This document shows, piece after piece, positions 1 through 64,000 of a stretch of DNA of 64,000 nucleotides; the first letter of the stretch is position 1; every line of letters starts with the position of its first letter. Location: assembly GCA_041690355.1 (NCBI GenBank), contig JAWLHK010000004.1, positions 186,001 through 250,000 on the forward strand, in the 5' to 3' direction. The notes below the pieces were generated by a model. It worked only from the letters and a program-made list of their open reading frames with translations, searched no databases and was not told where the DNA came from. This stretch comes from a bacterium. Lineage in GTDB: Bacteria > J088 > JAWLBW01. Both the position numbers and the translations under genes were made by a program.

Positions 1-209
1 TCTGCGTTACGCACCTGCCCCAGATTGCCGTGTACGCACATGCGCACTACATCGTACGCAAGCGGGTCGCGGGCGAGCGCACGGTATCTGAAATCGCTTC
101 TCCCGCGGCCGACGAACGGCTCGCCGAACTCGGCCGCATGCTCGGCGGCCGTGACGACGATGCCTCGCGCAACCATGCGCGGGCAATGCTCGAAAGGGCC
201 GCCGGATGA
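1..209 (+). CDS. recN: DNA repair protein RecN, 3' end (partial, runs off window start)
   Basis: Frame from nt 3 reads CVTHLPQIAVYAHAHYIVRK...ERLAELGRMLGG...HARAMLERAAG*, the RecN C-terminal motif (H-loop THLPQIA, ExxRMLGG). Stop TGA 207-209 overlaps next ATG (ATGA). Not in the ORF track. Confidence 0.9.
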   Translation, partial: CVTHLPQIAVYAHAHYIVRKRVAGERTVSEIASPAADERLAELGRMLGGRDDDASRNHARAMLERAAG

Positions 210-682
210 AACCGCTGCACGCCATCCCGGGAACAATCCGGCGGGCGCGCATGCCCGACGCGCGCTTGATTCACGACATCATCGAGCCGCACGCCAAATC
301 GGGGGCCATGCTCGCCCGGCCACTGGGCGACATCTACGAGAATCTCCGCGACTTTCTCGTTTTCGATGCCGGCAAGCAGGTGCTCGGCGTCGTGGCGCTT
401 CACTTTGCGTGGAGCAACCTGGCCGAATTGCGCAGCCTGGCCGTGCTCGACAAGTACGCGGGACAGGGGGTGGGCGGCCGCCTGATCGAGGCCTGCCTTG
501 AAGAGGCGCGCGCCTACGACATCGCCCAGGTGTTCACGCTTACCTACAAGCCGGACCTTTTCCGCCGCTTCGGGTTTCGGGAGGTCAACAAAGAGATTTT
601 CCCGCAGAAAATCTGGAAAGACTGCATGAAGTGCCCGTTCCAGCATGATTGCCGCGAAATCGCCATGCTGGTCGAGGTCTGA
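206..682 (+). CDS. GNAT N-acetyltransferase, short ArgA-like amino-acid N-acetyltransferase
   Basis: MLARPLGDIYENLRDF, LAELRSLAV, GQGVGGRLI acetyl-CoA motif, FTLTY, KIWKDCMKCP...C.EIAM C-terminus typical of short ArgA-type NAGS. Confidence 0.85.
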   Translation: MKPLHAIPGTIRRARMPDARLIHDIIEPHAKSGAMLARPLGDIYENLRDFLVFDAGKQVLGVVALHFAWSNLAELRSLAVLDKYAGQGVGGRLIEACLEEARAYDIAQVFTLTYKPDLFRRFGFREVNKEIFPQKIWKDCMKCPFQHDCREIAMLVEV

Positions 683-692
683 GAGGTGTCCC

Positions 693-2021
693 GTGGATGA
701 GTCACGACTGAACGAATGGACGCGCAGGCTCGAGCGTCTGAACGAAGAGTGGGAGCTCTACGCGGTCGATTCGCAGAGCACCGGCATTGAGGTGCGCCAG
801 AGCGAGGTCGACGCCTTCAAGACGAGCCGCAACCAGGGGATCGCTCTGCGCGTACGGCGCGAAGGGCGCATCGGATTCTCGTTTTCGACGAGCCTCGAGC
901 CCGAGGCCTTTGAGCGCATGATCGAGCAGGCGCGCGCCGCCGCCCAGGCCATGCCCGCCAATCCGCACGCACGTTTCTCGACCGACGACACGGCGGCACC
1001 CCGGCTCGACCTGGTCGACCCGGCGGGACCCCGGTCGACCGAGGAGAAGATCGATGCGGCGCGCAGGATCGAGGCTGCCGCTCTGGCGGCCGACCCCCGG
1101 GTGCGCCGGGTACGCAAGGCCAGTTATGCAGAAAGCGACGGCGGCGAATGGCTGATCAACTCGCACGGCATCCGGCGGCATGCCCGCGGCACGTTCTTTT
1201 CGGCCTCGGTACTTGCCATCGCCGAAGCCGACGGTGAAAGCGAATCGGGGGGTGAGTTTCTCTTCGGGCGCTCTTGGGACGCACTTGATTTCGAGTGGAT
1301 CGGAAGAGAGGCGGCCCGGCGCGCGGCGGCCGGCCTCGGGGGCAAACCCATGGGCACGGGCACCCGGCCGGTCGTGCTCGAAAATCGAGTGGTCGCCGAT
1401 CTGCTCGGCGTGTTATCCTCTTCCTTTCTCGGCGAATCCGTCCAGCGTAACCGTTCGCTGCTCGCCGGAAAACTGGGCGAGCCGATCATGGCTCCGTTCG
1501 TGAACCTGGTCGACGACGGCCTCGATGTACGCGGGTCGGGCGCGTTTCCCTTCGACGGCGAAGGCACCCCCCACCGTACGACGGTCCTGGTCAACGGCGG
1601 CGTTCTTCAGACCTATCTGTACGATCTGGAGACCGGAGCCATCGACCGCGCCGAATCGACCGGCAACTCGTCGCGCGGCGGCTTCAGAGCCCCGCCCGGA
1701 CCGGGAACGACGAACCTGCGCCTGGAGCAAGGTGACGGAGAGCTCGAGGATCTTTGCCGTGCGGCCGGTGACGGGTTGCTCATCACCGATCTGCTCGGCC
1801 TGCACACGGCCAACCCGATCAGCGGAGATTTCTCCCTGGGCGCCGTGGGTTTTGAAATCACCGGCGGCCGGATCGGCAGGCCGGTGCGGGGCGTGGCCGT
1901 TGCCGACAATGTGCTCGGCCTGTTCCGCAAAGCGACGCGCATCGGCGGGGATTTCCGCTATTTTGGTTCGCTGGGGGCAGCGAGCCTGCTGGTGCCCGAC
2001 GTGAGCATCAGTGGAGGTTGA
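693..2021 (+). CDS. pmbA: TldE/PmbA family protein
   Basis: GIALRV...GRIGFSFST, FDGEGTP, STGN, GLHTANPISGDFSLG motifs; lacks the TldD HExxGH. GTG start at 693 preceded by GAGGTG. Confidence 0.88.
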   Translation: MDESRLNEWTRRLERLNEEWELYAVDSQSTGIEVRQSEVDAFKTSRNQGIALRVRREGRIGFSFSTSLEPEAFERMIEQARAAAQAMPANPHARFSTDDTAAPRLDLVDPAGPRSTEEKIDAARRIEAAALAADPRVRRVRKASYAESDGGEWLINSHGIRRHARGTFFSASVLAIAEADGESESGGEFLFGRSWDALDFEWIGREAARRAAAGLGGKPMGTGTRPVVLENRVVADLLGVLSSSFLGESVQRNRSLLAGKLGEPIMAPFVNLVDDGLDVRGSGAFPFDGEGTPHRTTVLVNGGVLQTYLYDLETGAIDRAESTGNSSRGGFRAPPGPGTTNLRLEQGDGELEDLCRAAGDGLLITDLLGLHTANPISGDFSLGAVGFEITGGRIGRPVRGVAVADNVLGLFRKATRIGGDFRYFGSLGAASLLVPDVSISGG

Positions 2022-2744
2022 GTGCAAATCCAGGCTGCCGGTAAGACAGACCGCGGTTACGTGCGGTCAAACAACGAAGACGGGCTTCTCATGGACGGCG
2101 AACTGGGGATCTTCGCCGTGGCAGACGGCATGGGCGGTCACAAGGCGGGCGAAATCGCCAGCCGCGTCACGCTCGAGGCCCTGCGCGACACCATGGCGCG
2201 CGAAGGGCGCGAAGCCAGCCCCAACCGGACGCTCACGCGCGCGCTCCAGACCGCCGGGCTGCGTATCTTCAGCAGCACCGAACAGGACCCCGAACTGCGC
2301 GGCATGGGCACCACGCTCACGGCAATGCTCGTCTCGGGCAACCAGGCGACCCTCGTGCACGTCGGCGATTCGCGCTGCTACCGGTGGCGGGGCGGGCGCC
2401 TCGAACAGATTACCGAAGACCATTCGTGGGTCTGGGAGCAGCGCAAGGCCGGCCTCATCTCCGACGCCGACGTCTTCACCCATCCGATGCGCAACGTCAT
2501 CACGCGCAGCGTCGGCCACGGCGGCGAAAGCAACCCCGACATTCTGACCATCGACCTCGCCGCCGGCGATCTGTTCGTGCTCTGCACCGACGGCCTCTGC
2601 GGGTACGTCTCTGACGAGCGCATTGCCGGGGCCGTCGCCGCCGCCGGCGCCAACCCGCAGGCGGTCGTCGACGGACTCATCGCGATTGCCCTCGAGCAGG
2701 GGGGCGAAGACAACGTCACGGTCGTCGTCCTGCGCGTGACCTGA
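2022..2744 (+). CDS. PP2C-type (Stp1/PrpC-like) Ser/Thr protein phosphatase
   Basis: TDRGYVRSNNED, VADGMGGH, GMGTT, HVGDSRCY, DHS, RNVITR, LCTDGL, GGEDNVT motifs; GTG start after GGAGG. Confidence 0.93.
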   Translation: MQIQAAGKTDRGYVRSNNEDGLLMDGELGIFAVADGMGGHKAGEIASRVTLEALRDTMAREGREASPNRTLTRALQTAGLRIFSSTEQDPELRGMGTTLTAMLVSGNQATLVHVGDSRCYRWRGGRLEQITEDHSWVWEQRKAGLISDADVFTHPMRNVITRSVGHGGESNPDILTIDLAAGDLFVLCTDGLCGYVSDERIAGAVAAAGANPQAVVDGLIAIALEQGGEDNVTVVVLRVT

Positions 2745-2812
2745 GCGCCGCCTGCCTCGTTACCCTGTCGCAATTTCAGGGACTTGCGTGACGCGCCGCG
2801 TCGTCGCTCGGC

Positions 2813-2841
2813 TTGACACCCCTCGCTCGCTCCGCTAGCAT
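2813..2841 (+). promoter_or_regulatory. sigma70-type promoter for the M23 peptidase
   Basis: TTGACA (2813-2818), 17 nt spacer, TAGCAT (2836-2841). Confidence 0.7.
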
Positions 2842-2890
2842 ACCATGTGCTGGGGCACCGCTTTGCCTGCCGGTTACCCGTCTATTGGTT

Positions 2891-3799
2891 ATGAGCGAAA
2901 AGCGCTATACACTGCTCGTCGTCCCCGAAGTTCCCGGCCAGGTCCGCCGCGTCCAGCTGAACAGCCGTTCGCTGAAGCTCGGCCTGGGCATCGTTGCGGG
3001 CACGGCCCTGCTCTTTGTCGCCATGACCGTTCTGTCGATCGTTTCGCTTCAGCGGCTGGCCGAGCTCCATGACCTCCGTCGCGAGAACCAGGCCCAGAAA
3101 GAGCAGCTGCTGGTGTTCTCGTCCAAGCTCGACGACATCAAGCAGACGCTCGACCGCGTGGCCGAATTCGACGCCAAGCTGCGCGTCATCACGAATGCGG
3201 GAGACCGGCCGAGCCAGGGCATGATTCCGGGCACCGGCGGCCCCACGAACGACGACATCGAGAGCCTTGCCGGTTCGGCCGGCGACGCAAGCTTTCTCAT
3301 GGACAAGATCCACCGCGATCTGGCGGATCTTTCGGCGGCCGCCCGAGACGAAGAGCGCAGTATTCAGGAGCTGAGCTCCTTCTTCCAGGATCGCCGCTCG
3401 CTGCTCTCGGCCACGCCGTCCATCTGGCCGGCGCGCGGCTGGGTGACCTCGAGCTTCGGGGGACGCATCAGCCCCTTCACGGGAAATCCGTCTGATCATC
3501 ACGGCATGGACATCGCAGCCGCCATGGGCACGCCCGTCCGCTCGACCGCCGACGGCATCGTGACGTACGCCGGCGTCAAGGGCGGGTACGGCAAAGTCGT
3601 CATCGTCGACCACGGATACGGCCTGTCGACCCGCTACGGTCACCTCTCGGCGATTCACGCCAAGCCGGGGCAGCGCATCAAGCGCGGCGATCGCGTCGGC
3701 GCGGTCGGCAGCACCGGACGTTCGACCGGACCCCACCTGCACTACGAAGTGCGCGTCAACAACCTGCCGGTCAATCCCCGGCGGTACATCCTCAACTGA
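2891..3799 (+). CDS. M23 family peptidoglycan metallopeptidase with N-terminal TM and coiled coil
   Basis: TPSIWPARGWVTSSFG, HHGMD (HxxxD), GYGKVVIVDHG, STGPHLHYEV (HxH); ATG 2891 lies downstream of the promoter. Confidence 0.93.
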   Translation: MSEKRYTLLVVPEVPGQVRRVQLNSRSLKLGLGIVAGTALLFVAMTVLSIVSLQRLAELHDLRRENQAQKEQLLVFSSKLDDIKQTLDRVAEFDAKLRVITNAGDRPSQGMIPGTGGPTNDDIESLAGSAGDASFLMDKIHRDLADLSAAARDEERSIQELSSFFQDRRSLLSATPSIWPARGWVTSSFGGRISPFTGNPSDHHGMDIAAAMGTPVRSTADGIVTYAGVKGGYGKVVIVDHGYGLSTRYGHLSAIHAKPGQRIKRGDRVGAVGSTGRSTGPHLHYEVRVNNLPVNPRRYILN

Positions 3800-3984
3800 A
3801 ACCGAGGCCGGCCGCCCCCACGGCCGTCTCCGCGCCACCCCGTTCGACGCCTTCTGCAACCCGACCGGGCCTTGCCGGCGCACGTCATGCGCGTGGCATA
3901 CGGGTGACACGCGCATGGTAAGCGGGAGAAATGCGCCTTGCCGCTTTGCGAAGGCTGCCCGCGATTTGCGAGAATATGGGTCTC

Positions 3985-5574
3985 ATGCGTGAAGTCACCC
4001 GCCTCGCTCTCGCCCTGCTGCTCGTCACTGCTTTCGCCACCCGCGCGCCCGCCGCGCTCGGCGAGAGCGAACGGTACTCAATGGTGCGCCTGAGCATGGA
4101 GTACCTCGATCAGTGGGATGCCGCCGGCGCCCGCCGGACGCTCGACGCCCTGCTCAAGGAGAGCCCCGACGACACGCTCGTGCAGTACCTGCACGCGGTC
4201 GTGCTCTTTCACGAAGGGCGCTACGAGAAGGCCGTCGAGGTCATCGACGCCATGAAAGCCATGCCGATCGTGCAGGGGGCGACGGAGATGATCGACCTCA
4301 TCCGCGCGACCCGCGACGCGACCCACGGCATGAAGGAGCTCGAGACCGAGCATTTCGTGATCGCCTGGGTTCCGGGTGCCGACGACGTCATCATCCCATA
4401 CGCCGTAGAAACGCTCGAGAAGGCCTACAAGCAGATCGGCGAGGATCTGAGCTGGCTGCCGCCCGAGAAAGTACGCGTCGAGATCTATCCCGACAGCGAT
4501 CGATTCACGGCCGTAACGACGCTGACCAAGAAAGAAATCGAGACGAGCGGCACAATCGCGCTGTGCAAATTCAATCGCCTCATGGTAACCACGCCGCGCA
4601 TGCTCGTGCGCGGGTACGCCTGGCGCGATACGCTGACGCACGAGTACGTGCACTACGTGCTCAGCCGCAAGACCAACAACCGCGTGCCCCTCTGGCTCCA
4701 TGAAGGGGTCGCCAAGTTTCAGGAAGCGCGGTGGCGCAGCAACGAGGTCGCCACGCTGTCACCGGTCTCCGAAAGCCTGCTCGCCGAGGCGCTGGCCGAG
4801 GACTATTTCATCACCATCGAGCAGATGTACCCCTCGCTCGCCAAGCTCCCCTCGAAGAAGGACACCCAGCTGGCTTTCGCGCAGGTCGAAACCATGGTCG
4901 GCTTTCTCGTGCGCAAGGGCGGCTACCCGATGCTGCTCCGGCTGATCGAGGAGCTCAGCCGCGGGATCGGCGACGACATCGCCCTGCGCCGCGCCGGCGG
5001 ATGGGCCAATGTAAAGACCTTTCACCAGGAGTGGAAGGCGTACCTCAAGGAGCGCGGCCTCAAGCAGATTCCCGGTCTCACGATTCTGAAGACCGAGCTG
5101 CGCGAAGGGGGCCCCGCAGAAGGCGAAGAGGACCGGAAGGATCTCGAGGCCGTCGCCGATCGCAAAGCGAAAGAGCATCTGCGCCTCGGCAACCTGCTGC
5201 GCGATCGCAAGCGCTATCAGGCCGCGGTCGCCGAATATACGAAGGCCCGCGAACACGCCTCGGGCTTCAATCCGGTGCTCCTGCACAAACTCGGACTCGC
5301 CCAGATGCTGGCCGGCGACCTGAAGGGGGCCGAGGCATCGCTGCTCGAAGGGCTGCGCGTCTACCCGGAATTCGGACCCGTCAACCTGCGCCTCGGCGAG
5401 GTGTACGTGCGCATGCAGGATTACCGGCGTGCCGTCGGGCCGCTCGAGACCGCGTTGGGGGTCAATCCCTTCGACCCGAACGTGCACGCACTTCTTGCCG
5501 AAACCTACCGCCGGCTGGGCCAGGACGACCTGGCCGCCCGCGAAGCGACCGCGCTCAAACAGCTCGAAAGGTAA
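3985..5574 (+). CDS. Exported TPR protein with central peptidase-MA-like (HExxH...E) domain
   Basis: Signal peptide, N- and C-terminal TPR-like helices, TLTHEYVHY and PLWLHEGVA gluzincin-like motifs; start could also be 3976. Confidence 0.8.
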   Translation: MREVTRLALALLLVTAFATRAPAALGESERYSMVRLSMEYLDQWDAAGARRTLDALLKESPDDTLVQYLHAVVLFHEGRYEKAVEVIDAMKAMPIVQGATEMIDLIRATRDATHGMKELETEHFVIAWVPGADDVIIPYAVETLEKAYKQIGEDLSWLPPEKVRVEIYPDSDRFTAVTTLTKKEIETSGTIALCKFNRLMVTTPRMLVRGYAWRDTLTHEYVHYVLSRKTNNRVPLWLHEGVAKFQEARWRSNEVATLSPVSESLLAEALAEDYFITIEQMYPSLAKLPSKKDTQLAFAQVETMVGFLVRKGGYPMLLRLIEELSRGIGDDIALRRAGGWANVKTFHQEWKAYLKERGLKQIPGLTILKTELREGGPAEGEEDRKDLEAVADRKAKEHLRLGNLLRDRKRYQAAVAEYTKAREHASGFNPVLLHKLGLAQMLAGDLKGAEASLLEGLRVYPEFGPVNLRLGEVYVRMQDYRRAVGPLETALGVNPFDPNVHALLAETYRRLGQDDLAAREATALKQLER

Positions 5575-5576
5575 CC

Positions 5577-6587
5577 ATGACGTCTCAGGCTTCCATTCCC
5601 CCTTCGGCCGAAATCGCCGCCATCGAAGAGCTTGCCGCCGCGCGCGCGCGCGTCGCAACCGAAATCGGCAAGGTCATCGTCGGCCAGGAGGCGACCGTCG
5701 AGGCGCTGCTCATCAGTCTGTTTGCGCGCGGACATTCCCTGTTCGTCGGCGTTCCGGGGCTGGCCAAGACGCTGCTCGTCTCGACGCTGGCCGAGGTGCT
5801 GAACCTGCGCTTCAACCGCGTGCAGTTCACGCCCGACCTGATGCCCGGCGACATCACCGGCACCGAAATTCTCGAGGAAGACAGGACTTCGGGGCGCCGC
5901 GAGTTCCGTTTCGTGCGGGGGCCCGTCTTCACGAACATCCTGCTCGCCGACGAGATCAACCGCACGCCGCCGAAGACCCAGGCGGCCCTGCTGCAGGCCA
6001 TGCAGGAGCACCGGGTCACGGCAGCCGGCACCACGCATCCGCTCGAGGAGCCGTTTCTCGTCTTCGCCACGCAGAACCCCATCGAACAGGAGGGAACCTA
6101 TCCGCTGCCCGAAGCGCAGCTCGACCGGTTTCTCTTCGAGATCGCGGTTCCCTACCCGACCGAGGACGAAGAACTGCGTATCGTGCGCTCGACGACCGGC
6201 GGTGACCGGCCCGTGCTCGAGCGCGTGCTCGACCCGGCAGCCATTCTGCGCCTGCAGGACATCGTACGGCGCGTGCCCGTCGCCGAGCCGATTCTCGAGT
6301 ACGCCGTGCGCCTCGTGCGCGCGACGCGGCCCGGCAACGGCAACGCCCACGTCGACCGTTGGGTGAGCTGGGGCGCCGGCCCCCGCGGGAGCCAGTACCT
6401 GGTGCTCGCGGCCAAAACGCGCGCCGTCCTGCACGGCCGGTACACGCCGGACGCCGAAGACATCCGCGCCCTCGCGAAGATGACCCTCAAGCACCGCGTG
6501 ATGCCGAACTTCCGCGCCGAGGCCGAAGGCATTACGGCCACCAGCATCCTCGACCGCCTGGTCTCCGAGGTGCCCGTCGACGCATGA
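5577..6587 (+). CDS. MoxR family AAA+ ATPase
   Basis: Walker A GVPGLAKT, RVQFTPDLMPGDI, Walker B ILLADEINRTPPKTQAALLQAMQE, ATQNPIEQEGTYPLPEAQLDRF. Confidence 0.95.
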   Translation: MTSQASIPPSAEIAAIEELAAARARVATEIGKVIVGQEATVEALLISLFARGHSLFVGVPGLAKTLLVSTLAEVLNLRFNRVQFTPDLMPGDITGTEILEEDRTSGRREFRFVRGPVFTNILLADEINRTPPKTQAALLQAMQEHRVTAAGTTHPLEEPFLVFATQNPIEQEGTYPLPEAQLDRFLFEIAVPYPTEDEELRIVRSTTGGDRPVLERVLDPAAILRLQDIVRRVPVAEPILEYAVRLVRATRPGNGNAHVDRWVSWGAGPRGSQYLVLAAKTRAVLHGRYTPDAEDIRALAKMTLKHRVMPNFRAEAEGITATSILDRLVSEVPVDA

Positions 6588-7459
6588 CCACGGCGCGCAT
6601 CCTCGATCCCGATGTCCTTGCCGGCCTCGGCGGCCTGTCGGTCCGTGTCCAGACGGTCGTCGAGGGGGTGCAGGCAGGCCTGCACCGCAGCCCCTTCCGG
6701 GGGAGCAGCAGCGAATTCGCCGAGCACAAGGAGTACTCGTCGGGTGACGAACTGCGCACCATCGACTGGAAGCTGTACGGAAGAACCGATCGCTATTTCG
6801 TCAAACAGTTCCACGAAGAGACCAACCTGGCCGCGTGGATGATCGTCGATCTCTCGGCAAGCATGAACTTCGGCGGCCCGCTCACGAAATATGATTACGC
6901 CGCCGTACTCGCCGGAAGCCTTACCTACCTGCTGGCCGGCCAGGTCGACGCCGCGGGCCTGTCGCTGGCGCGGGCCGACAAGCCGGCCCTGTTTCCGGCG
7001 CGCACCGGCCCGGTGCACATGGCGCACCTCATCGACGCGCTGCAGGAGGGCGTCCCGCAGGGCGAGGCCGATCTTGCCCGCGCCACCGATATGGTGGGCG
7101 AGAAGATGCGGCGCCGCGGCCTCGTCTATCTCCTCTCCGATCTTCTCGTCGACCGTGAAGCCCTGCTCGCGGCCATCAACCGTCTGCGCAGCCGCAAGGC
7201 AGAAGTCGTCGTTCTGCACGTGCTCACGCCAGAGGAACTGACCTTTCCCTACCGCGAAGCCGCCCGCTTCGCCGATCCCGAGACCGACGCCGAGCTCCCC
7301 GCCGATCCGGAGACCGTGCGCGAGGCCTACACGCGCGCGCTGCGCGAGTTCATCGACGGCTGGCGCGACGCCTGCCTCGAACGCGGCGTGCGCTATCACC
7401 TGGTCGATACCTCGCGGCCGCCCGAGCGGGTTCTGCGCGAAGCGCTGGGGCGCGCATGA
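6584..7459 (+). CDS. DUF58 (VWA-like) protein
   Basis: GLHRSPFRGSSSEFAEHKEY..GD..R.IDWKLYGRTDRYFVKQF.EETN, DLSASM; ATGA overlap with moxR. Confidence 0.92.
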   Translation: MTTARILDPDVLAGLGGLSVRVQTVVEGVQAGLHRSPFRGSSSEFAEHKEYSSGDELRTIDWKLYGRTDRYFVKQFHEETNLAAWMIVDLSASMNFGGPLTKYDYAAVLAGSLTYLLAGQVDAAGLSLARADKPALFPARTGPVHMAHLIDALQEGVPQGEADLARATDMVGEKMRRRGLVYLLSDLLVDREALLAAINRLRSRKAEVVVLHVLTPEELTFPYREAARFADPETDAELPADPETVREAYTRALREFIDGWRDACLERGVRYHLVDTSRPPERVLREALGRA

Positions 7460-9498
7460 GCGGATTCTCGTTTCTCAATCCGCTGCTGCTCGCGGGGCTG
7501 GCGCTCGCGGCGCTGCCGGTGCTCATTCACCTCTTCGATCGCCGCCGGCTTCCGCGGCAGCCGCTGCCCACACTGCGCTTTCTGCTTCAGGTGAACGAGC
7601 AGGTGAAGCGCAGAGTGCGCCTTCGCGACGCCCTGCTCCTTCTTGCCCGCGTGCTCGTCGTAAGTCTTCTCGTGCTTCTCGTCGCGCATCCGCTGCTGCG
7701 AGCGCCCGGGGGCGTGGCGGCCGACACGGGACCGCGAAGCGTGCTCTTCGTGCTCGACGCCTCCTTCGGAATGCGCTACCGCCTCGACGGCGAGACGCTT
7801 TTCGAACTTGCCCGGCAGAGGCTCGCGGGCGAGGTCGGCCAGATGCGCCCCGGAGAAGAGGCGGCACTGCTCGTCTGCGACGATCAGTGGCGTCTGCTGA
7901 CCGATGGTTTCGAAAGCGGCGACGTCGCGCTGCGCCGCGCCGCCGAAGTCGCGCCGTCCGACACTCCGCCCCGGTGGCAGCCTTGCCTCGAAGGTGCGCT
8001 CAGCGTCATCGGCAAAGCCCGCAATCCGGTGCGGCAGATCCGCCTGCTGACCAACCTGGCCGCGGTCGGGTGGAAGGACGCTGCGCTCCCCACGGCCCCC
8101 GAAAGTACGCAGGTCGATCTCTCGGTCGTCGACGTCGCGGGACGCGAACTCCCCAACCACGCGGTCACGGGCGTGAATCTCCGGCACGGGTACGGACCGG
8201 TGGGCGAACAGTGGACGGTCACGGTAACGGCCGAGAATTTCAGCACAGAAGCCGGCTCTTCGGCGCTGCGCCTTCGCACCGAGGACGGTGCGGGGCTGGG
8301 AGAGGGGTTCGTCGACTGGAAGGGTCCGGGTGCCGCCGAAAAGGCGCTCGACATCGCGGCGCCGAAGACCGAATACGCCGCGGGCCGCGCACTGCTCGAT
8401 GCCGACCCCCTCCCCGACGACGACGAGCGGCCGTTTCAGTTCTACTTCGGCAGGCCCCTCCGGGTGCTCGTCGTCGACGGCGCTCCCGGCACGCTGGCGC
8501 GGGATTCCGAATCCTATTTCCTCGAAACCGCCCTGCGTCCCGGCCCCATTCAGAGCAGCGTAGACCCGCGCGTGCTGACGCGAAGCAACCTCACCCCTGA
8601 AGACCTGAAGGACGTCGACGTGCTCGCGTTGCTGAACGTGGCCGCGCTCCCGGCCGAGACCCTCGCCCTCATCGAGCGCTTCGTGAACGCGGGCGGGGGG
8701 CTGTTGCTCACGATGGGCGATCACGTGCGCGGTGAGGCCTATGAGCGGCTGGCCCCCCTCATGCCCGGCAGGTTTCGCACCTTGCGCGACCTGCGAGCCC
8801 CGGGTATCGAGCCGGCGACACTGAAGAGCTTTCCGCCCCGCCATCCGCTGTTTCAGAACTTGAGTCTCGGTAATCTGTCGAGCGCCGCCTTCAGCGTCTA
8901 CGTGCAACTGCAGCAGGCGGCGGCAGACGCGACCGTGCTGCTGGAGCTGAGCGACGGCTCGCCCGTGCTCGTCGAGCGCCGCCTGGGGGCGGGGCGCATT
9001 CTGTGGTTCGCGAGCACGCTCGATGCCGAGTGGAATAACCTGCCCTATCGTCCGTTCTATCTGCCGCTCATGCAGCAGATCGTGCGCTACCTGGGCGGAA
9101 CGTTGCGCGCACCGGTCGGGCGCAGTTTTCTCCCGCGCACGCCGGTTGAAATCAGTGCCGGACTCGTGGTTGAAGGCCCGGATGGTGCGCGATCGACCGT
9201 CGAAGCTGGCGGCGTGTTCGCGCGCACGGATCGGGCCGGCCGGTACAGGGTGCGCACCCGCGACGATCAGCGGCGTCCGGACCTGGACTTTCTCATCGTC
9301 AGAGACGCCGCCGCCAGTGATCTGACGCGCGTCGATCCGCAGGTCCTGCGCGAAGAGTTGGACGAGGCCGGCTACGGCGGCACCGTCATTCAAGCGGGCG
9401 GCGAAGGAGATGACGCCGTCGACCCCGTGTTGCCGCTGCTCGCGTTGCTGGGCCTCGTCATGCTCGGCGAAGCACGCCTGGCCCGGAGGCGCGCATGA
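7456..9498 (+). CDS. BatA-domain / VWA / GATase-like membrane protein
   Basis: N-terminal BatA motif FLNPLLLAGLALAALPVLIHL...LRFL...LLLLAR, VLDAS MIDAS-like, Ig-like and class-I GATase-like segment, C-terminal TM followed by RRR. Confidence 0.82.
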   Translation: MSGFSFLNPLLLAGLALAALPVLIHLFDRRRLPRQPLPTLRFLLQVNEQVKRRVRLRDALLLLARVLVVSLLVLLVAHPLLRAPGGVAADTGPRSVLFVLDASFGMRYRLDGETLFELARQRLAGEVGQMRPGEEAALLVCDDQWRLLTDGFESGDVALRRAAEVAPSDTPPRWQPCLEGALSVIGKARNPVRQIRLLTNLAAVGWKDAALPTAPESTQVDLSVVDVAGRELPNHAVTGVNLRHGYGPVGEQWTVTVTAENFSTEAGSSALRLRTEDGAGLGEGFVDWKGPGAAEKALDIAAPKTEYAAGRALLDADPLPDDDERPFQFYFGRPLRVLVVDGAPGTLARDSESYFLETALRPGPIQSSVDPRVLTRSNLTPEDLKDVDVLALLNVAALPAETLALIERFVNAGGGLLLTMGDHVRGEAYERLAPLMPGRFRTLRDLRAPGIEPATLKSFPPRHPLFQNLSLGNLSSAAFSVYVQLQQAAADATVLLELSDGSPVLVERRLGAGRILWFASTLDAEWNNLPYRPFYLPLMQQIVRYLGGTLRAPVGRSFLPRTPVEISAGLVVEGPDGARSTVEAGGVFARTDRAGRYRVRTRDDQRRPDLDFLIVRDAAASDLTRVDPQVLREELDEAGYGGTVIQAGGEGDDAVDPVLPLLALLGLVMLGEARLARRRA

Positions 9499-10247
9499 GG
9501 GCCGGATTCTCGGCGCGGCGCCTGTGGCTCCTGCTGCTTGCCCTGCCGGTTCTGCTCACGCCCGCCGAGACAGCGGCGTTCGGCGAGCGGACGCAGTTCG
9601 CCTTCGCGGTACTCGATCTGGACCCGTCGGTGCGCGAGCGTTCTGATGCGCTGCGCACGCTGAGCGCCCACGTGCGGCGGCGCACCAGCGTGCAGGCCGC
9701 CGAAGCGCCGCGGCTGATTCCGTTGACGGCCGAGGCGCTGTTTCGCAACCCGCTCGTCATCCTCCCGGTGTGCCGGCGGCTTCCCGACGTTACCGAGGCC
9801 GACGCCGCGCTTCTGCGCCGCTGGCTCGATCTGGGCGGCCTGCTCGTATTCGACAACTGCCAGGGGCGCCCCGGCGGCGAGGCCGACCGGTGGATTCGCG
9901 ATACCGTCCAGCGCATTCATCCCGGGCGCCCCCTGCAGACGCTTCCGGCCGACCACAGCCTCTACCGTTCTTTCTACCTGCTCGACCGCGCCTACGGGCG
10001 CACGGCAGAGCGATCGGATCTGGAAGGGGTGAGCGACGGAGACCGCACGGCGATTCTGGTCTATCCGAACGACATGCTCGGGGCCTTGCTGCGCGATCCG
10101 TACGGAAGCCCACTGTTCCGCATTCCCGAACGCACGCGTGAAATGACGCAGCGGCAGGGGATCAATCTGGTCATGTACGCCTTGACCCTGAACTACAAGA
10201 AGGACCAGATTCACATCCCGTTCATTCTCAAGCGGAGGCAGCGATGA
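9495..10247 (+). CDS. DUF4159 protein (exported)
   Basis: Signal peptide; LRRWLDLGGLLVFD, LPADHSLYRSFYLL, GINLVMYALTLNYKKDQIH motifs. Confidence 0.88.
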   Translation: MRAGFSARRLWLLLLALPVLLTPAETAAFGERTQFAFAVLDLDPSVRERSDALRTLSAHVRRRTSVQAAEAPRLIPLTAEALFRNPLVILPVCRRLPDVTEADAALLRRWLDLGGLLVFDNCQGRPGGEADRWIRDTVQRIHPGRPLQTLPADHSLYRSFYLLDRAYGRTAERSDLEGVSDGDRTAILVYPNDMLGALLRDPYGSPLFRIPERTREMTQRQGINLVMYALTLNYKKDQIHIPFILKRRQR

Positions 10248-12556
10248 CCGGCTTTGCCGCCTGGCTGGCCCGCCGCTTCGGGCTCGATCCGGCCGCGTTC
10301 GACCGGTGGAATCTGCTGGCGGGCCGCTATCCCGATCCGCTGCTGGTCGCGGCCGTGCTCGCCTTTCTGGCCGCCTTCGTCTGGCTTTCGTGGAAGGCGT
10401 CGGCGGGCGTCGACGGCCGGTACCGCCGGGCGGGTCTGCTCGGGCTGCGCGTGATGGCCGCCGCGGTCGTCGCCCTGCTCGTCTTCGATCCGTCGGTCGA
10501 GTTTCTCAAGACGCGCCAGAAGCAGGAGGCCCTGGCCGTCGTGGCCGATACCTCTGCCTCGATGTCGCTCGCGCTGCGCGACGGGCGCACGCGAAGCCGC
10601 TGGGTCGCAGATTTTCTGGCCGACCGCGCCGAAGACATGGCCCGGATCGAAAAACGCTTTCGGGTCGGCTGGTTCGCCTTCGACAGCGCCGTGCGCGAAA
10701 CGACGGGTGCGCAGGTGGGAGCCGTTCTGCCCCGCGGGCCGCGCACGCTGATTGGCGAGTCGCTCGACGAGGTGCTGCGCCGCACGGCCGCCGAGCCGCC
10801 GGTGGGCGTTCTGCTGTTCACCGACGGGGCCGATCAGGGACGCCTGCAGCAGTCGCTGGATGCGGCCGGAAGCCTGTCTCTGGTTCCGCTCTACCCGGTG
10901 CTGCTGCCCGAAGAAGTTCCCGCCGATGCCGCGGTTGCCGAGATCAAGACCGATCCGTACGCGTTCATCCGCAATGCGCTGACGATACGGGCGCGCATCA
11001 CGCTGCACGGCATCGCCGCGAAGTCGGTCAACGTCACGCTGCGCCAGGACGGGCAGGTCATTGCGACCCAGAGCGTCGCCGTGCCCGCGGGTGCGCAGGA
11101 GGTCGAAGCGCAGTTCAAGACGACGCCGCAGCGCGTGGGCCGTTACGTCTATACGGTCGAAATTCCGCGTTTTCCCGAAGAGGCGGTTGCCGAGAACAAC
11201 CAGCGCCACGTGCTGGTCAAGGTCGTGCGCGACCGCGTCCGCGTCCTGCACGTCGTCGGAGAACCGAGCTGGGACGAGCGGTTTCTGCGCCGTTACCTCG
11301 AGAAGGATCCGAACGTCGACCTCATCAGTTTCATGATCCTGCGCACGGCCGAAGACGACAACACGACTCCCGAGTCGGAGCTGAGTCTGATCCCGTTTCC
11401 GACGCAGGAACTGTTCACCGAAGAGCTGAAATCGTTCGACCTCGTCATCTTTCAGAACTTCGACTACCGCCCCTACTTCCACATGTTCCCCGGTCAGCTC
11501 CTCGACAACCTGCGGCGTTTCGTCGAGGTCGACGGCGGCGGTTTCGTCATGATCGGCGGCGATCAGAGCTTCACCTCCGGCGGATATGCGGGCTCGCCGA
11601 TTGAATCGATTCTTCCCGTGCACCTGCCCGGCAGCCCGGCCGTGCTGGCCGAACCGTTCACGCCGGCGTTGACCGAATTCGGGATGCGTCACCCCGTGAC
11701 CAGTCTCGATCTGCCGCCTGGCGAAGCCGAGCGCGCCTGGCGATCGCTGCCGCCGCTCGTGGGCTCCAACGCCGTCGGCGCCGAGAAGGCGCGCGCCCTG
11801 ACACTGCTGCGCCACCCCACGGCGCGCGTAGGCAGCGGCTTCATGCCCGTGCTGAGCGTCATGGAGGCGGGCAAGGGGCGTTCGATGATGCTGACCTCCG
11901 ACGCCAGCTGGCTGTGGAATTTCGAGGCGGCCGGCGGCGGTCTGTCGACGTCTTTCTACCAGCGCCTGTGGAACAATGCCATCCGCTGGCTCGTGCACGA
12001 TCCGGAGTTCGGCCGCGTACGTCTGGAGAGCGACCGCGATACGTACGGCCCCGAAGAGCCGGTGCGGCTGCGCTGCACGGTGCTCGATGAGGAATACCGG
12101 CCGGCGGCAAAGGCCGAACCTTCGATCACGGTCACCCCGCGTCGCAAGGGCGCGCAACCGGCGACGGTGGCGGCACGAACGGCGGCGACGGGCGTGTTCA
12201 CGGCCGATTTCACCCCTGAGGCCGGCGGCATTTATGATGTCCAGTGCAGCGCGCGCATCGATGGCAAAAGCGCCGGCGAAGACGGGGCGGTCTTCATCGT
12301 CGACGCCCTGGGGCCCGAGCGGCGGGATACGGCCATCCACAACGATCTGCTGCGGGCCCTTGCCCAACGCTCCGGCGGGCGGGTCATCGAGAAGAACGAC
12401 GACCTGGTCGCCGCGCTCAAAGCCCGGGAAGCCGAGTCGTTCGAAGTCATCGGCAAGACGGTCGTGCGGCTCTGGGACAACGCGCCGCTGCTGCTGCTGC
12501 TGACGGTGCTGCTGAGCACCGAGTGGTTGCTGCGACGGCGGTGGGGTGGGATATAA
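10244..12556 (+). CDS. Membrane protein with VWA-like, Ig-like and glutamine-amidotransferase-like domains
   Basis: Two N-terminal TMs, DTSASM, ENN, VLHVVGEPSWDERFLRR, DLISFMILRT...ELSLIPFP, GGGFVMIGG, C-terminal EWLLRRRWG. Confidence 0.85.
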   Translation: MTGFAAWLARRFGLDPAAFDRWNLLAGRYPDPLLVAAVLAFLAAFVWLSWKASAGVDGRYRRAGLLGLRVMAAAVVALLVFDPSVEFLKTRQKQEALAVVADTSASMSLALRDGRTRSRWVADFLADRAEDMARIEKRFRVGWFAFDSAVRETTGAQVGAVLPRGPRTLIGESLDEVLRRTAAEPPVGVLLFTDGADQGRLQQSLDAAGSLSLVPLYPVLLPEEVPADAAVAEIKTDPYAFIRNALTIRARITLHGIAAKSVNVTLRQDGQVIATQSVAVPAGAQEVEAQFKTTPQRVGRYVYTVEIPRFPEEAVAENNQRHVLVKVVRDRVRVLHVVGEPSWDERFLRRYLEKDPNVDLISFMILRTAEDDNTTPESELSLIPFPTQELFTEELKSFDLVIFQNFDYRPYFHMFPGQLLDNLRRFVEVDGGGFVMIGGDQSFTSGGYAGSPIESILPVHLPGSPAVLAEPFTPALTEFGMRHPVTSLDLPPGEAERAWRSLPPLVGSNAVGAEKARALTLLRHPTARVGSGFMPVLSVMEAGKGRSMMLTSDASWLWNFEAAGGGLSTSFYQRLWNNAIRWLVHDPEFGRVRLESDRDTYGPEEPVRLRCTVLDEEYRPAAKAEPSITVTPRRKGAQPATVAARTAATGVFTADFTPEAGGIYDVQCSARIDGKSAGEDGAVFIVDALGPERRDTAIHNDLLRALAQRSGGRVIEKNDDLVAALKAREAESFEVIGKTVVRLWDNAPLLLLLTVLLSTEWLLRRRWGGI

Positions 12557-12590
12557 TGTCGCGTACCGCAGTGAATCAACGAGGGTTATT

Positions 12591-13157
12591 TTGGTTACCA
12601 TCGAATCGGCGCGACTGACGGTCAGCGACGCGGATCTGACACGCTTTCTGGCCCCGCGCCTCGCCCGGAAGGGGATCCGGAATCTGGGCCTCACGTTCGA
12701 GCCTGATCTCGTGCACGTTCAGGCCGACTATCCGCTGAACCGGTTCGGCTTCGGCGAGATCACCGCCAAGGCAACGGTGCGCCTGAGCCACTTCGACGCC
12801 GAAAAGCAGATTCTCGAATTCTCCATCTCCGACGTCGACCTGCACGATGCGAATCCGCACGGCGGCCTGCTCGGAAAAATGCTGGGCCACGCCGTCAAGG
12901 CGGCCAAGAAGGTGACCGGGGGCGAGGTCGTGAAGTTCGGCCTCGAGTTCCTGCGCGGGCGCGTGACCTTTCTCGACGTCGACGCACCCGGCCTGCGCAT
13001 CAAGCTCAAGGTACACACGCTGGCCGTGATTCTGCAGCCGTACGTGAAGAATCTGCGCCCCGATGCCCTCGAGATCAGGCAGGGAACATTGACGCTCATT
13101 CAGAGCGAGCACGGGCAGCTCCAGGCAGCTCCGCAGGCCTCAGAACAGCAGGCGTAG
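12591..13157 (+). CDS. Hypothetical protein (weak resemblance to LmeA/DUF2993-like lipid-binding fold)
   Basis: Coding-like composition; TTG start at 12591 with GAGGG 5 nt upstream (track start 12546 overlaps the previous gene). Fold guess is low confidence. Confidence 0.6.
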   Translation: MVTIESARLTVSDADLTRFLAPRLARKGIRNLGLTFEPDLVHVQADYPLNRFGFGEITAKATVRLSHFDAEKQILEFSISDVDLHDANPHGGLLGKMLGHAVKAAKKVTGGEVVKFGLEFLRGRVTFLDVDAPGLRIKLKVHTLAVILQPYVKNLRPDALEIRQGTLTLIQSEHGQLQAAPQASEQQA

Positions 13158-13694
13158 CGAACCGCGCTGGCGATCGACGACGGCGGCGGGCAGCCCCCCC
13201 TGCAGCAGAACGTCGCGCACCTCTGCGTCGCCGAGCCCTTCCCGCACCCCTTCGCGCTCGAGCAGCGCCACCCCGCGCAGGGCGACGCGATGCATCTCTG
13301 CGACCGCACGCACCCGCTGCAGCGGGCCGAGGCGCCACAGAACATCGGCCCCGATGAGATAGTCGAAGCTGCCGTCTGAGAAGTGGAGGCCGGGCAGGCG
13401 GCCGCGCTCGACGAGAATCTCGGAGAAGCCCGCGGTGCGCTCGGGCACCTTGACCGCCGCCCACTGGTAGGTCATCAGGCGGAACTTGCGGGGAAGGCCG
13501 CGCAGAGAGCGGGCGATGGCGCTCGCCACGCCGTCTTCGGGCGAGAGGTCGAGTATGGAGACCGGGTGAGCCGGACGCAGCTGCTCGATGCGGTCAAGCA
13601 GCACGGGAAGAAGCTGAGCTTCGACGCGCGACACCGTTTCATCGGCTTCCCGATCCGTCGGTTCCCACCCCTTGGTTGGCCGGTTGCGGAGCAT
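13140..13694 (-). CDS. Class I SAM-methyltransferase-like protein with degenerate motif I
   Basis: SILDLSPEDG in place of LD.G.G.G; LHFSDGSFDY and AVAEMHRVA..GV motifs of Methyltransf_11-like proteins; ATG at 13694. Confidence 0.6.
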   Translation of the reverse strand: MLRNRPTKGWEPTDREADETVSRVEAQLLPVLLDRIEQLRPAHPVSILDLSPEDGVASAIARSLRGLPRKFRLMTYQWAAVKVPERTAGFSEILVERGRLPGLHFSDGSFDYLIGADVLWRLGPLQRVRAVAEMHRVALRGVALLEREGVREGLGDAEVRDVLLQGGLPAAVVDRQRGSLRLLF

Positions 13695-13737
13695 GTTCCG
13701 CAACTATAGCATGGCGGCCTGCAGGCCGGAAGGTATG

Positions 13738-15465
13738 CTAACGGGCCAGGCGGAAGCGGAGTGCGTGCTCGCCGTCTTCTTCGACGACGATTTCCTGAAC
13801 CTGGGGCGCATACCCCGCAGCCTCGGCCCGCACACGGTAGCTGCCCGGATCGAGTTTGTACAGGGTTGAGCCTCCGCCGGCCGCCTTGACCGTCCGTTCG
13901 AGTTCGGGGCGCCCTTCGATCGTCAGCCGGGCATCGAGCGCCTCGCGGTTTTCGTTCATGACCTTGACGTCGACGAAGCCCGGCTTGGCCTTGCGCACGA
14001 GGGCCATGCGTTCGGCAGCCGTTTTCCCGGCCGCGACGGAAACCGATCGCTGTGCGGACTCGAAGCCTTCTTCGCGTACCTCGATCTCATGCCGGCCGAC
14101 CCCGACCTTTTCGATGCGCACCTTGCCCTGCGCATCGGTTTCGCCGGCGGCGGCGCCGTCCAGCGTCACCCGGGCGCCGGCGACCGGCCGCCCATCCGGA
14201 TCGACAACCTCGATCTCGACCGTCCCGTCGGTGGGGAGCGGCGCGAGTCGGACTTCGACGGAACTCATGGCGCCCGCGCGCACCTGCGCTTCGAGGGTCT
14301 CGGGGGTCATCCCGAGCGCCTCGACCTGAAGCCGCGCCGTCCCTTCGGCGAGGCCGGGAAAGAGAAAGCTGCCCTCGGATGTGGTCTTGAGCGTCGGGCC
14401 GTCGGGGAGAACGGTCACCGTGGCCTCGGCCAGCGGATCACCCGTGACCGCGTGGACGACCCGCCCCGTGAGCACACCGGCCGCAGCCGGATCGGACACG
14501 GCCGGCGCGGGTGCGGCGGGGGCATCGACGCGCGGGGGGGCATCGTCGTCGGATGCGGCGGCGGCAGCCTGGCCGAACGTCCACCCCAGCGAAGCCAGAA
14601 CGTCGTAATCGGGCTGCACGGGGATGCCCGCACCGGTGTCGGTCAGGGGCACGTTGGCCGCCAGAAGCACCTCGAGCGAGCCCCACGGCCGCACACGCAG
14701 ACCGGGGGTCACGCGAAGCGGACTTTCCGAGAATCCCGGGGCCGCGGCGCCGAGGGGCAGTTCGCCGCTCAGCTCCAGGTGATAGCTGACGACGCGCTGA
14801 TCATACTGCAGTCCCAGTCCGTAAACGAGCTGGGTGTAATCGTTCTGTCCCCACGCGAACCGCTCGAACTCGGTCGGCGCGCCCGTGGTGAAGTTCACGG
14901 TGCGATCGTAGAGGTAGCCGACATCGGTGTGCAGGGCGAACCGCCCCGGGCGCCAGGTCGAGACCCATTCGGCCGCGTAGCTCGCCGTGTCGCCGAATCC
15001 GCTCTCACCCTCGACGCCGGAATAAAGCAGCGCGCCGAGGCGGATGCCCGTCAACCAGGTATCGCTGACACGATAGCTTCCCTTCAGGTGCAATCCCAGG
15101 TCGCCGAAGGAATCGAGGGTGGCGGGTGAACCGAGCGAGTTGGTCACCGACGCGCCGCCCATGCGTCCGCCGATTTCGATGCCGTACGGCCGATCTGTGT
15201 CCATACGCAGGGGCGACCAGACGGCGCCGAACCCGTACCGCACGCGCGAGGCCGCGTCGCCGGGCTGGAGCAGCCCCCCCTGGTCGAACCAGGAGCCCCA
15301 GAGCGTGACCGCGGGATCCTCGGCGAGGCCGCCGCCGGGCACCAGGACGCCGCCGCTGCCGCTGCCGTTCCACAGCACGCTCTCTGCGGCGGCCGGCAAA
15401 GGAGCGAGCAGAAAAGCCGGGAGGAGCAGGACGGAGAACAGCCGGGTCAGCAAAGGGGAATTCAT
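13738..15465 (-). CDS. Exported protein: N-terminal putative outer-membrane beta-barrel plus three carboxypeptidase-regulatory-like/PEGA beta-sandwich domains
   Basis: Signal peptide; amphipathic beta-strand pattern ending LGWTFG; Ala/Pro linker; repeats GRVVHAVTGDPLAEATV / EVVDPDGRPVAGARV / GSYRVRAEAAGY. Confidence 0.7.
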   Translation of the reverse strand: MNSPLLTRLFSVLLLPAFLLAPLPAAAESVLWNGSGSGGVLVPGGGLAEDPAVTLWGSWFDQGGLLQPGDAASRVRYGFGAVWSPLRMDTDRPYGIEIGGRMGGASVTNSLGSPATLDSFGDLGLHLKGSYRVSDTWLTGIRLGALLYSGVEGESGFGDTASYAAEWVSTWRPGRFALHTDVGYLYDRTVNFTTGAPTEFERFAWGQNDYTQLVYGLGLQYDQRVVSYHLELSGELPLGAAAPGFSESPLRVTPGLRVRPWGSLEVLLAANVPLTDTGAGIPVQPDYDVLASLGWTFGQAAAAASDDDAPPRVDAPAAPAPAVSDPAAAGVLTGRVVHAVTGDPLAEATVTVLPDGPTLKTTSEGSFLFPGLAEGTARLQVEALGMTPETLEAQVRAGAMSSVEVRLAPLPTDGTVEIEVVDPDGRPVAGARVTLDGAAAGETDAQGKVRIEKVGVGRHEIEVREEGFESAQRSVSVAAGKTAAERMALVRKAKPGFVDVKVMNENREALDARLTIEGRPELERTVKAAGGGSTLYKLDPGSYRVRAEAAGYAPQVQEIVVEEDGEHALRFRLAR

Positions 15466-15520
15466 GGGGAGCGCTCCGGTAACCGGGCGCAGCAGGGCGT
15501 CGCGCGCCTGCCCGCCGGAC

Positions 15521-17101
15521 TTACTGCTTGAAGAAGACGGCGATCAGCTTGTCATCTTCAATTTCGAAGGTGTACTTCGGCGTGACGCCTTTGGTGATGA
15601 GAAACGTGAGCACCAGGTCGCCCCCTTCTTCGGTCATGCGCACGGTGCGCACGGGGCCGGTGCTCAGGAAGAGTTCGGGCTTGGCGTAAGTATTCTGCGC
15701 GCCGGGCACGCGCACGTAGACGCGGGTCGGCCCCTGCACGAGCGTGGCGTCCTGATAGGTCGGGCGCCGATTGAAGAGAAAGGCGAAGCGCGAGACCTCG
15801 GGCGCCGAGTGGGCCATGACGTCGTGCATCTTGCGCGGCACCACGACGACCTTCTTTCTGGGCGGCGGAGCCTGCGGCTGAACGTACTTCGTGACCATCT
15901 CGACCGAGCGCAGCTCGTTGGTCTCCGGCGAGAAGGTCACCCGGACGACGTCCTTGTCACCGAAGTCGTCGAATGCGGCCGCGCCCTTGAACTCGGTAGC
16001 CTCGACCGCCGTCAACTGCACGACGCCTTCTTCGCCGGCCTCGACCGTCAACCGCCGGTTCGCGCCGTCGACGGCCGTCAGGGTTCCCTGCAGCGTGCGT
16101 TCGCGAACGACGATCTTCTGCACGATGTTCTTGCCGTTGGCGCCGACCGCGTAGACCGATTCGACGACGTCGCCCGGCTTCAATTTGCCCAGCAGCGAGC
16201 GCATCTGATCGTTGACTTCGGTCGACAGCTCGACGAAGCTGCCGGCGAGGCGGTTGTCCTGCAGACGCAGAATGCCTTTGGTCTTGTCGACGAGCGAACC
16301 GATCGTGCCGGTTACGAGCCGCTCTTTCACGGTGACCTGGCGCGCATGATAGACGCCGTCGTCAAGCTTGAAGCGCAGGCCGATGCGGTCGCCCGGACGC
16401 AGCTCTTCGAGCCCCTTCACGCCAATCCACTCCGTCTCGGGGCCCACCTGCACTTCCCAGTCGCTCGAGCGCTGGTTGACGAGCCCCATGAGAAAGCGGC
16501 CCTCGATGGCCTTGACCTCCGAGACCCGACCGTCGCGGTACTCGACGCCCAGATTGGCGAGAATCCGGTCGCCGCCGAGCACGCCGTACCAGACGCCGAA
16601 ACCGGCGCCCGCAAGCACAAACAGCACAAGCAAGACCCACGGCCACTTGCGGCGCGCCGGGGGCTGGACGTGCATGACCGGGGGGGCGGCGACGACCTGG
16701 GGCACGACGACCCGCGGTGCCGCGGCGTGCTGCACGGCGGGGGCCGGCGGCGGAGGGGGCGGGGGCGGCGTGGGGCGCGGCGGCGGAGGCCCGCCCGCGC
16801 TCATGGATGCGCGCACGTGGGCCGAAAAGGCACGCTCGCTCTCCGGATCGAGCACGATGTTGCGGACGAGGATACCCTTCTTGCCGCTGCGCGCTTCTTC
16901 TTCCTTGTCAATCCAGACGATGTCGCCGGTGGCGGTGAACTGCCCGGTGCTGCCGTCCTTGAAGCGGACGATGAGCCCCACGCGGTCGCCGATATCGGCC
17001 GGTTTGTCGGTTTTCAGGAACACGCCGTTGGTCGTCAGCTTTTCGGGGAACTCCCGGACAAAGACGGCCACCGACTCATATTGGAGAGCGAATCTTAACA
17101 T
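15521..17101 (-). CDS. Degenerate PilZ (TIGR02266-like), Pro-rich linker, TM, DUF5666-like repeats and AMIN-like domain protein
   Basis: N-terminal GVFLKTDKP..IGDRVGL...TATGDIVW; poly-Pro; TM WPWVLLVLFVLAGAGFGVWY; repeats L.PGD.V/I; C-terminal GPTRVYVRVP...VRTVRM. Confidence 0.7.
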   Translation of the reverse strand: MLRFALQYESVAVFVREFPEKLTTNGVFLKTDKPADIGDRVGLIVRFKDGSTGQFTATGDIVWIDKEEEARSGKKGILVRNIVLDPESERAFSAHVRASMSAGGPPPPRPTPPPPPPPPAPAVQHAAAPRVVVPQVVAAPPVMHVQPPARRKWPWVLLVLFVLAGAGFGVWYGVLGGDRILANLGVEYRDGRVSEVKAIEGRFLMGLVNQRSSDWEVQVGPETEWIGVKGLEELRPGDRIGLRFKLDDGVYHARQVTVKERLVTGTIGSLVDKTKGILRLQDNRLAGSFVELSTEVNDQMRSLLGKLKPGDVVESVYAVGANGKNIVQKIVVRERTLQGTLTAVDGANRRLTVEAGEEGVVQLTAVEATEFKGAAAFDDFGDKDVVRVTFSPETNELRSVEMVTKYVQPQAPPPRKKVVVVPRKMHDVMAHSAPEVSRFAFLFNRRPTYQDATLVQGPTRVYVRVPGAQNTYAKPELFLSTGPVRTVRMTEEGGDLVLTFLITKGVTPKYTFEIEDDKLIAVFFKQ

Positions 17102-17127
17102 CTTGGAACAATTGAGAAAACGGGCTT

Positions 17128-17156
17128 AATCTATCAAGGACGGCAGCGCTTGTCAA
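17128..17156 (-). promoter_or_regulatory. sigma70-type promoter for the PilZ-like gene
   Basis: Minus strand TTGACA (17156-17151), 17 nt, TAGATT (17133-17128) with extended TG. Confidence 0.7.
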
Positions 17157-17164
17157 CCATACGG

Positions 17165-17650
17165 TTACCTGCCGCCGTCGCGGATGCGCTCGACGACACG
17201 GGTCGTGGCGCGGCCGGGCACCAGGTCGATGAGCACCACCCGGCCCCCGTACGAGCGCACGAAGGGAGCGCCCACGACGGTTTCTTCCACGTAATCGCCC
17301 CCTTTGACGAGCACGTCGGGCCGCAGGCGTTCGATCAGGGCCGCAGGGGTGTCTTCGGCAAAGAGGACGACCCCGTCGACGGCGCGCAGCCCGGCCAGGA
17401 CATAGGCGCGGTCGGCCTCGGGGTTCACGGGACGTTCGGGTCCCTTCAGCCGGCGGACCGAACCGTCGTCGTTCAACCCGACGACGAGGCGATCGCCCTC
17501 GGCCCTGGCCTGCTCGAGCAGACGCACGTGGCCGGCGTGCAGGATATCGAAGCAGCCGTTCGTGAAGACGATGCGCTCTCCGGCGGCGCGCCACGTGCGG
17601 CAGTTCTCTCCCGCCTCGTTCCAGGTCCATGCGCGCGCGGGCAGGCTCAC
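17165..17650 (-). CDS. rfaE2: D-glycero-beta-D-manno-heptose 1-phosphate adenylyltransferase
   Basis: [49 protein letters not shown] overlap with upstream gene. Confidence 0.93.
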
Positions 17651-18990
17651 GGAAACTCGGGGTCGACGACGTAGTCGAAATAGAGGCGCCGGCTCCAGTA
17701 CTCACGGTAGGCCACGGCGGGCACGGGGCGGGGCGTCGTGGCGGTCAGGGCGATCTTGACGTACCAGCCCGACGAGTCGAGCGTGGCCGCGAATTCGCGC
17801 TGCCAGGTTCCGTCGCGGCGCAGGCGGGCGATCTTGGCGGCGCCGTTCGAGGCGTCGAGATAGGCGATGTAGGGAAGCCGGTTGGCATCGAGGACGAGCG
17901 ACGTGAACGTGCCCGCCTTGCCCCGGTCGACCGTCTCGAGCGTCCAGGACGAGCCGTCGTAATGCCCGTACCGCAGGCTGTCTTCGGTGCGGTTGTAATA
18001 GGAGACGTGCAGATTGCCGAGGTCGTCGGCGGCGATGGACGAAAACTCGCCGACATCCTTATAGTTCAGCTCGACGAGCGGATTGTCGTCGACGAAGACG
18101 ATCTGCCAGGTGTCGCTGTCGGGAAGATACTGCGCCACCTTGAGATCGCCGCTGTTCGCGTCCCGGTAGGAGATGACCGGCGCGCCGTCGGGAAGGAGCG
18201 CGATGCTGGTCTCCTTGAAGATCACGCCGCTGCCGTACGAGCGGCCTTCGACTTCGGAGAAGCCTGCATCCACGAGCACCGGGAGCGAGACGTCGTTGTT
18301 CTGCACATCCCACCGCAGGTAGTAGAGGTCGTAGCTGGTCACGTCCAGGTAGGCGATGTGAACGAGCGCCCGGGCTTCTCCTTCGACGTCGCGGTTGTCG
18401 ACCACCAGGCTGACGTACTGCCCGCGATCGACAGAGCCCTGGGTATCGATCGGATCCAGGTAGCGGGTCTTCCACTTGCCTTCGGCGTCGACGAAGGCGC
18501 CTTTCAGGCTGCGCTGCCCTCCGTGATAATAGGCGATGACCGGCTGCGCATTCTGGGCGTCGCCGACGAGGCCGACCGCGGTGAAGCGCCCGGCGTCGCC
18601 CGTGCGATCGACGTTCTCGACGATCCACTTGCCGGTCTGCGGGTGCAGGGTCGCGTAGCGAAGGTCGCCGTTGGTCGCCTCGTAGTAAGAAAGATGCGGG
18701 CGGTCGTCGGCCCCGAGCAACATCGAGAGTCCGATGCCGACATCGCCGCCGGCGTCGACCAGGTTGCCGACCGTAAGGGGCAGACCGGGTTCGTCAGACT
18801 GCGCTCCCGCGGGGCAGATGCCCCCCTCGAGCGGCGCGTCTCCCGTCGAGTCGCAGACGCAGACGCCGTCTTTGTCATGCTGACCCGCCGGGCAGTCGTC
18901 GGCGCCGCAGCCGGCGAGCGCGAAGAGGCCCAGCAGCAGAGCGGCGTTAAAACCCGCCCGACATCGCGAAGAAGGCGCTGAGTTTTTCAT
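17647..18990 (-). CDS. Lipoprotein with short Cys-rich segment and beta-propeller-type repeats
   Basis: Lipobox LAGC; repeats [16 protein letters not shown] / [16 protein letters not shown] / [16 protein letters not shown] and W..E.VD..G..G.F.S; GGGAG upstream of ATG. Confidence 0.8.
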
Positions 18991-19420
18991 TGGTCTCCCG
19001 CAGGCGGCTCGACAGCGTGCGAACGAACTGCCAGAGGATGGTGTGGGCGAGATCCTTGTTCAGAAAGAGCAGGCTCTCGAATTTGTCCTTCTTGATGGAG
19101 AGCAGGCGCGCCGCACCCTCGTGGGCGACGGCGTCGGCAGAGCGCTCGATGTCTTCGACCAGGGCCATCTCGCCGAAGAAATCGCCGGTCGCCAGAATGG
19201 CGAGCGCCTCTTTTCCGATCCCCTTGATGCTCTTCTGAATGCGCACGCGACCGTCGACGATGAGGTACATGCGATCGCCGGCATCCCCCTCCTTGACGAT
19301 GACGGCTTCGTTTTCGAAGCTCTCTTCTTCGCAGATGGTCAGGATCTGTTCAAGCTCCTTGCCCGTCAGATCGGAAAAGAGATAGACCTTCTTGAGCAGA
19401 TCGGTGGTGACGCCGGCCAT
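18947..19420 (-). CDS. Stand-alone cyclic-nucleotide-binding domain protein
   Basis: LFSDL, EGDAGDRMYLIVDGRV, GDFFGEMAL...RSADAVA phosphate-binding cassette; no HTH. Confidence 0.9.
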   Translation of the reverse strand: MAGVTTDLLKKVYLFSDLTGKELEQILTICEEESFENEAVIVKEGDAGDRMYLIVDGRVRIQKSIKGIGKEALAILATGDFFGEMALVEDIERSADAVAHEGAARLLSIKKDKFESLLFLNKDLAHTILWQFVRTLSSRLRETNEKLSAFFAMSGGF

Positions 19421-19446
19421 TCCTGCACCCCTTTCGTGGTGAGAGG

Positions 19447-19476
19447 ATCATAGCAGACGGCACGGGCAGGAGGCAA
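19447..19476 (-). promoter_or_regulatory. Putative sigma70 promoter for the cNMP-binding gene
   Basis: Minus strand TTGCCT, 18 nt, TATGAT with extended TG. Confidence 0.5.
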
Positions 19477-19492
19477 AAAGGACGCCGCCATT

Positions 19493-20446
19493 TCAGTCGA
19501 CGGGCGGGGTGTCGGACAGACCGTCGAGATAGCGTTCGGCGTCGATCGCCGCCATGCAGCCGCTGCCCGCGGCGGTAATTGCCTGACGGTATTTGTGATC
19601 CTGTACGTCGCCGGCGGCGAAAACACCCGGGACGCTCGTATGCGTGCCGTCCTGCGTCAGCAGGTAACCCTGCTCATCCATGGCGAGCTGCCCCTTGAAG
19701 ATGGCGGTATTGGGCGTGTGGCCGATGGCAACGAAGACGCCGTCGAGGGCGATGTCGCTGACGGCGTCGGTCTCGACGTTGCGCACGCGTACGCCGGTCA
19801 CGCCGGTGCCCTCCCGATCGCCCAGAACCTCGTCGATGACCGAGTTGAGCTGGAACTCGATACGGGGGTTCGCCTGGGCGCGGTCCTGCATGATCTTGCT
19901 GGCGCGCATGCGGTCGCGGCGATGGATGATGACGACGTCGGCGAATTTGGTCAGAAAGTTTGCTTCTTCCATGGCGCTGTCGCCGCCGCCGACGACTGCC
20001 ACTTTCTTGCCTCGGAAAAAGGCGCCGTCACAGGTCGCGCAGGTCGAAACGCCGTAGCCCATGAGCCGCTTTTCAGACTCGAGTCCGAGCAGGCGGGCCG
20101 AAGCGCCGCTCGCAATGATCAGGGCGCGGCACTCGAAGACGTCGCCGTCGCCGTAGACGCGCTGGGTGCCGTTCGGGGTGAGCTCGACCTTCTCGACCGA
20201 ACGGACCATGAGCTTCGCGCCGAAGCGCTCGGCCTGCTTGCGCATCTCTTCCATGAGCGCCGGGCCCATGATGCCGTCGGCAAAGCCCGGAAAGTTCTCC
20301 ACATCGGTCGTCGTCGTCAGCTGTCCGCCGGGCTGAATGCCTTCGAGCACGATTACGTTCAGGTTGGCGCGCGCGGTGTAAACGGCCGAGGTGAGGCCGG
20401 CCGGGCCGGAACCGATGATGAGCACGTCGCTTTGGTGCAGGGCCAT
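19493..20446 (-). CDS. trxB: Thioredoxin reductase
   Basis: IIGSGPAG, GGQLTTTTDVENFPGF, CATCDG redox motif, VGGGDSAMEEA, HRRD, GVFAAGDVQD..YRQAITAAGSGCMAA. Confidence 0.97.
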   Translation of the reverse strand: MALHQSDVLIIGSGPAGLTSAVYTARANLNVIVLEGIQPGGQLTTTTDVENFPGFADGIMGPALMEEMRKQAERFGAKLMVRSVEKVELTPNGTQRVYGDGDVFECRALIIASGASARLLGLESEKRLMGYGVSTCATCDGAFFRGKKVAVVGGGDSAMEEANFLTKFADVVIIHRRDRMRASKIMQDRAQANPRIEFQLNSVIDEVLGDREGTGVTGVRVRNVETDAVSDIALDGVFVAIGHTPNTAIFKGQLAMDEQGYLLTQDGTHTSVPGVFAAGDVQDHKYRQAITAAGSGCMAAIDAERYLDGLSDTPPVD

Positions 20447-20577
20447 GAACTACCTCTGGGGAAAAACCATATTATACAGGGTCCGGACCGCGCCCGCAGT
20501 CCTCTGTGTCCGGGGATTTTCGGCAGGACTGCGGCGGGCGGCCATCCCCTCCTGCACGGGCCGCCGCAGAACGGGGC

Positions 20578-20607
20578 TTGACGCACCGGGCGCGGGCCGG
20601 ATACCAT
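20578..20607 (+). promoter_or_regulatory. sigma70-type promoter for the small basic ORF
   Basis: TTGACG (20578-20583), 18 nt, TACCAT (20602-20607). Confidence 0.6.
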
Positions 20608-20634
20608 TAAGGAATTTTTCGGAGATAGATATCC

Positions 20635-20754
20635 ATGGGTAACTCCCGCAACAAACGAGCCAGTGTCCTGCATGCCCGCCGCAAGCGCCGCGAAGAACGA
20701 CTGAAAGAGCGCGTGCGCGAAGCGAAGGCTGCGGCCGGCAAGAAGCGTAAGTAA
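20635..20754 (+). CDS. Small highly basic protein, 39 aa (MGNSRNKRASVLHARRKRREERLKERVREAKAAAGKKRK)
   Basis: Translated by hand; GGAGA RBS upstream, own promoter, sits in an otherwise empty intergenic gap; below ORF-track length cutoff. Confidence 0.7.
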   Translation: MGNSRNKRASVLHARRKRREERLKERVREAKAAAGKKRK

Positions 20755-20857
20755 CGCCGCCTTCTGTGTTTCCCTTATCCTGCCTTGTGGCATTCTGCTA
20801 CAGGGCATGATAACGTAAGCTATCTGTTCTACCAAGAACTGAGAAGGAGAGAAGTTC

Positions 20858-21061
20858 ATGTCATTCGCCCGCAAATTCACGTTCGGCGTCTTTGCCGCCA
20901 CCCTGCTTCTGACCGGTTGCGAGAAGAAGGAAGAAACGGCACCCGCCGTCGAAGCCCCCGCCCCCGAGCCCGAAGCTGCTCCCGCCCCCGCAGAAACGAC
21001 TGCGCCCGCGGCGGCAACGGCCGCGACCGCGCCGGCCGACGCGACGGCCCCGGCCCAGTAA
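20858..21061 (+). CDS. Small Ala/Pro/Glu-rich lipoprotein (67 aa)
   Basis: AAGGAG RBS, lipobox LTGC, low-complexity mature part, followed by a terminator. Confidence 0.85.
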   Translation: MSFARKFTFGVFAATLLLTGCEKKEETAPAVEAPAPEPEAAPAPAETTAPAAATAATAPADATAPAQ

Positions 21062-21091
21062 GCTGCGGCTTCGCCAGGATCTTTGGAGAAG

Positions 21092-21118
21092 AGCCCCGGG
21101 TAAGCCGGGGCTTTTTTT
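21092..21118 (+). terminator. Rho-independent terminator
   Basis: AGCCCCGG-GTAAG-CCGGGGCT followed by T-run. Confidence 0.88.
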
Positions 21119-21154
21119 CTACGTTTTCGCCTACTTGCGCCTTCTGTGAGGCGC

Positions 21155-21183
21155 TTGACAGCCTACAAGGCCGTTGTTAAGCT
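21155..21183 (+). promoter_or_regulatory. sigma70-type promoter for the TPR-barrel operon
   Basis: TTGACA (21155-21160), 17 nt, TAAGCT (21178-21183) with extended TG. Confidence 0.72.
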
Positions 21184-21207
21184 GTGCGGTACTTTTCGGG
21201 TACCCAC

Positions 21208-22722
21208 ATGCCACGCATCCTCTTTCTTTCTCTGCTTCTCGTGCTCTCGGCGGCTCTGCCTGCGGGCGCCGACGAAGGGCAGTGGTTGATGGCCCAGGGG
21301 CAGCTGGCCCTCGGCGCCGGCGATCCCGCCCGTGCCTACACCATCTTCCAGGAAGGACGTCGACGGTTTCCCGACGACGCCCGCTTCGCGTATCTCGCCG
21401 CCATCGCCGCCGAACGCAGCGGTAACGCCGAAGAGGCGTTCGAGCTTCTCGCTGCGCTGCGATCTCAAGGCAAGACGGCGAGCCTCCCGACGCTCGGTCT
21501 CGATACGGGCCGCATTCTCTACCGGCTCGGGCGCTACGAAGAGGCCGAGAAGGAACTCAAGGCGTACGCGAGCCAGCGCCCCGATGACGCTCTCGGCTTC
21601 GTCTGGCTGGGCGAGACCTATCTCGCTCAGGGCAAAGACGAAGAAGCCTTCGGCATGTTCAACCGCGCAGGCAAACCCGCCCCCGAGCTCCAGCCGATCT
21701 ACCACTATACGCGCGGCTCGCGCATCTTTCTCAACAACCCCGACGAGGCGACGGCCGAGTTGAAGCAGGCCATCGAATCGGGCCGCCAGGGGCCGCTGGC
21801 GCCGCTCGCCGAGCAACTCATCGACCTCGCGGGCAAGAAGAGCGAGCTCGAGCGCTGGTACAACATCGATATTGCGACCGGTTTTCAGCAGGACACGAAC
21901 ATGCTGGCCCACACCGCGGGCGACAGCGAGCGCTTCAGCGGACAGCGCGTGTCGCTCGCCGGGAGCTTCTTCGCCCGGCCGCGTATCGGCGATCAATTCT
22001 TCCTGGGGGTGGGCGCGTTGCTGAACCAGTCGATTGCGCTCGAAGCCGAAGGCCGGACGGGTCCCGCCGAGACGGCCCTCTTCGATTCCGGCGGCTACTC
22101 GCTCATGCTCGACGGCAGCTACCTGATCTCCGGCGAGGCGAGCGCATGGGAACCGGGCCTCGAGTATGCGATTCGCTACGGCACGCTGGCCGGCGAAGCG
22201 CACTCGCTGACCCACAACGTCTATCCGCGCGTGACCTGGTATCACGGTCCGACCTCGGCCGCCAAGTTCTACGGCATCGTGCAGCGCGCCGACCTGAACG
22301 ACGTCGCACGCGTCGGGCCGCTCGATTCCCTGGAGTCGGGCATGACCCTGGGCGCCGGCGTCGCCGAGTACCTGGTGTTCGGCGGCCGGCTCGACGCGTT
22401 GACGATGTTCCTTGAATACGCCATGCACTCGGTCGACGATCCGGACGGCACGGCCTGGCAGGGTCCGCGGCTCGGGGTCAACGGCCGCAGCCGGCTGGTC
22501 GCCGATCTGTATGCGGAATACGGGGTGTTCGGCGCCTACCGGATCGTCGACGCCTCGCACGGGGGTTCGGCGCTCTACTCTCACGTCGACGCCGGCCTCG
22601 GCTACCTGCTCTTCAACCATCTGGAAGTCGACCTGAACCTGGGCTACAGCCGGTCGTTCGGCAACGACGAGAACGCGTATGACCGGATGCTGACCGGCGT
22701 CTACGTACGGGGGCTGTTCTGA
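21208..22722 (+). CDS. TPR-repeat plus C-terminal outer-membrane beta-barrel protein
   Basis: Signal peptide; N-terminal TPR helices; C-terminal half of alternating beta-strands starting WYNIDIATGFQQDTN and ending GVYVRGLF (terminal Phe, BAM signal-like). Confidence 0.8.
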   Translation: MPRILFLSLLLVLSAALPAGADEGQWLMAQGQLALGAGDPARAYTIFQEGRRRFPDDARFAYLAAIAAERSGNAEEAFELLAALRSQGKTASLPTLGLDTGRILYRLGRYEEAEKELKAYASQRPDDALGFVWLGETYLAQGKDEEAFGMFNRAGKPAPELQPIYHYTRGSRIFLNNPDEATAELKQAIESGRQGPLAPLAEQLIDLAGKKSELERWYNIDIATGFQQDTNMLAHTAGDSERFSGQRVSLAGSFFARPRIGDQFFLGVGALLNQSIALEAEGRTGPAETALFDSGGYSLMLDGSYLISGEASAWEPGLEYAIRYGTLAGEAHSLTHNVYPRVTWYHGPTSAAKFYGIVQRADLNDVARVGPLDSLESGMTLGAGVAEYLVFGGRLDALTMFLEYAMHSVDDPDGTAWQGPRLGVNGRSRLVADLYAEYGVFGAYRIVDASHGGSALYSHVDAGLGYLLFNHLEVDLNLGYSRSFGNDENAYDRMLTGVYVRGLF

Positions 22723-23582
22723 TGAAACTCGCGACCCTTCTTTCGGCGGCTTCGCTGCTGCTTGCTTCTGCGGCTCCGGCCACGGCCAACCCCATCGGCA
22801 CCATCGTGTCAGGGCGGGCCGGCGTACTCATCAACCGCGGCCAGGATCAGGTTCCCCCGAACCCGGGCGTCCGGCTCGAAGCCGGCGATGTCGTGAAGTG
22901 CCTCGGGCGCACCACCCTCAAAGCCTTCGTCGGCGATGCCCTCGTCGTGTTCGGCCCCCTTTCGGTGACCAGAATCGTCTCGGCCGCGCCGCTGACGCTG
23001 GAGCTCGAAAAGGGGAGCCTGCGGGTCATGACCGATCCGGCCAAGGCGGCGGTCCCCTTCCGCATTCAGACGGCGGCCTCGATGGCGGGCACCGATACCC
23101 GCGCCGACATCTATATGCGCTACAATGCTTCGAGCGAATTTACCGAGATCGCGCTGATTGACGGTACCGCCGGCGCGGCCAACCGCAAAGGCATGCAGGC
23201 CTCGGTCGACCTGAAGGCGCGCGAGAGCACGCTGCTTTCGCCCGATTCGCCGCCCACGCAGCCGTCCTTGATGACCGCTCAGGACATCGGCGCCTACACG
23301 CGCGATCTGGATTCGGTCGACGCCCCGTACCCGAACGGCGACGTCTATGCGGCGCTTGAGCCGATCGTGAAGCGCGTGAGCGCATCCTACGAACAGCTGC
23401 GGCGGAGTTTCGCGCGGCCGTCCCTGCCGGCCAACGCCCCGTTTCGCACCTACGACACGCAGCGCCCCTTTCAGACGACGCTCGGGTTCGATCAGCCCGG
23501 ATTTTCCGTGGCCCCCGGCGATGCCGACGTCACCCTGCAGTGGCGCCTCGAACGTGAACCGCGCCTGACCCGAGACGAGTAA
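22722..23582 (+). CDS. Exported FecR-like domain protein
   Basis: Cleavable signal peptide; LEAGDVV, LELEKGSLRV, FRIQT, ALIDG, V.LKARE pattern of FecR beta-domains; TGATG overlap. Confidence 0.72.
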   Translation: MKLATLLSAASLLLASAAPATANPIGTIVSGRAGVLINRGQDQVPPNPGVRLEAGDVVKCLGRTTLKAFVGDALVVFGPLSVTRIVSAAPLTLELEKGSLRVMTDPAKAAVPFRIQTAASMAGTDTRADIYMRYNASSEFTEIALIDGTAGAANRKGMQASVDLKARESTLLSPDSPPTQPSLMTAQDIGAYTRDLDSVDAPYPNGDVYAALEPIVKRVSASYEQLRRSFARPSLPANAPFRTYDTQRPFQTTLGFDQPGFSVAPGDADVTLQWRLEREPRLTRDE

Positions 23583-23585
23583 GCC

Positions 23586-24446
23586 ATGCGTACGCTACGC
23601 CGTTCTGCCGCCGTATTTCTGCTGACCGCCCTTGGCGCCTGTGCCCCGGCCGCCGATCCAGGCCCCGACGCCGCCCGTCTCGCCGTCGAGCTGGTCATCC
23701 CGGCGCCCGAGTACCGGGGCTATGCCCTCGATACGACGGCCGAGCTCGCGAAGCTCACCCCCCGGCAGCTCGTCGTCATGATCTGCGAAGATGTGACGGG
23801 ATTCACCGACGTCCCGTGCAACCGCAAGGAGCCCGCCAGCTACAACGCCCTGAAGACCTTCAACATCGAGGGGCTTTCAGAGGGAACCGAAACGCTCAAG
23901 GCGCCGCCGGGCACCAAGCAGGTGATTTTCGCGCAGGGGCTGAACAACGACATCGTGACCTATCAGGGTTACGTGACCATGCCGGTCATCCTGCCGCGAG
24001 GCGTCTATCCGGTCACCCTGGTCATGACGCAGACCGACTTTGCCGAGCTGCCCCCGCCGGCGGCGCCGGTCATTACGCAGCCCAGCGGCGAGCGGGCCGA
24101 GATCGCCTTCGTCGACACAAGCCCCGCCGACGGCGTGGCCGACCAGACGACCTACGAGTTCAAGGGAACCCGGGAGTCGGGCACCTTTCTGCGCGTGCGG
24201 GCCGACGCCGGGTTTCTGGGCAGCCCGCGCCGCGACTTCAGCGGCAACGACAACCCGTCGCTCTACACCGAGACTGACGACGGCAACACGGTCACGTGGA
24301 GCCTCAAGGTACCGATTACGTCGAGCATGCAGCGCGGAAAGCGGTATGTCTTCACGTTCGACGTGGCCCGCAACGGGCGCAACGACTACAGCCCTGAAGT
24401 GACCCGCTATCTCAGCCTTTGTACGTCGGGGTTCTGCCCCCAGTAA
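23586..24446 (+). CDS. Lipoprotein of unknown function (two beta-rich domains, PPPAAPVIT linker)
   Basis: Lipobox LGAC; 3 nt after FecR-like stop. Confidence 0.8.
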   Translation: MRTLRRSAAVFLLTALGACAPAADPGPDAARLAVELVIPAPEYRGYALDTTAELAKLTPRQLVVMICEDVTGFTDVPCNRKEPASYNALKTFNIEGLSEGTETLKAPPGTKQVIFAQGLNNDIVTYQGYVTMPVILPRGVYPVTLVMTQTDFAELPPPAAPVITQPSGERAEIAFVDTSPADGVADQTTYEFKGTRESGTFLRVRADAGFLGSPRRDFSGNDNPSLYTETDDGNTVTWSLKVPITSSMQRGKRYVFTFDVARNGRNDYSPEVTRYLSLCTSGFCPQ

Positions 24447-24452
24447 GCGCTT

Positions 24453-24471
24453 GCCCCGTTCAGGGGCTTTT
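24453..24471 (+). terminator. Short hairpin plus T-run after the lipoprotein, overlapping a putative promoter
   Basis: GCCCC-GTTCA-GGGGC-TTTT; same bases give TTGCCC-17-TACCGT (24451-24479). Confidence 0.45.
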
Positions 24472-24500
24472 GCTACCGTGGAGTTCCGGAGGCCTCGTCC

Positions 24501-24602
24501 ATGATCGCCCGTTTTCTGATCGTCATTCTTCTCGGCGGCTTCGTCGAACGTGTCGCGCGCTTCTTCGTGTTCATGGAGAAGCGGGCCCGCAAACTCCCCT
24601 GA
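24501..24602 (+). CDS. Small hydrophobic protein, 33 aa (MIARFLIVILLGGFVERVARFFVFMEKRARKLP)
   Basis: GGAGG 8 nt before ATG, candidate promoter upstream, intergenic location; translated by hand. Confidence 0.55.
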   Translation: MIARFLIVILLGGFVERVARFFVFMEKRARKLP

Positions 24603-24747
24603 GGCGTCCCGGCCGGGACGTCCTGTTGCATACATCTCCGTGAACGGGCCTGTCAAGGGCCTGGCGGTCGCTCGGTAAGCGGTTTGCCGATCCTTCGCAG
24701 TTGAAGGCTAGCCTGAGGGTAGCGTGTCCCTCGGGAAAGGAGTCACT

Positions 24748-26208
24748 GTGAAAGGAAGTACCTTCGTCTGGGTCCTGTTCGCCGTCTGGGTTGCGGCCTG
24801 CGGTCCCGGCAAATCCAAGACCGACAAGGGTTCGTCGGGAACCTATCGGCCCCAGTCCATCTGCCCGCTCGGCACCGCCGACGAGCCCATCGCCCTCACC
24901 TCGGCCTACCGCACCGCCAACCATGACGGAGGCGACAGCGATCTGCATCTGGAGTGGGGGATCTCCCGTCAGACCCTCTACGTCTGCGGCGGAACGTGGA
25001 ATTTTCCGCTCTGGGTGACGAATACGTCGCAGCACAGCGCCGCCGAGCGCGTCTGGTTCACCGTCATCTTCTACCGCGGCAACGAATACGTCGAAGACTG
25101 GAGCATCGGGCCGATGGGGATCACCATTCCCGTCGGCGCCTCCCGTACCTTCGACTTTCAGGTCAGCTTGGACGACGCCTTCTCGTCGGCCCTCGATCGG
25201 GAGGTCGTCGCCTCGGTCATCATCCAGACCGACAACCCCAACTACAGCGATCCGGACGCCTTCTTCACCCGCACCTGGATGCGCCTGCTGACCGCCTCGG
25301 ACTGCAACGGCGATCCCGCTGCCGCGCAGCCGCCGCTGCAGGGGCTGGCGGTCCATTCGTTCACCTGCCAGGATCACACGGTGCTCCTGCAGACACATAC
25401 GTCGCTGATGGACGGCTGGCCGCACGCCGAGGTGATGGAAGGAGACATCTCGCTGAACGGCGACATCTATCAGGTCGGCAACTTTCTTTACCAGTCCATC
25501 CACATCGATGACATCGATTCGGCCTCCCCCGGGCGGGTCGACCTGCTGAGCACCGAAGAAGACCGCGTACGCTTCTACTTCCGCGAGCGGGTCGACTGCG
25601 CCTGGCTCCCCAAGACGCCTCCGGGGCAGGACCCGGGCGACGGAGATCCGCTGCCGCCGCCCGATCCGAACGACGATCCCGACGACTCGCCGCAGCCGCC
25701 CCAGCCGCGCCAGACGCGCATTGAAGAGTTCGCGGCGCTTTCGGCGTGCGGATTCGGGGGTGATCACTTCGTGCCGCCGCTGGCCGCGCCGGTTTCCGGG
25801 AAGGCGGCCACCGAGGTGCGACCCGATGGCAGCACGCTGCTGGTCTTCGAGCTGGCAAATCTGCCGGACCGCGACACCCTCCTCGGCGAAGCCTGGCTCG
25901 ACGACGCAAGCGAGGCCGTCTACCAGGTCTGGCTGACCCGGCGCGTGGGCGCGGGCGTGCTCTACGTCCCGATGGCCGTCGTGACGCCGCCCGCAGACGG
26001 CACGGCACGGGTACGGTTTGCAATCGATCCGGCGGCGCTCAAACCGGTTTCGAGCCGCACCGTCTGGCTGCAGGCCGAAGGCGAGTTCCGTCCCTATGAA
26101 GTCGGGCGCATGGCGCTCAAGGACTTCGACGCCGTCGTCGTCACGGTTCAGGACGCCGACCGCAACCTGGCGCCTTCAAACACCGCGATCGCCGGCGGAA
26201 GCCGCTGA
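24748..26208 (+). CDS. Multidomain lipoprotein with Asp/Pro linker and C-terminal RskA-like beta domain
   Basis: AAGGAG RBS then GTG; lipobox VAAC; DPGDGDPLPPPDPNDDPDD linker; C-terminal ...LANLP...YQVWL...FDAVVVTVQ. Confidence 0.75.
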   Translation: MKGSTFVWVLFAVWVAACGPGKSKTDKGSSGTYRPQSICPLGTADEPIALTSAYRTANHDGGDSDLHLEWGISRQTLYVCGGTWNFPLWVTNTSQHSAAERVWFTVIFYRGNEYVEDWSIGPMGITIPVGASRTFDFQVSLDDAFSSALDREVVASVIIQTDNPNYSDPDAFFTRTWMRLLTASDCNGDPAAAQPPLQGLAVHSFTCQDHTVLLQTHTSLMDGWPHAEVMEGDISLNGDIYQVGNFLYQSIHIDDIDSASPGRVDLLSTEEDRVRFYFRERVDCAWLPKTPPGQDPGDGDPLPPPDPNDDPDDSPQPPQPRQTRIEEFAALSACGFGGDHFVPPLAAPVSGKAATEVRPDGSTLLVFELANLPDRDTLLGEAWLDDASEAVYQVWLTRRVGAGVLYVPMAVVTPPADGTARVRFAIDPAALKPVSSRTVWLQAEGEFRPYEVGRMALKDFDAVVVTVQDADRNLAPSNTAIAGGSR

Positions 26209-26212
26209 TCCT

Positions 26213-26247
26213 GCCGCCGCCGCTCCACCCGGGCGGCGGCCTTTTTT
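26213..26247 (+). terminator. Rho-independent terminator
   Basis: GCCGCCGCC-loop-GGCGGCGGC then CTTTTTT. Confidence 0.8.
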
Positions 26248-26354
26248 CGACCCCGCGCGGAGAGCTTCTCGAGAGCTCTCCGCGCGTTTTTCTTTGTCTT
26301 TGGAAACAGGGTTTTATCCCTCAAACTTCCCCTGCCGCTCCGGTGGGCGTCGCC

Positions 26355-26383
26355 TTGACACCCCCGAGAGGTTGCTTTACCCT
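26355..26383 (+). promoter_or_regulatory. sigma70-type promoter for the FadL-like gene
   Basis: TTGACA (26355-26360), 17 nt, TACCCT (26378-26383). Confidence 0.65.
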
Positions 26384-26432
26384 TAGGTGTCTCAATCAAA
26401 CAGAAGTTTAATTCCCCATTTTCAGGTCCGAC

Positions 26433-28154
26433 ATGCGTAAGTCCGGCATCCTTCTTCTGCTTTCGCTCACCCTGGCGGCCGAGGCCCACGCCGATCAGTA
26501 CAGCCTCATCGGCTCGAGCGCCGAATCGGTGGCCCAGGGCGGGGCGCTCACCGCCGGTTCGGCCGGCGCCTCGGGCGCTTTCTACAACCCCGCAACGGTC
26601 GGCAAGAACAAGCTTCAGGAGTCGGAGTTCAGCTACATCTGGGCCAAGCCGGTGCTTTCGATCGACCGCGAGCGGCACTCCGAAACCGCCGAGTACATTC
26701 AGGCGGGCCCGATCCGCGACGAAGAAGATACCCGCTATGCCGAGAAGCTGTCGACCTACCACCTGATCCGCTATCAGAACCAGGTCAACAATCTGCAGGA
26801 AGACCGCGCCGAAAACGTGCCGCTCATCCGTGGCTTCAACATCGGCTTCGTCATGCCGCTTGCACGGCGCGACCGCGGTCCCAACGGTGAACTCGTACCC
26901 GCCCCCGCCTTTCTGAAGCGCCCGTTCACGCTCGGCGTGCTGGTCTACGTGCCCCAAGGTCCGATCCTGCGCCAGCGCGTCAACGCGCCTGAGACCCCGT
27001 ACTTCGTGGAGTTCGACGACCGCAGCCAGCGCCTGGTGGCCAACGCCGCCGTCAGCTACGACGTTCTTGAGAACCTGCGCCTGGGCGCCGGCGTTTCGAT
27101 GCTGGCCGACGTCAATGCAAGCCTTTCGGTGTTCGTACCCGTGCAGCTGCAGATTGAGAGCCTGATCTCCGAGATGGGCCTGCCTGCCGTCACGATTACA
27201 CCGCTGGCCGAAATTGAAATTCCGCCCGTGCTGGCTCCGACGGCAGGCCTGCAGTGGGAGCCGACCGAGTGGCTCTCCCTCGGCGCCAGCTACCGGCACC
27301 AGATCAAGACCGAAGTCAACGCCGATGCCAACATCTCGGTCTCGACGGGGCTGGCGCGGCCTACGGCAATCCCTGCAGAAATCCAGTCGAGCGCCGCTTT
27401 CACGCCGACACAGGTTGCGGGCGGCGCCCAGGTGAGCCTGCTCGACAAGCGGCTGCGCCTCTCGGCCGACGCGACCTGGTCCGAATGGTCAGAATACCGC
27501 CCGCCTGTGGCCGAGTTCCGCATCAGCAACATCCGCAGGCTCGTGAATGACATCATCGAAGGCAGCGGCGCAGAGCAATTCGCAGAGGAGCTGACCATCA
27601 ACTTTGAAGGCGTCGAAGTTCCGCTTGGCGACATCCTGGCTCTATTGCGAAAAGACGTGCCCAACAGCATTCATCAGTATTACGAGTTCGAAGGCTTTGA
27701 GGATACCGTCACACCCCGTTTCGGCGCCGCCTTCGACGTCAACGACAAGTGGACGCTCATGGCCGGGTATTACTATCGTCCGTCCATCATCAGCGACGAC
27801 GGACTCAAGATGACCCGCATCACGACGACCGACTTCGGGCTCGACGCACAGGGTAACCGCAACGTGGTCGTCGAGCGCGACGTCATCAATCACAACACCC
27901 TCGACAACGACCAGCACGGCTTCTCGCTCGGCACCAAGTTCCGCTGGGACAACATCACCTTCGGCGCGACCGCCCTGTTCATCGACCTGGTCGAGCAGAC
28001 CGTCGACAAGACCGCCGACGACGACCTGATCCCCGACGACGAAGCCGACTACAACGACGCGCCGGGCACGCAGACGACCCAGTGGGGCTATCCCGGTTAC
28101 ACCTACGGCGGCCACATCGTCGGCGGCATGGTGCAGCTCGGCTACGAATTCTGA
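26433..28154 (+). CDS. FadL/OmpP1-like outer-membrane hydrophobic-compound transporter
   Basis: Signal peptide; GSSAESVAQGGALTA...AFYNPA hatch motif; WSEWS; DTVTPRFG; C-terminal LGYEF. Confidence 0.85.
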   Translation: MRKSGILLLLSLTLAAEAHADQYSLIGSSAESVAQGGALTAGSAGASGAFYNPATVGKNKLQESEFSYIWAKPVLSIDRERHSETAEYIQAGPIRDEEDTRYAEKLSTYHLIRYQNQVNNLQEDRAENVPLIRGFNIGFVMPLARRDRGPNGELVPAPAFLKRPFTLGVLVYVPQGPILRQRVNAPETPYFVEFDDRSQRLVANAAVSYDVLENLRLGAGVSMLADVNASLSVFVPVQLQIESLISEMGLPAVTITPLAEIEIPPVLAPTAGLQWEPTEWLSLGASYRHQIKTEVNADANISVSTGLARPTAIPAEIQSSAAFTPTQVAGGAQVSLLDKRLRLSADATWSEWSEYRPPVAEFRISNIRRLVNDIIEGSGAEQFAEELTINFEGVEVPLGDILALLRKDVPNSIHQYYEFEGFEDTVTPRFGAAFDVNDKWTLMAGYYYRPSIISDDGLKMTRITTTDFGLDAQGNRNVVVERDVINHNTLDNDQHGFSLGTKFRWDNITFGATALFIDLVEQTVDKTADDDLIPDDEADYNDAPGTQTTQWGYPGYTYGGHIVGGMVQLGYEF

Positions 28155-28180
28155 GCGCAGCGTTTCAAGATTGCACGAAG

Positions 28181-28209
28181 AAGAGAGCGGGCGACCGCTC
28201 TTTTTTTTT
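28181..28209. terminator. Rho-independent terminator between convergent genes (possibly bidirectional)
   Basis: AGAGCGG-GCGA-CCGCTCT with T9 on the + side and AAGAAG on the left. Confidence 0.9.
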
Positions 28210-28219
28210 AATGCGGAAC

Positions 28220-28912
28220 TCAGCGCACGTCGCCGTACCAGCGGGCGAGCCGCTGCGGAGAGACCCCCAACCGGTACAGGAGCGGAAAGACGTTGACCGC
28301 GATCGTAAAGGCAAGCGGACGCGCCAGAAAGCGCCGTCCCGAGACCTCGACGGTGGCCGGCACGGTCTGCACACGGCCCCAGGCCTTCATGCGCCGTGAA
28401 AACTCAAGATCCTCCATGAGCGGCTGGTCGGGAAAGCCGTCCATGGCGTCGAAGGTCTGGCGGCGCACGAAAATCGCCTGATCGCCGTAGGGCACCATGG
28501 TGTAGCGAGAACGCAGGTCGGCCAGAAACAGCAGCGGAGTCAGCCTGCTCGCCCCCGCGTCGCAGACCGTGCGGATGCGAAAGGCCCCGCCGACGACCGC
28601 CGGATCACGCAACGCGGCGCGCACGCGGGAGAAGGCGTCGGCGGGCAGCCGGCAGTCTGCATGCAGAAAGAGCAGAATCTCGCCGGTACTCTCTCGGGCG
28701 CCGAGGTTCATCTGGCGCGCCCGTCCCCGCCGGCCGGGGCCCGCATCGATGAGATTGACGGCGGGAAACTCGCGCACGCGGTCGGGCGTTCCATCGGTGC
28801 TTCCGCCATCGACGACGACCACCTCGTCGGCTGCGAGCGCGCGCAGCTCTTCGAGCCGCGAACCGATGCGCGCCGATTCGTTGAGCGTCGGGATGATGAC
28901 CGAGATCCGCAT
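28220..28912 (-). CDS. GT2 glycosyltransferase, TIGR04283-like (arsenosugar-biosynthesis-associated family)
   Basis: ISVIIPTLNE, VVDGGSTDGT, GRARQMNLGA, LLFLHADC, PYGDQAIFVRR, GFPDQPLMEDLEFSRR, VSGRRF motifs. Confidence 0.88.
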   Translation of the reverse strand: MRISVIIPTLNESARIGSRLEELRALAADEVVVVDGGSTDGTPDRVREFPAVNLIDAGPGRRGRARQMNLGARESTGEILLFLHADCRLPADAFSRVRAALRDPAVVGGAFRIRTVCDAGASRLTPLLFLADLRSRYTMVPYGDQAIFVRRQTFDAMDGFPDQPLMEDLEFSRRMKAWGRVQTVPATVEVSGRRFLARPLAFTIAVNVFPLLYRLGVSPQRLARWYGDVR

Positions 28913-28918
28913 GGGGGC

Positions 28919-29650
28919 CTATTCGACGGGGGCGCCGGGAACGGCGTCCCGCGCAGGCATGTCCGCGCGCAGCCGGCGTTCGAGCGCCCGCCGTGCCGCG
29001 CGCGCGAGAAGCCCCGTGGCCGCAAGCGTCGCGACGAGACCGCCCCAGAACAGAATCCGGCTCGCCGCGCCGCCGTCGGGCCGATCGGCAAGCAGGCGGG
29101 CCACGTCGGTCACGAGCGAGCCGAGGTAGATGTAAAGGAACGTTCCGGGGAGCATGCCCACGAACGAAGCCAGCACGTAGGCGCCGGTGCGCATGGGGGT
29201 CAGGGCCACGGCGTAGTTGAGCAGGTTGAAGGGAACGAGCGGGCTCAGCCGCAACAGCAGCAGAATGCGAAAGCCGTCGGCGCGAATGGCGTCTTCGATG
29301 GCGCCGAGCAGGGGCCGGCTCGCCACGCGCGCCGCAAGCCGCCGGCTCCCCAGTGCGCGGCCGATCAGAAACGCGCACGTTGCGGCAAGCACGCTCACGG
29401 GCGAAACGAGCAGCACGCCGTAACCCAGACCCCAGACGAAGCCGGCCCCCAGGGTCAGGATCGAGGCCGGCAGCAGGAGCACGGTGCTCGCCACGTACAC
29501 GAGGGCGAAGACGAGAACCCCCGCGGGCCCCGCCCCGCGAATCCAATCGACAAGGGCGAGAAGCGATTCGCCCACCGGCAGCAGCCGCGATGCGGCGACG
29601 ACGGCCACGGCCGCCGCAGCCAGAAGTCCGATGCGCAATGCGCGGCTCAT
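28919..29650 (-). CDS. TVP38/TMEM64 (DedA, SNARE-associated) membrane protein
   Basis: LLLPASILTLGAGFVWG, LLLRLSPLVPFNLLNY, GMLPGTFLYIYLG; ATGA overlap with upstream fusion gene. Confidence 0.92.
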   Translation of the reverse strand: MSRALRIGLLAAAAVAVVAASRLLPVGESLLALVDWIRGAGPAGVLVFALVYVASTVLLLPASILTLGAGFVWGLGYGVLLVSPVSVLAATCAFLIGRALGSRRLAARVASRPLLGAIEDAIRADGFRILLLLRLSPLVPFNLLNYAVALTPMRTGAYVLASFVGMLPGTFLYIYLGSLVTDVARLLADRPDGGAASRILFWGGLVATLAATGLLARAARRALERRLRADMPARDAVPGAPVE

Positions 29651-30927
29651 GCGGCCTGCGCCGCTTGCAGCCGGCGGTGCAGGATCGCCTGGAGGCGAAT
29701 CCGGCCGGCCGTATCGATGAGGGGCGGCTGGGTCATGAGCGCCACGTCGAGGTTTCTGCGGCAGGCGCAGGGGGCTGCCGGAGCGACATGCTCGGCCACA
29801 TGCGTGACGATGCGCCGGCCCTTGTCGACGTTCGCGCGAAGCACGGTCATGATGTCGTCGACATTCGCTTCGCGGGTCGCCGGGCGCCAGCAGTCATAAT
29901 CGGTCGGCAGCGCCAGGGTGGCATAGCAGATCTCGGCCTCACGGGCGAGCCGGGCCTCGGGATGGTTCGTCATGCCTACCAGATCGGCCCCCCACTGGCG
30001 GAACAGGTCGGATTCGGCGCGGGTAGAAAACTGCGGTCCCTCGATACAGACGTAGGTCCCCGCGGCGTGTACGCGGCCCGGTTCGGTCCGGGCCCCGTCG
30101 GCGATACTGTCGGCAAGATGGCCGCAGACGGGCTCGGCGAGGCTGCAGTGCGCGACCACCCCCGAACCGAAGAAGGTCGCCGGCCGGCTCACGGTGCGGT
30201 CGATGAACTGCCGCGGGGTGACGATGTCGCCGGGGGCGATCTCTTCGCGCAACGAGCCCACGGCCGAAATCGAAATGACCCGCGTGACCCCCAGGCGCTT
30301 GAAGCCGTAGAAGTTGGCGCGGGAGTTGACCTCGTAGGGGAGCAGGCGGTGCCCCCGGCCGTGCCGCGCGAGAAAGACGACCCGCCGGCCGTGCAGACGC
30401 CCGACGAGATAGGCGTCAGAGGGGCGCCCGAACGGGGTGTCGACGTGAATCTGCGTTACCGCTTCGAGACCCGGCAGATCGTAGAAGCCCGATCCGCCCA
30501 GAAAACCGAGCGCGGGCTCGGGAGCGAATTCCGCCGACAGCGCGTCGATCCGTTCCACCAGGGCATCGCGCACCGACTGGAAAGCCGGAAACGACTCCGG
30601 CCCCGGCACGCGCGCCGGATCGGCGAACCCCCAGTGCCGGACGGCGACGCCCGGCAGGGAGGGGCAGGCCGCCGCCGCCTCGTCGCAGAGCGTGATCACG
30701 AGCCCGACCTGATCGAGGGGAATGTCGTTCAGGTGCTTCGAGTCATAGTCGGAGATGTCGACATCGACTTCGGCGAGGGCCTGCACGGCGCGCGGATCGA
30801 GCCCGCGGGGCCGGGTGCCGGCGCTCCACACCGGAATGTCGGGCGCGAGAAACCGCCGCGCTATCCCTTCGGCCATCTGGCTGCGGGCGGCGTTGGCAGT
30901 GCAGAGAAAGAGAACACCTTTGCGCAT
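29647..30927 (-). CDS. Fusion: thioredoxin-type arsenate reductase ArsC (aa 1-~130) plus S-methyl-5'-thioadenosine phosphorylase (aa ~140-426)
   Basis: ArsC: LFLCTANAARSQMAEG, SAGT, ITLCDEAAAACP, HWGFADPA. MTAP: GFLGGSG, TPFGRPS, FLARHG, SAVGSL, QFIDRT, EGPQFSTRAES, GMT..PEA.LAREAEICY, TDYDCW. Single frame, no Met in the linker. Confidence 0.92.
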   Translation of the reverse strand: MRKGVLFLCTANAARSQMAEGIARRFLAPDIPVWSAGTRPRGLDPRAVQALAEVDVDISDYDSKHLNDIPLDQVGLVITLCDEAAAACPSLPGVAVRHWGFADPARVPGPESFPAFQSVRDALVERIDALSAEFAPEPALGFLGGSGFYDLPGLEAVTQIHVDTPFGRPSDAYLVGRLHGRRVVFLARHGRGHRLLPYEVNSRANFYGFKRLGVTRVISISAVGSLREEIAPGDIVTPRQFIDRTVSRPATFFGSGVVAHCSLAEPVCGHLADSIADGARTEPGRVHAAGTYVCIEGPQFSTRAESDLFRQWGADLVGMTNHPEARLAREAEICYATLALPTDYDCWRPATREANVDDIMTVLRANVDKGRRIVTHVAEHVAPAAPCACRRNLDVALMTQPPLIDTAGRIRLQAILHRRLQAAQAA

Positions 30928-30936
30928 GGGAGAACC

Positions 30937-31755
30937 TCAAGGGCGGTGCCGCTCGTTGAGCGACCAGTCGTAATCCAGAAATCGTACGGTCAGTTCGGGT
31001 TCGGTAACTCGCGAAGCGGCGTCCGAAGATAGATGGCGGACGACGAAGGCCGACACCGAGCCGTCCGAACGTTCAAAGTCGTCGGCAAACCACTTGAAAA
31101 TCGCCGACAGATGCAGCGTGTGGGTCTGCTCATCGTAGCGGCTCCCCTTCGCGGCGGCGAGGTAGCGCCGGGTCGCGGTGTCGAGACGGGTGTCGAGCGT
31201 ATCCCCCCGCCAGGCCTCGCCCGACAGATCGGGGCAGCCGACGGCGGCGCAGACGAGCGCGAAGTGGATGCGCGGTTCCCGGTAGCGTTTGCGCAGAATC
31301 CGATGCTCGATGTGATCGAGGCTGAACTCCGCGTCGCCGTTATCTACAAGGCGCGAACGGATGAAGTCGCGCCGGAACGCGGCGTGCGGCAGCCAGCCGA
31401 TCACGCGGATGCTCGCAATCGGATATTCGGCCACGACGAGCGCGACGGTGGCGGCATTGTACAGGTTGATCCAGTAGGCGATCTGCTCAGGCTCGCTCCA
31501 CGTCGCATACGCATCAGGACAGGCGGCGCCGAGGGCCGCCAGATAGCCCTCGAGGCGGGCGCGTGCCTCCGCGTCGGCGTGGAGGCGTCGATAGTCGACG
31601 CGCCCGTCGGCTACGAACTCGCCGAGAAAGGCCGTCCAGGCGGCATGGCTGTGGTCGAAGGGCGCGCACGTCTCTTCTACGGCAGCTGCGGCCGGGGCCG
31701 GCGCGGTCACGGCGGAAATGCACGGGAACAGCAGGAGTAGAAGACGGGCGCGCAT
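30937..31755 (-). CDS. DUF547 domain exported protein
   Basis: Signal peptide; DGRVDY, IAYWINLYNA, SLDHIEHRILR, EPRIHFALVCAAVGCPDL, LSAIFKWFADDF, DYDWSLN. Confidence 0.92.
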   Translation of the reverse strand: MRARLLLLLFPCISAVTAPAPAAAAVEETCAPFDHSHAAWTAFLGEFVADGRVDYRRLHADAEARARLEGYLAALGAACPDAYATWSEPEQIAYWINLYNAATVALVVAEYPIASIRVIGWLPHAAFRRDFIRSRLVDNGDAEFSLDHIEHRILRKRYREPRIHFALVCAAVGCPDLSGEAWRGDTLDTRLDTATRRYLAAAKGSRYDEQTHTLHLSAIFKWFADDFERSDGSVSAFVVRHLSSDAASRVTEPELTVRFLDYDWSLNERHRP

Positions 31756-31763
31756 GTCTGGAC

Positions 31764-31840
31764 ATGATAACGGGTTTGCGCCCCCCCTGTCGCGAAACCT
31801 GCGCCCCGTTCGGCTCTGCTTGCTTCCGGCAGAGCGGAAC
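31764..31840 (-). promoter_or_regulatory. Candidate near-leaderless promoter and upstream 12-9-12 inverted repeat for the DUF547/ArsC-MTAP operon
   Basis: Minus strand GCGACA-18-TATCAT (31769-31764), 8 nt before ATG 31755; GTTCGGCTCTGC-N9-GCAGAGCGGAAC at 31808-31840 (11/12 match). Confidence 0.45.
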
Positions 31841-31874
31841 CCCGGGCGGCGATGCGTTACACTGTTCTGTCACC

Positions 31875-32801
31875 ATGGCCGATCCGCAACCGACATCCGC
31901 TTCGCCGGAGGCATCCCGGGAACGCACGCGGGAGATCCGCGCGTTTCTCGTCTGGACCTTCGCCCTCAGCTGGAGCCTGGCGCTCGGCTTCAGGCTGGCC
32001 GGCGGCGAGTGGCAGGGGACGGCTTCTTATGTGGTCGCCATCGTCTACATGTACATGCCCGCGCTTGCGGCCGTCATCGTCGCACGCTTCCACGCGCGCA
32101 AGCCGATCGGCAGCGACCTTGGCGTCCGGTTGCGCCCCAACCGCTGGTTCGCCGTCGCCGCCGTGCTCCCGCTGCTGCTTGCCGTGGCGACCCTCGGCGC
32201 GGGCCTGCTGGTTCCCGGCGTGCGCTTCGATCCGCTCATGACCGACCTGATCGAGCGGCTCGCCGCGCTGGCCCCGGGCGTGAGCCCCGAGGCGATTCGC
32301 GAGCAGATGGACGTACTGCCCGTGCATCCTTACTGGCTGGCCATCCCCCAGGCGCTCATCGCGGGCGCGACGATCAACGCCCTCGTCGCCTTCGGCGAAG
32401 AGCTGGGGTGGCGCGGGTTTCTCTACACGCGCACGATTCACCTCGGCTTCTGGAAGAGTTCTGCGCTCATCGGCCTCATCTGGGGCGTCTGGCACGCGCC
32501 GATCATCCTGCAAGGGCACAACTATCCCGACCACCCGGTGGCGGGCGTGTTCCTGATGACGCTCTGGACACTCCTGCTGGCGCCGCTCTTCCAGTGGATC
32601 CGCCTGCGATCGCAGAGCGTGGTCGCCGCCGCCATCCTGCACGGGGCGCTCAACGCCTCGGCGGGCTTGGCCGTCATGGTGCTCAGCGGGGGCAACGATC
32701 TGACGATCGGCCTGACCGGTGCAGCCGGAATGGCCGTTCTGCTCGTCGCGAATCTGGTGCTCGCCCTGGCCCCCGCGCGGCAGAAGGAGCCGGCGCCATG
32801 A
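31875..32801 (+). CDS. CPBP family (CAAX/Abi) intramembrane glutamic endopeptidase
   Basis: Multiple TMs; GEELGWRGFL, GLIWGVWHAP, AAILHGALN motifs. Confidence 0.92.
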   Translation: MADPQPTSASPEASRERTREIRAFLVWTFALSWSLALGFRLAGGEWQGTASYVVAIVYMYMPALAAVIVARFHARKPIGSDLGVRLRPNRWFAVAAVLPLLLAVATLGAGLLVPGVRFDPLMTDLIERLAALAPGVSPEAIREQMDVLPVHPYWLAIPQALIAGATINALVAFGEELGWRGFLYTRTIHLGFWKSSALIGLIWGVWHAPIILQGHNYPDHPVAGVFLMTLWTLLLAPLFQWIRLRSQSVVAAAILHGALNASAGLAVMVLSGGNDLTIGLTGAAGMAVLLVANLVLALAPARQKEPAP

Positions 32802-33526
32802 GCCGCGAAAAGCGTATCGCCCTCGTCACGGGCGGCAACCGTAGCATCGGGCTCGAGGTCTGCCGGCAGCTCGCACGGGCCGGGCTTCGCGTACTTCTGG
32901 GGAGCCGCGACGAGGCGGCGGGCGAGGCGGCGGCCGCGTCGCTGCGCGGCGAGGGTTTTGACGTGACGGTTCTCCCCCTCGACGTCGCCGACGAAGCCAG
33001 CATCGAGAAGGCTATGGCGCGTGTCGCCGAAACGGTCGGCCGGCTCGACGTGCTCGTCAACAATGCAGGCGTCTCCCTCGATCGGCGAGCTGAGCCGAGC
33101 CCCGGCCGTACCGGGTTCGAAGACGTGGGGGTCGACGCCGTACGCGCCACCCTCGAAACCAACCTCTATGGTCCCTATCGTCTCGTCCAGCTCGCGCTCC
33201 CGCTCATGCGCCGAAGCGGATACGGACGCATCGTCAACGTCTCGTCGGGGATGGGGCAGCTCAGCGACATGAACGGCGGCTTTCCGGCTTACCGGATCTC
33301 CAAGGCGGGGCTCAACGTGCTCACCCGCGTCGTGGCCGACGAACAGCTGGGGACGGGCATCAAAATCAACTCAGCCTGCCCCGGCTGGGTGCGCACCGGC
33401 ATGGGCGGACCCTCTGCGCCGAGAACCGTCGAAGAAGGGGCCGACACCATCGTCTGGCTCGCGACCCTCGACGACGACGGCCCGAGCGGCGGCTTTTTCC
33501 GGAACCGCAAACCGATCGCATGGTGA
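32798..33526 (+). CDS. Short-chain dehydrogenase/reductase (carbonyl-reductase-like)
   Basis: ALVTGGNRSIG, DVLVNNAG, NVSS, YRISK, CPGWVRTGMGG; ATGA overlap. Confidence 0.92.
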   Translation: MSREKRIALVTGGNRSIGLEVCRQLARAGLRVLLGSRDEAAGEAAAASLRGEGFDVTVLPLDVADEASIEKAMARVAETVGRLDVLVNNAGVSLDRRAEPSPGRTGFEDVGVDAVRATLETNLYGPYRLVQLALPLMRRSGYGRIVNVSSGMGQLSDMNGGFPAYRISKAGLNVLTRVVADEQLGTGIKINSACPGWVRTGMGGPSAPRTVEEGADTIVWLATLDDDGPSGGFFRNRKPIAW

Positions 33527-33530
33527 CCCG

Positions 33531-34181
33531 GTGACGACACGCAAAGCGACCCGCTCCGGCGCCGAGACCCGCAGGCGCATCCTGAATGCCGCCGAGGAGC
33601 TCTTCGTGCGTTACGGCTACGAGGGTACGCGCATGGATCAGATCGCCGAGGCGGCCGGGGTCGAAAAGGCGAACATCTATTACTACTTCGACGGCAAGGA
33701 AAGCCTCTACCAGGCGCTCATCGGCAGCATCATGGACGCGCTCGTCCACGAGATCCGCGACTTCGTGCTCCAGCCCGCCGATTCGCCGTGGGTGCAGCTC
33801 GATACCTTTCTCGATTTCTTCTTCACGATGGTCGAGCGTTACCAGGGGCTCGTCGGACTCGTGGTCGGCGAGATGCAGCATCCGCCGCGCGACCAGGAGG
33901 GCGAATCGCCGCTGCTCGCGATCATGCTGCAGATCCAGTCCGTGGCCGGCCAGCTGCTCGAAGACGGTATGCGCCAGGGGCACTTCCGCCGCCAGGATCC
34001 GGCGCAGCTGCTGCTGAGCCTCGAGGGGGCGCTCTTCTACTCCTTTCTGCTCCCCGAAGAACGCATGCAGGCGCTGCTGGGCGAGCCGCGGTTCAGCCCC
34101 GAGGGACTCGCGCGGCGGCGGGAGCACCTGCGCGGCCTGCTGCGCATGATGCTCGGCCACGAAGATCAGCCGGCCCGCTGA
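33531..34181 (+). CDS. TetR/AcrR family transcriptional regulator
   Basis: RILNAAEELF...GYEGTRMDQIAEAAGVEKANIYYYFDGKESLY HTH. Confidence 0.93.
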   Translation: MTTRKATRSGAETRRRILNAAEELFVRYGYEGTRMDQIAEAAGVEKANIYYYFDGKESLYQALIGSIMDALVHEIRDFVLQPADSPWVQLDTFLDFFFTMVERYQGLVGLVVGEMQHPPRDQEGESPLLAIMLQIQSVAGQLLEDGMRQGHFRRQDPAQLLLSLEGALFYSFLLPEERMQALLGEPRFSPEGLARRREHLRGLLRMMLGHEDQPAR

Positions 34182-34265
34182 GGAGACACCCGGTTTGCAG
34201 AGCGCCTTGACGCTTTGCGTCGACATCCCGGACTGCGTTATTCTGTGGGCAAGCGAGGAGAACGC

Positions 34266-35108
34266 ATGCTGATCCAGCCGACGCACGAGTTTTCCTGGGA
34301 TCGGGTTTTCCGCCCCGGGGTCATGGCGCGCCTGCTCACCTTTCTGGGGCTGCGCAAGGAAGCGATCATCCGCTTTCTGAATTATCCCCAGTTCGCCGTC
34401 GTTATCCTGCTGCTCGTCCCCTACCTGATTCTTGCGCCGGTGGTCACCCTGACCCTGGGGCGGCGCGCCGACTGGGCGGTGCAGAAAGTCTTCGGGTGGA
34501 TGTGGCTGGCCGTCTTCGGCATCTACCGCCGCGTGTGGATTCACCCGGAGATCAGGCGGGACGCACAGTACGTCTACATGGCCGAGCACTTCTCGCTTCA
34601 CGACGTTCCGCTCTACGGTTCGACCTGGCCCACCGTGACCGCGGCGCTGAGCGCGAAAGAATACGCCAACGTGCCGATGTACGGCTGGGTCATCCGCGCC
34701 GCCGGCACCCAGTTCATCGAGCGCCGCGACACCCGCGAGGCGATCGCCGACCTTCACGCCCTGCGCGACAGGATGGGGCCCGACGGCCTGTCGGTGCTTG
34801 TCGTGCCCACCGGAACGCGCGCCGAGAACGCCCAGCTGCTCCCCTTCAAGAAAGGGGTCTTCTTTTTTTCCACCGAGCTGAAGAAGCCCATCGTTCCTCT
34901 CTGTCTCGTGGGGCTCGAACATCTGCGCGTGGGCAAGAATTACTGCCGCCCGGGACGCGTCGACGTCGTCTACGGGCAGCCCATCCGCCCCGAAGACCAC
35001 CCCGAAGCCTTCGCTTCACCCGAGGCCCTGCGCGATCTCGTACGCGCCCGCATGCTCGACGAGGGCCGCGAGCTGCGCCGGCAGCGTCAGCTGCTGCTCC
35101 GCAATTGA
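34266..35108 (+). CDS. Lysophospholipid acyltransferase (PlsC-like)
   Basis: HFSLHD (HxxxxD), FIERR, VPTGTR (usually PEGTR), LLPFKKGVF, PIVP; GAGGAG RBS. Confidence 0.85.
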   Translation: MLIQPTHEFSWDRVFRPGVMARLLTFLGLRKEAIIRFLNYPQFAVVILLLVPYLILAPVVTLTLGRRADWAVQKVFGWMWLAVFGIYRRVWIHPEIRRDAQYVYMAEHFSLHDVPLYGSTWPTVTAALSAKEYANVPMYGWVIRAAGTQFIERRDTREAIADLHALRDRMGPDGLSVLVVPTGTRAENAQLLPFKKGVFFFSTELKKPIVPLCLVGLEHLRVGKNYCRPGRVDVVYGQPIRPEDHPEAFASPEALRDLVRARMLDEGRELRRQRQLLLRN

Positions 35109-35111
35109 GCG

Positions 35112-35131
35112 GGCCCCGGCTCACCGGGGCC
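35112..35131. repeat. Perfect 8-bp hairpin without U-tract
   Basis: GGCCCCGG-CTCA-CCGGGGCC right after the plsC-like stop. Confidence 0.6.
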
Positions 35132-35272
35132 GGACGCCTCACCTTACCTACCGCGTGGTAGAATACGCTTGACTTCGCGGGGCATACGGGATGATAATGC
35201 TCCCACTGAACGGGCGCTTTTCCAGGCGCCACTGCCTCCTTGTCTCCGCATAACGCTACCCAGGTGAATGCC

Positions 35273-37246
35273 ATGATCGGTGCCGCACAACCGCTTCGCA
35301 ACCCGGCCCGCCACGTTGCCGACCAGTCTCGCAACCTGCCGGATCTGTTCCTCAACCGCGTCCGTGCCACCCCGCAGCGCGTGGCCTACAAGCACAAGGA
35401 GCGCGGCCGCTGGATCGACACGACCTGGCACGGCTTTCACGACCAGTCGTCGCGCGTCGCCTCCTGGCTGATCACCAGGGGCATTCAAGCCGGTGACAAA
35501 GTCTGCGTGGTCGGAAGCACCCGCCCCGAATGGGTGCTCTGCGACATGGGCGGGCAGCTTGCGGGCGCAGTGACCATCGGCGCCTATCCGACTTCGTCAC
35601 CCGACCAGCTCGCTTACATCGTCGAGCATTCCGAGTCGAAAATCGTCTTCGTCGAGGGCAAGGAAGAAATCGCCAAGATTCTGGAGATCAAGGATCGCAT
35701 CCCCGGCGTGCAATGCGTCGTCGTCTGGCGCCGAGACGCGCTGGGCCCCGAGCTCGCCGGCAATGCGCTCTTCGCCGTATTCGAAGACGTGCTCGACACT
35801 TCGGCCGACCCCAAGGCCATCGCCGAACGGGTCGATGCCGTCAAGCCCGATGACACGGCCATCATCGTCTACACGAGCGGCACGACGGGGCCGCCGAAGG
35901 GGGCCATGATCTCGCAGGGAAACATCATCTCGTATATCCGGGGCACCCAGGGCCTGGTTCCCTTCGACGCCGACGACATCAGCCTGAACTTTCTGCCCAT
36001 GGCGCACGTGGCCGAGCGCATCGCCGGCTTCTACGCCCGCATCTCGGCCGGCATCACGGCCGCCTATGCGTCGAGCGTGCCCGCCGTGCTCGAAGAGGTG
36101 AAGGAGGTGCGCCCGACGGTCTTCGGGAGCGTGCCCCGTATTTTCGAAAAGGCGTACGCCAAGATGAAGGGCGAGGTAGCCAAGGCGCCCGCGGGCAAGC
36201 AGAAGGTGTTCGCGAAAGCCGAGGCGGTGGGCCGCGAGGTCGTCCGCCACTGGCAGCGCGGCGAAAAGGTTCCGCTCGGCCTCGCCATCCAGTACAAGCT
36301 CTTCGACAAGCTGGTCTTCTCCAAGATCCGCGAGGTCTTCGGCGGCCGCGTACGCAACTTTCTTACCGGTGCGGCGCCGATCTCCTACGAGATTCTCGAA
36401 TTCTTCTGGGCCGCCGGCTTCCCCATCTACGAAGTGTACGGCATGACCGAAGCCACCGTGATCACGCACGGCAACCGGCCCGGCGACGTGCGCCTCGGAA
36501 CAGTCGGGAAGGCGATCGCCCCGATGGTCGAAGAGAAGCTGGCCGACGACGGCGAAATCCTCATCCGCGGCGCGACGGTTTTCAAGGGTTACTACAAGAA
36601 CCCCGAAGCGACCGCCGAGGCCATCGACAAGGACGGCTGGCTGCACACCGGCGACATCGGCCGGCGCGAACCCGACGGCTCGCTGCGCATCGTCGACCGC
36701 AAGAAGCACATCATCATCACGGCGGGCGGCAAGAACATTACGCCGGCCAACATCGAGCAGGACATCAAAGGACAGGATGCGCTCATCAGCAACGTGCACG
36801 CGCACGGCGATCGGCGCGCCTACCTGACTGCGCTCGTGACCATTCACCCCATGGAGGCCATCGAGTGGGCGCGCGCCAATAACCTGCTCACCGACAACGC
36901 GCTGGCCGATCGGCTCGTCAAGGCGCTGATGGAGAACCCGCTGGCCCGCCCCGAAGGGCTCGACGGGGTCATGCAGACGGTCACCGAACGGCCCGAGATC
37001 CGCTCGCGCATCGCGGCGGCCGTGCAACGTGCGAACCGCTCGCTGTCGCGGGTCGAAACGATCAAGAAGGTCTACGTGCTCGAGCGTGACTTCAGCCTCG
37101 AAGAAGATGAAATCACGCCGACGATGAAGATCAAGCGCAAGAACGTCGAGAAGAAGTTCACCGCGCTTTTCGATCGTCTCTACGAGGACAAGGCGTTCGG
37201 GATCGTCATCGAGGACGAGAACAAAGGGGCGGCGGTCTCGATCTGA
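35273..37246 (+). CDS. Long-chain acyl-CoA synthetase (AMP-dependent ligase)
   Basis: IVYTSGTTGPPKG, FLPMAHVAER, EVYGMTE, GWLHTGDIG, DRKKHIIITAGGKNI; candidate promoter TTGACT-18-GATAAT at 35169-35198. Confidence 0.93.
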   Translation: MIGAAQPLRNPARHVADQSRNLPDLFLNRVRATPQRVAYKHKERGRWIDTTWHGFHDQSSRVASWLITRGIQAGDKVCVVGSTRPEWVLCDMGGQLAGAVTIGAYPTSSPDQLAYIVEHSESKIVFVEGKEEIAKILEIKDRIPGVQCVVVWRRDALGPELAGNALFAVFEDVLDTSADPKAIAERVDAVKPDDTAIIVYTSGTTGPPKGAMISQGNIISYIRGTQGLVPFDADDISLNFLPMAHVAERIAGFYARISAGITAAYASSVPAVLEEVKEVRPTVFGSVPRIFEKAYAKMKGEVAKAPAGKQKVFAKAEAVGREVVRHWQRGEKVPLGLAIQYKLFDKLVFSKIREVFGGRVRNFLTGAAPISYEILEFFWAAGFPIYEVYGMTEATVITHGNRPGDVRLGTVGKAIAPMVEEKLADDGEILIRGATVFKGYYKNPEATAEAIDKDGWLHTGDIGRREPDGSLRIVDRKKHIIITAGGKNITPANIEQDIKGQDALISNVHAHGDRRAYLTALVTIHPMEAIEWARANNLLTDNALADRLVKALMENPLARPEGLDGVMQTVTERPEIRSRIAAAVQRANRSLSRVETIKKVYVLERDFSLEEDEITPTMKIKRKNVEKKFTALFDRLYEDKAFGIVIEDENKGAAVSI

Positions 37247-37247
37247 A

Positions 37248-37347
37248 CTGATTCCTGATTCTTGATTCTTGAGAAGAACGAACCCGGGATCCGGGCGCTG
37301 ACGGGACGAACCCGTCAATCGTCAATCGTCAATCGTAAATCGTCAAT
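37248..37347. repeat. Two heptamer tandem arrays flanking two small hairpins between convergent genes
   Basis: YTGATTC x3.5 (37248-37272); CGTCAAT x5, one copy CGTAAAT (37313-37347); hairpins CCCGG-GAT-CCGGG and TGACGGG-ACGAA-CCCGTCA. Confidence 0.85.
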
Positions 37348-38841
37348 TCATTGATGACTGGGGCCCCACTCGCGCCGGGCGTGGCGGCGGCGCGCCTTTT
37401 CGCGCACGCTCCACACCACGGCGCTGTCGTAGGTGCCGTAGTGATCGCGCAGCCGGCCCAGCGGGAGACTGAGCAGGAGCAGGAGCAGCCCGCAGATCGC
37501 ACTGTTCCACTGCGATCCTGCCGTCGCCCCCGGAAGAAACCAGGGGGCGGCCATCAGCCATAGCCCGAGGGGGATGTTGAGAAAGCGCGCTGGGCGGCCC
37601 ACCTCGGCCAGCGCGATCACGGAGATCACGACGACCAGCGCGCCCGCGATGTGATCGCTGTCGGCGGCGAGACGCTCGATGCCGATGCCGAAGGCCGCGG
37701 GGGCGAACAGCAGCCAGACGCCGATCGCCGTGCTCAGCCACAGCGACCAGGTGCCCGTGAAACCCCAGAGCATGCCGCGGGGCCGCCACGTATCGGGCCT
37801 GCGTACCGGCCACGTCGGGGTGTCCTCGGGCAGGTGCCCGCCCAGCCAGAAGATGCGCCAGACCGAGTGCCCCTCACGCTTCTTGCGGCGCACGAACTGG
37901 ACCATCGCCGTGATTTCGTCGAGCGACAGCGGAATCATGAGCAGCATGGCCGCGGCCGTGAAGAGGCAGAGCGTGCACCAGGCGCCGACCGCCACCGGCT
38001 GCATGATGACCAGCGCGATGCTGACGATTCCGAGCGGCACGACCACGACGCCGAAGCCGGCCACCATCCACGGCATGGTGCGCCATCGCCGCGTGTCGCC
38101 CATCAGTCCCATCAGCGCTTCGAGCATGTACGTCATGGAGCCGAGCCCCGCGTCGGACACCGGCCAGGCCGCCGACACCCGCGAGGTCAGCACCTTCTCG
38201 GTGCCGTTGCCGAAAAACGGGTCCCAGGCCGAAGAAATGTAGCCGAGCTGGAAAGCGGCCATGTAGCGCGCTGCGAGAAAGCTCAGAAACGCGAGCACGA
38301 TGACGGGCGCGCGCTGCGACCAGGCCGAGGGATTGTAGGACCACCCGGGTGGTATCTCCGGGCCCGACATCCGCATGCTCATCGGGATGATCAACCCGAA
38401 GGCGATGAGCAGGACGCCGACCAGCGTATCGTTCGCATAAGCGACCGGATCAGGCGCCCAGAACAGCAGCGGCGCAAAGAGAAGCCATATCCCCACGCCC
38501 GCAATGAGCCAGGAGACGAGTCCCCGGTTCGGCCGCACGGCGACGAGGGCCATCCCGAACGCCACGATGCCGCTGATGACGTCGCTCCAGCGCATCGCGA
38601 CGCTCGTATAGTCGAGCGTGAACGGGCTGGCGATCAGCCACAGGGCGAGCGCCGCGACAGGGGCCTGCACCCATCGGTAGGGATTGTAGTGCTCCCGCGC
38701 CATCATGACCATGGGCGCTTTCTGGGAACCGTCGCCCTGCATGGCGCCGTTCTCACCTTTCGCGGGGGTATCCGGTTTCGAGGGGTGCCCCTGGTTCCCG
38801 CTCCGATTCTCGCCGCTCTGATGCTCTGAAGACTTTTCCAC
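37348..38841 (-). CDS. SPW-repeat / vitamin K epoxide reductase (VKOR)-like membrane protein
   Basis: Repeats WLIASPF / GIWLLFAP / GLWLMAAPW; PPGWSYNPSAW; VSDAGLG; WCTLC CxxC; GTG start with AGGAG upstream. Confidence 0.85.
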   Translation of the reverse strand: MEKSSEHQSGENRSGNQGHPSKPDTPAKGENGAMQGDGSQKAPMVMMAREHYNPYRWVQAPVAALALWLIASPFTLDYTSVAMRWSDVISGIVAFGMALVAVRPNRGLVSWLIAGVGIWLLFAPLLFWAPDPVAYANDTLVGVLLIAFGLIIPMSMRMSGPEIPPGWSYNPSAWSQRAPVIVLAFLSFLAARYMAAFQLGYISSAWDPFFGNGTEKVLTSRVSAAWPVSDAGLGSMTYMLEALMGLMGDTRRWRTMPWMVAGFGVVVVPLGIVSIALVIMQPVAVGAWCTLCLFTAAAMLLMIPLSLDEITAMVQFVRRKKREGHSVWRIFWLGGHLPEDTPTWPVRRPDTWRPRGMLWGFTGTWSLWLSTAIGVWLLFAPAAFGIGIERLAADSDHIAGALVVVISVIALAEVGRPARFLNIPLGLWLMAAPWFLPGATAGSQWNSAICGLLLLLLSLPLGRLRDHYGTYDSAVVWSVREKARRRHARREWGPSHQ

Positions 38842-38972
38842 GCTCGCACCGCTCCTGCATTCAGAGTGCACGCGAGCGAGGCGCCGTTCGACGGCCGGGA
38901 CACGGAGCCAGGGCGGATACCGACACGGCGCGCGAAGGGACGGCGGCCGCAAACGTAGAACGCGACCGAGGG

Positions 38973-39764
38973 CTAATCGACCAGGCCCGGCTGAACCTTC
39001 ATCATGATCCAGTCGTTGTAGCGGTCGCGTTTCTCGCCGGCGCGGATGCGCCGCTCCATCTCGGCGGCCATGCGTTTCGAGAAGTCCGCCATGATGTGCT
39101 CTTCGTCGGTGACCGGTTTGACGTGCGGAATCTGTTTCAGCAGATTCCGGGCTTCGTCTTCCTTGCCGAGCATCCAGAGCATGTCGGCCATGTACAGCTT
39201 CGCGAGCGCGAAACCCGGTGCGCGTCGCACCCCTTCGGCCGTAAGACGCAGGGCTTCCTTATCGTTGCCGATGCTGATCGGAAAACCCGGCAGCTGCATG
39301 TAAATGCGGCCGAGCGTGATGAACGCCGCCGCACTCATATAGTCGGGGTCGATGGCGATGGCCTGTTCGAGCGCCTTCTTTCCCTCGGGGACCATCTGAA
39401 CGGAATTCAGGATGCCGCGCGACAACCCCAGCAGCCCCAGCCCCGTGCCGTACCAGTAATGCCCGTGCGGCTTGTCGGGCTTCTGCTTGCGGATCTGGTC
39501 GGCCGTCTGAATGATGAGCCGGGCCATGGCATGGCGCTTCTTGAGATCCTTCTCCTCTACCGTCCACGCGTAAAGCAGCAGTGAGCAGGCGCGCTCGTGC
39601 ACGAGCAGGTCGCCCGGGCGCTCTTTGGCCAGCTTCACATACCGGTAACCGAGCTGTTCGGCGCGGCCCGGCCGAAGCACCTCCTGCCAGGGGAACGGGA
39701 TGGGATCGGTCGGTGCGGCGTTGATCGAGAGAAAGGCGACGAGGACCACGGCTGAAAGATTCAT
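38973..39764 (-). CDS. Exported TPR-like helical protein (TatT/BstC-like)
   Basis: Signal peptide; GHYWYG..LG, A.AIDPDY..AAA..TLGRIYMQLPGFPISIG pattern. Confidence 0.65.
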   Translation of the reverse strand: MNLSAVVLVAFLSINAAPTDPIPFPWQEVLRPGRAEQLGYRYVKLAKERPGDLLVHERACSLLLYAWTVEEKDLKKRHAMARLIIQTADQIRKQKPDKPHGHYWYGTGLGLLGLSRGILNSVQMVPEGKKALEQAIAIDPDYMSAAAFITLGRIYMQLPGFPISIGNDKEALRLTAEGVRRAPGFALAKLYMADMLWMLGKEDEARNLLKQIPHVKPVTDEEHIMADFSKRMAAEMERRIRAGEKRDRYNDWIMMKVQPGLVD

Positions 39765-39844
39765 GCACGCTCCGTGAGCGCCGCCTCGGAGAGGGCGCGC
39801 GCCCGGTGGTCACTCTATCGCTCGAGGGAGCGCCGGTCAAGCCG

Positions 39845-40618
39845 TCAGGCCGGCGCGAACTCGGCCAGCACGGGGGCGTGATCCGAAGGCTGTTTCCCTT
39901 TGCGCTCGTCGCGGTCGATGCGCGCGTCGGTGCAGCGCGCGGCAAGCGCCTGCGTCACGAAGATGTGGTCGATGCGCAAGCCCATGTTCTTGGGGAATGC
40001 GAGCTGGCGGTAATCCCACCAGCTGAACGCGGGTTCCGCGTGGTGCAGGCGGTAGGCATCGACGAACCCGAAGGCGCGCACCGACTCCAGCGCTACCCGT
40101 ACCTCGTCACTGAACAGGACCGTATTGCGCCACAGGGCCGGATCGTGAACGTCCCGGTCTTCGGGGGCGACATTGAAGTCGCCGCAGAGCGCCAGCGGAA
40201 GCTCGGCCTTGCAGCTCGCATCCAGATAACGCCGCAGGCGGCCCATCCAGGCAAGCTTGAAGCGGTATTTCTCCGAGCCGATTTCGCCGCCGTTCGGGAA
40301 GTAGGCCGAAATGATGCGCACGCCGTTCACCGTGCCGGCGATGAGCCGGGCCTGCTCGATGTCCTCGCCGCCGTCGCCCATGCCGCAACGGACGTCTTCT
40401 GCGGGGGTCTTCGACAGAATGGCCACGCCGTTGTAGGTGCGCTGGCCGTAGTGAGCGACATGATAGCCCAGGTCGCCCATGCGTTCGTGGGGAAAAGCGG
40501 CGTCCTCGACCTTCGTCTCCTGCAGGCAGACGACGTCGGGCTGCCGGCTCTCGAGCCAGGCGCAGACCCGGTCGAGCCGCGCGCGAATGGAGTTCACGTT
40601 CCACGTAGCGATGAGCAT
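39845..40618 (-). CDS. xth: Exodeoxyribonuclease III
   Basis: ATWNVNSIRAR, CLQETK, YNGVAILS, YFPNG, GDFNVAP, FSWWDYR, GLRIDH, SDHAPV. Confidence 0.96.
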   Translation of the reverse strand: MLIATWNVNSIRARLDRVCAWLESRQPDVVCLQETKVEDAAFPHERMGDLGYHVAHYGQRTYNGVAILSKTPAEDVRCGMGDGGEDIEQARLIAGTVNGVRIISAYFPNGGEIGSEKYRFKLAWMGRLRRYLDASCKAELPLALCGDFNVAPEDRDVHDPALWRNTVLFSDEVRVALESVRAFGFVDAYRLHHAEPAFSWWDYRQLAFPKNMGLRIDHIFVTQALAARCTDARIDRDERKGKQPSDHAPVLAEFAPA

Positions 40619-40625
40619 GCTCTCC

Positions 40626-40979
40626 TCAGGCCGAAGGCGGTTGCGGTTTGAACTGCAGATCGTCGAGGTGATGATCGGCGCAGGCGAAGTCGTTGCGGCA
40701 CCGGTCGATCTGCGCAGAGGTCGGGCGCGAGAACATCTCGGCGAACTCTTCGCCCGTGACGAGCTGCCGCGCTTCTCCGGCAGAAGACTCGTTCGTGCAG
40801 TGGAACGTCATGAGGACGCCGCGCCGCCTGCACCAGACGTGCACGCGTTCGATCACCGGCGTTCCCCGGCCGGCCGCCCATGCCGCGACGGCGCGGTCGA
40901 GATCGAGCGGCTCTTCGAGCTCGAAGGTGTCGACGAGCCGATCCTCGTCGGGATCATGTTTCCACACGGCGATTCGCAT
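40626..40979 (-). CDS. Hypothetical protein (117 aa)
   Basis: C-terminal part of track ORF 40626..41573 from ATG 40979 (MRIAVWKHDPDED...); fills the gap between SDR and xth; ends beside the xth RBS. Confidence 0.65.
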   Translation of the reverse strand: MRIAVWKHDPDEDRLVDTFELEEPLDLDRAVAAWAAGRGTPVIERVHVWCRRRGVLMTFHCTNESSAGEARQLVTGEEFAEMFSRPTSAQIDRCRNDFACADHHLDDLQFKPQPPSA

Positions 40980-41035
40980 GACCGACGGATACGGTAACGA
41001 AGTGGAAGGAGGAAAACAACCGCGCAGCCGTCGTC

Positions 41036-41707
41036 TCAGCTGCGACCGTAGACGGGAATCAGGGCCCCGCTGACGTCGGCGGCGTCGGCGGAACAGAGAA
41101 ACGCGATGACGGCAGCCAGGCTCTCGGGCTTGACCCAGCGTTCGAAGTCGGCGCCCGCCATCGCCTCTCGGTTGACGGGAGTATCGATGACACTCGGCAG
41201 CACCGCGTTCACGGTCACGCCCGACGCGCGCGTCTCGAGGGCCAGCGTCTGCACCAGATGGGTCAGCGCCGCCTTCGAGGCGCCGTAGGCGGCGAGGCCG
41301 TCGACGGGCTGCACGGCCGGACGCGCGCCGATCATGACGAGGCGGCCGTCCCCGGCCGCGACCATGGCGGGCAGGGCCGCGCGGGCCACGTTCCAGGCGG
41401 TCTCGACGTTCAGCGCGAGCATCTTCTGCAGGTCGCCCGCGTCGGCGTCCCAGGCCCGCATACCACCCGTAAACCCGCCTGCGACATGAACGACCGCATC
41501 CAACGGGTCGATGGCCGTCAGGGCCGATGCTACCCGGCCGGCATCCGTGAGGTCGAGGGAAAGAAACGCACACCCCGGAATCTGCGGGTCATGCCTGTCG
41601 GCGACCGTAACGGCCGCCCCTTCTACCTGCAGGCGCCCGACGACGGCCCGGCCGAGTGCGCCGCCGCCGCCGGTCACCAGCGCGCGCCGGCCCTTGAAAC
41701 GCTCCAT
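41036..41707 (-). CDS. Short-chain dehydrogenase/reductase
   Basis: ALVTGGGGALG, YGASK, VNAVLPSVIDTP; GGAGG RBS. Confidence 0.9.
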   Translation of the reverse strand: MERFKGRRALVTGGGGALGRAVVGRLQVEGAAVTVADRHDPQIPGCAFLSLDLTDAGRVASALTAIDPLDAVVHVAGGFTGGMRAWDADAGDLQKMLALNVETAWNVARAALPAMVAAGDGRLVMIGARPAVQPVDGLAAYGASKAALTHLVQTLALETRASGVTVNAVLPSVIDTPVNREAMAGADFERWVKPESLAAVIAFLCSADAADVSGALIPVYGRS

Positions 41708-41847
41708 GATCTGCCTCCGGATAAGTCTGAACCCTCAATCGTAATTCCTGAGCCGTCGCCCTGCAAGCGAACCTGTCGCCGAAGTGCATTTCACCTGGCG
41801 CCCGCCCGGCGGCCGGAAAGGGGTGGTATGCGGCGCATCGGTGGCGC

Positions 41848-42969
41848 ATGATGGGGAGAATGGAGCCTTCTCGCTCTCGCCGGACCTCTCCCTCGCGCCA
41901 GAAAGAAATCCAGGAGGAAGGCCTCGGGCGAAACCGGCTGCGCCAGGGCCTGGCGCTGTTTGTGCTGCTGACGCTGGTCGGGCTGGCCGCCGTGGTCATC
42001 ATCACCGATCCGCGGCAGCTCGCCGAAGCCTGGGCACGCATCGAGCCGGTCTGGCTCCTGCCCGCGGCAGGCTTTTTTCTACTCGACCTCTGGTTCGGCG
42101 GCTGGCGCAACCATATCCTGCTGCGCCGGTACTACCACGGCGTCTCGCCCTGGCTCGGGGTGCGGGCAAACCTCGTGAACATGTTTGCGGCCGCCATGAC
42201 CCCCGCGAGCACCGGGGGCGGCCCCGCGCAGGTCTATACGCTGCACCGGGGCGGAGTGAAAGTCGTCGACGGCATCTCGGTGACCGCGCTCACCTTCGTG
42301 TCGACCCAGCTCGTCTTCGCGCTCGGGGCCATTTCGGGATTCATCGTCATCCGCGGGCGCTTCGAGCAGGGGCTCATCACCTATCTGCTCGAATACAGCC
42401 TCGCGGTCTTCGGGCTGATCTTTCTGGCGCTCATGCTCGGTCTGTGGCGCCCCGTTCTCCTGGGCCGCGTCCTCGGGGCCCTGGCGCGCAGGATGGCGCG
42501 CATCCGTCCCGCCTGGGAGCGGCGGATGCATGCGGCCGTCGCGCGCATGCTCGATGAGCTCGAACGGTTTCGCGGGAGCTCACGCAAAATTCTGGCGAGC
42601 CACCCGCTGCTGCTCGTCTACAGTCTGCTCGTCAACGGGGCCCTCTACACCAGCCGCTTCACGGCCGCCTGGTTCCTGCTGCGCGCGCTCGGGGTCGAGG
42701 CGAGCTACATCGACGTCCTCGCCATCCAGGCCGTGCTGCAGTTCATCGTCTACTTCGCGCCGACCCCCGGCGGGAGCGGCATCGGAGAAGTCGCCACCGT
42801 TGCCCTCATGTCGCTGCTGGCGCCATCCTGGGCGCTGCCGCTCTTCACTTTTCTGAACCGGCTTCTCATCGTGTACCTGCCGGCGGTCCTCGGCAGCCTG
42901 GTCTTCGTGCGCGTGCTCAAGCGCGAGCGCGAGCAGCAGCGCGCCGTCGGACGGCAGCGCAGCCGCTGA
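41848..42969 (+). CDS. Lysylphosphatidylglycerol-synthase-TM / flippase-like membrane protein (YbhN-like)
   Basis: About 8 TMs; TPASTGGGPAQVY and PTPGGSGIGE motifs. Confidence 0.85.
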   Translation: MMGRMEPSRSRRTSPSRQKEIQEEGLGRNRLRQGLALFVLLTLVGLAAVVIITDPRQLAEAWARIEPVWLLPAAGFFLLDLWFGGWRNHILLRRYYHGVSPWLGVRANLVNMFAAAMTPASTGGGPAQVYTLHRGGVKVVDGISVTALTFVSTQLVFALGAISGFIVIRGRFEQGLITYLLEYSLAVFGLIFLALMLGLWRPVLLGRVLGALARRMARIRPAWERRMHAAVARMLDELERFRGSSRKILASHPLLLVYSLLVNGALYTSRFTAAWFLLRALGVEASYIDVLAIQAVLQFIVYFAPTPGGSGIGEVATVALMSLLAPSWALPLFTFLNRLLIVYLPAVLGSLVFVRVLKREREQQRAVGRQRSR

Positions 42970-42996
42970 AGCCCACTCCCCGCGTCACTTGCGCGC

Positions 42997-43518
42997 TCAG
43001 CGGCCGTAGCCGGCCAGCTGAAAGGCTTTGCCCGACTCCACATAGTGCATGGCCGACATGCGCAGCATGGCAAGCTCGGGCTCGGTCAGCTCACGGACGA
43101 TTTTACCGGGAACGCCGAGCACGAGCGACCGCGGCGGGATCATCTGCCCTTCGCGAATGAGCGCGTTGGCGCCGATGATGCACTCCTCGCCGACGAAGGC
43201 GCCGTTCATGACCGTTGCGCCCATGCCGATGAGTGCGCGGTCTCCCACGCGCGCGCCGTGGACGATGGCGCGATGCCCGATGGTGACGTCGTCGCCGATG
43301 ATGCAGGGAAAACCGGCGTCGGCGTGCAGGATGCTGCCGTCCTGCACGTTCGTGCGGGCGCCGACCCGAATCTCCTCGACGTCGCCGCGGATGACGGCGT
43401 GAAACCAGACGCTGGCATCGACCCCGAGGCGGACGTCACCGACGACCACGGCATCCCGGGCGACGAAAATGGCGTCTGCCGTGTGGGTCAGGGCGGGATC
43501 AAGGCGTAGATCGAACAT
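42997..43518 (-). CDS. Gamma carbonic anhydrase family (hexapeptide repeat) protein
   Basis: VWFHAVIRGD, TNVQDGSILH, TIGHRAIVHG, LIGMGA; GGAGG RBS before ATG 43518. Confidence 0.92.
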   Translation of the reverse strand: MFDLRLDPALTHTADAIFVARDAVVVGDVRLGVDASVWFHAVIRGDVEEIRVGARTNVQDGSILHADAGFPCIIGDDVTIGHRAIVHGARVGDRALIGMGATVMNGAFVGEECIIGANALIREGQMIPPRSLVLGVPGKIVRELTEPELAMLRMSAMHYVESGKAFQLAGYGR

Positions 43519-43715
43519 GCGCAACCTCCATAGGTGAATTCTCCATGAAACCAGCAACCGGGCAGGCGGCGCAACCGTAGACCGCCGCCGCGTCGCGCCC
43601 GGCTGCGACACCGCCCCGGGGCCTGTTTCCGCGTGCAGGCTCCGTTACTCTGTTCCGCTGATGCCGGTCGCGGGAGGGTCTGCCACCATCCGGCGCCGAA
43701 CAGAGAAGGTGAACG

Positions 43716-46379
43716 ATGCATATGTGGAAACCGATAGGCCTGTCCCTTATTCTTCTCGCAACCGTGAACGCCTGCGTCGACGAGCGCGCCGCGGGCACCG
43801 GCCGCGCCGAGTCTGCACACTCCGGAATTCAACCGGGCGCTCATGAACGCCCCTCTGCCGGCGCTCCGGGCCGTATCGCGTCCCTTCTTCCATCACCTCC
43901 GGCGTCGCTGCCGGGCGCGGCGCCCACGATCCGCACCCTTGCAGACCCGGCGAGCGGCGGCGAAGAAACGGTGGAATACCGCCTGCTGGTCCGCTTCGAG
44001 CCCGAAGCCGCCCGCGAGGCTGTCGCGGCGCTGCACGAAGAGACCGGCGCGCGGCTCGTGCGCACGCTGAGGTCGCCCGCGGGGCTGCAGGTGCTGGGCT
44101 TTTCGAGCCCCGATGCCCTGCGCCGGGCGCGCGGCGTGTACGATCGCTCTCCGCTCGTGCGCTATACGGAACCGGAGACGGCCGGCGAGGTGCGGGCCAT
44201 CACGAGCTTCGTGACGCCTGACGATCCGAAGTTCCTCGAACAGTGGAGCCTCGAAAACACCGGCCAGAACGGCGGCCGCGTGGATTCGGATCTCAACGCC
44301 GTGGCCGCCTGGCAGGGATTGAAATCCGCAGAGACGGTGGTCGTCGGCGTCGTCGACACGGGCGTGGACTATACGCACCCCGATCTGGCCGCGGCCATGT
44401 GGCGCAATCCCGGCGAAATCGCCGGCAACCGCGTCGACGACGACGGCAACGGCTACGTCGACGACATCCACGGCATCGACGCCATCGGGCAGACCGGCGA
44501 TCCGATGGACGTTCAGGGCCACGGCACCCACGTGGCCGGAATCATCGCAGCCATTCCCAACAACGGCCAGGGCATCAGCGGCGTTGCGCCCAACGCCCGC
44601 ATCGCCGCCTGCCGCGCGGGCGATCCGGCGGGCGCCATGTACGCGGGCGCCGTCGCCCAGTGTCTCGACTATTTTCATGCACTCGCCACGCGCGAGAAGA
44701 ACCCCGTGCCGGTCGTCGTGACGAACCACTCGTGGAAAGGATCGAGTTTCTCGCGCGCTCTCGAAGACGCCATCGCCGGCCAGCTCGAGGCCGACATTCT
44801 GCTTTCGGCGGCGGCGGGCAACGACGGCGAGGACATGGACACCCGCTTCGGCGCGCCGGCCGGCTACGACTTTCCGCACGTGCTCTCGGCCTCGGCCACC
44901 GGGCGCAGCGACGAGCTGCCCGATTTCTCGAACTATGGCGGCCGCTCGATTCTGCTCGGCGCACCCGGCGTCGACATCGTCAGCACCTACCCGGGCAACC
45001 GGTACGCGGCCGGCGCGGGCACGTCGTTCGCGGCCCCGCACGTCTCGGGCCTGGTCGCCCTGGTGCGCGGCGCCCGCCCCGGGATCTCTTCGCTCGCGGC
45101 CCGCAACCTCGTCGTCAGCGGCGCCGTGGGCGCCGACGGCATGCAGGGCAATACGCTCTCGGGGCGCCGCATCCGTGCCTGGGACAGCGGCGGCGCGGGG
45201 AGTCTGACCTGCGACGGCCGAACGTTCCGTCGCCGCCTGGCCCCCTACGAGAACCGCGACGGCGTCGCCCTCTTCGCGTGGAACGAGCCGCTTCCGATTC
45301 GCGTACTGAACACCCGCTGCGACGTCGGGGCCGGCGCGGTGACCGCCACCGTCGAACCGGGTAACGTCGCGCTGCAGCTGCGCGACACCGGCGGCCCAGG
45401 CGATCGGGAAGCCGGCGACGGCGAGTACGCGAACGTCCTTCGCCCGGGCGAGGCCGACCGCTACGACGTGGCCGTCGACGGCGGGCCGGCTTTCACGGCC
45501 GTCGTCCTCGACGGGTATGCCGTACCGGAGAAACGGACTGTGGTCGTGCCGCGGCTCTCGGGTTCGCCCCTGCGCTTCAACGGCGACGGCCTGGCGAACG
45601 TCACGGCCCCCTTTCCCATCCTGCTGGGCAACCAGACCTACGGCATCCGCGAGCTGCTCGTATCACGCCGGGGCTTCGTCGCTTTCGAAAACGGCGATCG
45701 CACGTTCTACCCGCGGGCGGCGCGCGCCTCGGCCAGTGACAACCCGGCACTCGGCGCGCACGAGCCCCCGCTGCTGGCGGCGCCCCTCTGGGATCTCTTC
45801 GAGGGGGGAACCGTCGTGACTTCGGTCCAGGGATCGGCTCCCGAGCGCACCTTGACCATCGAGTGGCAGGACGTCACGCACGCCGAATGCGGCGGGCGCG
45901 CCCGCTTCCAGGTCGTGTTCACCGAGGGGAGCCCCGAAATCCGCTTCGGCTACGGCGAAGTGCCTGGCGGTTCGGGATCGTGCGCGCCCGAATCGTCGGC
46001 GACCGTCGGCCTGGCGACCGGTAATCGCCTGATAAGCAAGCCTGCAGACGGAGACCTGCTGAGCGCCGGGCTCGAGCTGGTGTGGCGCCTCGCGCCGCGC
46101 CCGGCCCTGAACCCCGCCGACCCCGACAATGACGACGGGACCTCGGCGCCCGTTCCCGTCCCCGCCGACGGCAAGCCGGCCGACGATGCGGCCGGCGGAC
46201 CGCAGACCGCGGGTTCGGACCCCGCGGGCGGAGGCTGTGCGACATCGGGTACCGCTTCGGCCTCGACGCTCCTGCTGGCGGCCGGAGCCCTGCTCCTGTT
46301 CAGGGCGCAGCGATCTGCAGGTCTTTTGCCCAGGCGGCCTTCGCGCGCAGCGCGTCGCGCAGGCCAGCGTCACGGATGA
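43716..46379 (+). CDS. S8 subtilisin-like serine protease with propeptide, beta-rich C-terminal domains and MYXO-CTERM-like sorting tail
   Basis: VVDTGVDY, GHGTHVAG, AAAGN, GTSFAAPHVSG; DDDGNGYVDD; tail GGGCATSG...LLLAAGALLLFR. Confidence 0.9.
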   Translation: MHMWKPIGLSLILLATVNACVDERAAGTGRAESAHSGIQPGAHERPSAGAPGRIASLLPSPPASLPGAAPTIRTLADPASGGEETVEYRLLVRFEPEAAREAVAALHEETGARLVRTLRSPAGLQVLGFSSPDALRRARGVYDRSPLVRYTEPETAGEVRAITSFVTPDDPKFLEQWSLENTGQNGGRVDSDLNAVAAWQGLKSAETVVVGVVDTGVDYTHPDLAAAMWRNPGEIAGNRVDDDGNGYVDDIHGIDAIGQTGDPMDVQGHGTHVAGIIAAIPNNGQGISGVAPNARIAACRAGDPAGAMYAGAVAQCLDYFHALATREKNPVPVVVTNHSWKGSSFSRALEDAIAGQLEADILLSAAAGNDGEDMDTRFGAPAGYDFPHVLSASATGRSDELPDFSNYGGRSILLGAPGVDIVSTYPGNRYAAGAGTSFAAPHVSGLVALVRGARPGISSLAARNLVVSGAVGADGMQGNTLSGRRIRAWDSGGAGSLTCDGRTFRRRLAPYENRDGVALFAWNEPLPIRVLNTRCDVGAGAVTATVEPGNVALQLRDTGGPGDREAGDGEYANVLRPGEADRYDVAVDGGPAFTAVVLDGYAVPEKRTVVVPRLSGSPLRFNGDGLANVTAPFPILLGNQTYGIRELLVSRRGFVAFENGDRTFYPRAARASASDNPALGAHEPPLLAAPLWDLFEGGTVVTSVQGSAPERTLTIEWQDVTHAECGGRARFQVVFTEGSPEIRFGYGEVPGGSGSCAPESSATVGLATGNRLISKPADGDLLSAGLELVWRLAPRPALNPADPDNDDGTSAPVPVPADGKPADDAAGGPQTAGSDPAGGGCATSGTASASTLLLAAGALLLFRAQRSAGLLPRRPSRAARRAGQRHG

Positions 46380-47283
46380 CGACGGGAACGGTCCGGGCTT
46401 CGCTCCAGAACCAGGCGCCGTAATCGGGCTTGGCGAAGCTCACCAGCTCGACCACGAGCGTGCCGTCGGCGCGCCGGTCGAGGACGCGGGCCGCCTCGAA
46501 GCTCTCGCCCGTTTCGAGCGTGCGCGGGTAGACCGCGCCGGCGGCGACTCCGCCCAGACGGCTGATGAGCATGCGGGCCGCCGCAGACTCCTGCGCGGCC
46601 TGGTCGCCGGCCATGCGCGCGCGGATGGCCCGCTCGCGCCGCGAGCGGGGAGATTCGTCGCGGAGCTCCGGCGCGGCCGCGTCTTCGGCGGCGCCGAAGG
46701 GGATGAGGCCGAGTTCGGGATCGGCTTCGACCTTGCGATACAGCCCGCCGAGCTTCGCAGCGAGCGCCTCGAACTCAGCCGGATTCTGCTCGGCTTCGTC
46801 GAGAAAGGCGGCGGCCCTGCGCCGCGACTCTTCTGCGAAACGGCTTGCGCTCCGGTAGTAGCGGAACAGACGGCTCTGCGCGAAATCGGGGAGCAGACCC
46901 ACGGTCAGATAGCTCTCCTGATCGGCGGCGTAGACGGCTTTCAGCTGCCCGAGCATCTCCGGATCGCGGGTTTCGCGGTCGACGCGTAACGCTTCGGCCT
47001 CCCACGTCCTGCGGTCGAGTTCGGTGCCGTACTTCGCCAGAACCACGGCAGACAGATATCCCTGGACCAGCTGCGCGGCCGCCACCTCGGGCTGCGCCGA
47101 ATCGGGATAGAGCACCGCCACGTGCCGGCGGCGCAGTTCGAGCTGTTCGTCGCTGACGGCGTACGGGCCGACGCGCAGAGCGGGCTCTGCCGGGCCGCGC
47201 AGCAACCAGATGCCGCCCGCGGCCAGCGTCGCAGCCATGACGGCAGAAAGCAGCCAGAGCATGCGTTGAGGACCTTGTGTCAT
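46300..47283 (-). CDS. Membrane-anchored hypothetical protein (weak SurA/PpiC-chaperone-like appearance)
   Basis: From ATG 47283: N-terminal TM, RVGPYAVSDEQL, helical body; 3' end overlaps the protease 3' end by 80 nt. Confidence 0.65.
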   Translation of the reverse strand: MTQGPQRMLWLLSAVMAATLAAGGIWLLRGPAEPALRVGPYAVSDEQLELRRRHVAVLYPDSAQPEVAAAQLVQGYLSAVVLAKYGTELDRRTWEAEALRVDRETRDPEMLGQLKAVYAADQESYLTVGLLPDFAQSRLFRYYRSASRFAEESRRRAAAFLDEAEQNPAEFEALAAKLGGLYRKVEADPELGLIPFGAAEDAAAPELRDESPRSRRERAIRARMAGDQAAQESAAARMLISRLGGVAAGAVYPRTLETGESFEAARVLDRRADGTLVVELVSFAKPDYGAWFWSEARTVPVVIRDAGLRDALRAKAAWAKDLQIAAP

Positions 47284-47364
47284 GGGACCAGAATACCCGA
47301 CCGTCGCCCGGCAGGCCAACGGCGGGGAGGTCCGGTATAATGGCAGGTTTGCGGAATTGCACCC

Positions 47365-49512
47365 ATGCGTATTCGATTTACGGCCCTCGCCCTCCTGCTC
47401 GTCCCATTCGCCTGCGCGCGCGCGTCCTGTGGCGCAGAAGAAAAAAATGCGCAGCGGGACGCGTTGCAGGAACTGTATGACGGGCACGCCCTCCCCGGCG
47501 TCGTCGCCATGACAAGCGCCGACGGCGTGACCCTCCCGACGCGGGTGCGGGCCCTCGTCGCGGCCTACGCCCGCGGCGAGGCGACGCCCGGATTTCCCCT
47601 CCCCGTCTCGGGCGGTGATCGGCTGCGGTTCGTCGACGGCATGCGCGCCGATCTCGTCATTACGTGGCTGACCCCGCTTTCGAACCGGAACTCGCCCAAC
47701 GCCCCGCGTTTCGGCGGCAACAACGACTACCTGGCCTACTTCGGCGACGATTGGGGACCGACGCCGTACTACTCCGGGGCCGATGAGTCGGGATGGCTGT
47801 GGGTGAACCACGAGTACGTTTCGGGACGCGCCCCCTCGGCGGCGGCAGGCCCGACCGGCCAGATGGCCACGCTGGCCCGGTTTCTGCGGGCGCAGTCCGG
47901 TTCCGACCAGGAAGGGGGCTGGACGGAGAGCGATATCGCCGGCTTCGTCCGCGCGCACAAACGCCAGCTCGGCGGCAGCTGGATCCGTGTGAAGCGGGAG
48001 CGCGAAACCGGGCGATGGTCCTTCGACCCGGCCGCCGAGAATCAGCGCTATGACGCCTCGAGCCGCACACAGTTCCGCATGACCGGACCGTACGCCGGCT
48101 CGGTGCGCGACCACGAAGACAGCGACCCGATGCGGCCGCTCCCGCCGGGGGTCATTGCCGGCACGATGGCCAACTGCGCCGGCGGCGTGACGCCGTGGGG
48201 GACGGTGATCGCCAGCGAAGAGAACACGCAGTACTTCTACGGCGACGCCGAGCCGGTCTGGGATCGCAACGCACAGCTGGCGGCCGGCGTCGGCTTCGAT
48301 GCCGGCGAACCGATCCGGCTTGCGACGACGGGCGATCCATCGGCGAATATGGGCGGACACGATGCGGCAGGCGAGCTCCACAGCCCGACCTACTATGGGT
48401 GGCAGGCCGAGGTCGAGCCAGGCCGTCCGGCCGGTGAATTTCTCGGCGCGGCGCGCGACGATACGGGCCACGCCAAACACTCGTCGCTCGGGCGCGCGCG
48501 CTGGGAGTCAGCCGCCTTCGTACTCGAGAAGCGGCCCGAGGGTCACCTCGCGCCGCCCGAAGGCAAGCCGCTCGTGGTCTATTTCGGCGACGACAGGTAC
48601 AACGGCCGGGTGCATAAATTCGTCTCCCGCGATGTCTGGCGCGACGCCGACGGGCGCGCCCGCCAACGCGCTCTGCTGCACGAGGGTACGCTCTACGTTT
48701 CGCACCTCGATGGACTCTCGCTCGACGGATTCACCCTGCGCGCGACCGGCAAGGTTCCCCCCGCGACCGCTCCGGGCGTGGGGCGCTGGATCGAACTGTC
48801 GCTGCGCTCGACCGACATTGCGCCCAATGCGTCGGCCTTTGCCGAGGGGACGACCGTGGGCGCGGCGCTGCGCGACCTGACGTGGAACCGGCTCGGCGGC
48901 TACGCCTCGCAGGGCGACGTGCTCGCCTCGGTTTACACCGCCGCCGCCAAAATCGGCGCTGCCGAACAGAACCGGCCCGAAGACGTCGAGTGGAACTTCG
49001 TCGATCAGAGCCTCTACATCGCGTACACCCGGCATACCGGACGGCCCAGCCTGAACGAGCACGGCGTGGTCACCGATGATCTTCCGAAGCGGAAAGATGC
49101 CGTGGGGCGCATCTGGAACTTCCGCGAATATGGAGATCCGGCCACCTCGCGCACCTTCGGCTTTCACCAGGTCTGGGAAGGAAAACAGTCCCAGACCGAC
49201 GTGTTCGCGGCCACGAACCCCGATAACCTGCTCATCGACGCCGACGGCGGGGTCTGGTTCGGCACCGACGGTAACTTCGGGAACAACGGGCAGACGAGCG
49301 ACGCGGTCTATTACCTGGATCTGGACCCCGCGCACCACGACACGAAACGGGCGACCTATGGCAGAGCCTTCCGCATTGCGGCCGTGCCGAGCGACGCCGA
49401 GGCGACCGGCATCGCCCTCACGAGCCGCATGTCGACCCTGTTTCTCAGTGTGCAACACCCCGGAGAGCGGGAGAGCTCACGGTGGCCCGGCAACCAGTTC
49501 CCGCGGAAATGA
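47365..49512 (+). CDS. phoX: PhoX family alkaline phosphatase (DUF839), probable lipoprotein
   Basis: GGNNDY, WVNHEY, NCAGGVTPWGT..SEEN, GRARWE, NRPEDVE, NPDNL, AEATG, LSVQHPG. Confidence 0.9.
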   Translation: MRIRFTALALLLVPFACARASCGAEEKNAQRDALQELYDGHALPGVVAMTSADGVTLPTRVRALVAAYARGEATPGFPLPVSGGDRLRFVDGMRADLVITWLTPLSNRNSPNAPRFGGNNDYLAYFGDDWGPTPYYSGADESGWLWVNHEYVSGRAPSAAAGPTGQMATLARFLRAQSGSDQEGGWTESDIAGFVRAHKRQLGGSWIRVKRERETGRWSFDPAAENQRYDASSRTQFRMTGPYAGSVRDHEDSDPMRPLPPGVIAGTMANCAGGVTPWGTVIASEENTQYFYGDAEPVWDRNAQLAAGVGFDAGEPIRLATTGDPSANMGGHDAAGELHSPTYYGWQAEVEPGRPAGEFLGAARDDTGHAKHSSLGRARWESAAFVLEKRPEGHLAPPEGKPLVVYFGDDRYNGRVHKFVSRDVWRDADGRARQRALLHEGTLYVSHLDGLSLDGFTLRATGKVPPATAPGVGRWIELSLRSTDIAPNASAFAEGTTVGAALRDLTWNRLGGYASQGDVLASVYTAAAKIGAAEQNRPEDVEWNFVDQSLYIAYTRHTGRPSLNEHGVVTDDLPKRKDAVGRIWNFREYGDPATSRTFGFHQVWEGKQSQTDVFAATNPDNLLIDADGGVWFGTDGNFGNNGQTSDAVYYLDLDPAHHDTKRATYGRAFRIAAVPSDAEATGIALTSRMSTLFLSVQHPGERESSRWPGNQFPRK

Positions 49513-51089
49513 GTTCGCTGTCGTATCGGCTTCTGCTGGCCGCCATCCTGTTCGTGCCCTGCGCGGCAGCGGCGGGGGAACTCCATAACGTCGAAACGTT
49601 CGTCCCGCCGCAGTGCTACACCCGCACGGGCAACGCGGCGAATCCCTGCTACGTCTGCCACACGCCGGCCGCGCCCCCCAACTACCTGGACGATGCCGAG
49701 CTCCAGTCGACCTACTCGTTTGCGCCCCCTGCGCTGCGGAATCATTGGACGAATCTGTTCGTCGACCGCCGTCCCGCCATGGCGCGCATCGCCCGGGCCG
49801 AAATCGAGCGCTGGGTGCGCGCCGACAATTACTCGCCGTGGCTGCGCGCCTACCGGCCCCGGGCACCCGAAGCGTACGCGCCGGATCTCGACCTTGCGCG
49901 AGGGTTCGATGACGAAGGGTTCGCCCGCGATGGCTCGGGCTGGCGCGCCCTGCGGTACGTCCCGTTTCCCGGCACCTTCTGGCCGACCAACGGCGCCGCG
50001 AGCGATACCTTTATTCGCCTGCCGGCCGCCTTTCGCACGGATATCCGGGGGAAACCCTCCCGCGCGATCTACAAGGCGAATCTGGCTGTGCTCGAAGCGG
50101 CGCTGAAGCTTCAGCCCCCCCGGCCCGGCGCCGGGGAATCGCGCGACGTTCGCGCGGCGACCGAGCCCCTCGACGAGCGCGCCGTCGGCGCCGACCTCGA
50201 CGGCGACGGCGCGTCGGGCACCGCCCGGGAACTCGCCGTGCTTCCTTCCCGCTATCTCGGCGGCGCGCGCGGGGTGCCGGTTGTGCCCCGCCTGTATCCC
50301 GAGGGGACGGAGTTTCTGCACACGGTTCGCTATCTGGACCCGCAGGCCGACGGCATGCTGGCGCGCCGGGTCAAGGAAGTCCGCTACAGCCGCAAGTACC
50401 GCTTCCTGAGTCCTTCGCGACTTTCAGGCCTGGCCGAGGCCGAGCACGAAGACAAGGAGAAGGGGCTGGCCCGTCAGGTGGCGGGCGCGCCCGGAACCGG
50501 GTTCACGAACGGGCAGGGCTGGGTGCTGCAGGGATGGATCGAGGACGCGACCGGCGCGTTGCGCCTGCAGAGCGAAGAGGAACAGCGCTACTGCCTGGGT
50601 TGCCACGGTTCCATCGGCGCCACCTTCGACAGCACGTTCGCGTTCCCGCGCAAGCTGCCGGCGGGTGAAGGGTGGCGGGTGCAGTCGCTGACCGGGATGC
50701 CCGATTATCCGATGCGCGGCGCAAAGGACGGTCACGTGCTGACCTACTTCGCACGCGCAGGCGGGGGAGACGAGTTCCGCGCGAACGACGAGATGCGCAG
50801 GCGGTTTTTCCGGAACGGGGCCCTCGACCGGACCCTCGTTCGGCAGGCCGCCCCGGGAGGCGACCGAGACCTTGCGTGGCTCCTGCTCCCCTCGGCAGAG
50901 CGCGCGTGGAACCTGAACCGCGCCTATCTCCTGCTCGTGAGGGAACAGAGCTTCGTGCGCGGACGCGATCCCGTGCTCACGCCGGTGACGAACGTCCATC
51001 GGGAGATCGCGAACGGCGAGACCGAGAACGGCGCCGCCGAGAACGTTTTTCAGGACGGGACGTTACTGCTGGATTTCGGCACGCCTTGA
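49509..51089 (+). CDS. Exported protein with two CxxCH haem-c motifs
   Basis: Signal peptide; PPQCYTRT..NPCYVCH and YCLGCHG; DLDGDG; ATGA overlap with phoX. Confidence 0.8.
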   Translation: MSSLSYRLLLAAILFVPCAAAAGELHNVETFVPPQCYTRTGNAANPCYVCHTPAAPPNYLDDAELQSTYSFAPPALRNHWTNLFVDRRPAMARIARAEIERWVRADNYSPWLRAYRPRAPEAYAPDLDLARGFDDEGFARDGSGWRALRYVPFPGTFWPTNGAASDTFIRLPAAFRTDIRGKPSRAIYKANLAVLEAALKLQPPRPGAGESRDVRAATEPLDERAVGADLDGDGASGTARELAVLPSRYLGGARGVPVVPRLYPEGTEFLHTVRYLDPQADGMLARRVKEVRYSRKYRFLSPSRLSGLAEAEHEDKEKGLARQVAGAPGTGFTNGQGWVLQGWIEDATGALRLQSEEEQRYCLGCHGSIGATFDSTFAFPRKLPAGEGWRVQSLTGMPDYPMRGAKDGHVLTYFARAGGGDEFRANDEMRRRFFRNGALDRTLVRQAAPGGDRDLAWLLLPSAERAWNLNRAYLLLVREQSFVRGRDPVLTPVTNVHREIANGETENGAAENVFQDGTLLLDFGTP

Positions 51090-51108
51090 GGTGCGTCCTT
51101 GGTCCCTC

Positions 51109-51140
51109 GGGCAGGAGTGGGAGAGTGGGGGATGGGGGGG
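51109..51140. repeat. G-rich degenerate octamer repeat / potential G-quadruplex
   Basis: GGG CAGGAGT GGG AGAGT GGGGG AT GGGGGGG between convergent stops. Confidence 0.55.
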
Positions 51141-51151
51141 AACAAGGACAC

Positions 51152-51982
51152 TCACCGGGCTGTGAGGCGATGCTCCGCAAAAAACTCGAGGATCTCGCGG
51201 GCGGCGCGGCCCTCGTCCATGTCCCAGAAGAGATGACCGGCGTCCGGGAGCGTGAGCAGGCGGCTGTCGGGGATGCGCGACGCGATCTTCTCGGCATTCG
51301 CGCAGGGGATCAGGCGATCTCCGGTTCCGTGCACGACAAGCGTCGGCGCCTGAATTTCGCCGATACGATGCTCGAGGTCGAACTCCAGAATCGCCTGCAG
51401 CTGCGCAAAGAGACCGCGGCGCGAACGGCGGTAGGGCAGGCTGTTCTCGACGATGCGCTCGAACCGCGCCGGGTCGGCGGCGATCCACGCTTCCGTAAAA
51501 TTGATGCGCAGCGTGGCGCGCAGGATATCGCGCGGATCGGTGACCGGCCCGCTGATCTGCATGCCCGCGAGCGTTTCGGCATCCGGGGGTACGTGACCCG
51601 TGCCGCCATGCATCGTGCAGCCGAGTACGAGCCGGTGCACGCGTTCGGGCGCGTCGAGGGCGAGCTGCTGGGCGATCATGCCCCCCATGCTGATGCCGAC
51701 GACGTGTGCCTTCTCCCAACCCAGATGATCGAGCAGCCGGCGCGCATCGGCGGCGAGCTGCGCGATCGTGTAGGGGCCTTCGGTGATCGTGCTCTCGCCC
51801 ATACCGCGATTGTCGAAGACGACCGTCGGATGCCGCTCGGCCAGGGCGGCGGCCAGTGAGCGCCAATCTTCCTTCACGCCCGTCCAGCCCATGATCATGA
51901 GGACCGGATCGTGATCAGCCCCCTCGTTCAACAACCGATAAGCAAGCTTCAGGTCGTCACAATCCAGGTATTGCGTACTCAT
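51152..51982 (-). CDS. Alpha/beta hydrolase
   Basis: FDNRGMG, GISMGG nucleophile elbow, HGTGDRLIP, AGH. Confidence 0.92.
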   Translation of the reverse strand: MSTQYLDCDDLKLAYRLLNEGADHDPVLMIMGWTGVKEDWRSLAAALAERHPTVVFDNRGMGESTITEGPYTIAQLAADARRLLDHLGWEKAHVVGISMGGMIAQQLALDAPERVHRLVLGCTMHGGTGHVPPDAETLAGMQISGPVTDPRDILRATLRINFTEAWIAADPARFERIVENSLPYRRSRRGLFAQLQAILEFDLEHRIGEIQAPTLVVHGTGDRLIPCANAEKIASRIPDSRLLTLPDAGHLFWDMDEGRAAREILEFFAEHRLTAR

Positions 51983-52806
51983 GCCCCCACCAGCTTCTGA
52001 TACCACTTTTTCTTCGGGGCGGGCGGCGGCAGGGCAATCGGATGTTCGCGCAGATGCGCGCACGCCTCTTCGACGGAAAGCGTCCTATAGAGCGCGAGCC
52101 GCTCGCCGATGGCCGCCTCGTATTCGTCTTTCTGGGCCCAGTAGTGAAAGACGTAGTCGTCACACGGCTGCAGCGCGACGTTCGTCTGCAGAAAGTAGCT
52201 GACGCCGTACTGCTCGACGAGCCCCTTCGGGTACTTCGGGTAGAGCTCGTCGATGTACTCGATGACCGTCTGCATGAGTCCGAAGCGGCTCGGGTCGAGA
52301 CCGATGGCGCCGGCATTCCACATCCAGCCCTGCAGGTCGACCGGCTGCCCCTGAAAGCGCAGCGGCGCCATGTGCTTGCGGAAGCGGCGGATCTGTCCGC
52401 TCGGCTTGCTCCAGACCGGATACTCGCGAACGTGCATGACGCCGTTTTCCAGGTCAATCTTCGGCCAGAGCGTGTCGTAGTCGCGCGTGAAGAACGTGTC
52501 GGCGTCGAGGTAGAGGAACTTCTCGTCGGGGTGCTCGCAACCGATGAGATCGAGAATCATGGCGATCTTCAGCCGGTGTGTGAAGTTCTCCGGACCGCGC
52601 CACGCCTGAATGCGCTCGGGCGAAAGCGGGTGGATGCTGATCGCCTCGGCGAGCGGCGCGAAGAACTCGGGGCGGTCAGCATAGAGATGAACGCGAACAT
52701 CGGCCGCGCCCCGATGTGCGAGGGCCGAGTAAGCGGCATACAGCGCCTGCGTGCGGATGCCGTCCAATCCGTAAGCCTGGTAAACGACGTTCATGCTTTC
52801 GTCCAT
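51979..52806 (-). CDS. Hypothetical protein with GT-A-like (GT8-like) motifs
   Basis: LKI, FLYLDADTFF (DxD), MWNAGAIG, EQY, FHYW; ATGA overlap with hydrolase; start uncertain (52794/52806/52845). Confidence 0.65.
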   Translation of the reverse strand: MDESMNVVYQAYGLDGIRTQALYAAYSALAHRGAADVRVHLYADRPEFFAPLAEAISIHPLSPERIQAWRGPENFTHRLKIAMILDLIGCEHPDEKFLYLDADTFFTRDYDTLWPKIDLENGVMHVREYPVWSKPSGQIRRFRKHMAPLRFQGQPVDLQGWMWNAGAIGLDPSRFGLMQTVIEYIDELYPKYPKGLVEQYGVSYFLQTNVALQPCDDYVFHYWAQKDEYEAAIGERLALYRTLSVEEACAHLREHPIALPPPAPKKKWYQKLVGA

Positions 52807-52857
52807 TGCCTCAAAGTCATCGTCGGGGAGCCGACAGGGGATCATGGCGGAGCCGGA

Positions 52858-54660
52858 TCAGAACCACGCGGGGCGCATGCCCGAGAAACTGTCGTCGCCG
52901 CGCCGGCACCGCTCAGCCAGTTCGCGGACGCGCGGGATCTCGGTCGCCATCCAGTACTGCGCGGCCTTCAGCTTGCCGCGGTAGAAGTCTTCGTCGTGCG
53001 CCCGCAACTTCAGCCCCTCGGCCGCGACCGCCGCCTGCAACAGCCACTGCCAGCCGACCACGAGAACGGAAAAGAGCATCAGGTAGTCGACGCTGTGGCG
53101 CATCATCGCCTCGGCGTCGCCCTGCATGCCCAGGGCCCCCAGGTGCATCGTGAGCGACGCGGCCTCATCGAATGCGTGTTCCACGGCATCGCTCCACGCG
53201 GCATCTACCCCGGCGGCCCGGGCGCGGGCCGCGACCGCGCGAATCTCGTCGCCGAGGATGCGGAGGGCGGCGCCCCCTTCGGCGACCACTTTGCGGCCGA
53301 GCAGATCCATGCTCTGGATGCCGGTCGTTCCTTCGTGAATGCTGTTCAGTTTCTGATCGCGCAACCAGGCTTCGGGAAGGTACTCGCTCGAGTACCCGTA
53401 GCCGCCGTGGATCTGCACGGCGAGGGCGTTCGATTCGAATCCGAACTCAGCCGGAAAGCTCTTGGCCACGGGGGTCAGGAGATCGAGCAGAAGGCGCGCC
53501 CGGACGCGCGCGGCCTCGTCGGGCGCGTGCGCCGCCAGATCGGCCTGCAGCGAGGCGGTGGCCAGTACGGCGAAGGCCCCCTCGACGATCGCCTTCTGAC
53601 GCAGCAGCATCCGCCGTACATCGGCATGTTCGATGAGCGGCACCGGCGGCTGCGCCGGGTCCTTGGCCGTCAGCGGCCGGCCCTGCGTGCGGGTCTGTGC
53701 GTACTGCAGCGATTCGTAATAGGCCACCGAGGCGGTCGACGCGCCGTTCATGCCGACCATGATGCGCGCCTCGTTCATCATCTGGAACATGTAGGCGAGC
53801 CCGCGATTCGGTTCGCCCACGAGCCACCCGCGGCAGTCTCCTTCTTCACCGAAGCTGAGCACGAGGCTCGGCAGCCCCTTCCAGCCGATCTTGTGCACGG
53901 CCCCGGCCGTGTGCACGTCGTTGAAGACCAGGCCGTCGCCCTCGGGACGCAGGCGCGGAACGGCGAAGAGCGAGATCCCCTTCACGCCGGCCGGCGCGCC
54001 CTCAATGCGGCCCAGCGTAAGGTGCACGATGTTCTCGGTCAGATCGTGATCGCCCCCCGAGATGAAGATCTTCGATCCCTGGATGCGGTAGGTGCCGTCG
54101 GCGGCGGGGGTGGCGCGCGTCTTGATGTCGGCCAGGCTGCTCCCCGCCTGCGGCTCGGTGAGCGCCATGGTACCGGTCCACGTGCCGTCGTACATGCGGC
54201 GCATGAACTCCTGCCGCAGCCAGTCGCTGCCGAAGGCTTCGATCAGGTGCGCGGCCCCTGCCGTGAGGCCGTGATAGCAGTAGGCGCTCAGATTTCCCGC
54301 CATGAGATAGGCGCTGGCGAGCCCGGCGACAACGACGGGCAGCTGCTGGCCGCCCACGTCTGCGGGGCGCGTGGCGTTGATGACCCCCAGATCGACCATG
54401 CCCGGGACGACGCGGTGCAGCGGCTCGGGCACGTGCATGCGCCCGTCGCGGAATTCGGGCGGGTTCTCGTCGGTAGGTTTGTAGGTCGGAAACAGTACGT
54501 CGCGGGCAAACCGGCGGGCGCTCTGGAGATAGAGGCCGAACGTGCCGCGATCGTGGTCGCTGAACCAGGGATAGGCGCAGAGGCGCTCGACGTCGAGAAC
54601 CTCGTAGAGCAGAAAATCGATGTTCCGGTCGCTGACCAGCGGATTGCTTCCGGTCGCCAT
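52858..54660 (-). CDS. Acyl-CoA dehydrogenase (long, ~600 aa type)
   Basis: [64 protein letters not shown]. Confidence 0.95.
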
Positions 54661-54978
54661 CACGCCTCCACGGTGAAAACGCTCATGGTGCCAGCCCCGG
54701 CGACGGGTGTCGAGCCGGCGCCCGGCCAGGTGGCGTCTGTCGTATGCAGTCTTTGCACAAGGCAGGCGAGAAGCCGGGCCGCTCTGTCAGAGGGTAACGG
54801 CAACCCGGCCGCGCCGCCGGTGGGAACCATCCTCCTTGAAGGCCCCATATGTATCAATGCGGAACACTGTTGTGGCGTTTCGATACTTCGCGGGGTGCCG
54901 GTTTCTCGGTCCGGCGGTGGCGCGGTGGTTCGGTACGCTTCTCGCTACATTTCCGGATACCGAACCACGGAGAACGTC

Positions 54979-55179
54979 ATGGGCAACATCAAACACAAAA
55001 CCCTGCTCCCCTCCCTGAGCGAAAGCCTGCAGCGCGTCAAGCGCACCAGCGTCGACGCCTACGGGTACGGCGAGGTCATGGGGGGCAACCTGGTCGAGAC
55101 CGAAGGGATCGATCTCCACCATCACGAGCAGCTGCACGAAGACGCAAAGGACCCGAAGGCCGAGCAGAAGGCGAAGTAG
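54979..55179 (+). CDS. Small hypothetical protein, 66 aa, with His-rich C-terminal patch
   Basis: GGAGA RBS; MGNIKHKTLLPSLSESLQRVKRTS...DLHHHEQLHEDAKDPKAEQKAK; strongly GC3-biased codons; hidden as the tail of shadow ORF 52042..55179. Confidence 0.72.
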   Translation: MGNIKHKTLLPSLSESLQRVKRTSVDAYGYGEVMGGNLVETEGIDLHHHEQLHEDAKDPKAEQKAK

Positions 55180-55191
55180 CCGGCCTGCGGG

Positions 55192-58100
55192 TCACTCGCT
55201 GGGGGCCGGCTCGCCCGTCATCCGCCTGCGCAACGCATCGCGCAGGCCGATGACGTCTTCGAGAATCAGATACAGGCACGGGACGATCACGAGCGTGATG
55301 CCCGTGGCGAACATGACGCCGAAGCCCAGGCTGATGGCCATGGGGATGAGAAAGCGCGCCTGCACCGAAGTCTCGAGGATCATCGGCATCAGGCCGAAGA
55401 AGGTCGTCAGCGACGTGAGCAGAATCGGGCGGAACCGGCGGGTCACCCCCGCGGTTACCGCCTGCCAGGTCGTCATGCCCTCGTCGCGGAATCCGTTGAC
55501 GGCGTGCACGAGCACGAGGGAATCGTTGACCACGATCCCCGACAGGGCCACGATGCCCATCATGCTGATGACGCTCAGGTCGTAGCCGAGCAGAAGGTGC
55601 CCAAGCACGGCTCCGACGAAGCCGAAGGGAATGGCCGTCATGACGACGAGCGGCTGCAGGTAGCTGCCGAACGGAATGGCCAGCAGGGCGAAGACCGCGA
55701 CCATGGCCAGGATGAAGTTGCCCCCGAGCACCGAAAAGGTCTCGGCCTGATCCTGCTGCTGCCCGCCCATGGCGTAGGTCAGGTTGGGATACCGGGCTAG
55801 CAGATCGGGAAGAATCTGCTCCTGTGCCGTCGCGACGATTTCGTTCGCGTTTGCGACGCCGTCTTCGACATCGGCCGTCACGTTGACGACCCGCTTGCCG
55901 TCGACGCGCACGATCTCGGTATACGAACGGCCGCGCGTCACATCGGCCGCCTGCAGGAGGGGAATCTCCTGACCATTGGGCGCGCGCAGCAGAAAGCGTT
56001 CGATGTCGTGCTCGGAGACCCGATCGGCGCGCGGCAGGCGCACGTAGGTGCGCACCTCGTCGCGACCGCGCTGCTGCCGCACCGCCTCGACGCCGTAGAA
56101 GGCGTTGCGCACCTGCCGCGCCATTTCAAACTCCGTGATCGCGAGGCTGCGCGCTTCGGGGCGGATGCGCAGGTCGAGCTGCTCCTTGCCGGGCATGAAT
56201 CCGTCGTTCACGTCCTTGACGCCGTTGTAGGTCGCCAGCCCGGCGGCAAGCCGCGCCGCAGCCGCCTCGAGCACGTCGGTCTCCGGATGGCTCAACTCAA
56301 AGTCGATCGGCGCAGACGCCGCGGGGCCCGTCGAAAACCGGTAGGTCAGCGTCTCGATTCCAGGAATCTCACCGACGGCCTGCCGCCAGCGCCGGGCAAT
56401 CTCGCCGGCCTGCACTTCGCGGAAATCGCTCGGCGTCAGATAGGCGACGACTTCGGCGAGATGGCTCCCCCCTCCCGACCCGAGCTGCATGGGGCCGAAT
56501 TCGCCGGCGCCAAGGGCGCCGACCTGCGCAAAGACGCCGCGGCTCAGCGCTTCACGGCCGCCCGCCGACGCGAAGACCTCATCGAGCCCGCGCAGGATGC
56601 GCTCCTGGACGGCGCGGGTCTCCGAAACGGGCGTCCCGAACGGCATGCGCACGGTGACGATGATGCGGTCACTGTCGATGCGCGGCATGAAGGTGAACTG
56701 CAGGCGCCCCCCGGCCACCAGGCCGACCGTCAGAAAGAAGAGGGCGACGGCCACGGCCATCGTGACATAACGCATGGCCGCCAGGCGCTGAAACACCGGA
56801 CGATAGAGGTCGTGAACGAAGTATTCGAATCCGTCGTTGAACCGGCCGCGGAAGTGGTGGAGCCGGCCGCGCCAGCCGGTTGTTGCCGGCGGCTTCGTGT
56901 GCGCCAGATGCGAGGGGAGGATGAACAGCGACTCGAACAGCGAGAGCAGCAGCACCGTGATGACGATGATCGGAATGACGCCGAAGAACTTGCCGGTGAC
57001 GCCGGGCACGAAGAGCAGCGGCGAGAAGGCCGCCACCGTCGTCAGCACGCTGAAGGTGACGGGCCCGGCCACCGAGCGTACGCCGGCCACGGAGGCCTCG
57101 AGAAAACCCATCCCCTGCTGACGGTTGTAAAAAATTTCTTCTCCGACCACGATGGCGTCATCGACCACGATCCCGAGGACGACGATGAACGCGAACAGCG
57201 AGAGCATGTTGAACGAGACGTCGAGCCCCGGCATGAACAGCAGCGTACCGATGAAGGAGATCGGGATGCCCATCGTGACCCAGAACGCGAGCCGGATCTC
57301 GAGAAAAATCCCGAGCGTGAGCAGGACCAGGATGAGGCCGAGGTACGCGTTGCGCATCAGCAGATCGATGCGGTCGCGGTACAGTTCCGACGAATCGCCG
57401 AGGTAGGCGAGGCGGGCCGTCGGGGGGAGCTCCTGCGACACCCGCGCGATGTATTCCTTGACCGCTTCGGCGACCTCGATGGGGGTCTCGTTGCCGACGC
57501 GGAAGACTTTCACGAGCGCCGCGCGACGGCCCTCGAAGGTAGCCTCCTGATCGGTGTCGCTGAACCCGTCGCGTACGACGGCGACGTCGCGCACGAGCAC
57601 CTGCGTGCCGTCGGGGCGCGTGAGCAGCGCGATATCAGCGAATTCGTCGCCCCGGTTGCGCCGTTCGGTCGTGCGCAGCAGGATCTCGCCGCTGCGGGTC
57701 TCGACGGCCCCCGCCGGCAGCTCCACCGAAGCCGCGCGGATGCGGTTGGCCATGGCGTCGAGCGTCAGGCCGTAGCGGCGCAGATTGTCCTGCGAAATCT
57801 CGATGCTGATCTCATAGGGGCGCACGGCCGCGAGTTCCGCATAGCTGATGCGGGGATCGTCGAGCAGATCGTCGCGCACCTTCTCGGCCAGCACGCGCAG
57901 CGACAGTTCGTCCTGTTCGCCGTAGACAGCCACCGAGATGACTTCGCGCCGGCTGCTCGCGAGGCTGACGACGGGGCGTTCGGCGTCGGCGGGAAAAGAC
58001 TGAATCCGGTCGACGGCGCTCTTGACGTCGGCCAGGGCGCGATCGACGTCGGCGTTGTCTTCGAGCTCGACGATGACGACCGCCATTCCCTCCTGGGCGG

Positions 58101-58383
58101 TCGCGCGCACCTCCTTGAGGTCGTCGATGCCGCGGATCGACTCTTCGACCGCCAGCACGACCCCCTGCTCGACTTCGCTCGGGCTGGCGCCTGGGTAGGC
58201 GATAGCGACCGTGATGATGTCGAGCTCGAACTCGGGAAAGACTTCCTGGCGGATACGCGGCAGCGAGAGCAGCCCGCCGATGATCAGAACGGCCATCAAC
58301 AGATTGCCGGCTACCTTGTGGCGGGCCATCCAGGCCAGCGGCCCGCGGATGCGGTCGGCGGGCGTTTGCGGTTCGGCGGCCAT
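55192..58383 (-). CDS. RND efflux transporter permease subunit (AcrB/HAE1-like)
   Basis: YPGASPSEVE, LGIVVDDAIVVGE, GIVVND, RFRPILLTSLTT; ~1060 aa. Confidence 0.95.
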   Translation of the reverse strand: MAAEPQTPADRIRGPLAWMARHKVAGNLLMAVLIIGGLLSLPRIRQEVFPEFELDIITVAIAYPGASPSEVEQGVVLAVEESIRGIDDLKEVRATAQEGMAVVIVELEDNADVDRALADVKSAVDRIQSFPADAERPVVSLASSRREVISVAVYGEQDELSLRVLAEKVRDDLLDDPRISYAELAAVRPYEISIEISQDNLRRYGLTLDAMANRIRAASVELPAGAVETRSGEILLRTTERRNRGDEFADIALLTRPDGTQVLVRDVAVVRDGFSDTDQEATFEGRRAALVKVFRVGNETPIEVAEAVKEYIARVSQELPPTARLAYLGDSSELYRDRIDLLMRNAYLGLILVLLTLGIFLEIRLAFWVTMGIPISFIGTLLFMPGLDVSFNMLSLFAFIVVLGIVVDDAIVVGEEIFYNRQQGMGFLEASVAGVRSVAGPVTFSVLTTVAAFSPLLFVPGVTGKFFGVIPIIVITVLLLSLFESLFILPSHLAHTKPPATTGWRGRLHHFRGRFNDGFEYFVHDLYRPVFQRLAAMRYVTMAVAVALFFLTVGLVAGGRLQFTFMPRIDSDRIIVTVRMPFGTPVSETRAVQERILRGLDEVFASAGGREALSRGVFAQVGALGAGEFGPMQLGSGGGSHLAEVVAYLTPSDFREVQAGEIARRWRQAVGEIPGIETLTYRFSTGPAASAPIDFELSHPETDVLEAAAARLAAGLATYNGVKDVNDGFMPGKEQLDLRIRPEARSLAITEFEMARQVRNAFYGVEAVRQQRGRDEVRTYVRLPRADRVSEHDIERFLLRAPNGQEIPLLQAADVTRGRSYTEIVRVDGKRVVNVTADVEDGVANANEIVATAQEQILPDLLARYPNLTYAMGGQQQDQAETFSVLGGNFILAMVAVFALLAIPFGSYLQPLVVMTAIPFGFVGAVLGHLLLGYDLSVISMMGIVALSGIVVNDSLVLVHAVNGFRDEGMTTWQAVTAGVTRRFRPILLTSLTTFFGLMPMILETSVQARFLIPMAISLGFGVMFATGITLVIVPCLYLILEDVIGLRDALRRRMTGEPAPSE

Positions 58384-59567
58384 CAGGAACCCTGCTTCCC
58401 TTCGCTTTCGGGCGGAATTTCACGCAGCGCCATGCCCTGCAACGGAGTGGCGATCCGGCTGGTCACGATGCGCTCGCCGGCGGCAAGCCCGGACCGCACG
58501 AGCACGGAGTCTGCGCGGCGCCAGGCGACCTCGACCGGGCGGATTTCGAGGCGGCTGTCGGGAGTCATGACGTAGACCTCATCCCCTTCGCGCAAGGCGA
58601 CACGGGGAATCTCAATGACGTCTTCGAGCGCCTTGCCCTCGATGCGCACGTTCACAAAGGCGCCGAGAAAGAGCGGCAGCGGATTACTACCGTCGAGCGG
58701 TTGGGGAATATTGATCAGCAGACGCGCCATGCGCCCCGCCTGCTCCAGATCGCCGAGCAGCCTGACCGCTTCGCCGTTCCAAACACCGCGATCGGCGCCC
58801 GCATTAAGGATCACCTCGGCGCGGGCGCCCTGTTCACCGTCGGAGGGGAGGCGAATCGAAGCCACTTTATCGAGGGGAATCGAGGCCTGCACACGGAAGA
58901 TGTCAGTACCGACCAGCGCCGCGACGCGCACCGAAGGGCCCACGATCTGGCCGACGTCGACCGACTCGGACTGCACGAGGGCGTTCATGGGCGCGGTCAC
59001 CGTGGTGCGCTCGAGCGCGAGCTGCGCCTGCGCCAGGGCGCTGCGCGCCCCTTCGAGGGCGGCCTCGGCGGCGCGCAGCTGCGGTTCGCGCAGCACGAGC
59101 GGATTCGTGGCGCCGGTGACGGCGGCGCGATCGCGGGTCAACGCCAGCTCTTTCTCGGCGACGAGGCCGCGGCCCCGCTCCACCTCGAGCTCCACCTCGG
59201 CGCGGCGCACCTGGGCGCGCGCCTGGTTGACGGCGAGCTCGAAATCGCGCGGGTCGATGCGCATCAGCGGCGCTCCCTTGCTCACGCGGGCGCCAGCGAC
59301 GAGATCGGGGCTCTTCCACACGACGCGGCCGGAGACCTGCGGCGAGAGCGCGACCTGACTCGCCGGCACAACGGTGCCCTGGGCCTCGATCCAGGTCGCA
59401 TGCCGCCGGGCCTGCACCTCGAGAACCTCGACGAGCGCGGCCCGCTCTTCAATGGGGTTTTTTTCGGCCTTCGGTTTCGTGCGGACCAGGGTGACGAATC
59501 CGATGATGCCGACGACCAGAATAATCAGGGGGACGACGCCCCGAGACAGCAGTTTGCGACGATCCAC
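58383..59567 (-). CDS. RND periplasmic adaptor (membrane fusion protein)
   Basis: N-terminal TM; PQVSGRV, coiled coil, LERTTVTAP, GAFVNVRIEG, SGLAAGERIV; GTG start after AAGGAG; TGATG overlap. Confidence 0.92.
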   Translation of the reverse strand: MDRRKLLSRGVVPLIILVVGIIGFVTLVRTKPKAEKNPIEERAALVEVLEVQARRHATWIEAQGTVVPASQVALSPQVSGRVVWKSPDLVAGARVSKGAPLMRIDPRDFELAVNQARAQVRRAEVELEVERGRGLVAEKELALTRDRAAVTGATNPLVLREPQLRAAEAALEGARSALAQAQLALERTTVTAPMNALVQSESVDVGQIVGPSVRVAALVGTDIFRVQASIPLDKVASIRLPSDGEQGARAEVILNAGADRGVWNGEAVRLLGDLEQAGRMARLLINIPQPLDGSNPLPLFLGAFVNVRIEGKALEDVIEIPRVALREGDEVYVMTPDSRLEIRPVEVAWRRADSVLVRSGLAAGERIVTSRIATPLQGMALREIPPESEGKQGS

Positions 59568-59737
59568 GCGAGACTCCTTCGAGGGCCGCGCGCCTGCGCG
59601 GCCTCCATCCAGCCGGACGAGACGCGCCGCCTCGCCCCCCGCGCGCGCCGGGGTGCATCGCGGGTCAATCTTACAGTGTACCCCTCGCGGGCGGGCGCAG
59701 GCGAATCCGGCAATCGGAATCGGCCTGCCGCCGGGCC

Positions 59738-62700
59738 TCAGGGATCGGTCGTGAGGAGGTAGATCCGCCCCGCCTGGTATGCGGTGTGCGCGCTTCCGGG
59801 ACTGCCGATGACCCATTCGGGCCGCGGCATCCCGTTCCACTCCAGCGGCGCCAGCAGGCTGTAGCCCAGCCCGCCGTCGAGCGGATGGCCGGGAACTTCG
59901 TACAGAAACTCCCCGGTCGATCCGTCGAGCACGAATGTGCGCCCGACCGCATACTGGAAGCTCTGGAGCAGGCCGGGCGCGCCGACAATCGCGTCGGGGA
60001 CGCCGTCGCCGCTCACGTCGGCCATGGCCAGGGCCGAGCCGAAGCGAGGGCTGCCGCCCACGTCGGCAGCCGACTGCAGCCAGCGCTGCCCCCAATGGTC
60101 GCGCTTCGGCGACCAGGTGACCGCCACGGCGAACCCCGAAAGCATGTCGAGAGACGCGGGCGCGCCGATGAGCAGATCGGGATGGCCGTCGCCGTCCAGA
60201 TCGCCGGCACTCGCCAGCGCCGCGCCGAAACGGTTGCTCCAATACGGCGGCGCGGGAACGGCCCCGAGCAGGTCGCCGTCTGCCCCGCTGAAGACGTAGA
60301 CGCCGCCGGCGTATTCGTGCCCGACGGCCCCGGGCGCCCCCACGACGTAATCGGGCGTGCCGTCGAGATCGAAATCGACGCCCCCCAGCACGTCGGCACC
60401 GAAAAGCTGTCCGGGTGCGCCGTCGTGCACCCGCAGAACCGAGAAGTCGGCTCCGTCGAGCACGACGACACGGCCGGGACCCTCGCCGGGCGGGTCGCCC
60501 GATTCACGCGGCCACAGGCAGTCGCGGTGTGCGCACCCCAACCCCCCGACGACGACTTCGGAAACTCCATCTCCCGTGAGATCGCCGAGCACGGCGACGG
60601 CGAATCCGGCCTGCTGGCCTTCGAAGGTGCCGGCGTAGCTGTCGAGCAGCGCGCCGCCACCGTCGAGGAGATCGAGTCGGCCGCCGAGCAGAAGACCGCC
60701 CGAATCCGCAAGCGGTGAGGAAAGCAGAATCTCCGGCGCGCCGTCGCCGCGCAGGTCACCGATGGCGAGTGGCTGACCGGGAAGGTCGTAGTCGACCGGG
60801 AGCTGCCCCGAACCGGCGGAACCCAGCCAGGCCTCGGCCACCGGATCGAAGGTCCAGACGACGCCGTCGGCGCCCGCGACATAGATATCGGCGACGCCGT
60901 CAAGGTTGCGGTCGCCCGCGCCAAGACTGCCGCCGAGGCGCTGATCCTCAGTCATGCCGTCGGCAAACCCGATTATGCGAAGGTCGGTCGTGCGGCTGAT
61001 CTCGCCGCTGTACGGGCTTGCGCAGGCGCCGTCCCAGGCGCGCGCGCGAAGGTAGTACGTCGTCGAGACCGGGAGCGGCACGATCGCACCGAATCCGGCC
61101 GGCGTGCGCGGCGCCGGCACCAGCGGCGCACCCGGACCGATGGGGTTCGCATAGGCATAGGGGGGACCGGGCTGCGTCGCGAAATCCACCTCGTAGTAGC
61201 CGCCGAACGGGACCGAGTCGATGCGATAGAACATGCTCGCGGCGCCGCTCGTCGGATCGCCCAGCCCGGCCCAGGCCAGAAAGCGCGGCGCGGGAAGCGT
61301 CGTATACGCTGTGACCGGCGGCGGCGAAGCGGCTTCGAATCCGCCGAGGTCGACGACCGAAACCGAGGCGTAATAGACGCGGCAGTTGGGAACGGATGCG
61401 GCGAACCAGCCGCGCATCTCGGGGACGTAGTCGGGCGCGCAGGTTACTTGCGGGTCGTAAGCCGCGATGCCGGCCGGGCCGGCCTTGCAGACATACTCGC
61501 GCAGCGAATACGTGCGGTCGACCCACACCGCGCCCGTCTCGTCGGTCACGCGGATGTGATAGGCCTCGGTATCCCAGTTGTCGTCCCGGAACCGGAATTC
61601 GAACGAGCGGTTCACCCCGCGCACGGCCGAAAACGTAACCGGACCGGGCGGAACGGTGTTCACGACGACGGCTTTACGTGTATCCACCTCCCAGTCCGAA
61701 GCGTTCCACGCGGCATCGCGTACGCGAAACGAGAGGTAGCCCCTGCCGTCGAGGCCGAACGCCTGCGGCACCGTCCACGTCACGGGAGCCGGCGCCGAGA
61801 GTGAAAAGGCGAGAGCAGCCGGTCCCCCGATGGCGCTCAGGTCGGCTTCGCCGGCGACCGCGTCATCGCCACGGGAGTTGACGAGCACTTCAAGGACGTC
61901 ACCCTCGCCCCCGATTCCCGCGCGCGGAGCGTCGACAGACCAATCAACGAAGATACGCTGGAGATCGACCGGCGGCGGAGTCGAGTCATTTTCCATCCAG
62001 ACGGACGGGCTTTCGCGCCCGAACAGATCCGTCGCCGTGACGTAGATGATATCGTCGGGTTCTTCGACGTTGCCGGGGACGCTGCCATCGCCGATGCCGA
62101 CCGGTCCGAACGAGCCGTCCTCTCGAACGAGCACCTCGCCCAACTGCCGGCTCAGGTTGCGATCGGCGTACACGCGCAGCCGCGTTCCGGCTTCGGCGGC
62201 ATCGGCGAGCCCTTCGAGACGATCCTCCGATCCGGGGGGCGCCGTGTGCACGACCAGCCGGTCAACCAACGGGGGATACGGCGGGTTCGTCTTGACGACG
62301 ATGTCGTCGGTGACGGCCTCGGCAAACTCGCCGTAGGAATTGAAAAAACGCGCGTATACGGTCTTGCGCCCCTGCCCCGCAGACAGTTGGAAGCCGACCG
62401 TGCCGCCGGCGACGAAGGAGATCGGCAAGACCGCGTCGAGGTCGGCAGACGATTCAGCCAGGGAGACGCGCGCGCCGTTCACCGCCTGCAGGCGAACCGC
62501 GACCGTGTGAGAACGGGTCTCGGGCCGGTCGTCGTCGAGGACGATCGAGAGCCCCGAGAGCGGCAGGGGGGGCTCCTCCTCCATCCCCGAAGTCTCGTCC
62601 GGATCGGCGGGCTGCTCCTCGCCGCCGTCGGCGTCGGTGGCCCGGACGACGACGATGACACCCGGCAGACCACCCGAACCGACACCGAGCGCGCGCCCGT

Positions 62701-63022
62701 CGGCGCGCGCGTCGCCGTCGACGTCGACCACGGCATCGAACCGGCCTTCGACGCGGAACACGGCGCGGCCCCCGGCATCGGTGCGCGCCGAGGTCCAGTC
62801 TGTCGCAACGGCCGGATAACGCTCCCGCGCATCGGCAGGGGCCAGGTAAACGGAAACGCCGGCGGCCGGCGTACGGGAGTCGTAGGTCGACCCGCCGCGC
62901 ACGATACGGTCGAGCCAGACGACATGAACCGAAAGGTCGGCACCGACCTCATCGCGCCCGCACGCCGCGCTGAGCAGCAGAAGCGACGCAACGAGCGGGC
63001 GGATGTGCGTTTTCGGCTCCAT
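59738..63022 (-). CDS. Large lipoprotein with Ig/FN3-like domains and C-terminal FG-GAP (integrin-alpha-like) propeller
   Basis: Lipobox SAAC; repeated GDLxGDG..D..VGAP and FG.A motifs in the last ~400 aa. Confidence 0.85.
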   Translation of the reverse strand: MEPKTHIRPLVASLLLLSAACGRDEVGADLSVHVVWLDRIVRGGSTYDSRTPAAGVSVYLAPADARERYPAVATDWTSARTDAGGRAVFRVEGRFDAVVDVDGDARADGRALGVGSGGLPGVIVVVRATDADGGEEQPADPDETSGMEEEPPLPLSGLSIVLDDDRPETRSHTVAVRLQAVNGARVSLAESSADLDAVLPISFVAGGTVGFQLSAGQGRKTVYARFFNSYGEFAEAVTDDIVVKTNPPYPPLVDRLVVHTAPPGSEDRLEGLADAAEAGTRLRVYADRNLSRQLGEVLVREDGSFGPVGIGDGSVPGNVEEPDDIIYVTATDLFGRESPSVWMENDSTPPPVDLQRIFVDWSVDAPRAGIGGEGDVLEVLVNSRGDDAVAGEADLSAIGGPAALAFSLSAPAPVTWTVPQAFGLDGRGYLSFRVRDAAWNASDWEVDTRKAVVVNTVPPGPVTFSAVRGVNRSFEFRFRDDNWDTEAYHIRVTDETGAVWVDRTYSLREYVCKAGPAGIAAYDPQVTCAPDYVPEMRGWFAASVPNCRVYYASVSVVDLGGFEAASPPPVTAYTTLPAPRFLAWAGLGDPTSGAASMFYRIDSVPFGGYYEVDFATQPGPPYAYANPIGPGAPLVPAPRTPAGFGAIVPLPVSTTYYLRARAWDGACASPYSGEISRTTDLRIIGFADGMTEDQRLGGSLGAGDRNLDGVADIYVAGADGVVWTFDPVAEAWLGSAGSGQLPVDYDLPGQPLAIGDLRGDGAPEILLSSPLADSGGLLLGGRLDLLDGGGALLDSYAGTFEGQQAGFAVAVLGDLTGDGVSEVVVGGLGCAHRDCLWPRESGDPPGEGPGRVVVLDGADFSVLRVHDGAPGQLFGADVLGGVDFDLDGTPDYVVGAPGAVGHEYAGGVYVFSGADGDLLGAVPAPPYWSNRFGAALASAGDLDGDGHPDLLIGAPASLDMLSGFAVAVTWSPKRDHWGQRWLQSAADVGGSPRFGSALAMADVSGDGVPDAIVGAPGLLQSFQYAVGRTFVLDGSTGEFLYEVPGHPLDGGLGYSLLAPLEWNGMPRPEWVIGSPGSAHTAYQAGRIYLLTTDP

Positions 63023-63085
63023 GGCGTGACCGCACACAGTCTATCACGCGCGCAGACCGGTCAACCAACCGGGTCGCTGCGGCCG

Positions 63086-64000
63086 CTACAGCCCGGCAGA
63101 CTCAATCAAATCGTAGAGCGCCACCAGGAAGTTGTACCCCTGTGGATCGCGCGCCATCTCGAGCTCCCGTCCCCAGTACCAGAGGTCGGGCACGGTGCGC
63201 AGATACCCGAACGGATAGCTGGTGAAGCTCTCCCGGTCGACCGCGAGCTCGTCCAGGGGAAATCGATAGGTACCCGCCTGACGCGCGGCCAGCGCGATCC
63301 CGCGATCACGAAGCGATTCGGCACGGGCCAGCGCGCGGGCCCAAGCGAGGTCGTCGCCGCGCACGCCGGCGAGTACGACGTCGTAAAGAGACCGCATGAA
63401 GCGCGCGCGTATGGCATTCATCTGCAGGCCCAGCAGAAACTCCCGGTGGATGCGGCGGGGCGGCGCGGGAATGCGGTCGCCGAGCGTAGCCCAGCGCTGT
63501 GCATGTCCTTCACTCTCTTCAACGATGCCGTCGAGCTGGGGCAGTTCGGCGGCGGCAAAGGCCTCGGCCGCAGCGAGGTCCATTTTCGCGACTTCGTAGA
63601 GCCGCACCCGGATGGGCTGCGCGTGGATATCCGCGAAGTGCCCGATATCATCCGCGGCGTCCCAGGCAATGAGCCAGCGGATACCGTTCTTCTCGAGCAG
63701 TTCGTCGCCCTGCCAGCGGGTGTGCGCGTCGAAGGCGGCGACCGCGTCATCGGCCGCGGAACCGAACATGCTGAAGACGCGGCGCACGGGCGCGAGATAG
63801 TCGGCATCGGGAGCGTAAACGTGCCAGGCCGCCGCCAGATCGTTCAGCCAGTATCCCCATTCGAAACCCGAACTGAAGTTGATCTGCCCGTCCATGCCGC
63901 TGTCGCGCAGGTTGTACAGATCGAGCCAGCGCGCGTAGACGTACTGGGGAAGAAAGAGCGGGATGTCGTTGTCGAACGTCACCCAGTAGGCCGTCTCGGG
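63086..64000 (-). CDS. Uncharacterised protein, 3' part (runs off window end)
   Basis: Open frame to the edge: PETAYWVTFDNDIPLFLP...FSSGFEWGYWLND...YPFGYL...YWGRE; coding-like composition. Confidence 0.75.
   Translation of the reverse strand, partial: PETAYWVTFDNDIPLFLPQYVYARWLDLYNLRDSGMDGQINFSSGFEWGYWLNDLAAAWHVYAPDADYLAPVRRVFSMFGSAADDAVAAFDAHTRWQGDELLEKNGIRWLIAWDAADDIGHFADIHAQPIRVRLYEVAKMDLAAAEAFAAAELPQLDGIVEESEGHAQRWATLGDRIPAPPRRIHREFLLGLQMNAIRARFMRSLYDVVLAGVRGDDLAWARALARAESLRDRGIALAARQAGTYRFPLDELAVDRESFTSYPFGYLRTVPDLWYWGRELEMARDPQGYNFLVALYDLIESAGL

Follow-up and report, generated by a model that had tools for sequence, protein, structure and literature searches.

An operon with an ArsC-like::MTAP fusion gene as a candidate second half of a split arsenosugar biosynthesis cluster

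In algae and seafood, organic arsenic is present mainly as arsenosugars and arsenosugar lipids. To our knowledge, the only enzymes assigned to their biosynthesis are ArsM and ArsS, that is, the first two of the pathway. MTAP-type phosphorylases are known from the salvage of methylthioadenosine (MTA) and 5'-deoxyadenosine, in methionine salvage and in the DHAP shunt, and DedA/VTT proteins are recyclers of polyprenyl phosphate in bacteria and scramblases (TMEM41B/VMP1) in eukaryotes. An ArsM/ArsS pathway leading to oxo-arsenosugars in cyanobacteria has reportedly been described by Xue et al. in 2019 and by Cheng et al. in 2021. In the literature that we found, no enzyme was named for the removal of adenine or for later arsenosugar steps, and our search of it returned no biochemical study of the TIGR04283 family. 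The product of ArsS is DDMAA, according to PMC13598754.

In this work, we describe four genes (Table 1) located in the window, a stretch of 64,000 nucleotides from a bacterial contig. As in the cyanobacterial pathway, the genome containing the window encodes an ArsS above the model cut-off and an ArsM-like methyltransferase, and its TIGR04282 and TIGR04283 proteins belong to families that NCBI names arsenosugar-associated. It differs from that pathway in that the genes are spread over three contigs and include a fusion of an ArsC-like domain with an MTAP. Judging from sequence, we consider it on balance rather probable that an ArsS-dependent cluster for the biosynthesis of arsenosugars (arsenoribosides) is split in this genome and that the operon is its second half, in which the MTAP would phosphorolyse DDMAA and thereby feed TIGR04282 and TIGR04283.

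Table 1. Features of the operon and its flanks, in window coordinates
Feature	Coordinates	Strand	Model and score
DUF547 protein, 272 aa	30937..31755	-	PF04784, 87 bits
ArsC-like LMWP-type domain, fusion residues 1-135, thioredoxin-coupled type	30523..30927	-	PF01451, 54.8 bits
MTAP (5'-substituted 5'-deoxyadenosine phosphorylase) domain, fusion residues 136-426	29647..30522	-	TIGR01694, 292.1 bits
VTT / DedA-TVP38-type integral membrane protein, 243 aa	28919..29650	-	PF09335, 83.8 bits
TIGR04283-family GT2 glycosyltransferase, 230 aa	28220..28912	-	TIGR04283, 212.9 bits
Stem-loop between convergent genes; A9 and T-poor tail at its sides	28184..28201	.	
Intergenic region, DUF547 start to divergent CPBP-like gene	31756..31874	.	

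The tight co-directional arrangement reported in the preliminary description was recovered from both the open reading frame list and the junction sequences. A gap of 9 nt (TGA-GGTTCTCCC-ATG) separates the DUF547 gene from that of the whole fusion (29647-30927, minus strand), the VTT start overlaps the fusion stop in an ATGA (GCATGAGC), and 6 nt (TAG-GCCCCC-ATG) lie between the VTT and glycosyltransferase (GT) genes. As for the strong terminator claimed past the operon, the stem-loop itself is present (AGAGCGG/CCGCTCT at 28201-28184, preceded by A9), but its strength does not hold for the operon strand, on which the tail is weak (CTTCTTCG). Because of this weak tail and of the A9 before the stem, the stem-loop should terminate transcription of the convergent plus-strand gene more strongly, and its sequence suggests that it is probably a bidirectional one. 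Upstream of DUF547, a promoter scan produced a single weak sigma-70-like match (9/12, 31793-31764), which is no evidence of function.

The N-terminal domain of the fusion scored 112.6 bits against TIGR02691, below the cut-off of 174.3, and it is therefore called here an ArsC-like LMWP domain and not a TIGR02691 member. Its best PDB matches were the ArsC proteins of B. subtilis and S. aureus. Like these thioredoxin-coupled enzymes, which have the LMW-PTP fold (1jl3, 1ljl; the S. aureus one being that of pI258), the domain has in the alignment an intact catalytic set, made up of the CX5R P-loop, the redox Cys pair and the Asp, with Cys9, Arg15, Cys81, Cys88 and Asp103 aligning with ArsC Cys10, Arg16, Cys82, Cys89 and Asp105. 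Unlike those enzymes, the domain is fused to a phosphorylase and falls under the TIGR02691 cut-off, and in its relatives it is often degenerate, the nucleophilic Cys being lost in 10 of the 28 fusion-family members whose aligned sequence includes the motif. The separate ArsC of the genome, encoded in an arsR-acr3-arsC operon, is 40% identical to the fused domain. We also considered the LMWP domain as a phosphatase acting on the sugar-1-phosphate, a role that we rank lower than arsenate reduction in view of the Cys81/Cys88 pair, a feature specific to ArsC.

The remainder of the fusion can be aligned over its whole length with solved MTAPs and lies above the cut-off of the TIGR01694 equivalog model (274.85 bits). 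The ligand and catalytic positions of human MTAP, which we take to be Thr18, Arg60, His61, His65, Thr93, Met196, Thr197, Asp220 and Asp222, find their counterparts in register in the alignment to 1cb0 (Ser for Thr18, R-H, H, Ser for Thr93, M-T and D-x-D). Phosphate, ribose and adenine residues are thus kept as in ordinary MTAPs (TIGR01694; 4glf, 1wta, 1cb0), with a match over the full length; what sets the fusion apart is its N-terminal ArsC-like domain, the adjacency of members of its clade to ArsS and a proposed substrate that would bear a dimethylarsinoyl instead of a methylthio group. The first step proposed here is the same as in the salvage of MTA and 5'-deoxyadenosine, in that phosphate cleaves a 5'-modified 5'-deoxyadenosine and a ribose-1-phosphate results. 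In contrast to that salvage, no MtnA isomerase was found in the genome, and the sugar phosphate would instead be used by a nucleotidyltransferase-like protein and by a glycosyltransferase.

The GT, previously described as TIGR04283-like, exceeds the TIGR04283 cut-off of 182 bits, covers model positions 1-221 of 221 and is the single copy above the cut-off in the genome. It consists of a soluble GT-A domain, and the solved structures closest to it are those of a GT2 (6yv7), GpgS and dolichol-P-mannose synthase. The VTT protein (gathering cut-off 33.9 bits) has several hydrophobic segments in the hydropathy profile and shares with known DedA/VTT proteins the PF09335 domain and a multi-pass membrane character, but differs from them in that genes of its type recur together with those for ArsS, DUF547 and a MerA-like flavoprotein reductase. 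In the DUF547 protein (gathering cut-off 27 bits), hydropathy indicates an N-terminal hydrophobic signal-like segment at residues 5-26, and the alignment of 10 homologues showed E150, H151, R162, H164, C169, C174, P175, Y262 and D263 to be invariant. Its AF2 model (pLDDT 82.7) had no solved relative in the PDB by Foldseek at E<=0.001, and a wide VIA-align search, with a best Z of 5.4 that is inside the noise range stated for the tool, gave no functional lead.

The absence of arsM, arsS and TIGR04282 from the window, already pointed out in the preliminary description, agrees with the genome-wide HMM search for ArsS, TIGR04282, ArsM and TIGR04283, in which none of the first three matched the contig of the window (C4). 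ArsS (TIGR04167, 442.1 bits, cut-off 300) adjoins TIGR04282 (153.7 bits, cut-off 134) on contig C1, and an ArsM-like gene (197 bits) lies on contig C17. The genome of the TIGR04283 GT therefore also has ArsS and TIGR04282, on a contig different from that of the GT. The statement that this is not a classical resistance operon is right for the four genes, among which there is neither ArsR nor an efflux pump, but such an operon (arsR-acr3-arsC) does exist on contig C7. No close homologue of the MerA-like reductase found in related clusters was detected in the genome (best identity 32%), and PiT had no match there at E<1e-8.

A link between this type of MTAP and arsenic emerged from 36 metagenome loci chosen solely by the fusion junction motif P-A-x-G-x-x-GGSGFY. 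In 20 of them, the gene directly upstream of the MTAP, whether this is fused or not, is that of ArsS, with cases of overlapping or abutting coding regions; the loci include duplicates, so that there are ~14 distinct ArsS-linked MTAP sequences, mostly from one broad lineage. Arsenosugar-pathway genes were found near none of 80 ordinary unfused MTAPs (1.21 Mb), which came from a scan of genome contigs with generic MTAP motifs of the fusion alignment and served as controls. Full metagenome clusters read DUF547-ArsS-ArsC::MTAP-PiT-VTT-MerA-like reductase-TIGR04282-TIGR04283, and ArsS and TIGR04282 are contiguous with the GT in L210, L212 and L221 (NCBIfam scores in L221: ArsS 433.7, ArsC::MTAP 309.2, TIGR04282 174.8 and TIGR04283 211.4 bits). 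Locus L201 has ArsS, an unfused MTAP, an ArsM-like gene of the same type as that on C17 and a MerA-like reductase, in this order. In the tree, the 53 control MTAPs fall outside a single clade (98 rows, support 98) to which belong the window protein, every fused form and all 18 MTAPs linked to ArsS. The fused arsenic enzyme had been put forward as support for a function in arsenic metabolism. For the MTAP, the link now has independent comparative support, since ArsS is directly upstream in more than half of the metagenome loci, but the ArsC-like domain is weaker support than was assumed, because its nucleophile is frequently lost and unfused MTAPs are linked to ArsS equally with fused ones.

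In a broad sample of ArsS loci, an MTAP beside ArsS is rare (1 of 57, namely L236, where the MTAP is generic and oriented divergently), and the operon of the window genome is not adjacent to arsS. An MTAP-like match near TIGR04283 in L101 was discarded as an ordinary purine nucleoside phosphorylase, with tsaD between the two and ileS after, that is, among housekeeping genes and in no cluster. In 401 genomes from the phylum to which a 'Myxococcales' MAG belongs, no match was obtained at E<=1e-110, a threshold that was perhaps too strict for this result to carry any weight.

The recurrence of DUF547 and TVP38-type proteins near TIGR04283 and ArsS, which the preliminary description had mentioned for arsS, was borne out by counts: VTT occurs near TIGR04283 in 21 of 80 loci and DUF547 in 8 of 80, as opposed to 0 of the 80 control loci. 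In a rival reading, the GT/VTT/DUF547 module would not be specific to arsenic and would build or remodel another membrane glycoconjugate or a thiol- or metalloid-related compound, the name 'arsenosugar' being a matter of guilt by association. Consistent with such a module, ArsS was not within ~9.5 kb in 63 of the 80 TIGR04283 loci, an ArsS above the cut-off is missing from 36 of the 88 TIGR04283-positive genomes, DUF547 is uncharacterised in the literature found and had no solved fold relative, and the operon stands apart from arsS in the window genome. We nevertheless regard it as improbable, given that 14 of the 17 TIGR04283 loci that also hold ArsS include VTT, that VTT lies beside ArsS in 8 of 40 further loci, that DUF547 directly adjoins ArsS in 7 of these 40, and that the closest relatives of the operon are inside complete ArsS clusters. 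Moreover, TIGR04283 and ArsS co-occur among 401 genomes (both in 52, GT only in 36, ArsS only in 17, neither in 296) with an odds ratio of ~25, although the genomes are interrelated and its significance is thus overstated. Salvage of environmental arsenosugars or arseno-nucleosides, with adenine being freed from imported DDMAA-like compounds, seems to us very improbable: phosphorylases are typical salvage enzymes and neither arsM nor arsS is part of the operon, but the operon has no organoarsenical uptake system, related clusters encode as their transporter a PHO4/PiT carrier of phosphate (arsenate), and biosynthetic ArsS and ArsM are found in the genome and, in related clusters, beside the same MTAP. 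With arsS, TIGR04282, the ArsM-like gene and arsR-acr3-arsC all elsewhere in the genome, the operon looks like one half of a split cluster, and not like a stand-alone system or the salvage route suggested earlier.

Another explanation, which we deem rather unlikely, is that the fusion is only the housekeeping MTA/5'-deoxyadenosine phosphorylase of its lineage and does not process DDMAA. Its location would then reflect the large use of SAM by ArsM and ArsS and the abortive turnover of radical-SAM enzymes, which gives inhibitory 5'-deoxyadenosine. Indeed, all MTAP equivalog models match the fusion well, and the few clade-specific positions relative to the control MTAPs reveal no obvious change in the substrate pocket, with no clear re-tooling or mapping to the pocket of the 5'-substituent. 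In addition, a genome of the same family (G001, 97% complete) keeps a degenerate fusion, and neither ArsS nor TIGR04283 was found in it. However, the by-product of ArsM is SAH, which is not a substrate of MTAP, the ArsS-MTAP adjacency is tight (20/36 loci versus 0/80 controls), and clearance of by-products does not explain why the MTAP has repeatedly been fused to an arsenic enzyme. Furthermore, PMC13598754 states that ArsS puts the adenosyl group onto arsenic, with no stoichiometric release. The chief reservation about the arsenosugar reading is that the fusion is the sole MTAP of the genome, in which the search found neither the MtnN nucleosidase nor MtnA, so that it may be a housekeeping enzyme only. 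Even within the arsenosugar reading, it probably also takes care of the ordinary clearance of MTA and 5'-deoxyadenosine in the cell.

If the operon takes part in arsenosugar biosynthesis, as we favor, ArsM would provide DMAs(III), and the MTAP domain would take DDMAA, the ArsS product, as an analogue of methylthioadenosine, converting it with phosphate into adenine and 5-deoxy-5-dimethylarsinoyl-alpha-D-ribose-1-phosphate. This arsenoribose-1-phosphate would be activated by the TIGR04282 nucleotidyltransferase-like protein, and the TIGR04283 inverting GT2 would move the activated arsenoribose to an acceptor as a beta-riboside. Since MTAP yields the alpha-1-phosphate, inversion by a GT2 enzyme would lead to the beta-riboside configuration of natural arsenosugars, so that the pathway would fit stereochemically. 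The ArsC-like domain might supply As(III) from arsenate or keep arsenate from the phosphorylase. The VTT and the exported DUF547 proteins would work on a product that is exported or bound to the membrane. A fuller scheme, whose acceptor, flipping and DUF547 steps had been suggested in the preliminary description, can be proposed tentatively, in which the ArsS-linked MTAP clade would be the missing remover of adenine and arsenoribose-1-phosphate would pass through nucleotide-activated arsenoribose to a beta-arsenoriboside on glycerol or a lipid, with translocation of a lipid-linked product across the membrane by VTT, a DUF547 step there that uses the conserved Cys-x4-Cys and Glu-His centre, and the fused ArsC domain barring arsenate from the phosphorylase site. 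Arsenolysis, by which an unstable sugar arsenate would form in place of the sugar phosphate, would thereby be avoided.

A phosphorylase that repeatedly comes right after ArsS, often fused to an arsenic enzyme, is a directly testable candidate for adenine removal. With such an enzyme, the pathway would have to pass through a sugar-1-phosphate, and this would account for the nucleotidyltransferase-like protein and the inverting glycosyltransferase that accompany ArsS. Should this be true, the late arsenosugar pathway could be rebuilt in vitro, and its genes could be used as markers of arsenosugar producers.

The four co-directional minus-strand genes of the operon, with the 9-nt gap, ATGA overlap and 6-nt gap of the preliminary description, were recovered in the ORF list and junction sequences (table). 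In the ArsC-MTAP fusion, Pfam placed LMWPc (PF01451, 54.8 bits) N-terminally and PNP_UDP_1 (139 bits) C-terminally; against NCBIfam models, the protein exceeded the cut-off of the MTAP equivalog TIGR01694 (292.1 bits vs 274.85) and fell below that of pI258-type ArsC (112.6 bits vs 174.3). The glycosyltransferase (GT), for which a score under the TIGR04283 cut-off had been named beforehand as counting against an arsenosugar role, lies above it. The stem-loop behind the reported strong terminator is real, but as a terminator it suits the convergent plus-strand gene better, since on the minus strand A9 precedes it and the T tail is weak. The product of that convergent gene found no match in an NCBIfam search and may be an outer-membrane protein. 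Upstream, a separate region looks like a lipid-metabolism neighbourhood, with no operon link shown.

Coordinates of the operon, its surroundings and the other loci discussed
Feature	Location	Strand	Assignment
DUF547 protein	window 30937-31755	-	PF04784, 87 bits
ArsC-MTAP fusion, 426 aa	window 29647-30927	-	LMWPc N-terminal and MTAP C-terminal domain
VTT-domain membrane protein	window 28919-29650	-	PF09335, 83.8 bits
GT2	window 28220-28912	-	TIGR04283, 212.9 bits vs cut-off 182
Stem-loop	window 28201-28184		
Convergent ORF, 573 aa	window 26433-28154	+	signal-like N-terminus
Upstream region	window 33531-37246		TetR regulator, PlsC-like acyltransferase and acyl-CoA ligase-like long ORF (label judged by eye), adjoining divergent CPBP-like and SDR genes
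Metagenome cluster genes	L221 4341-5477 and 6226-7773		PHO4/PiT phosphate transporter, MerA-like FAD disulfide reductase (PRK06370.1-3)
ArsM-like and ClsB-like genes	C17, L021 7290-9569		cardiolipin synthase (PLD-family phosphatidyltransferase), 73 nt downstream of ArsM-like gene
arsR-acr3-arsC set	C7, L023 3801-6638		ArsR-family regulator, OsmC-like gene, Acr3 efflux pump (451.6 bits), second LMWP ArsC
Generic MTAP beside ArsS	L236, G277:C1 ~599-601 kb		one complete genome; 260 nt apart, divergent

The key evidence linking this MTAP to arsenosugar synthesis came from metagenome contigs, in which we looked for the junction motif P-A-x-G-x-x-GGSGFY by means of a DNA pattern that carries no information on neighbouring genes. 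Among the 36 loci obtained, ArsS, the arsenosugar radical-SAM enzyme, directly adjoins MTAP in 20 (tblastn); several loci duplicate one another, leaving about 14 distinct ArsS-linked MTAP sequences. Three loci (L210, L212 and L221) share the order DUF547, ArsS, ArsC::MTAP, PHO4/PiT transporter, VTT, MerA-like reductase (PRK06370.1-3, 780 bits), TIGR04282 and TIGR04283, and in L221 the fusion starts where ArsS stops. In two others (L186 and L209) a divergent ArsM is also present, and the N-terminal domain is degenerate. MTAP is unfused in L192 and L194 (ArsS, MTAP, reductase, TIGR04282, GT) and in L201 (ArsS, MTAP, ArsM-like, reductase). Based on the gene orders of L210, L212 and L221, the window operon is a reduced cluster of this type, from which ArsS, PiT, the reductase and TIGR04282 are missing. 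The transporter and reductase are conserved members of ArsS clusters (L221, also L201, L192 and 13 of 80 TIGR04283 loci); no close homologue of either was found in the window's genome.

A FastTree phylogeny of 158 MTAP domains was built from a thinned set: every other unfused database protein was taken out (85 to 42), the controls were reduced from 80 to 53 by removing loci shorter than 12 kb or matched over a short stretch, and seven metagenome loci were dropped for their short matches. A single clade, of 98 rows and with support 98, contains the window protein together with the 33 other fused proteins, the 18 ArsS-linked rows, both without exception, and 42 unfused database proteins; all 53 control MTAPs lie outside it. 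ArsS is adjacent in 18 of the 22 clade rows with visible context; two of the remainder (L193 and L206) show other pathway genes on truncated contigs, the contig of L214 is too short to judge, and L219 has no pathway gene adjacent.

The whole-genome search with TIGR04283, TIGR04282, ArsS and ArsM models proposed in the preliminary description returned matches to all four. ArsS (TIGR04167) lies on contig C1 (442.1 bits vs cut-off 300), directly adjoined by TIGR04282 (153.7 bits vs 134), and their neighbours are mgtE, topA and a KefC-like gene; the ArsS and TIGR04282 genes of the L221-type cluster are thus relocated as a pair. TIGR04283 exceeds its cut-off in a single copy. An ArsM-like methyltransferase on C17 scores 197 bits with the subfamily model for arsenite methyltransferase, under its cut-off of 263, and C7 carries a classical arsR-acr3-arsC set. 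With ArsS, TIGR04282, the ArsM-like gene and this set elsewhere in the genome, the operon is not an orphan but part of an arsenic toolkit that is dispersed over several contigs. The ArsC ORF on C7 may run on into an ArsI/CadI-like VOC domain. The ClsB-like enzyme on C17 could in principle transfer a phosphatidyl group onto glycerol arsenoriboside; the related metagenome clusters do not show its pairing with the ArsM-like gene. ArsS of the window's genome has no internal stop, and the ArsS matches of four other genomes (G250, G010, G358 and G090) contain one TGA each in frame, which is what the selenocysteine form of the enzyme would show.

Of the 401 genomes sampled, 88 have a TIGR04283 match over cut-off, and about ±9.5 kb was retrieved around 80 of the 94 such matches outside the window's genome, leaving out same-genus duplicates, three weaker second copies, one partial and one contig-edge match. 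Screened by tblastn with the window genome's proteins (E<1e-6), these loci matched TIGR04282 (29), VTT (21), ArsS (17), DUF547 (8), ArsM-like (6), MTAP (1) and ArsC (1); VTT occurs in 14 of the 17 that hold ArsS. Unsupervised clustering of all ORFs yielded the same families plus the MerA-like flavoprotein reductase in 13 loci. None of the pathway genes occurs in 80 ordinary MTAP control loci (1.21 Mb). The association of DUF547 and VTT with TIGR04283 and ArsS given in the preliminary description is therefore confirmed. The sole MTAP match beside TIGR04283, in L101, turned out to be a purine nucleoside phosphorylase of the ordinary kind amid housekeeping genes. Forty further ArsS-centred loci contained DUF547 in seven, VTT in eight, the reductase in nine, the PiT transporter in four and MTAP in one (L236), a generic enzyme in divergent orientation; in none of the other ArsS loci of the broad sample, 57 in all, does MTAP adjoin ArsS. 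At the genome level, TIGR04283 and ArsS co-occur, not obligately (both in 52 genomes, GT only in 36, ArsS only in 17, neither in 296), with a p-value that overstates the association, the genomes being related to one another. In 11 of the 80 loci, the GT lies inside an open frame of ~430-690 aa also covering TIGR04282, which suggests that the two genes are fused or overlapping in some lineages.

Natural arsenosugars are beta-ribosides, and the predicted activities could lead to this form. According to PMC13598754, ArsS adenosylates DMAs(III) to DDMAA. Since DDMAA is, like MTA, a 5'-substituted 5'-deoxyadenosine, the MTAP domain would split it by phosphorolysis; the alpha-sugar-1-phosphate produced would be the natural substrate type of a nucleotidyltransferase-like protein such as TIGR04282, and the inverting GT2 would then yield a beta-riboside. 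TIGR04282 is DUF2064 and CofC-like, its nearest solved relative being a 'putative nucleotide-diphospho-sugar transferase'. The nearest solved relatives of the GT (GT2 6yv7, glucosyl-3-phosphoglycerate synthases and dolichol-phosphate-mannose synthase) are compatible with a glycerol-type or a lipid-phosphate acceptor alike. In the complete clusters, the position of PiT next to ArsC fits a route by which arsenate enters the cell and is reduced. The N-terminus of the DUF547 protein is signal-like, and its homologue alignment shows Glu-His, Arg-x-His and Cys-x4-Cys-Pro motifs to be invariant. No solved relative was detected for its model, which is a confident one (pLDDT 82.7).

In a protein search, the LMWPc-MTAP architecture recurred in some thirty proteins from metagenomes or MAGs (49-63% identity, full length), one of them labelled Sandaracinaceae; the closest MTAPs without the fusion carry the labels Kofleriaceae, Myxococcota or Deltaproteobacteria. 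The MTAP half is strongly conserved among the fusion relatives, and the ArsC P-loop nucleophile Cys is lost in 10 of the 28 sequences covering it, including that of G001, a genome of the same family. The window fusion retains Cys9, Arg15, Cys81, Cys88 and Asp103, aligned with Cys10, Arg16, Cys82, Cys89 and Asp105 of B. subtilis ArsC. Its MTAP domain is alignable to solved MTAPs with phosphate, ribose and adenine residues present, and no clear re-tooling of the pocket was seen.

The linkage of ArsS with MTAP might instead reflect clearance of a by-product, and we regard this as rather improbable, if well short of negligible. In its favour, the window's genome has no MTAP other than the fusion, neither MtnN nor MtnA was found there, and G001 keeps a degenerate fusion with neither ArsS nor TIGR04283 found. 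For these same reasons the fusion surely has a housekeeping role as well as the proposed processing of DDMAA. The linkage, which occurs at 1 of 57 ArsS loci in the wide sample, is also confined to one broad lineage. Arsenosugar producers outside that lineage must have a different way of removing adenine.

The families and the pathway are known already, and NCBI family names show that curators tie TIGR04282 and TIGR04283 to arsenosugars. The literature searched, with partial subscription coverage that makes an earlier mention possible, assigns no enzyme to adenine removal and gives no arsenic-metabolism role to TIGR04283, DUF547 or VTT; as far as searched, the ArsC-MTAP architecture is previously undescribed. 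The ArsS-linked MTAP clade is a candidate for the adenine-removing step of arsenosugar synthesis.

Follow-up and report, generated by a model that had tools for sequence, protein, structure and literature searches.

A recurrent ArsC-MTAP fusion gene in arsenosugar clusters, a candidate for adenine removal from the ArsS product

The gene found at 29647..30927 on the minus strand of the window (the whole stretch of 64,000 nucleotides analysed here) is a real and recurrent gene joining a thioredoxin-type arsenate reductase (ArsC) domain to a canonical S-methyl-5'-thioadenosine phosphorylase (MTAP) domain. In the window it is co-operonic with arsenosugar genes. Since the fused gene is located within an arsenosugar gene cluster, its product is a candidate for a step of the arsenosugar pathway. 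Gene context and chemical analogy suggest, with belief and doubt about evenly balanced, that the MTAP half phosphorolyses the ArsS product 5'-deoxy-5'-dimethylarsinoyl-adenosine (DDMAA), the arsenic analogue of MTA, and that the ArsC half supplies arsenite.

Among the major arsenic species of marine food webs are arsenosugars and arsenosugar lipids. In the searchable literature, which excludes subscription journals and supplementary files, the only enzymatic steps assigned in their pathway are methylation by ArsM and adenosylation to DDMAA by ArsS, and no paper linking a phosphorylase or an MTAP to the pathway was found there. For the removal of adenine the fusion offers a concrete candidate that can be cloned.

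The fused gene and its operon

The fused gene is a single open reading frame of 426 amino acids with an ATG start, a stop codon at 29647-29649 and a GC3 of 0.84, similar to the rest of the genes in the window. Pfam identified LMWPc at residues 5-129 (54.8 bits) and PNP_UDP_1 at residues 141-377 (139 bits). In NCBIfam the MTAP family TIGR01694 scored 292.1 bits, over its cut-off of 274.85, and arsC_pI258_fam (TIGR02691) 112.6 bits, under its cut-off of 174.3. Three longer MTAP models (NF006492, NF005657 and NF006334) matched at E-values of 1e-87 to 1e-106, each below its own cut-off, and no arsenosugar-specific family for the fusion protein was identified in the curated NCBIfam set. The earlier note had described one frame with two complete domains, and in this the open reading frame listing and the Pfam, NCBIfam and PDB matches agree.

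The ArsC-like (LMWPc) domain comprises residues 1-135 (30523..30927, minus strand), with a pLDDT of 86-96 per 10-residue block. The linker is formed by eight residues, 132-139 (AEFAPEPA; 30511..30534, minus strand), as delimited from the DNA and the alignment, and P138 and A139 are nearly invariant across the aligned fused homologues. The MTAP domain comprises residues 136-426 (29650..30522, minus strand). The linker had been said to lack a start codon, and indeed the DNA between the two domains contains no in-frame ATG, GTG or TTG.

The operon comprises four genes in the order DUF547, fusion, VTT and TIGR04283, all on the minus strand, with gaps of 9 and 6 nucleotides and one ATGA overlap. 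The first gene (30937..31755) matches Pfam DUF547 with 87 bits. The third (28919..29650) encodes a VTT-domain (TVP38/DedA-like) membrane protein, its ATG overlapping the TGA of the fusion. The final gene (28220..28912) encodes an arsenosugar biosynthesis glycosyltransferase (GT2) of the TIGR04283 family (212.9 bits, cut-off 182).

Arsenic genes of the window's genome and a sister genome

ArsS, TIGR04282 and TIGR04283 were all identified above cut-off in the window's genome. The gene arsS is not adjacent to the fusion and lies on another contig, C1, where ArsS (TIGR04167, 442.1 bits, cut-off 300) adjoins TIGR04282 (153.7 bits, cut-off 134). The latter is a DUF2064 protein whose only PDB relative is 3cgx, annotated as a putative nucleotide-diphospho-sugar transferase. 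An ArsM-like gene at C17:39289-40371 scored 197.3 bits with NF008823 (cut-off 263) and 113.9 bits with AsSugarArsM (cut-off 400). The genome also has a separate ArsR-Acr3-ArsC resistance operon, which makes the fused ArsC dispensable for bulk arsenate reduction.

The sister genome (G004, 97% complete) has none of ArsS, TIGR04282 and TIGR04283 above cut-off, and in its fused gene the ArsC domain is degenerate and the MTAP half intact; this genome-wide comparison of ArsC integrity with the presence of arsS comprises only two genomes, G004 and that of the window (G000).

Recurrence of the fusion and its neighbours

Both Pfam domains were found in 26 of the 120 homologue matches listed, an N-terminal extension of at least 90 amino acids in 34 of the 118 homologues examined, and the same ArsC-MTAP junction on 8 metagenomic contigs, which were retrieved with a sequence pattern wholly internal to the fused gene. 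The fusion thus recurs in several sources; its recurrence was a point that the earlier note had wished to see established. Homologues were placed on a tree obtained by a quick tree search. No ArsS-MTAP or other triple fusion was found among the 37 longer homologues, a blank that counts as weak evidence, and no fused match among the best 150 matches (491 weaker ones besides) from 401 genomes sampled from the phylum to which a MAG labelled Myxococcota belongs.

ArsS is encoded upstream of the fusion and on the same strand in 7 of the 8 metagenomic loci, the eighth ending at the contig edge. The arsS stop overlaps the fusion start codon in 6 loci, and this position of a phosphorylase after arsS, with overlapping stop and start codons, makes it a candidate for adenine removal. 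In locus L138 a SelL/AhpC-like gene is found between arsS and the fusion, with ATGA overlaps on both sides, and an ArsM-like gene upstream of arsS. The order in the long loci is DUF547, ArsS, fusion, PiT, VTT, FAD oxidoreductase, TIGR04282 and TIGR04283. Homologues of the window's operon genes were identified at the corresponding places: DUF547 (47% identical) upstream of arsS in L135 and L140 and inside the ArsS clusters of three genomes (G002, G003 and G007); VTT (51-54% identical) downstream of the fusion in L134, L135, L137, L138 and L140; and TIGR04283 (about 60% identical) as the last gene of the clusters in L135, L137 and L140. The resemblance to the ArsS arsenosugar cluster (ArsM, ArsS, TIGR04282 and TIGR04283) lies in the TIGR04283 gene that ends the window operon and, in the relatives, in the place of the fusion between arsS and the remaining cluster, whereas clusters of other lineages are without the fusion.

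The control set comprised 80 unfused loci listed by a contig search for MTAP relatives, with no fused locus among those listed. None of ArsS, TIGR04282, TIGR04283, VTT, DUF547 and ArsC was identified near the unfused MTAP in these 80 loci, with flanks of up to 10 kb, nor were the same six neighbour types in 30 loci with flanks of about 1.5 kb. Not every ArsS cluster includes the fused gene: five ArsS clusters (G001, G002, G003, G007 and G008) contain neither MTAP nor ArsC; these genomes carry an unfused MTAP. Redox proteins encoded in the clusters are an FAD oxidoreductase and SelL/AhpC-like and CMD/YciW-like proteins, and such genes also occur in clusters without any ArsC. Apart from the fusion, the clusters examined showed neither a nucleosidase nor a phosphorylase.

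The MTAP half

The 291 C-terminal residues matched 4glf (E 8.7e-79) and human MTAP 1cb0 (E 1.8e-67) in the PDB. R188, H189, S221, A222, H260, F300, M319, T320, D343 and D345 do not vary among the relatives compared, 33 of them fused and 82 unfused; the phosphate-, ribose- and adenine-binding roles of these residues are those assigned from human MTAP structures. The TDYD motif is T342-D343-Y344-D345, with T342, D343 and D345 invariant in 30 fused homologues. The description of this half as a full MTAP, with phosphate-binding motifs and the TDYD motif, is borne out by the invariant catalytic columns and by the TIGR01694 score over cut-off.

No remodelled pocket for the 5'-substituent was found in the fused MTAPs, the catalytic columns being identical in fused and unfused proteins. 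Two pocket-adjacent columns differ, 301 and 359, with Ser and Val/Ile in the fused proteins and Gly and Ala in the unfused clade; Ser at 301 and Val/Ile at 359 are presumably the canonical MTAP residues. Compared with MtnP/MTAP enzymes (TIGR01694; PDB 4glf, 1cb0, 1wta), the fusion is alike in its score over cut-off and in keeping all catalytic columns. It differs in the N-terminal ArsC domain set on the C-terminal helices, in surface columns 211, 410 and 413, in its location within an arsenosugar cluster (the 80 unfused control MTAPs had no ArsS-cluster neighbours) and in that, by analogy with MTA, DDMAA would be an additional substrate.

The MTAP domain of the fusion is the sole MTAP match in the window's genome, and MtnN was not found in that genome nor in four others (G001-G004). 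Because of both facts the fused MTAP half, judging from gene content, must also serve as a housekeeping enzyme. The earlier note had counted against its own proposal a fusion that was unique and whose MTAP domain was the only MtnP of the genome; the domain is the only MTAP, with no MtnN found, but the fusion is not unique.

The ArsC half

Cys9, Arg15, Cys81, Cys88 and Asp103 were all found in the ArsC domain, and its residues align with the CX5R loop, the Cys82/Cys89 pair and the HWGFDDPA motif of the B. subtilis and S. aureus ArsC structures. The best PDB match was 1jl3 (E 3.3e-30), the CX5R loop being also aligned to 1ljl. The set of Cys9-X5-Arg15, Cys81, Cys88 and Asp103 reported previously is present and aligned as in thioredoxin-type ArsC. 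The reading of this domain as an LMW-PTP phosphatase was rejected, since the Cys81/Cys88 pair is present and arsenate reductases take all of the first 8 places among the PDB matches, with a generic member of the LMW phosphatase family following only at E 2e-19. A trxB gene is located about 9 kb away, at 19493..20446, and proves nothing on thioredoxin coupling.

The ArsC of the ars operon in the same genome is also under the TIGR02691 cut-off, with 108.6 bits. As this score is equally low, the low score of the fused domain probably reflects phylogenetic distance and not a divergent function; from the sequences it looks like a lineage-wide distance effect.

Of 30 aligned homologues, 11 have lost ArsC catalytic residues while their MTAP half is intact. 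One of these proteins (P0006, from locus L133) has Cys9 replaced by Ser and is yet still arsS-linked. Judged from the alignment, the ArsC catalytic residues are dispensable across members of the fused family. Compared with the thioredoxin-coupled ArsC of S. aureus pI258 and B. subtilis (TIGR02691; 1jl3, 1ljl), the fusion shares the LMW-PTP fold, the CX5R loop, Cys81/Cys88 and the Asp of HWGFADPA, but it is under the family cut-off, is joined to an MTAP and has these substitutions among its homologues.

Predicted structure and domain interface

The AlphaFold2 model of the fusion has a pTM of 0.92. The blocks covering residues 121-140, with the linker, have pLDDT values of 95 and 94, and a helix (109-133) is followed by a strand (139-144). 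The ArsC-MTAP interface model scored 0.70, against 0.01 for the best of 3 controls; the mark used had been attained in 58 of 80 solved complexes and in 2 of 110 mismatched pairs, counts that are only rough as the fusion had its own alignment. At least 93% of the contacts are shared between the interface runs, with a partner pLDDT of at least 90. The ArsC domain is thus predicted to pack on the C-terminal helices of the MTAP, the two domains forming one rigid body.

The predicted interface is formed by MTAP residues 136, 158-165, 175, 208-213 and 406-421 and ArsC residues 22-30, 53-56 and 120-134, and both active sites lie outside it. Of the four columns that distinguish fused and unfused MTAPs most clearly, three are in this interface (p = 0.0014), and the MTAP surface columns 211, 410 and 413 differ between fused and unfused relatives. 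Predicted interface residues are kept to 0.57 in ArsC-degenerate members and to 0.61 in intact ones. With catalytic residues repeatedly lost and interface residues kept, the fused ArsC can be seen as a domain decaying into a structural part, and the family as a clear natural example of this process.

Possible roles of the fusion protein

In the proposed mechanism, the ArsC half of the window's protein, whose active site is intact, would reduce arsenate to arsenite and so feed the methylation by ArsM upstream of ArsS. According to the available part of the source, ArsS makes DDMAA from DMAs(III) (PMC13598754). The MTAP half would use phosphate to cleave adenine from DDMAA, giving 5-deoxy-5-dimethylarsinoyl-ribose-1-phosphate. 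The nucleotide-sugar-transferase-like TIGR04282 protein would naturally accept such a sugar-1-phosphate for activation, after which the GT2 enzyme TIGR04283 would transfer the sugar; the predicted ribose-1-phosphate intermediate would explain why a nucleotide-sugar-transferase-like DUF2064 protein is found beside a GT2 enzyme in the cluster. The two active sites would work independently, the MTAP half would double as the only MTA- and 5'-deoxyadenosine-cleaving enzyme of the cell, and the ArsC domain would be retained as a structural part even after loss of catalysis.

Removal of adenine from DDMAA by the phosphorylase, with ArsC supplying reduced arsenic, was the first of two models in the earlier note. 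Its first part gains strong support from context, namely the window operon with TIGR04283 and the arsS gene directly upstream in 7 of 8 loci against 0 of 80 controls, within the limit that the MTAP pocket columns, fused against unfused, show no change suiting the bulkier and polar arsinoyl group. Its second part is plausible here, where the catalytic set is intact, but cannot be general, because 11 of 30 homologues, including the arsS-linked P0006, have lost catalytic residues.

An unlikely alternative is a housekeeping MTAP with a passenger domain, which would only salvage MTA and 5'-deoxyadenosine and leave DDMAA to another enzyme. Its place beside arsS could then be due to the benefit that a radical-SAM enzyme gains from removal of inhibitory 5'-deoxyadenosine, or to the ArsC half belonging with arsenic genes. 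The protein is the sole MTAP of its genome, with no MtnN found there or in G001-G004; its active-site columns do not differ from those of unfused relatives; the sister genome retains the fused gene without any arsenosugar marker above cut-off; and elsewhere ArsS clusters do without an MTAP among their genes. However, as far as the available part of the source goes, ArsS consumes the 5'-deoxyadenosyl radical as a substrate (PMC13598754), so that 5'-deoxyadenosine would be at most a side product, whereas DDMAA is a stoichiometric 5'-substituted adenosine that must lose its adenine. An ordinary MTAP was near ArsS-cluster genes in 0 of 80 loci, while arsS is directly upstream of the fusion in 7 of 8, and the clusters show no other nucleosidase or phosphorylase.

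It is improbable that the ArsC half is an organoarsenical reductase, acting on DMAs(V) to give DMAs(III) or on the arsinoyl group of DDMAA or of the ribose product, with the MTAP half still cleaving DDMAA. A second, pathway-dedicated reductase would make sense in a genome that already has an ars-operon ArsC, and ArsS requires trivalent DMAs(III), as given in the part of the source available (PMC13598754). The fused domain is under the curated ArsC cut-off (112.6 against 174.3), but the ars-operon ArsC scores equally low (108.6 bits), and the oxyanion-binding loop and relay residues all match inorganic arsenate reductases. The clusters have redox proteins of their own (FAD oxidoreductase, SelL/AhpC-like and CMD/YciW-like), but these genes are also present in clusters without ArsC. 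Little credence is likewise given to a complete phosphorolytic nucleotide-sugar route in which the ArsC half would be a dedicated organoarsenical reductase and not an inorganic arsenate reductase. Here the DUF2064/TIGR04282 protein would make NDP-arsenoribose from dimethylarsinoyl-ribose-1-phosphate, TIGR04283 would pass the arsenoribose to glycerol or to a lipid acceptor that the VTT and DUF547 proteins would handle, and the ArsC half would keep dimethylarsenic trivalent for ArsS or reduce the arsinoyl group.

The second model of the earlier note, arsenolysis coupled to arsenate reduction, fares worse and is very improbable. The MTAP half would use arsenate in place of phosphate and hand a ribose-1-arsenate ester to the ArsC half, with which the prediction of one rigid body agrees. 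However, neither active site is in the predicted interface, and the 11 of 30 homologues that have lost ArsC catalytic residues keep a conserved MTAP half. Free arsenate needs no prior activation to be reduced by thioredoxin-type ArsC enzymes, and the model leaves the position after arsS and the glycosyltransferase partners unexplained. In the arsenolysis described for purine nucleoside phosphorylase, a single phosphorylase and free thiols give arsenate reduction without a dedicated ArsC, as far as the part of the source available goes (PMC3368394). The fusion is like that system in having a nucleoside phosphorylase and arsenate reduction together, but the geometry predicted for it speaks against coupling, as does the frequency with which ArsC catalysis has been lost.

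Finally, an artefact in which assembly or sequencing error joined two neighbouring genes has a practically negligible probability, because the junction recurs in 8 metagenomic contigs and in 34 of 118 homologous protein clusters, which makes frameshift or misassembly very unlikely, and since the conserved PEPA linker is found in 30 aligned homologues from several sources, the linker is modelled with a pLDDT of 94-95 and surface columns of the MTAP differ according to whether the N-terminal domain is there.

The fused gene and its recurrence

The gene at 29647..30927 on the reverse strand comprises a single ATG-initiated frame of 426 amino acids, with a third-position GC (0.84) similar to that of the neighbouring genes. 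Pfam places LMWPc at residues 5-129 and PNP_UDP_1 at residues 141-377. The C-terminal part exceeds the curated cut-off of the NCBIfam MTAP family TIGR01694 (292.1, cut-off 274.85) and its 290 residues match MTAPs in the PDB (4glf, E 8.7e-79; human 1cb0, E 1.8e-67). The N-terminal part scores below the cut-off of the NCBIfam pI258-type thioredoxin ArsC family (112.6, cut-off 174.3); the best PDB matches of the N-terminal 136 residues are solved ArsC structures (1jl3, E 3.3e-30), and the CX5R loop, the Cys81/Cys88 relay pair and the Asp of HWGFADPA were identified in alignment with them. No in-frame start codon occurs in the DNA joining the two domains. The description in the earlier note of two complete domains in one frame, with the ArsC residue set and a linker devoid of a start codon, is thus borne out by the reading frame, the Pfam, NCBIfam and PDB matches and the inter-domain DNA. 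In NCBIfam release 20 the fused protein matched no arsenosugar-specific family.

The same note had asked whether this architecture recurs, and it does. When 5.8 billion protein clusters were searched, both Pfam domains were identified in 26 of the 120 matches listed, the window's own protein included. In 34 of 118 relatives the N-terminus is extended by 90 residues or more, as judged by where the MTAP glycine loop falls. The linker is kept across the fused homologues with the consensus L-x-PEPA-x-G. When DNA was searched with a pattern reaching from the ArsC HW..DP motif to the MTAP GGSGFY motif, the window gave one match, 100 shuffles gave none, and eight metagenomic contigs matched, whose loci represent about five lineages by similarity. 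Going by these sequences, the fused gene is neither an artefact nor unique. Other pairings appear in proteins P0136-P0159, long eukaryotic sequences joining MTAP to 6-phosphogluconate dehydrogenase (many from Aspergillus) or to CorA (Mortierella), which may be genuine fusions or the result of merging gene models.

Genomic context

The fused gene is the second of four in a tightly packed, same-strand group. The others are a DUF547 gene (30937..31755), the first of the group; a VTT/TVP38-type membrane protein gene (28919..29650), whose start overlaps the fusion stop (ATGA); and a glycosyltransferase gene (28220..28912) exceeding the curated cut-off of TIGR04283, the arsenosugar biosynthesis glycosyltransferase family. 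The genome of the window (4.64 Mb, 42 contigs, 100% complete) carries ArsS (442 bits, cut-off 300) on a different contig, C1, adjoined by a TIGR04282 protein (153.7 bits, cut-off 134), and on a third contig an ArsM-like methyltransferase scoring under the curated cut-offs.

The eight metagenomic loci were fetched by a pattern lying wholly within the fused gene. ArsS is directly upstream on the same strand in seven, and the eighth (L134) is cut off by the end of its contig. In six loci the arsS stop and the fusion start overlap (ATGA); in locus L138, which has an ArsM-like gene upstream, a SelL/AhpC-like redox gene lies between the two with an ATGA overlap on either side. The long loci have the order DUF547, ArsS, fusion, PiT/PHO4 transporter, VTT, FAD pyridine-nucleotide-disulfide oxidoreductase, TIGR04282, TIGR04283 and CMD/YciW-like protein. 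The four-gene group of the window and the ArsS-TIGR04282 pair of C1 are collinear subsets of this cluster. The intervening gene of L138 (2249-2902), SelL-related and with a thioredoxin fold, could be a dedicated redox partner.

None of ArsS, TIGR04282, TIGR04283, VTT, DUF547 and ArsC was identified near unfused MTAP genes, either in 80 loci with flanks of up to 10 kb or in 30 loci with flanks of about 1.5 kb. In five further genomes (G001-G003 of the same phylum, G007 and G008) MTAP is unfused and located away from the ArsS cluster, which comprises ArsM, ArsS, PiT, VTT, oxidoreductase, DUF547 and glycosyltransferase and lacks both MTAP and ArsC. The cluster is therefore widespread, and the fused gene is an addition to it in particular lineages, inserted immediately after arsS.

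Across several lineages (L135:4154-7583; L134:359-1921; L148-L152) the ArsS clusters consistently contain VTT/TVP38, FAD oxidoreductase and DUF547, and frequently the PHO4/PiT transporter. The oxidoreductase exceeds the cut-off of NF004991 (769 bits, cut-off 620). In the window, the fused gene is flanked by a FadL/TodX-like outer-membrane protein (26433-28154, forward) and a CPBP-family intramembrane protease (31563-32801, forward), likewise in the sister genome G004. A TrxB thioredoxin-disulfide reductase (19493-20446, reverse; TIGR01292, 397 bits, over the cut-off) lies about 9 kb away, a proximity that is probably incidental. Downstream of a TetR-like gene are genes for an acyltransferase of the PlsC type and an acyl-CoA ligase resembling FadD (34215-37246, forward). 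Of the 80 unfused control loci, 14 also have a PlsC homologue in the vicinity, which may reflect an unrelated MTAP-PlsC linkage in Acidobacteriota.

The MTAP half

The fusion is the sole TIGR01694 match in its genome. The phylum is small, and neither this genome nor the other four in it (84-98% complete) yielded an MtnN nucleosidase. The fused protein thus appears to double as the housekeeping MTAP. The earlier note had counted an only MTAP combined with a unique fusion against its reading; the former is true of this genome, the latter is not.

The MTAP catalytic columns, with residue roles assigned as in human MTAP structures, do not vary among 33 fused and 82 unfused relatives. The pocket-adjacent columns 301 and 359 differ, being Ser and Val/Ile in fused forms, the canonical MTAP residues, and Gly and Ala in the unfused clade. 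The comparison of fused and unfused columns gave no sequence sign of specialisation for DDMAA in the MTAP half.

The MTAP-domain phylogeny that had been proposed as a check was a quick maximum-likelihood tree (131 rows, rooted on 7 distant MTAPs), with several forks weakly supported. Fused forms comprise several basal lineages and a clade of 34 rows (32 fused), sister to a clade of 83 rows of which 82 are unfused. Unfused MTAPs labelled Kofleriaceae or Myxococcota share 64-69% identity with the MTAP half, against only 49-52% for those of the other family in its own five-genome phylum, and one fused homologue bears the name of a Sandaracinaceae MAG. On this evidence the native MTAP may have been displaced by a horizontally acquired fused gene, perhaps accompanied by the cluster, which would explain why G004 cannot lose the fusion.

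The ArsC half and the predicted interface

Cys9, Arg15, Cys81, Cys88 and Asp103 are all kept in 16 of 30 aligned fused homologues, 11 have substitutions at these sites and 3 are records cut short at the N-terminus. In the tree, intact and degenerate members are intermingled, and well-supported branches force at least five changes of state. G004, of the same family and 97% complete, has a fused gene of 413 amino acids between the same CPBP-protease and FadL-like neighbours, with neither Cys nor Arg at the catalytic sites of the N-terminal domain. Its locus lacks the DUF547, VTT and glycosyltransferase genes, and no ArsS, TIGR04282 or TIGR04283 match over cut-off was identified in this genome. 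It is a single case in which the arsenosugar genes and ArsC catalysis appear to have been lost together and MTAP retained, in a comparison of ArsC integrity with arsS presence based on very few genomes. The protein of locus L133, identical to homologue P0006 in the MTAP region, has Cys9 replaced by Ser yet is arsS-linked, which speaks against a simple rule tying ArsC catalysis to the arsenosugar genes.

In the AlphaFold2 model (30-row alignment; mean pLDDT 89.6, pTM 0.92) the linker blocks reach a pLDDT of 94-95, and the final helix of ArsC (109-133) leads nearly straight into the first MTAP strand (139-144). With the halves modelled as separate chains the interface score was 0.70, against 0.01 for the best of three controls; the mark used was attained by 58 of the 80 solved complexes and by 2 of the 110 mismatched pairs, counts that are approximate because of the custom alignment. 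At least 93% of contacts are shared between runs, and the partner has a pLDDT of 90 or more. This supports a defined interface; both chains being halves of one natural chain, the prediction concerns intramolecular packing. The prediction is unlikely to have simply reproduced a known complex structure, since none of the PDB matches listed for either half is a chain holding both domains. Predicted contacts are residues 22, 25-26, 28-30, 53-56, 120-121, 124, 128-129, 131-132 and 134 in ArsC and 136, 158, 160-162, 165, 175, 208, 211-213, 406-411, 413-414, 417 and 420-421 in MTAP, and would exclude both active sites.

This interface is consistent with two independent observations. Of the four columns best separating fused from unfused MTAPs, three (211, 410 and 413) fall within it (hypergeometric p = 0.0014). 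The intact-group majority residue is found at ArsC interface positions at 0.57 in degenerate and 0.61 in intact members; in degenerate members the values are 0.29 at catalytic and 0.42 at remaining positions. By prediction, the ArsC half has a structural role in every member and a catalytic one in some.

Proposed role

Cheng et al. 2021 reportedly describe 5'-deoxy-5'-dimethylarsinoyl-adenosine (DDMAA) as the ArsS product from DMAs(III). The adenosylation of DMAs(III) to DDMAA by ArsS is established (PMC13598754). DDMAA is an MTA analogue, from which the MTAP half would strip adenine using phosphate. The resulting dimethylarsinoyl-ribose-1-phosphate would be activated by the TIGR04282 protein, and the activated product would then be transferred by the GT2 enzyme of TIGR04283. 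The TIGR04282 protein is a DUF2064 member, with 3cgx, annotated as a putative nucleotide-diphospho-sugar transferase, as its sole PDB relative. In open-access PubMed Central and bioRxiv no literature was found linking MTAP or any phosphorylase to arsenosugar synthesis, or describing an ArsC-MTAP fusion. The components are well-known families and the pathway role that we infer is new.

The earlier note had also considered that the fusion couples arsenolysis by the MTAP half to arsenate reduction by ArsC, an idea with real chemistry behind it (PMC3368394), but one that fits poorly with the predicted interface geometry and with an ArsC catalysis that appears dispensable, and is disfavoured. The simplest view is that the intact ArsC half of the window's protein would reduce arsenate to arsenite, feeding ArsM. 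Since the genome also has a canonical ArsR-Acr3-ArsC arsenic resistance operon (contig C7, 221800-224637, outside the window), this would be a pathway-local arsenite supply. That operon's ArsC, a protein of 283 aa, is a fusion as well, with a C-terminal VOC domain that resembles ArsI/CadI (NF041414, E 2.1e-10, below cut-off).
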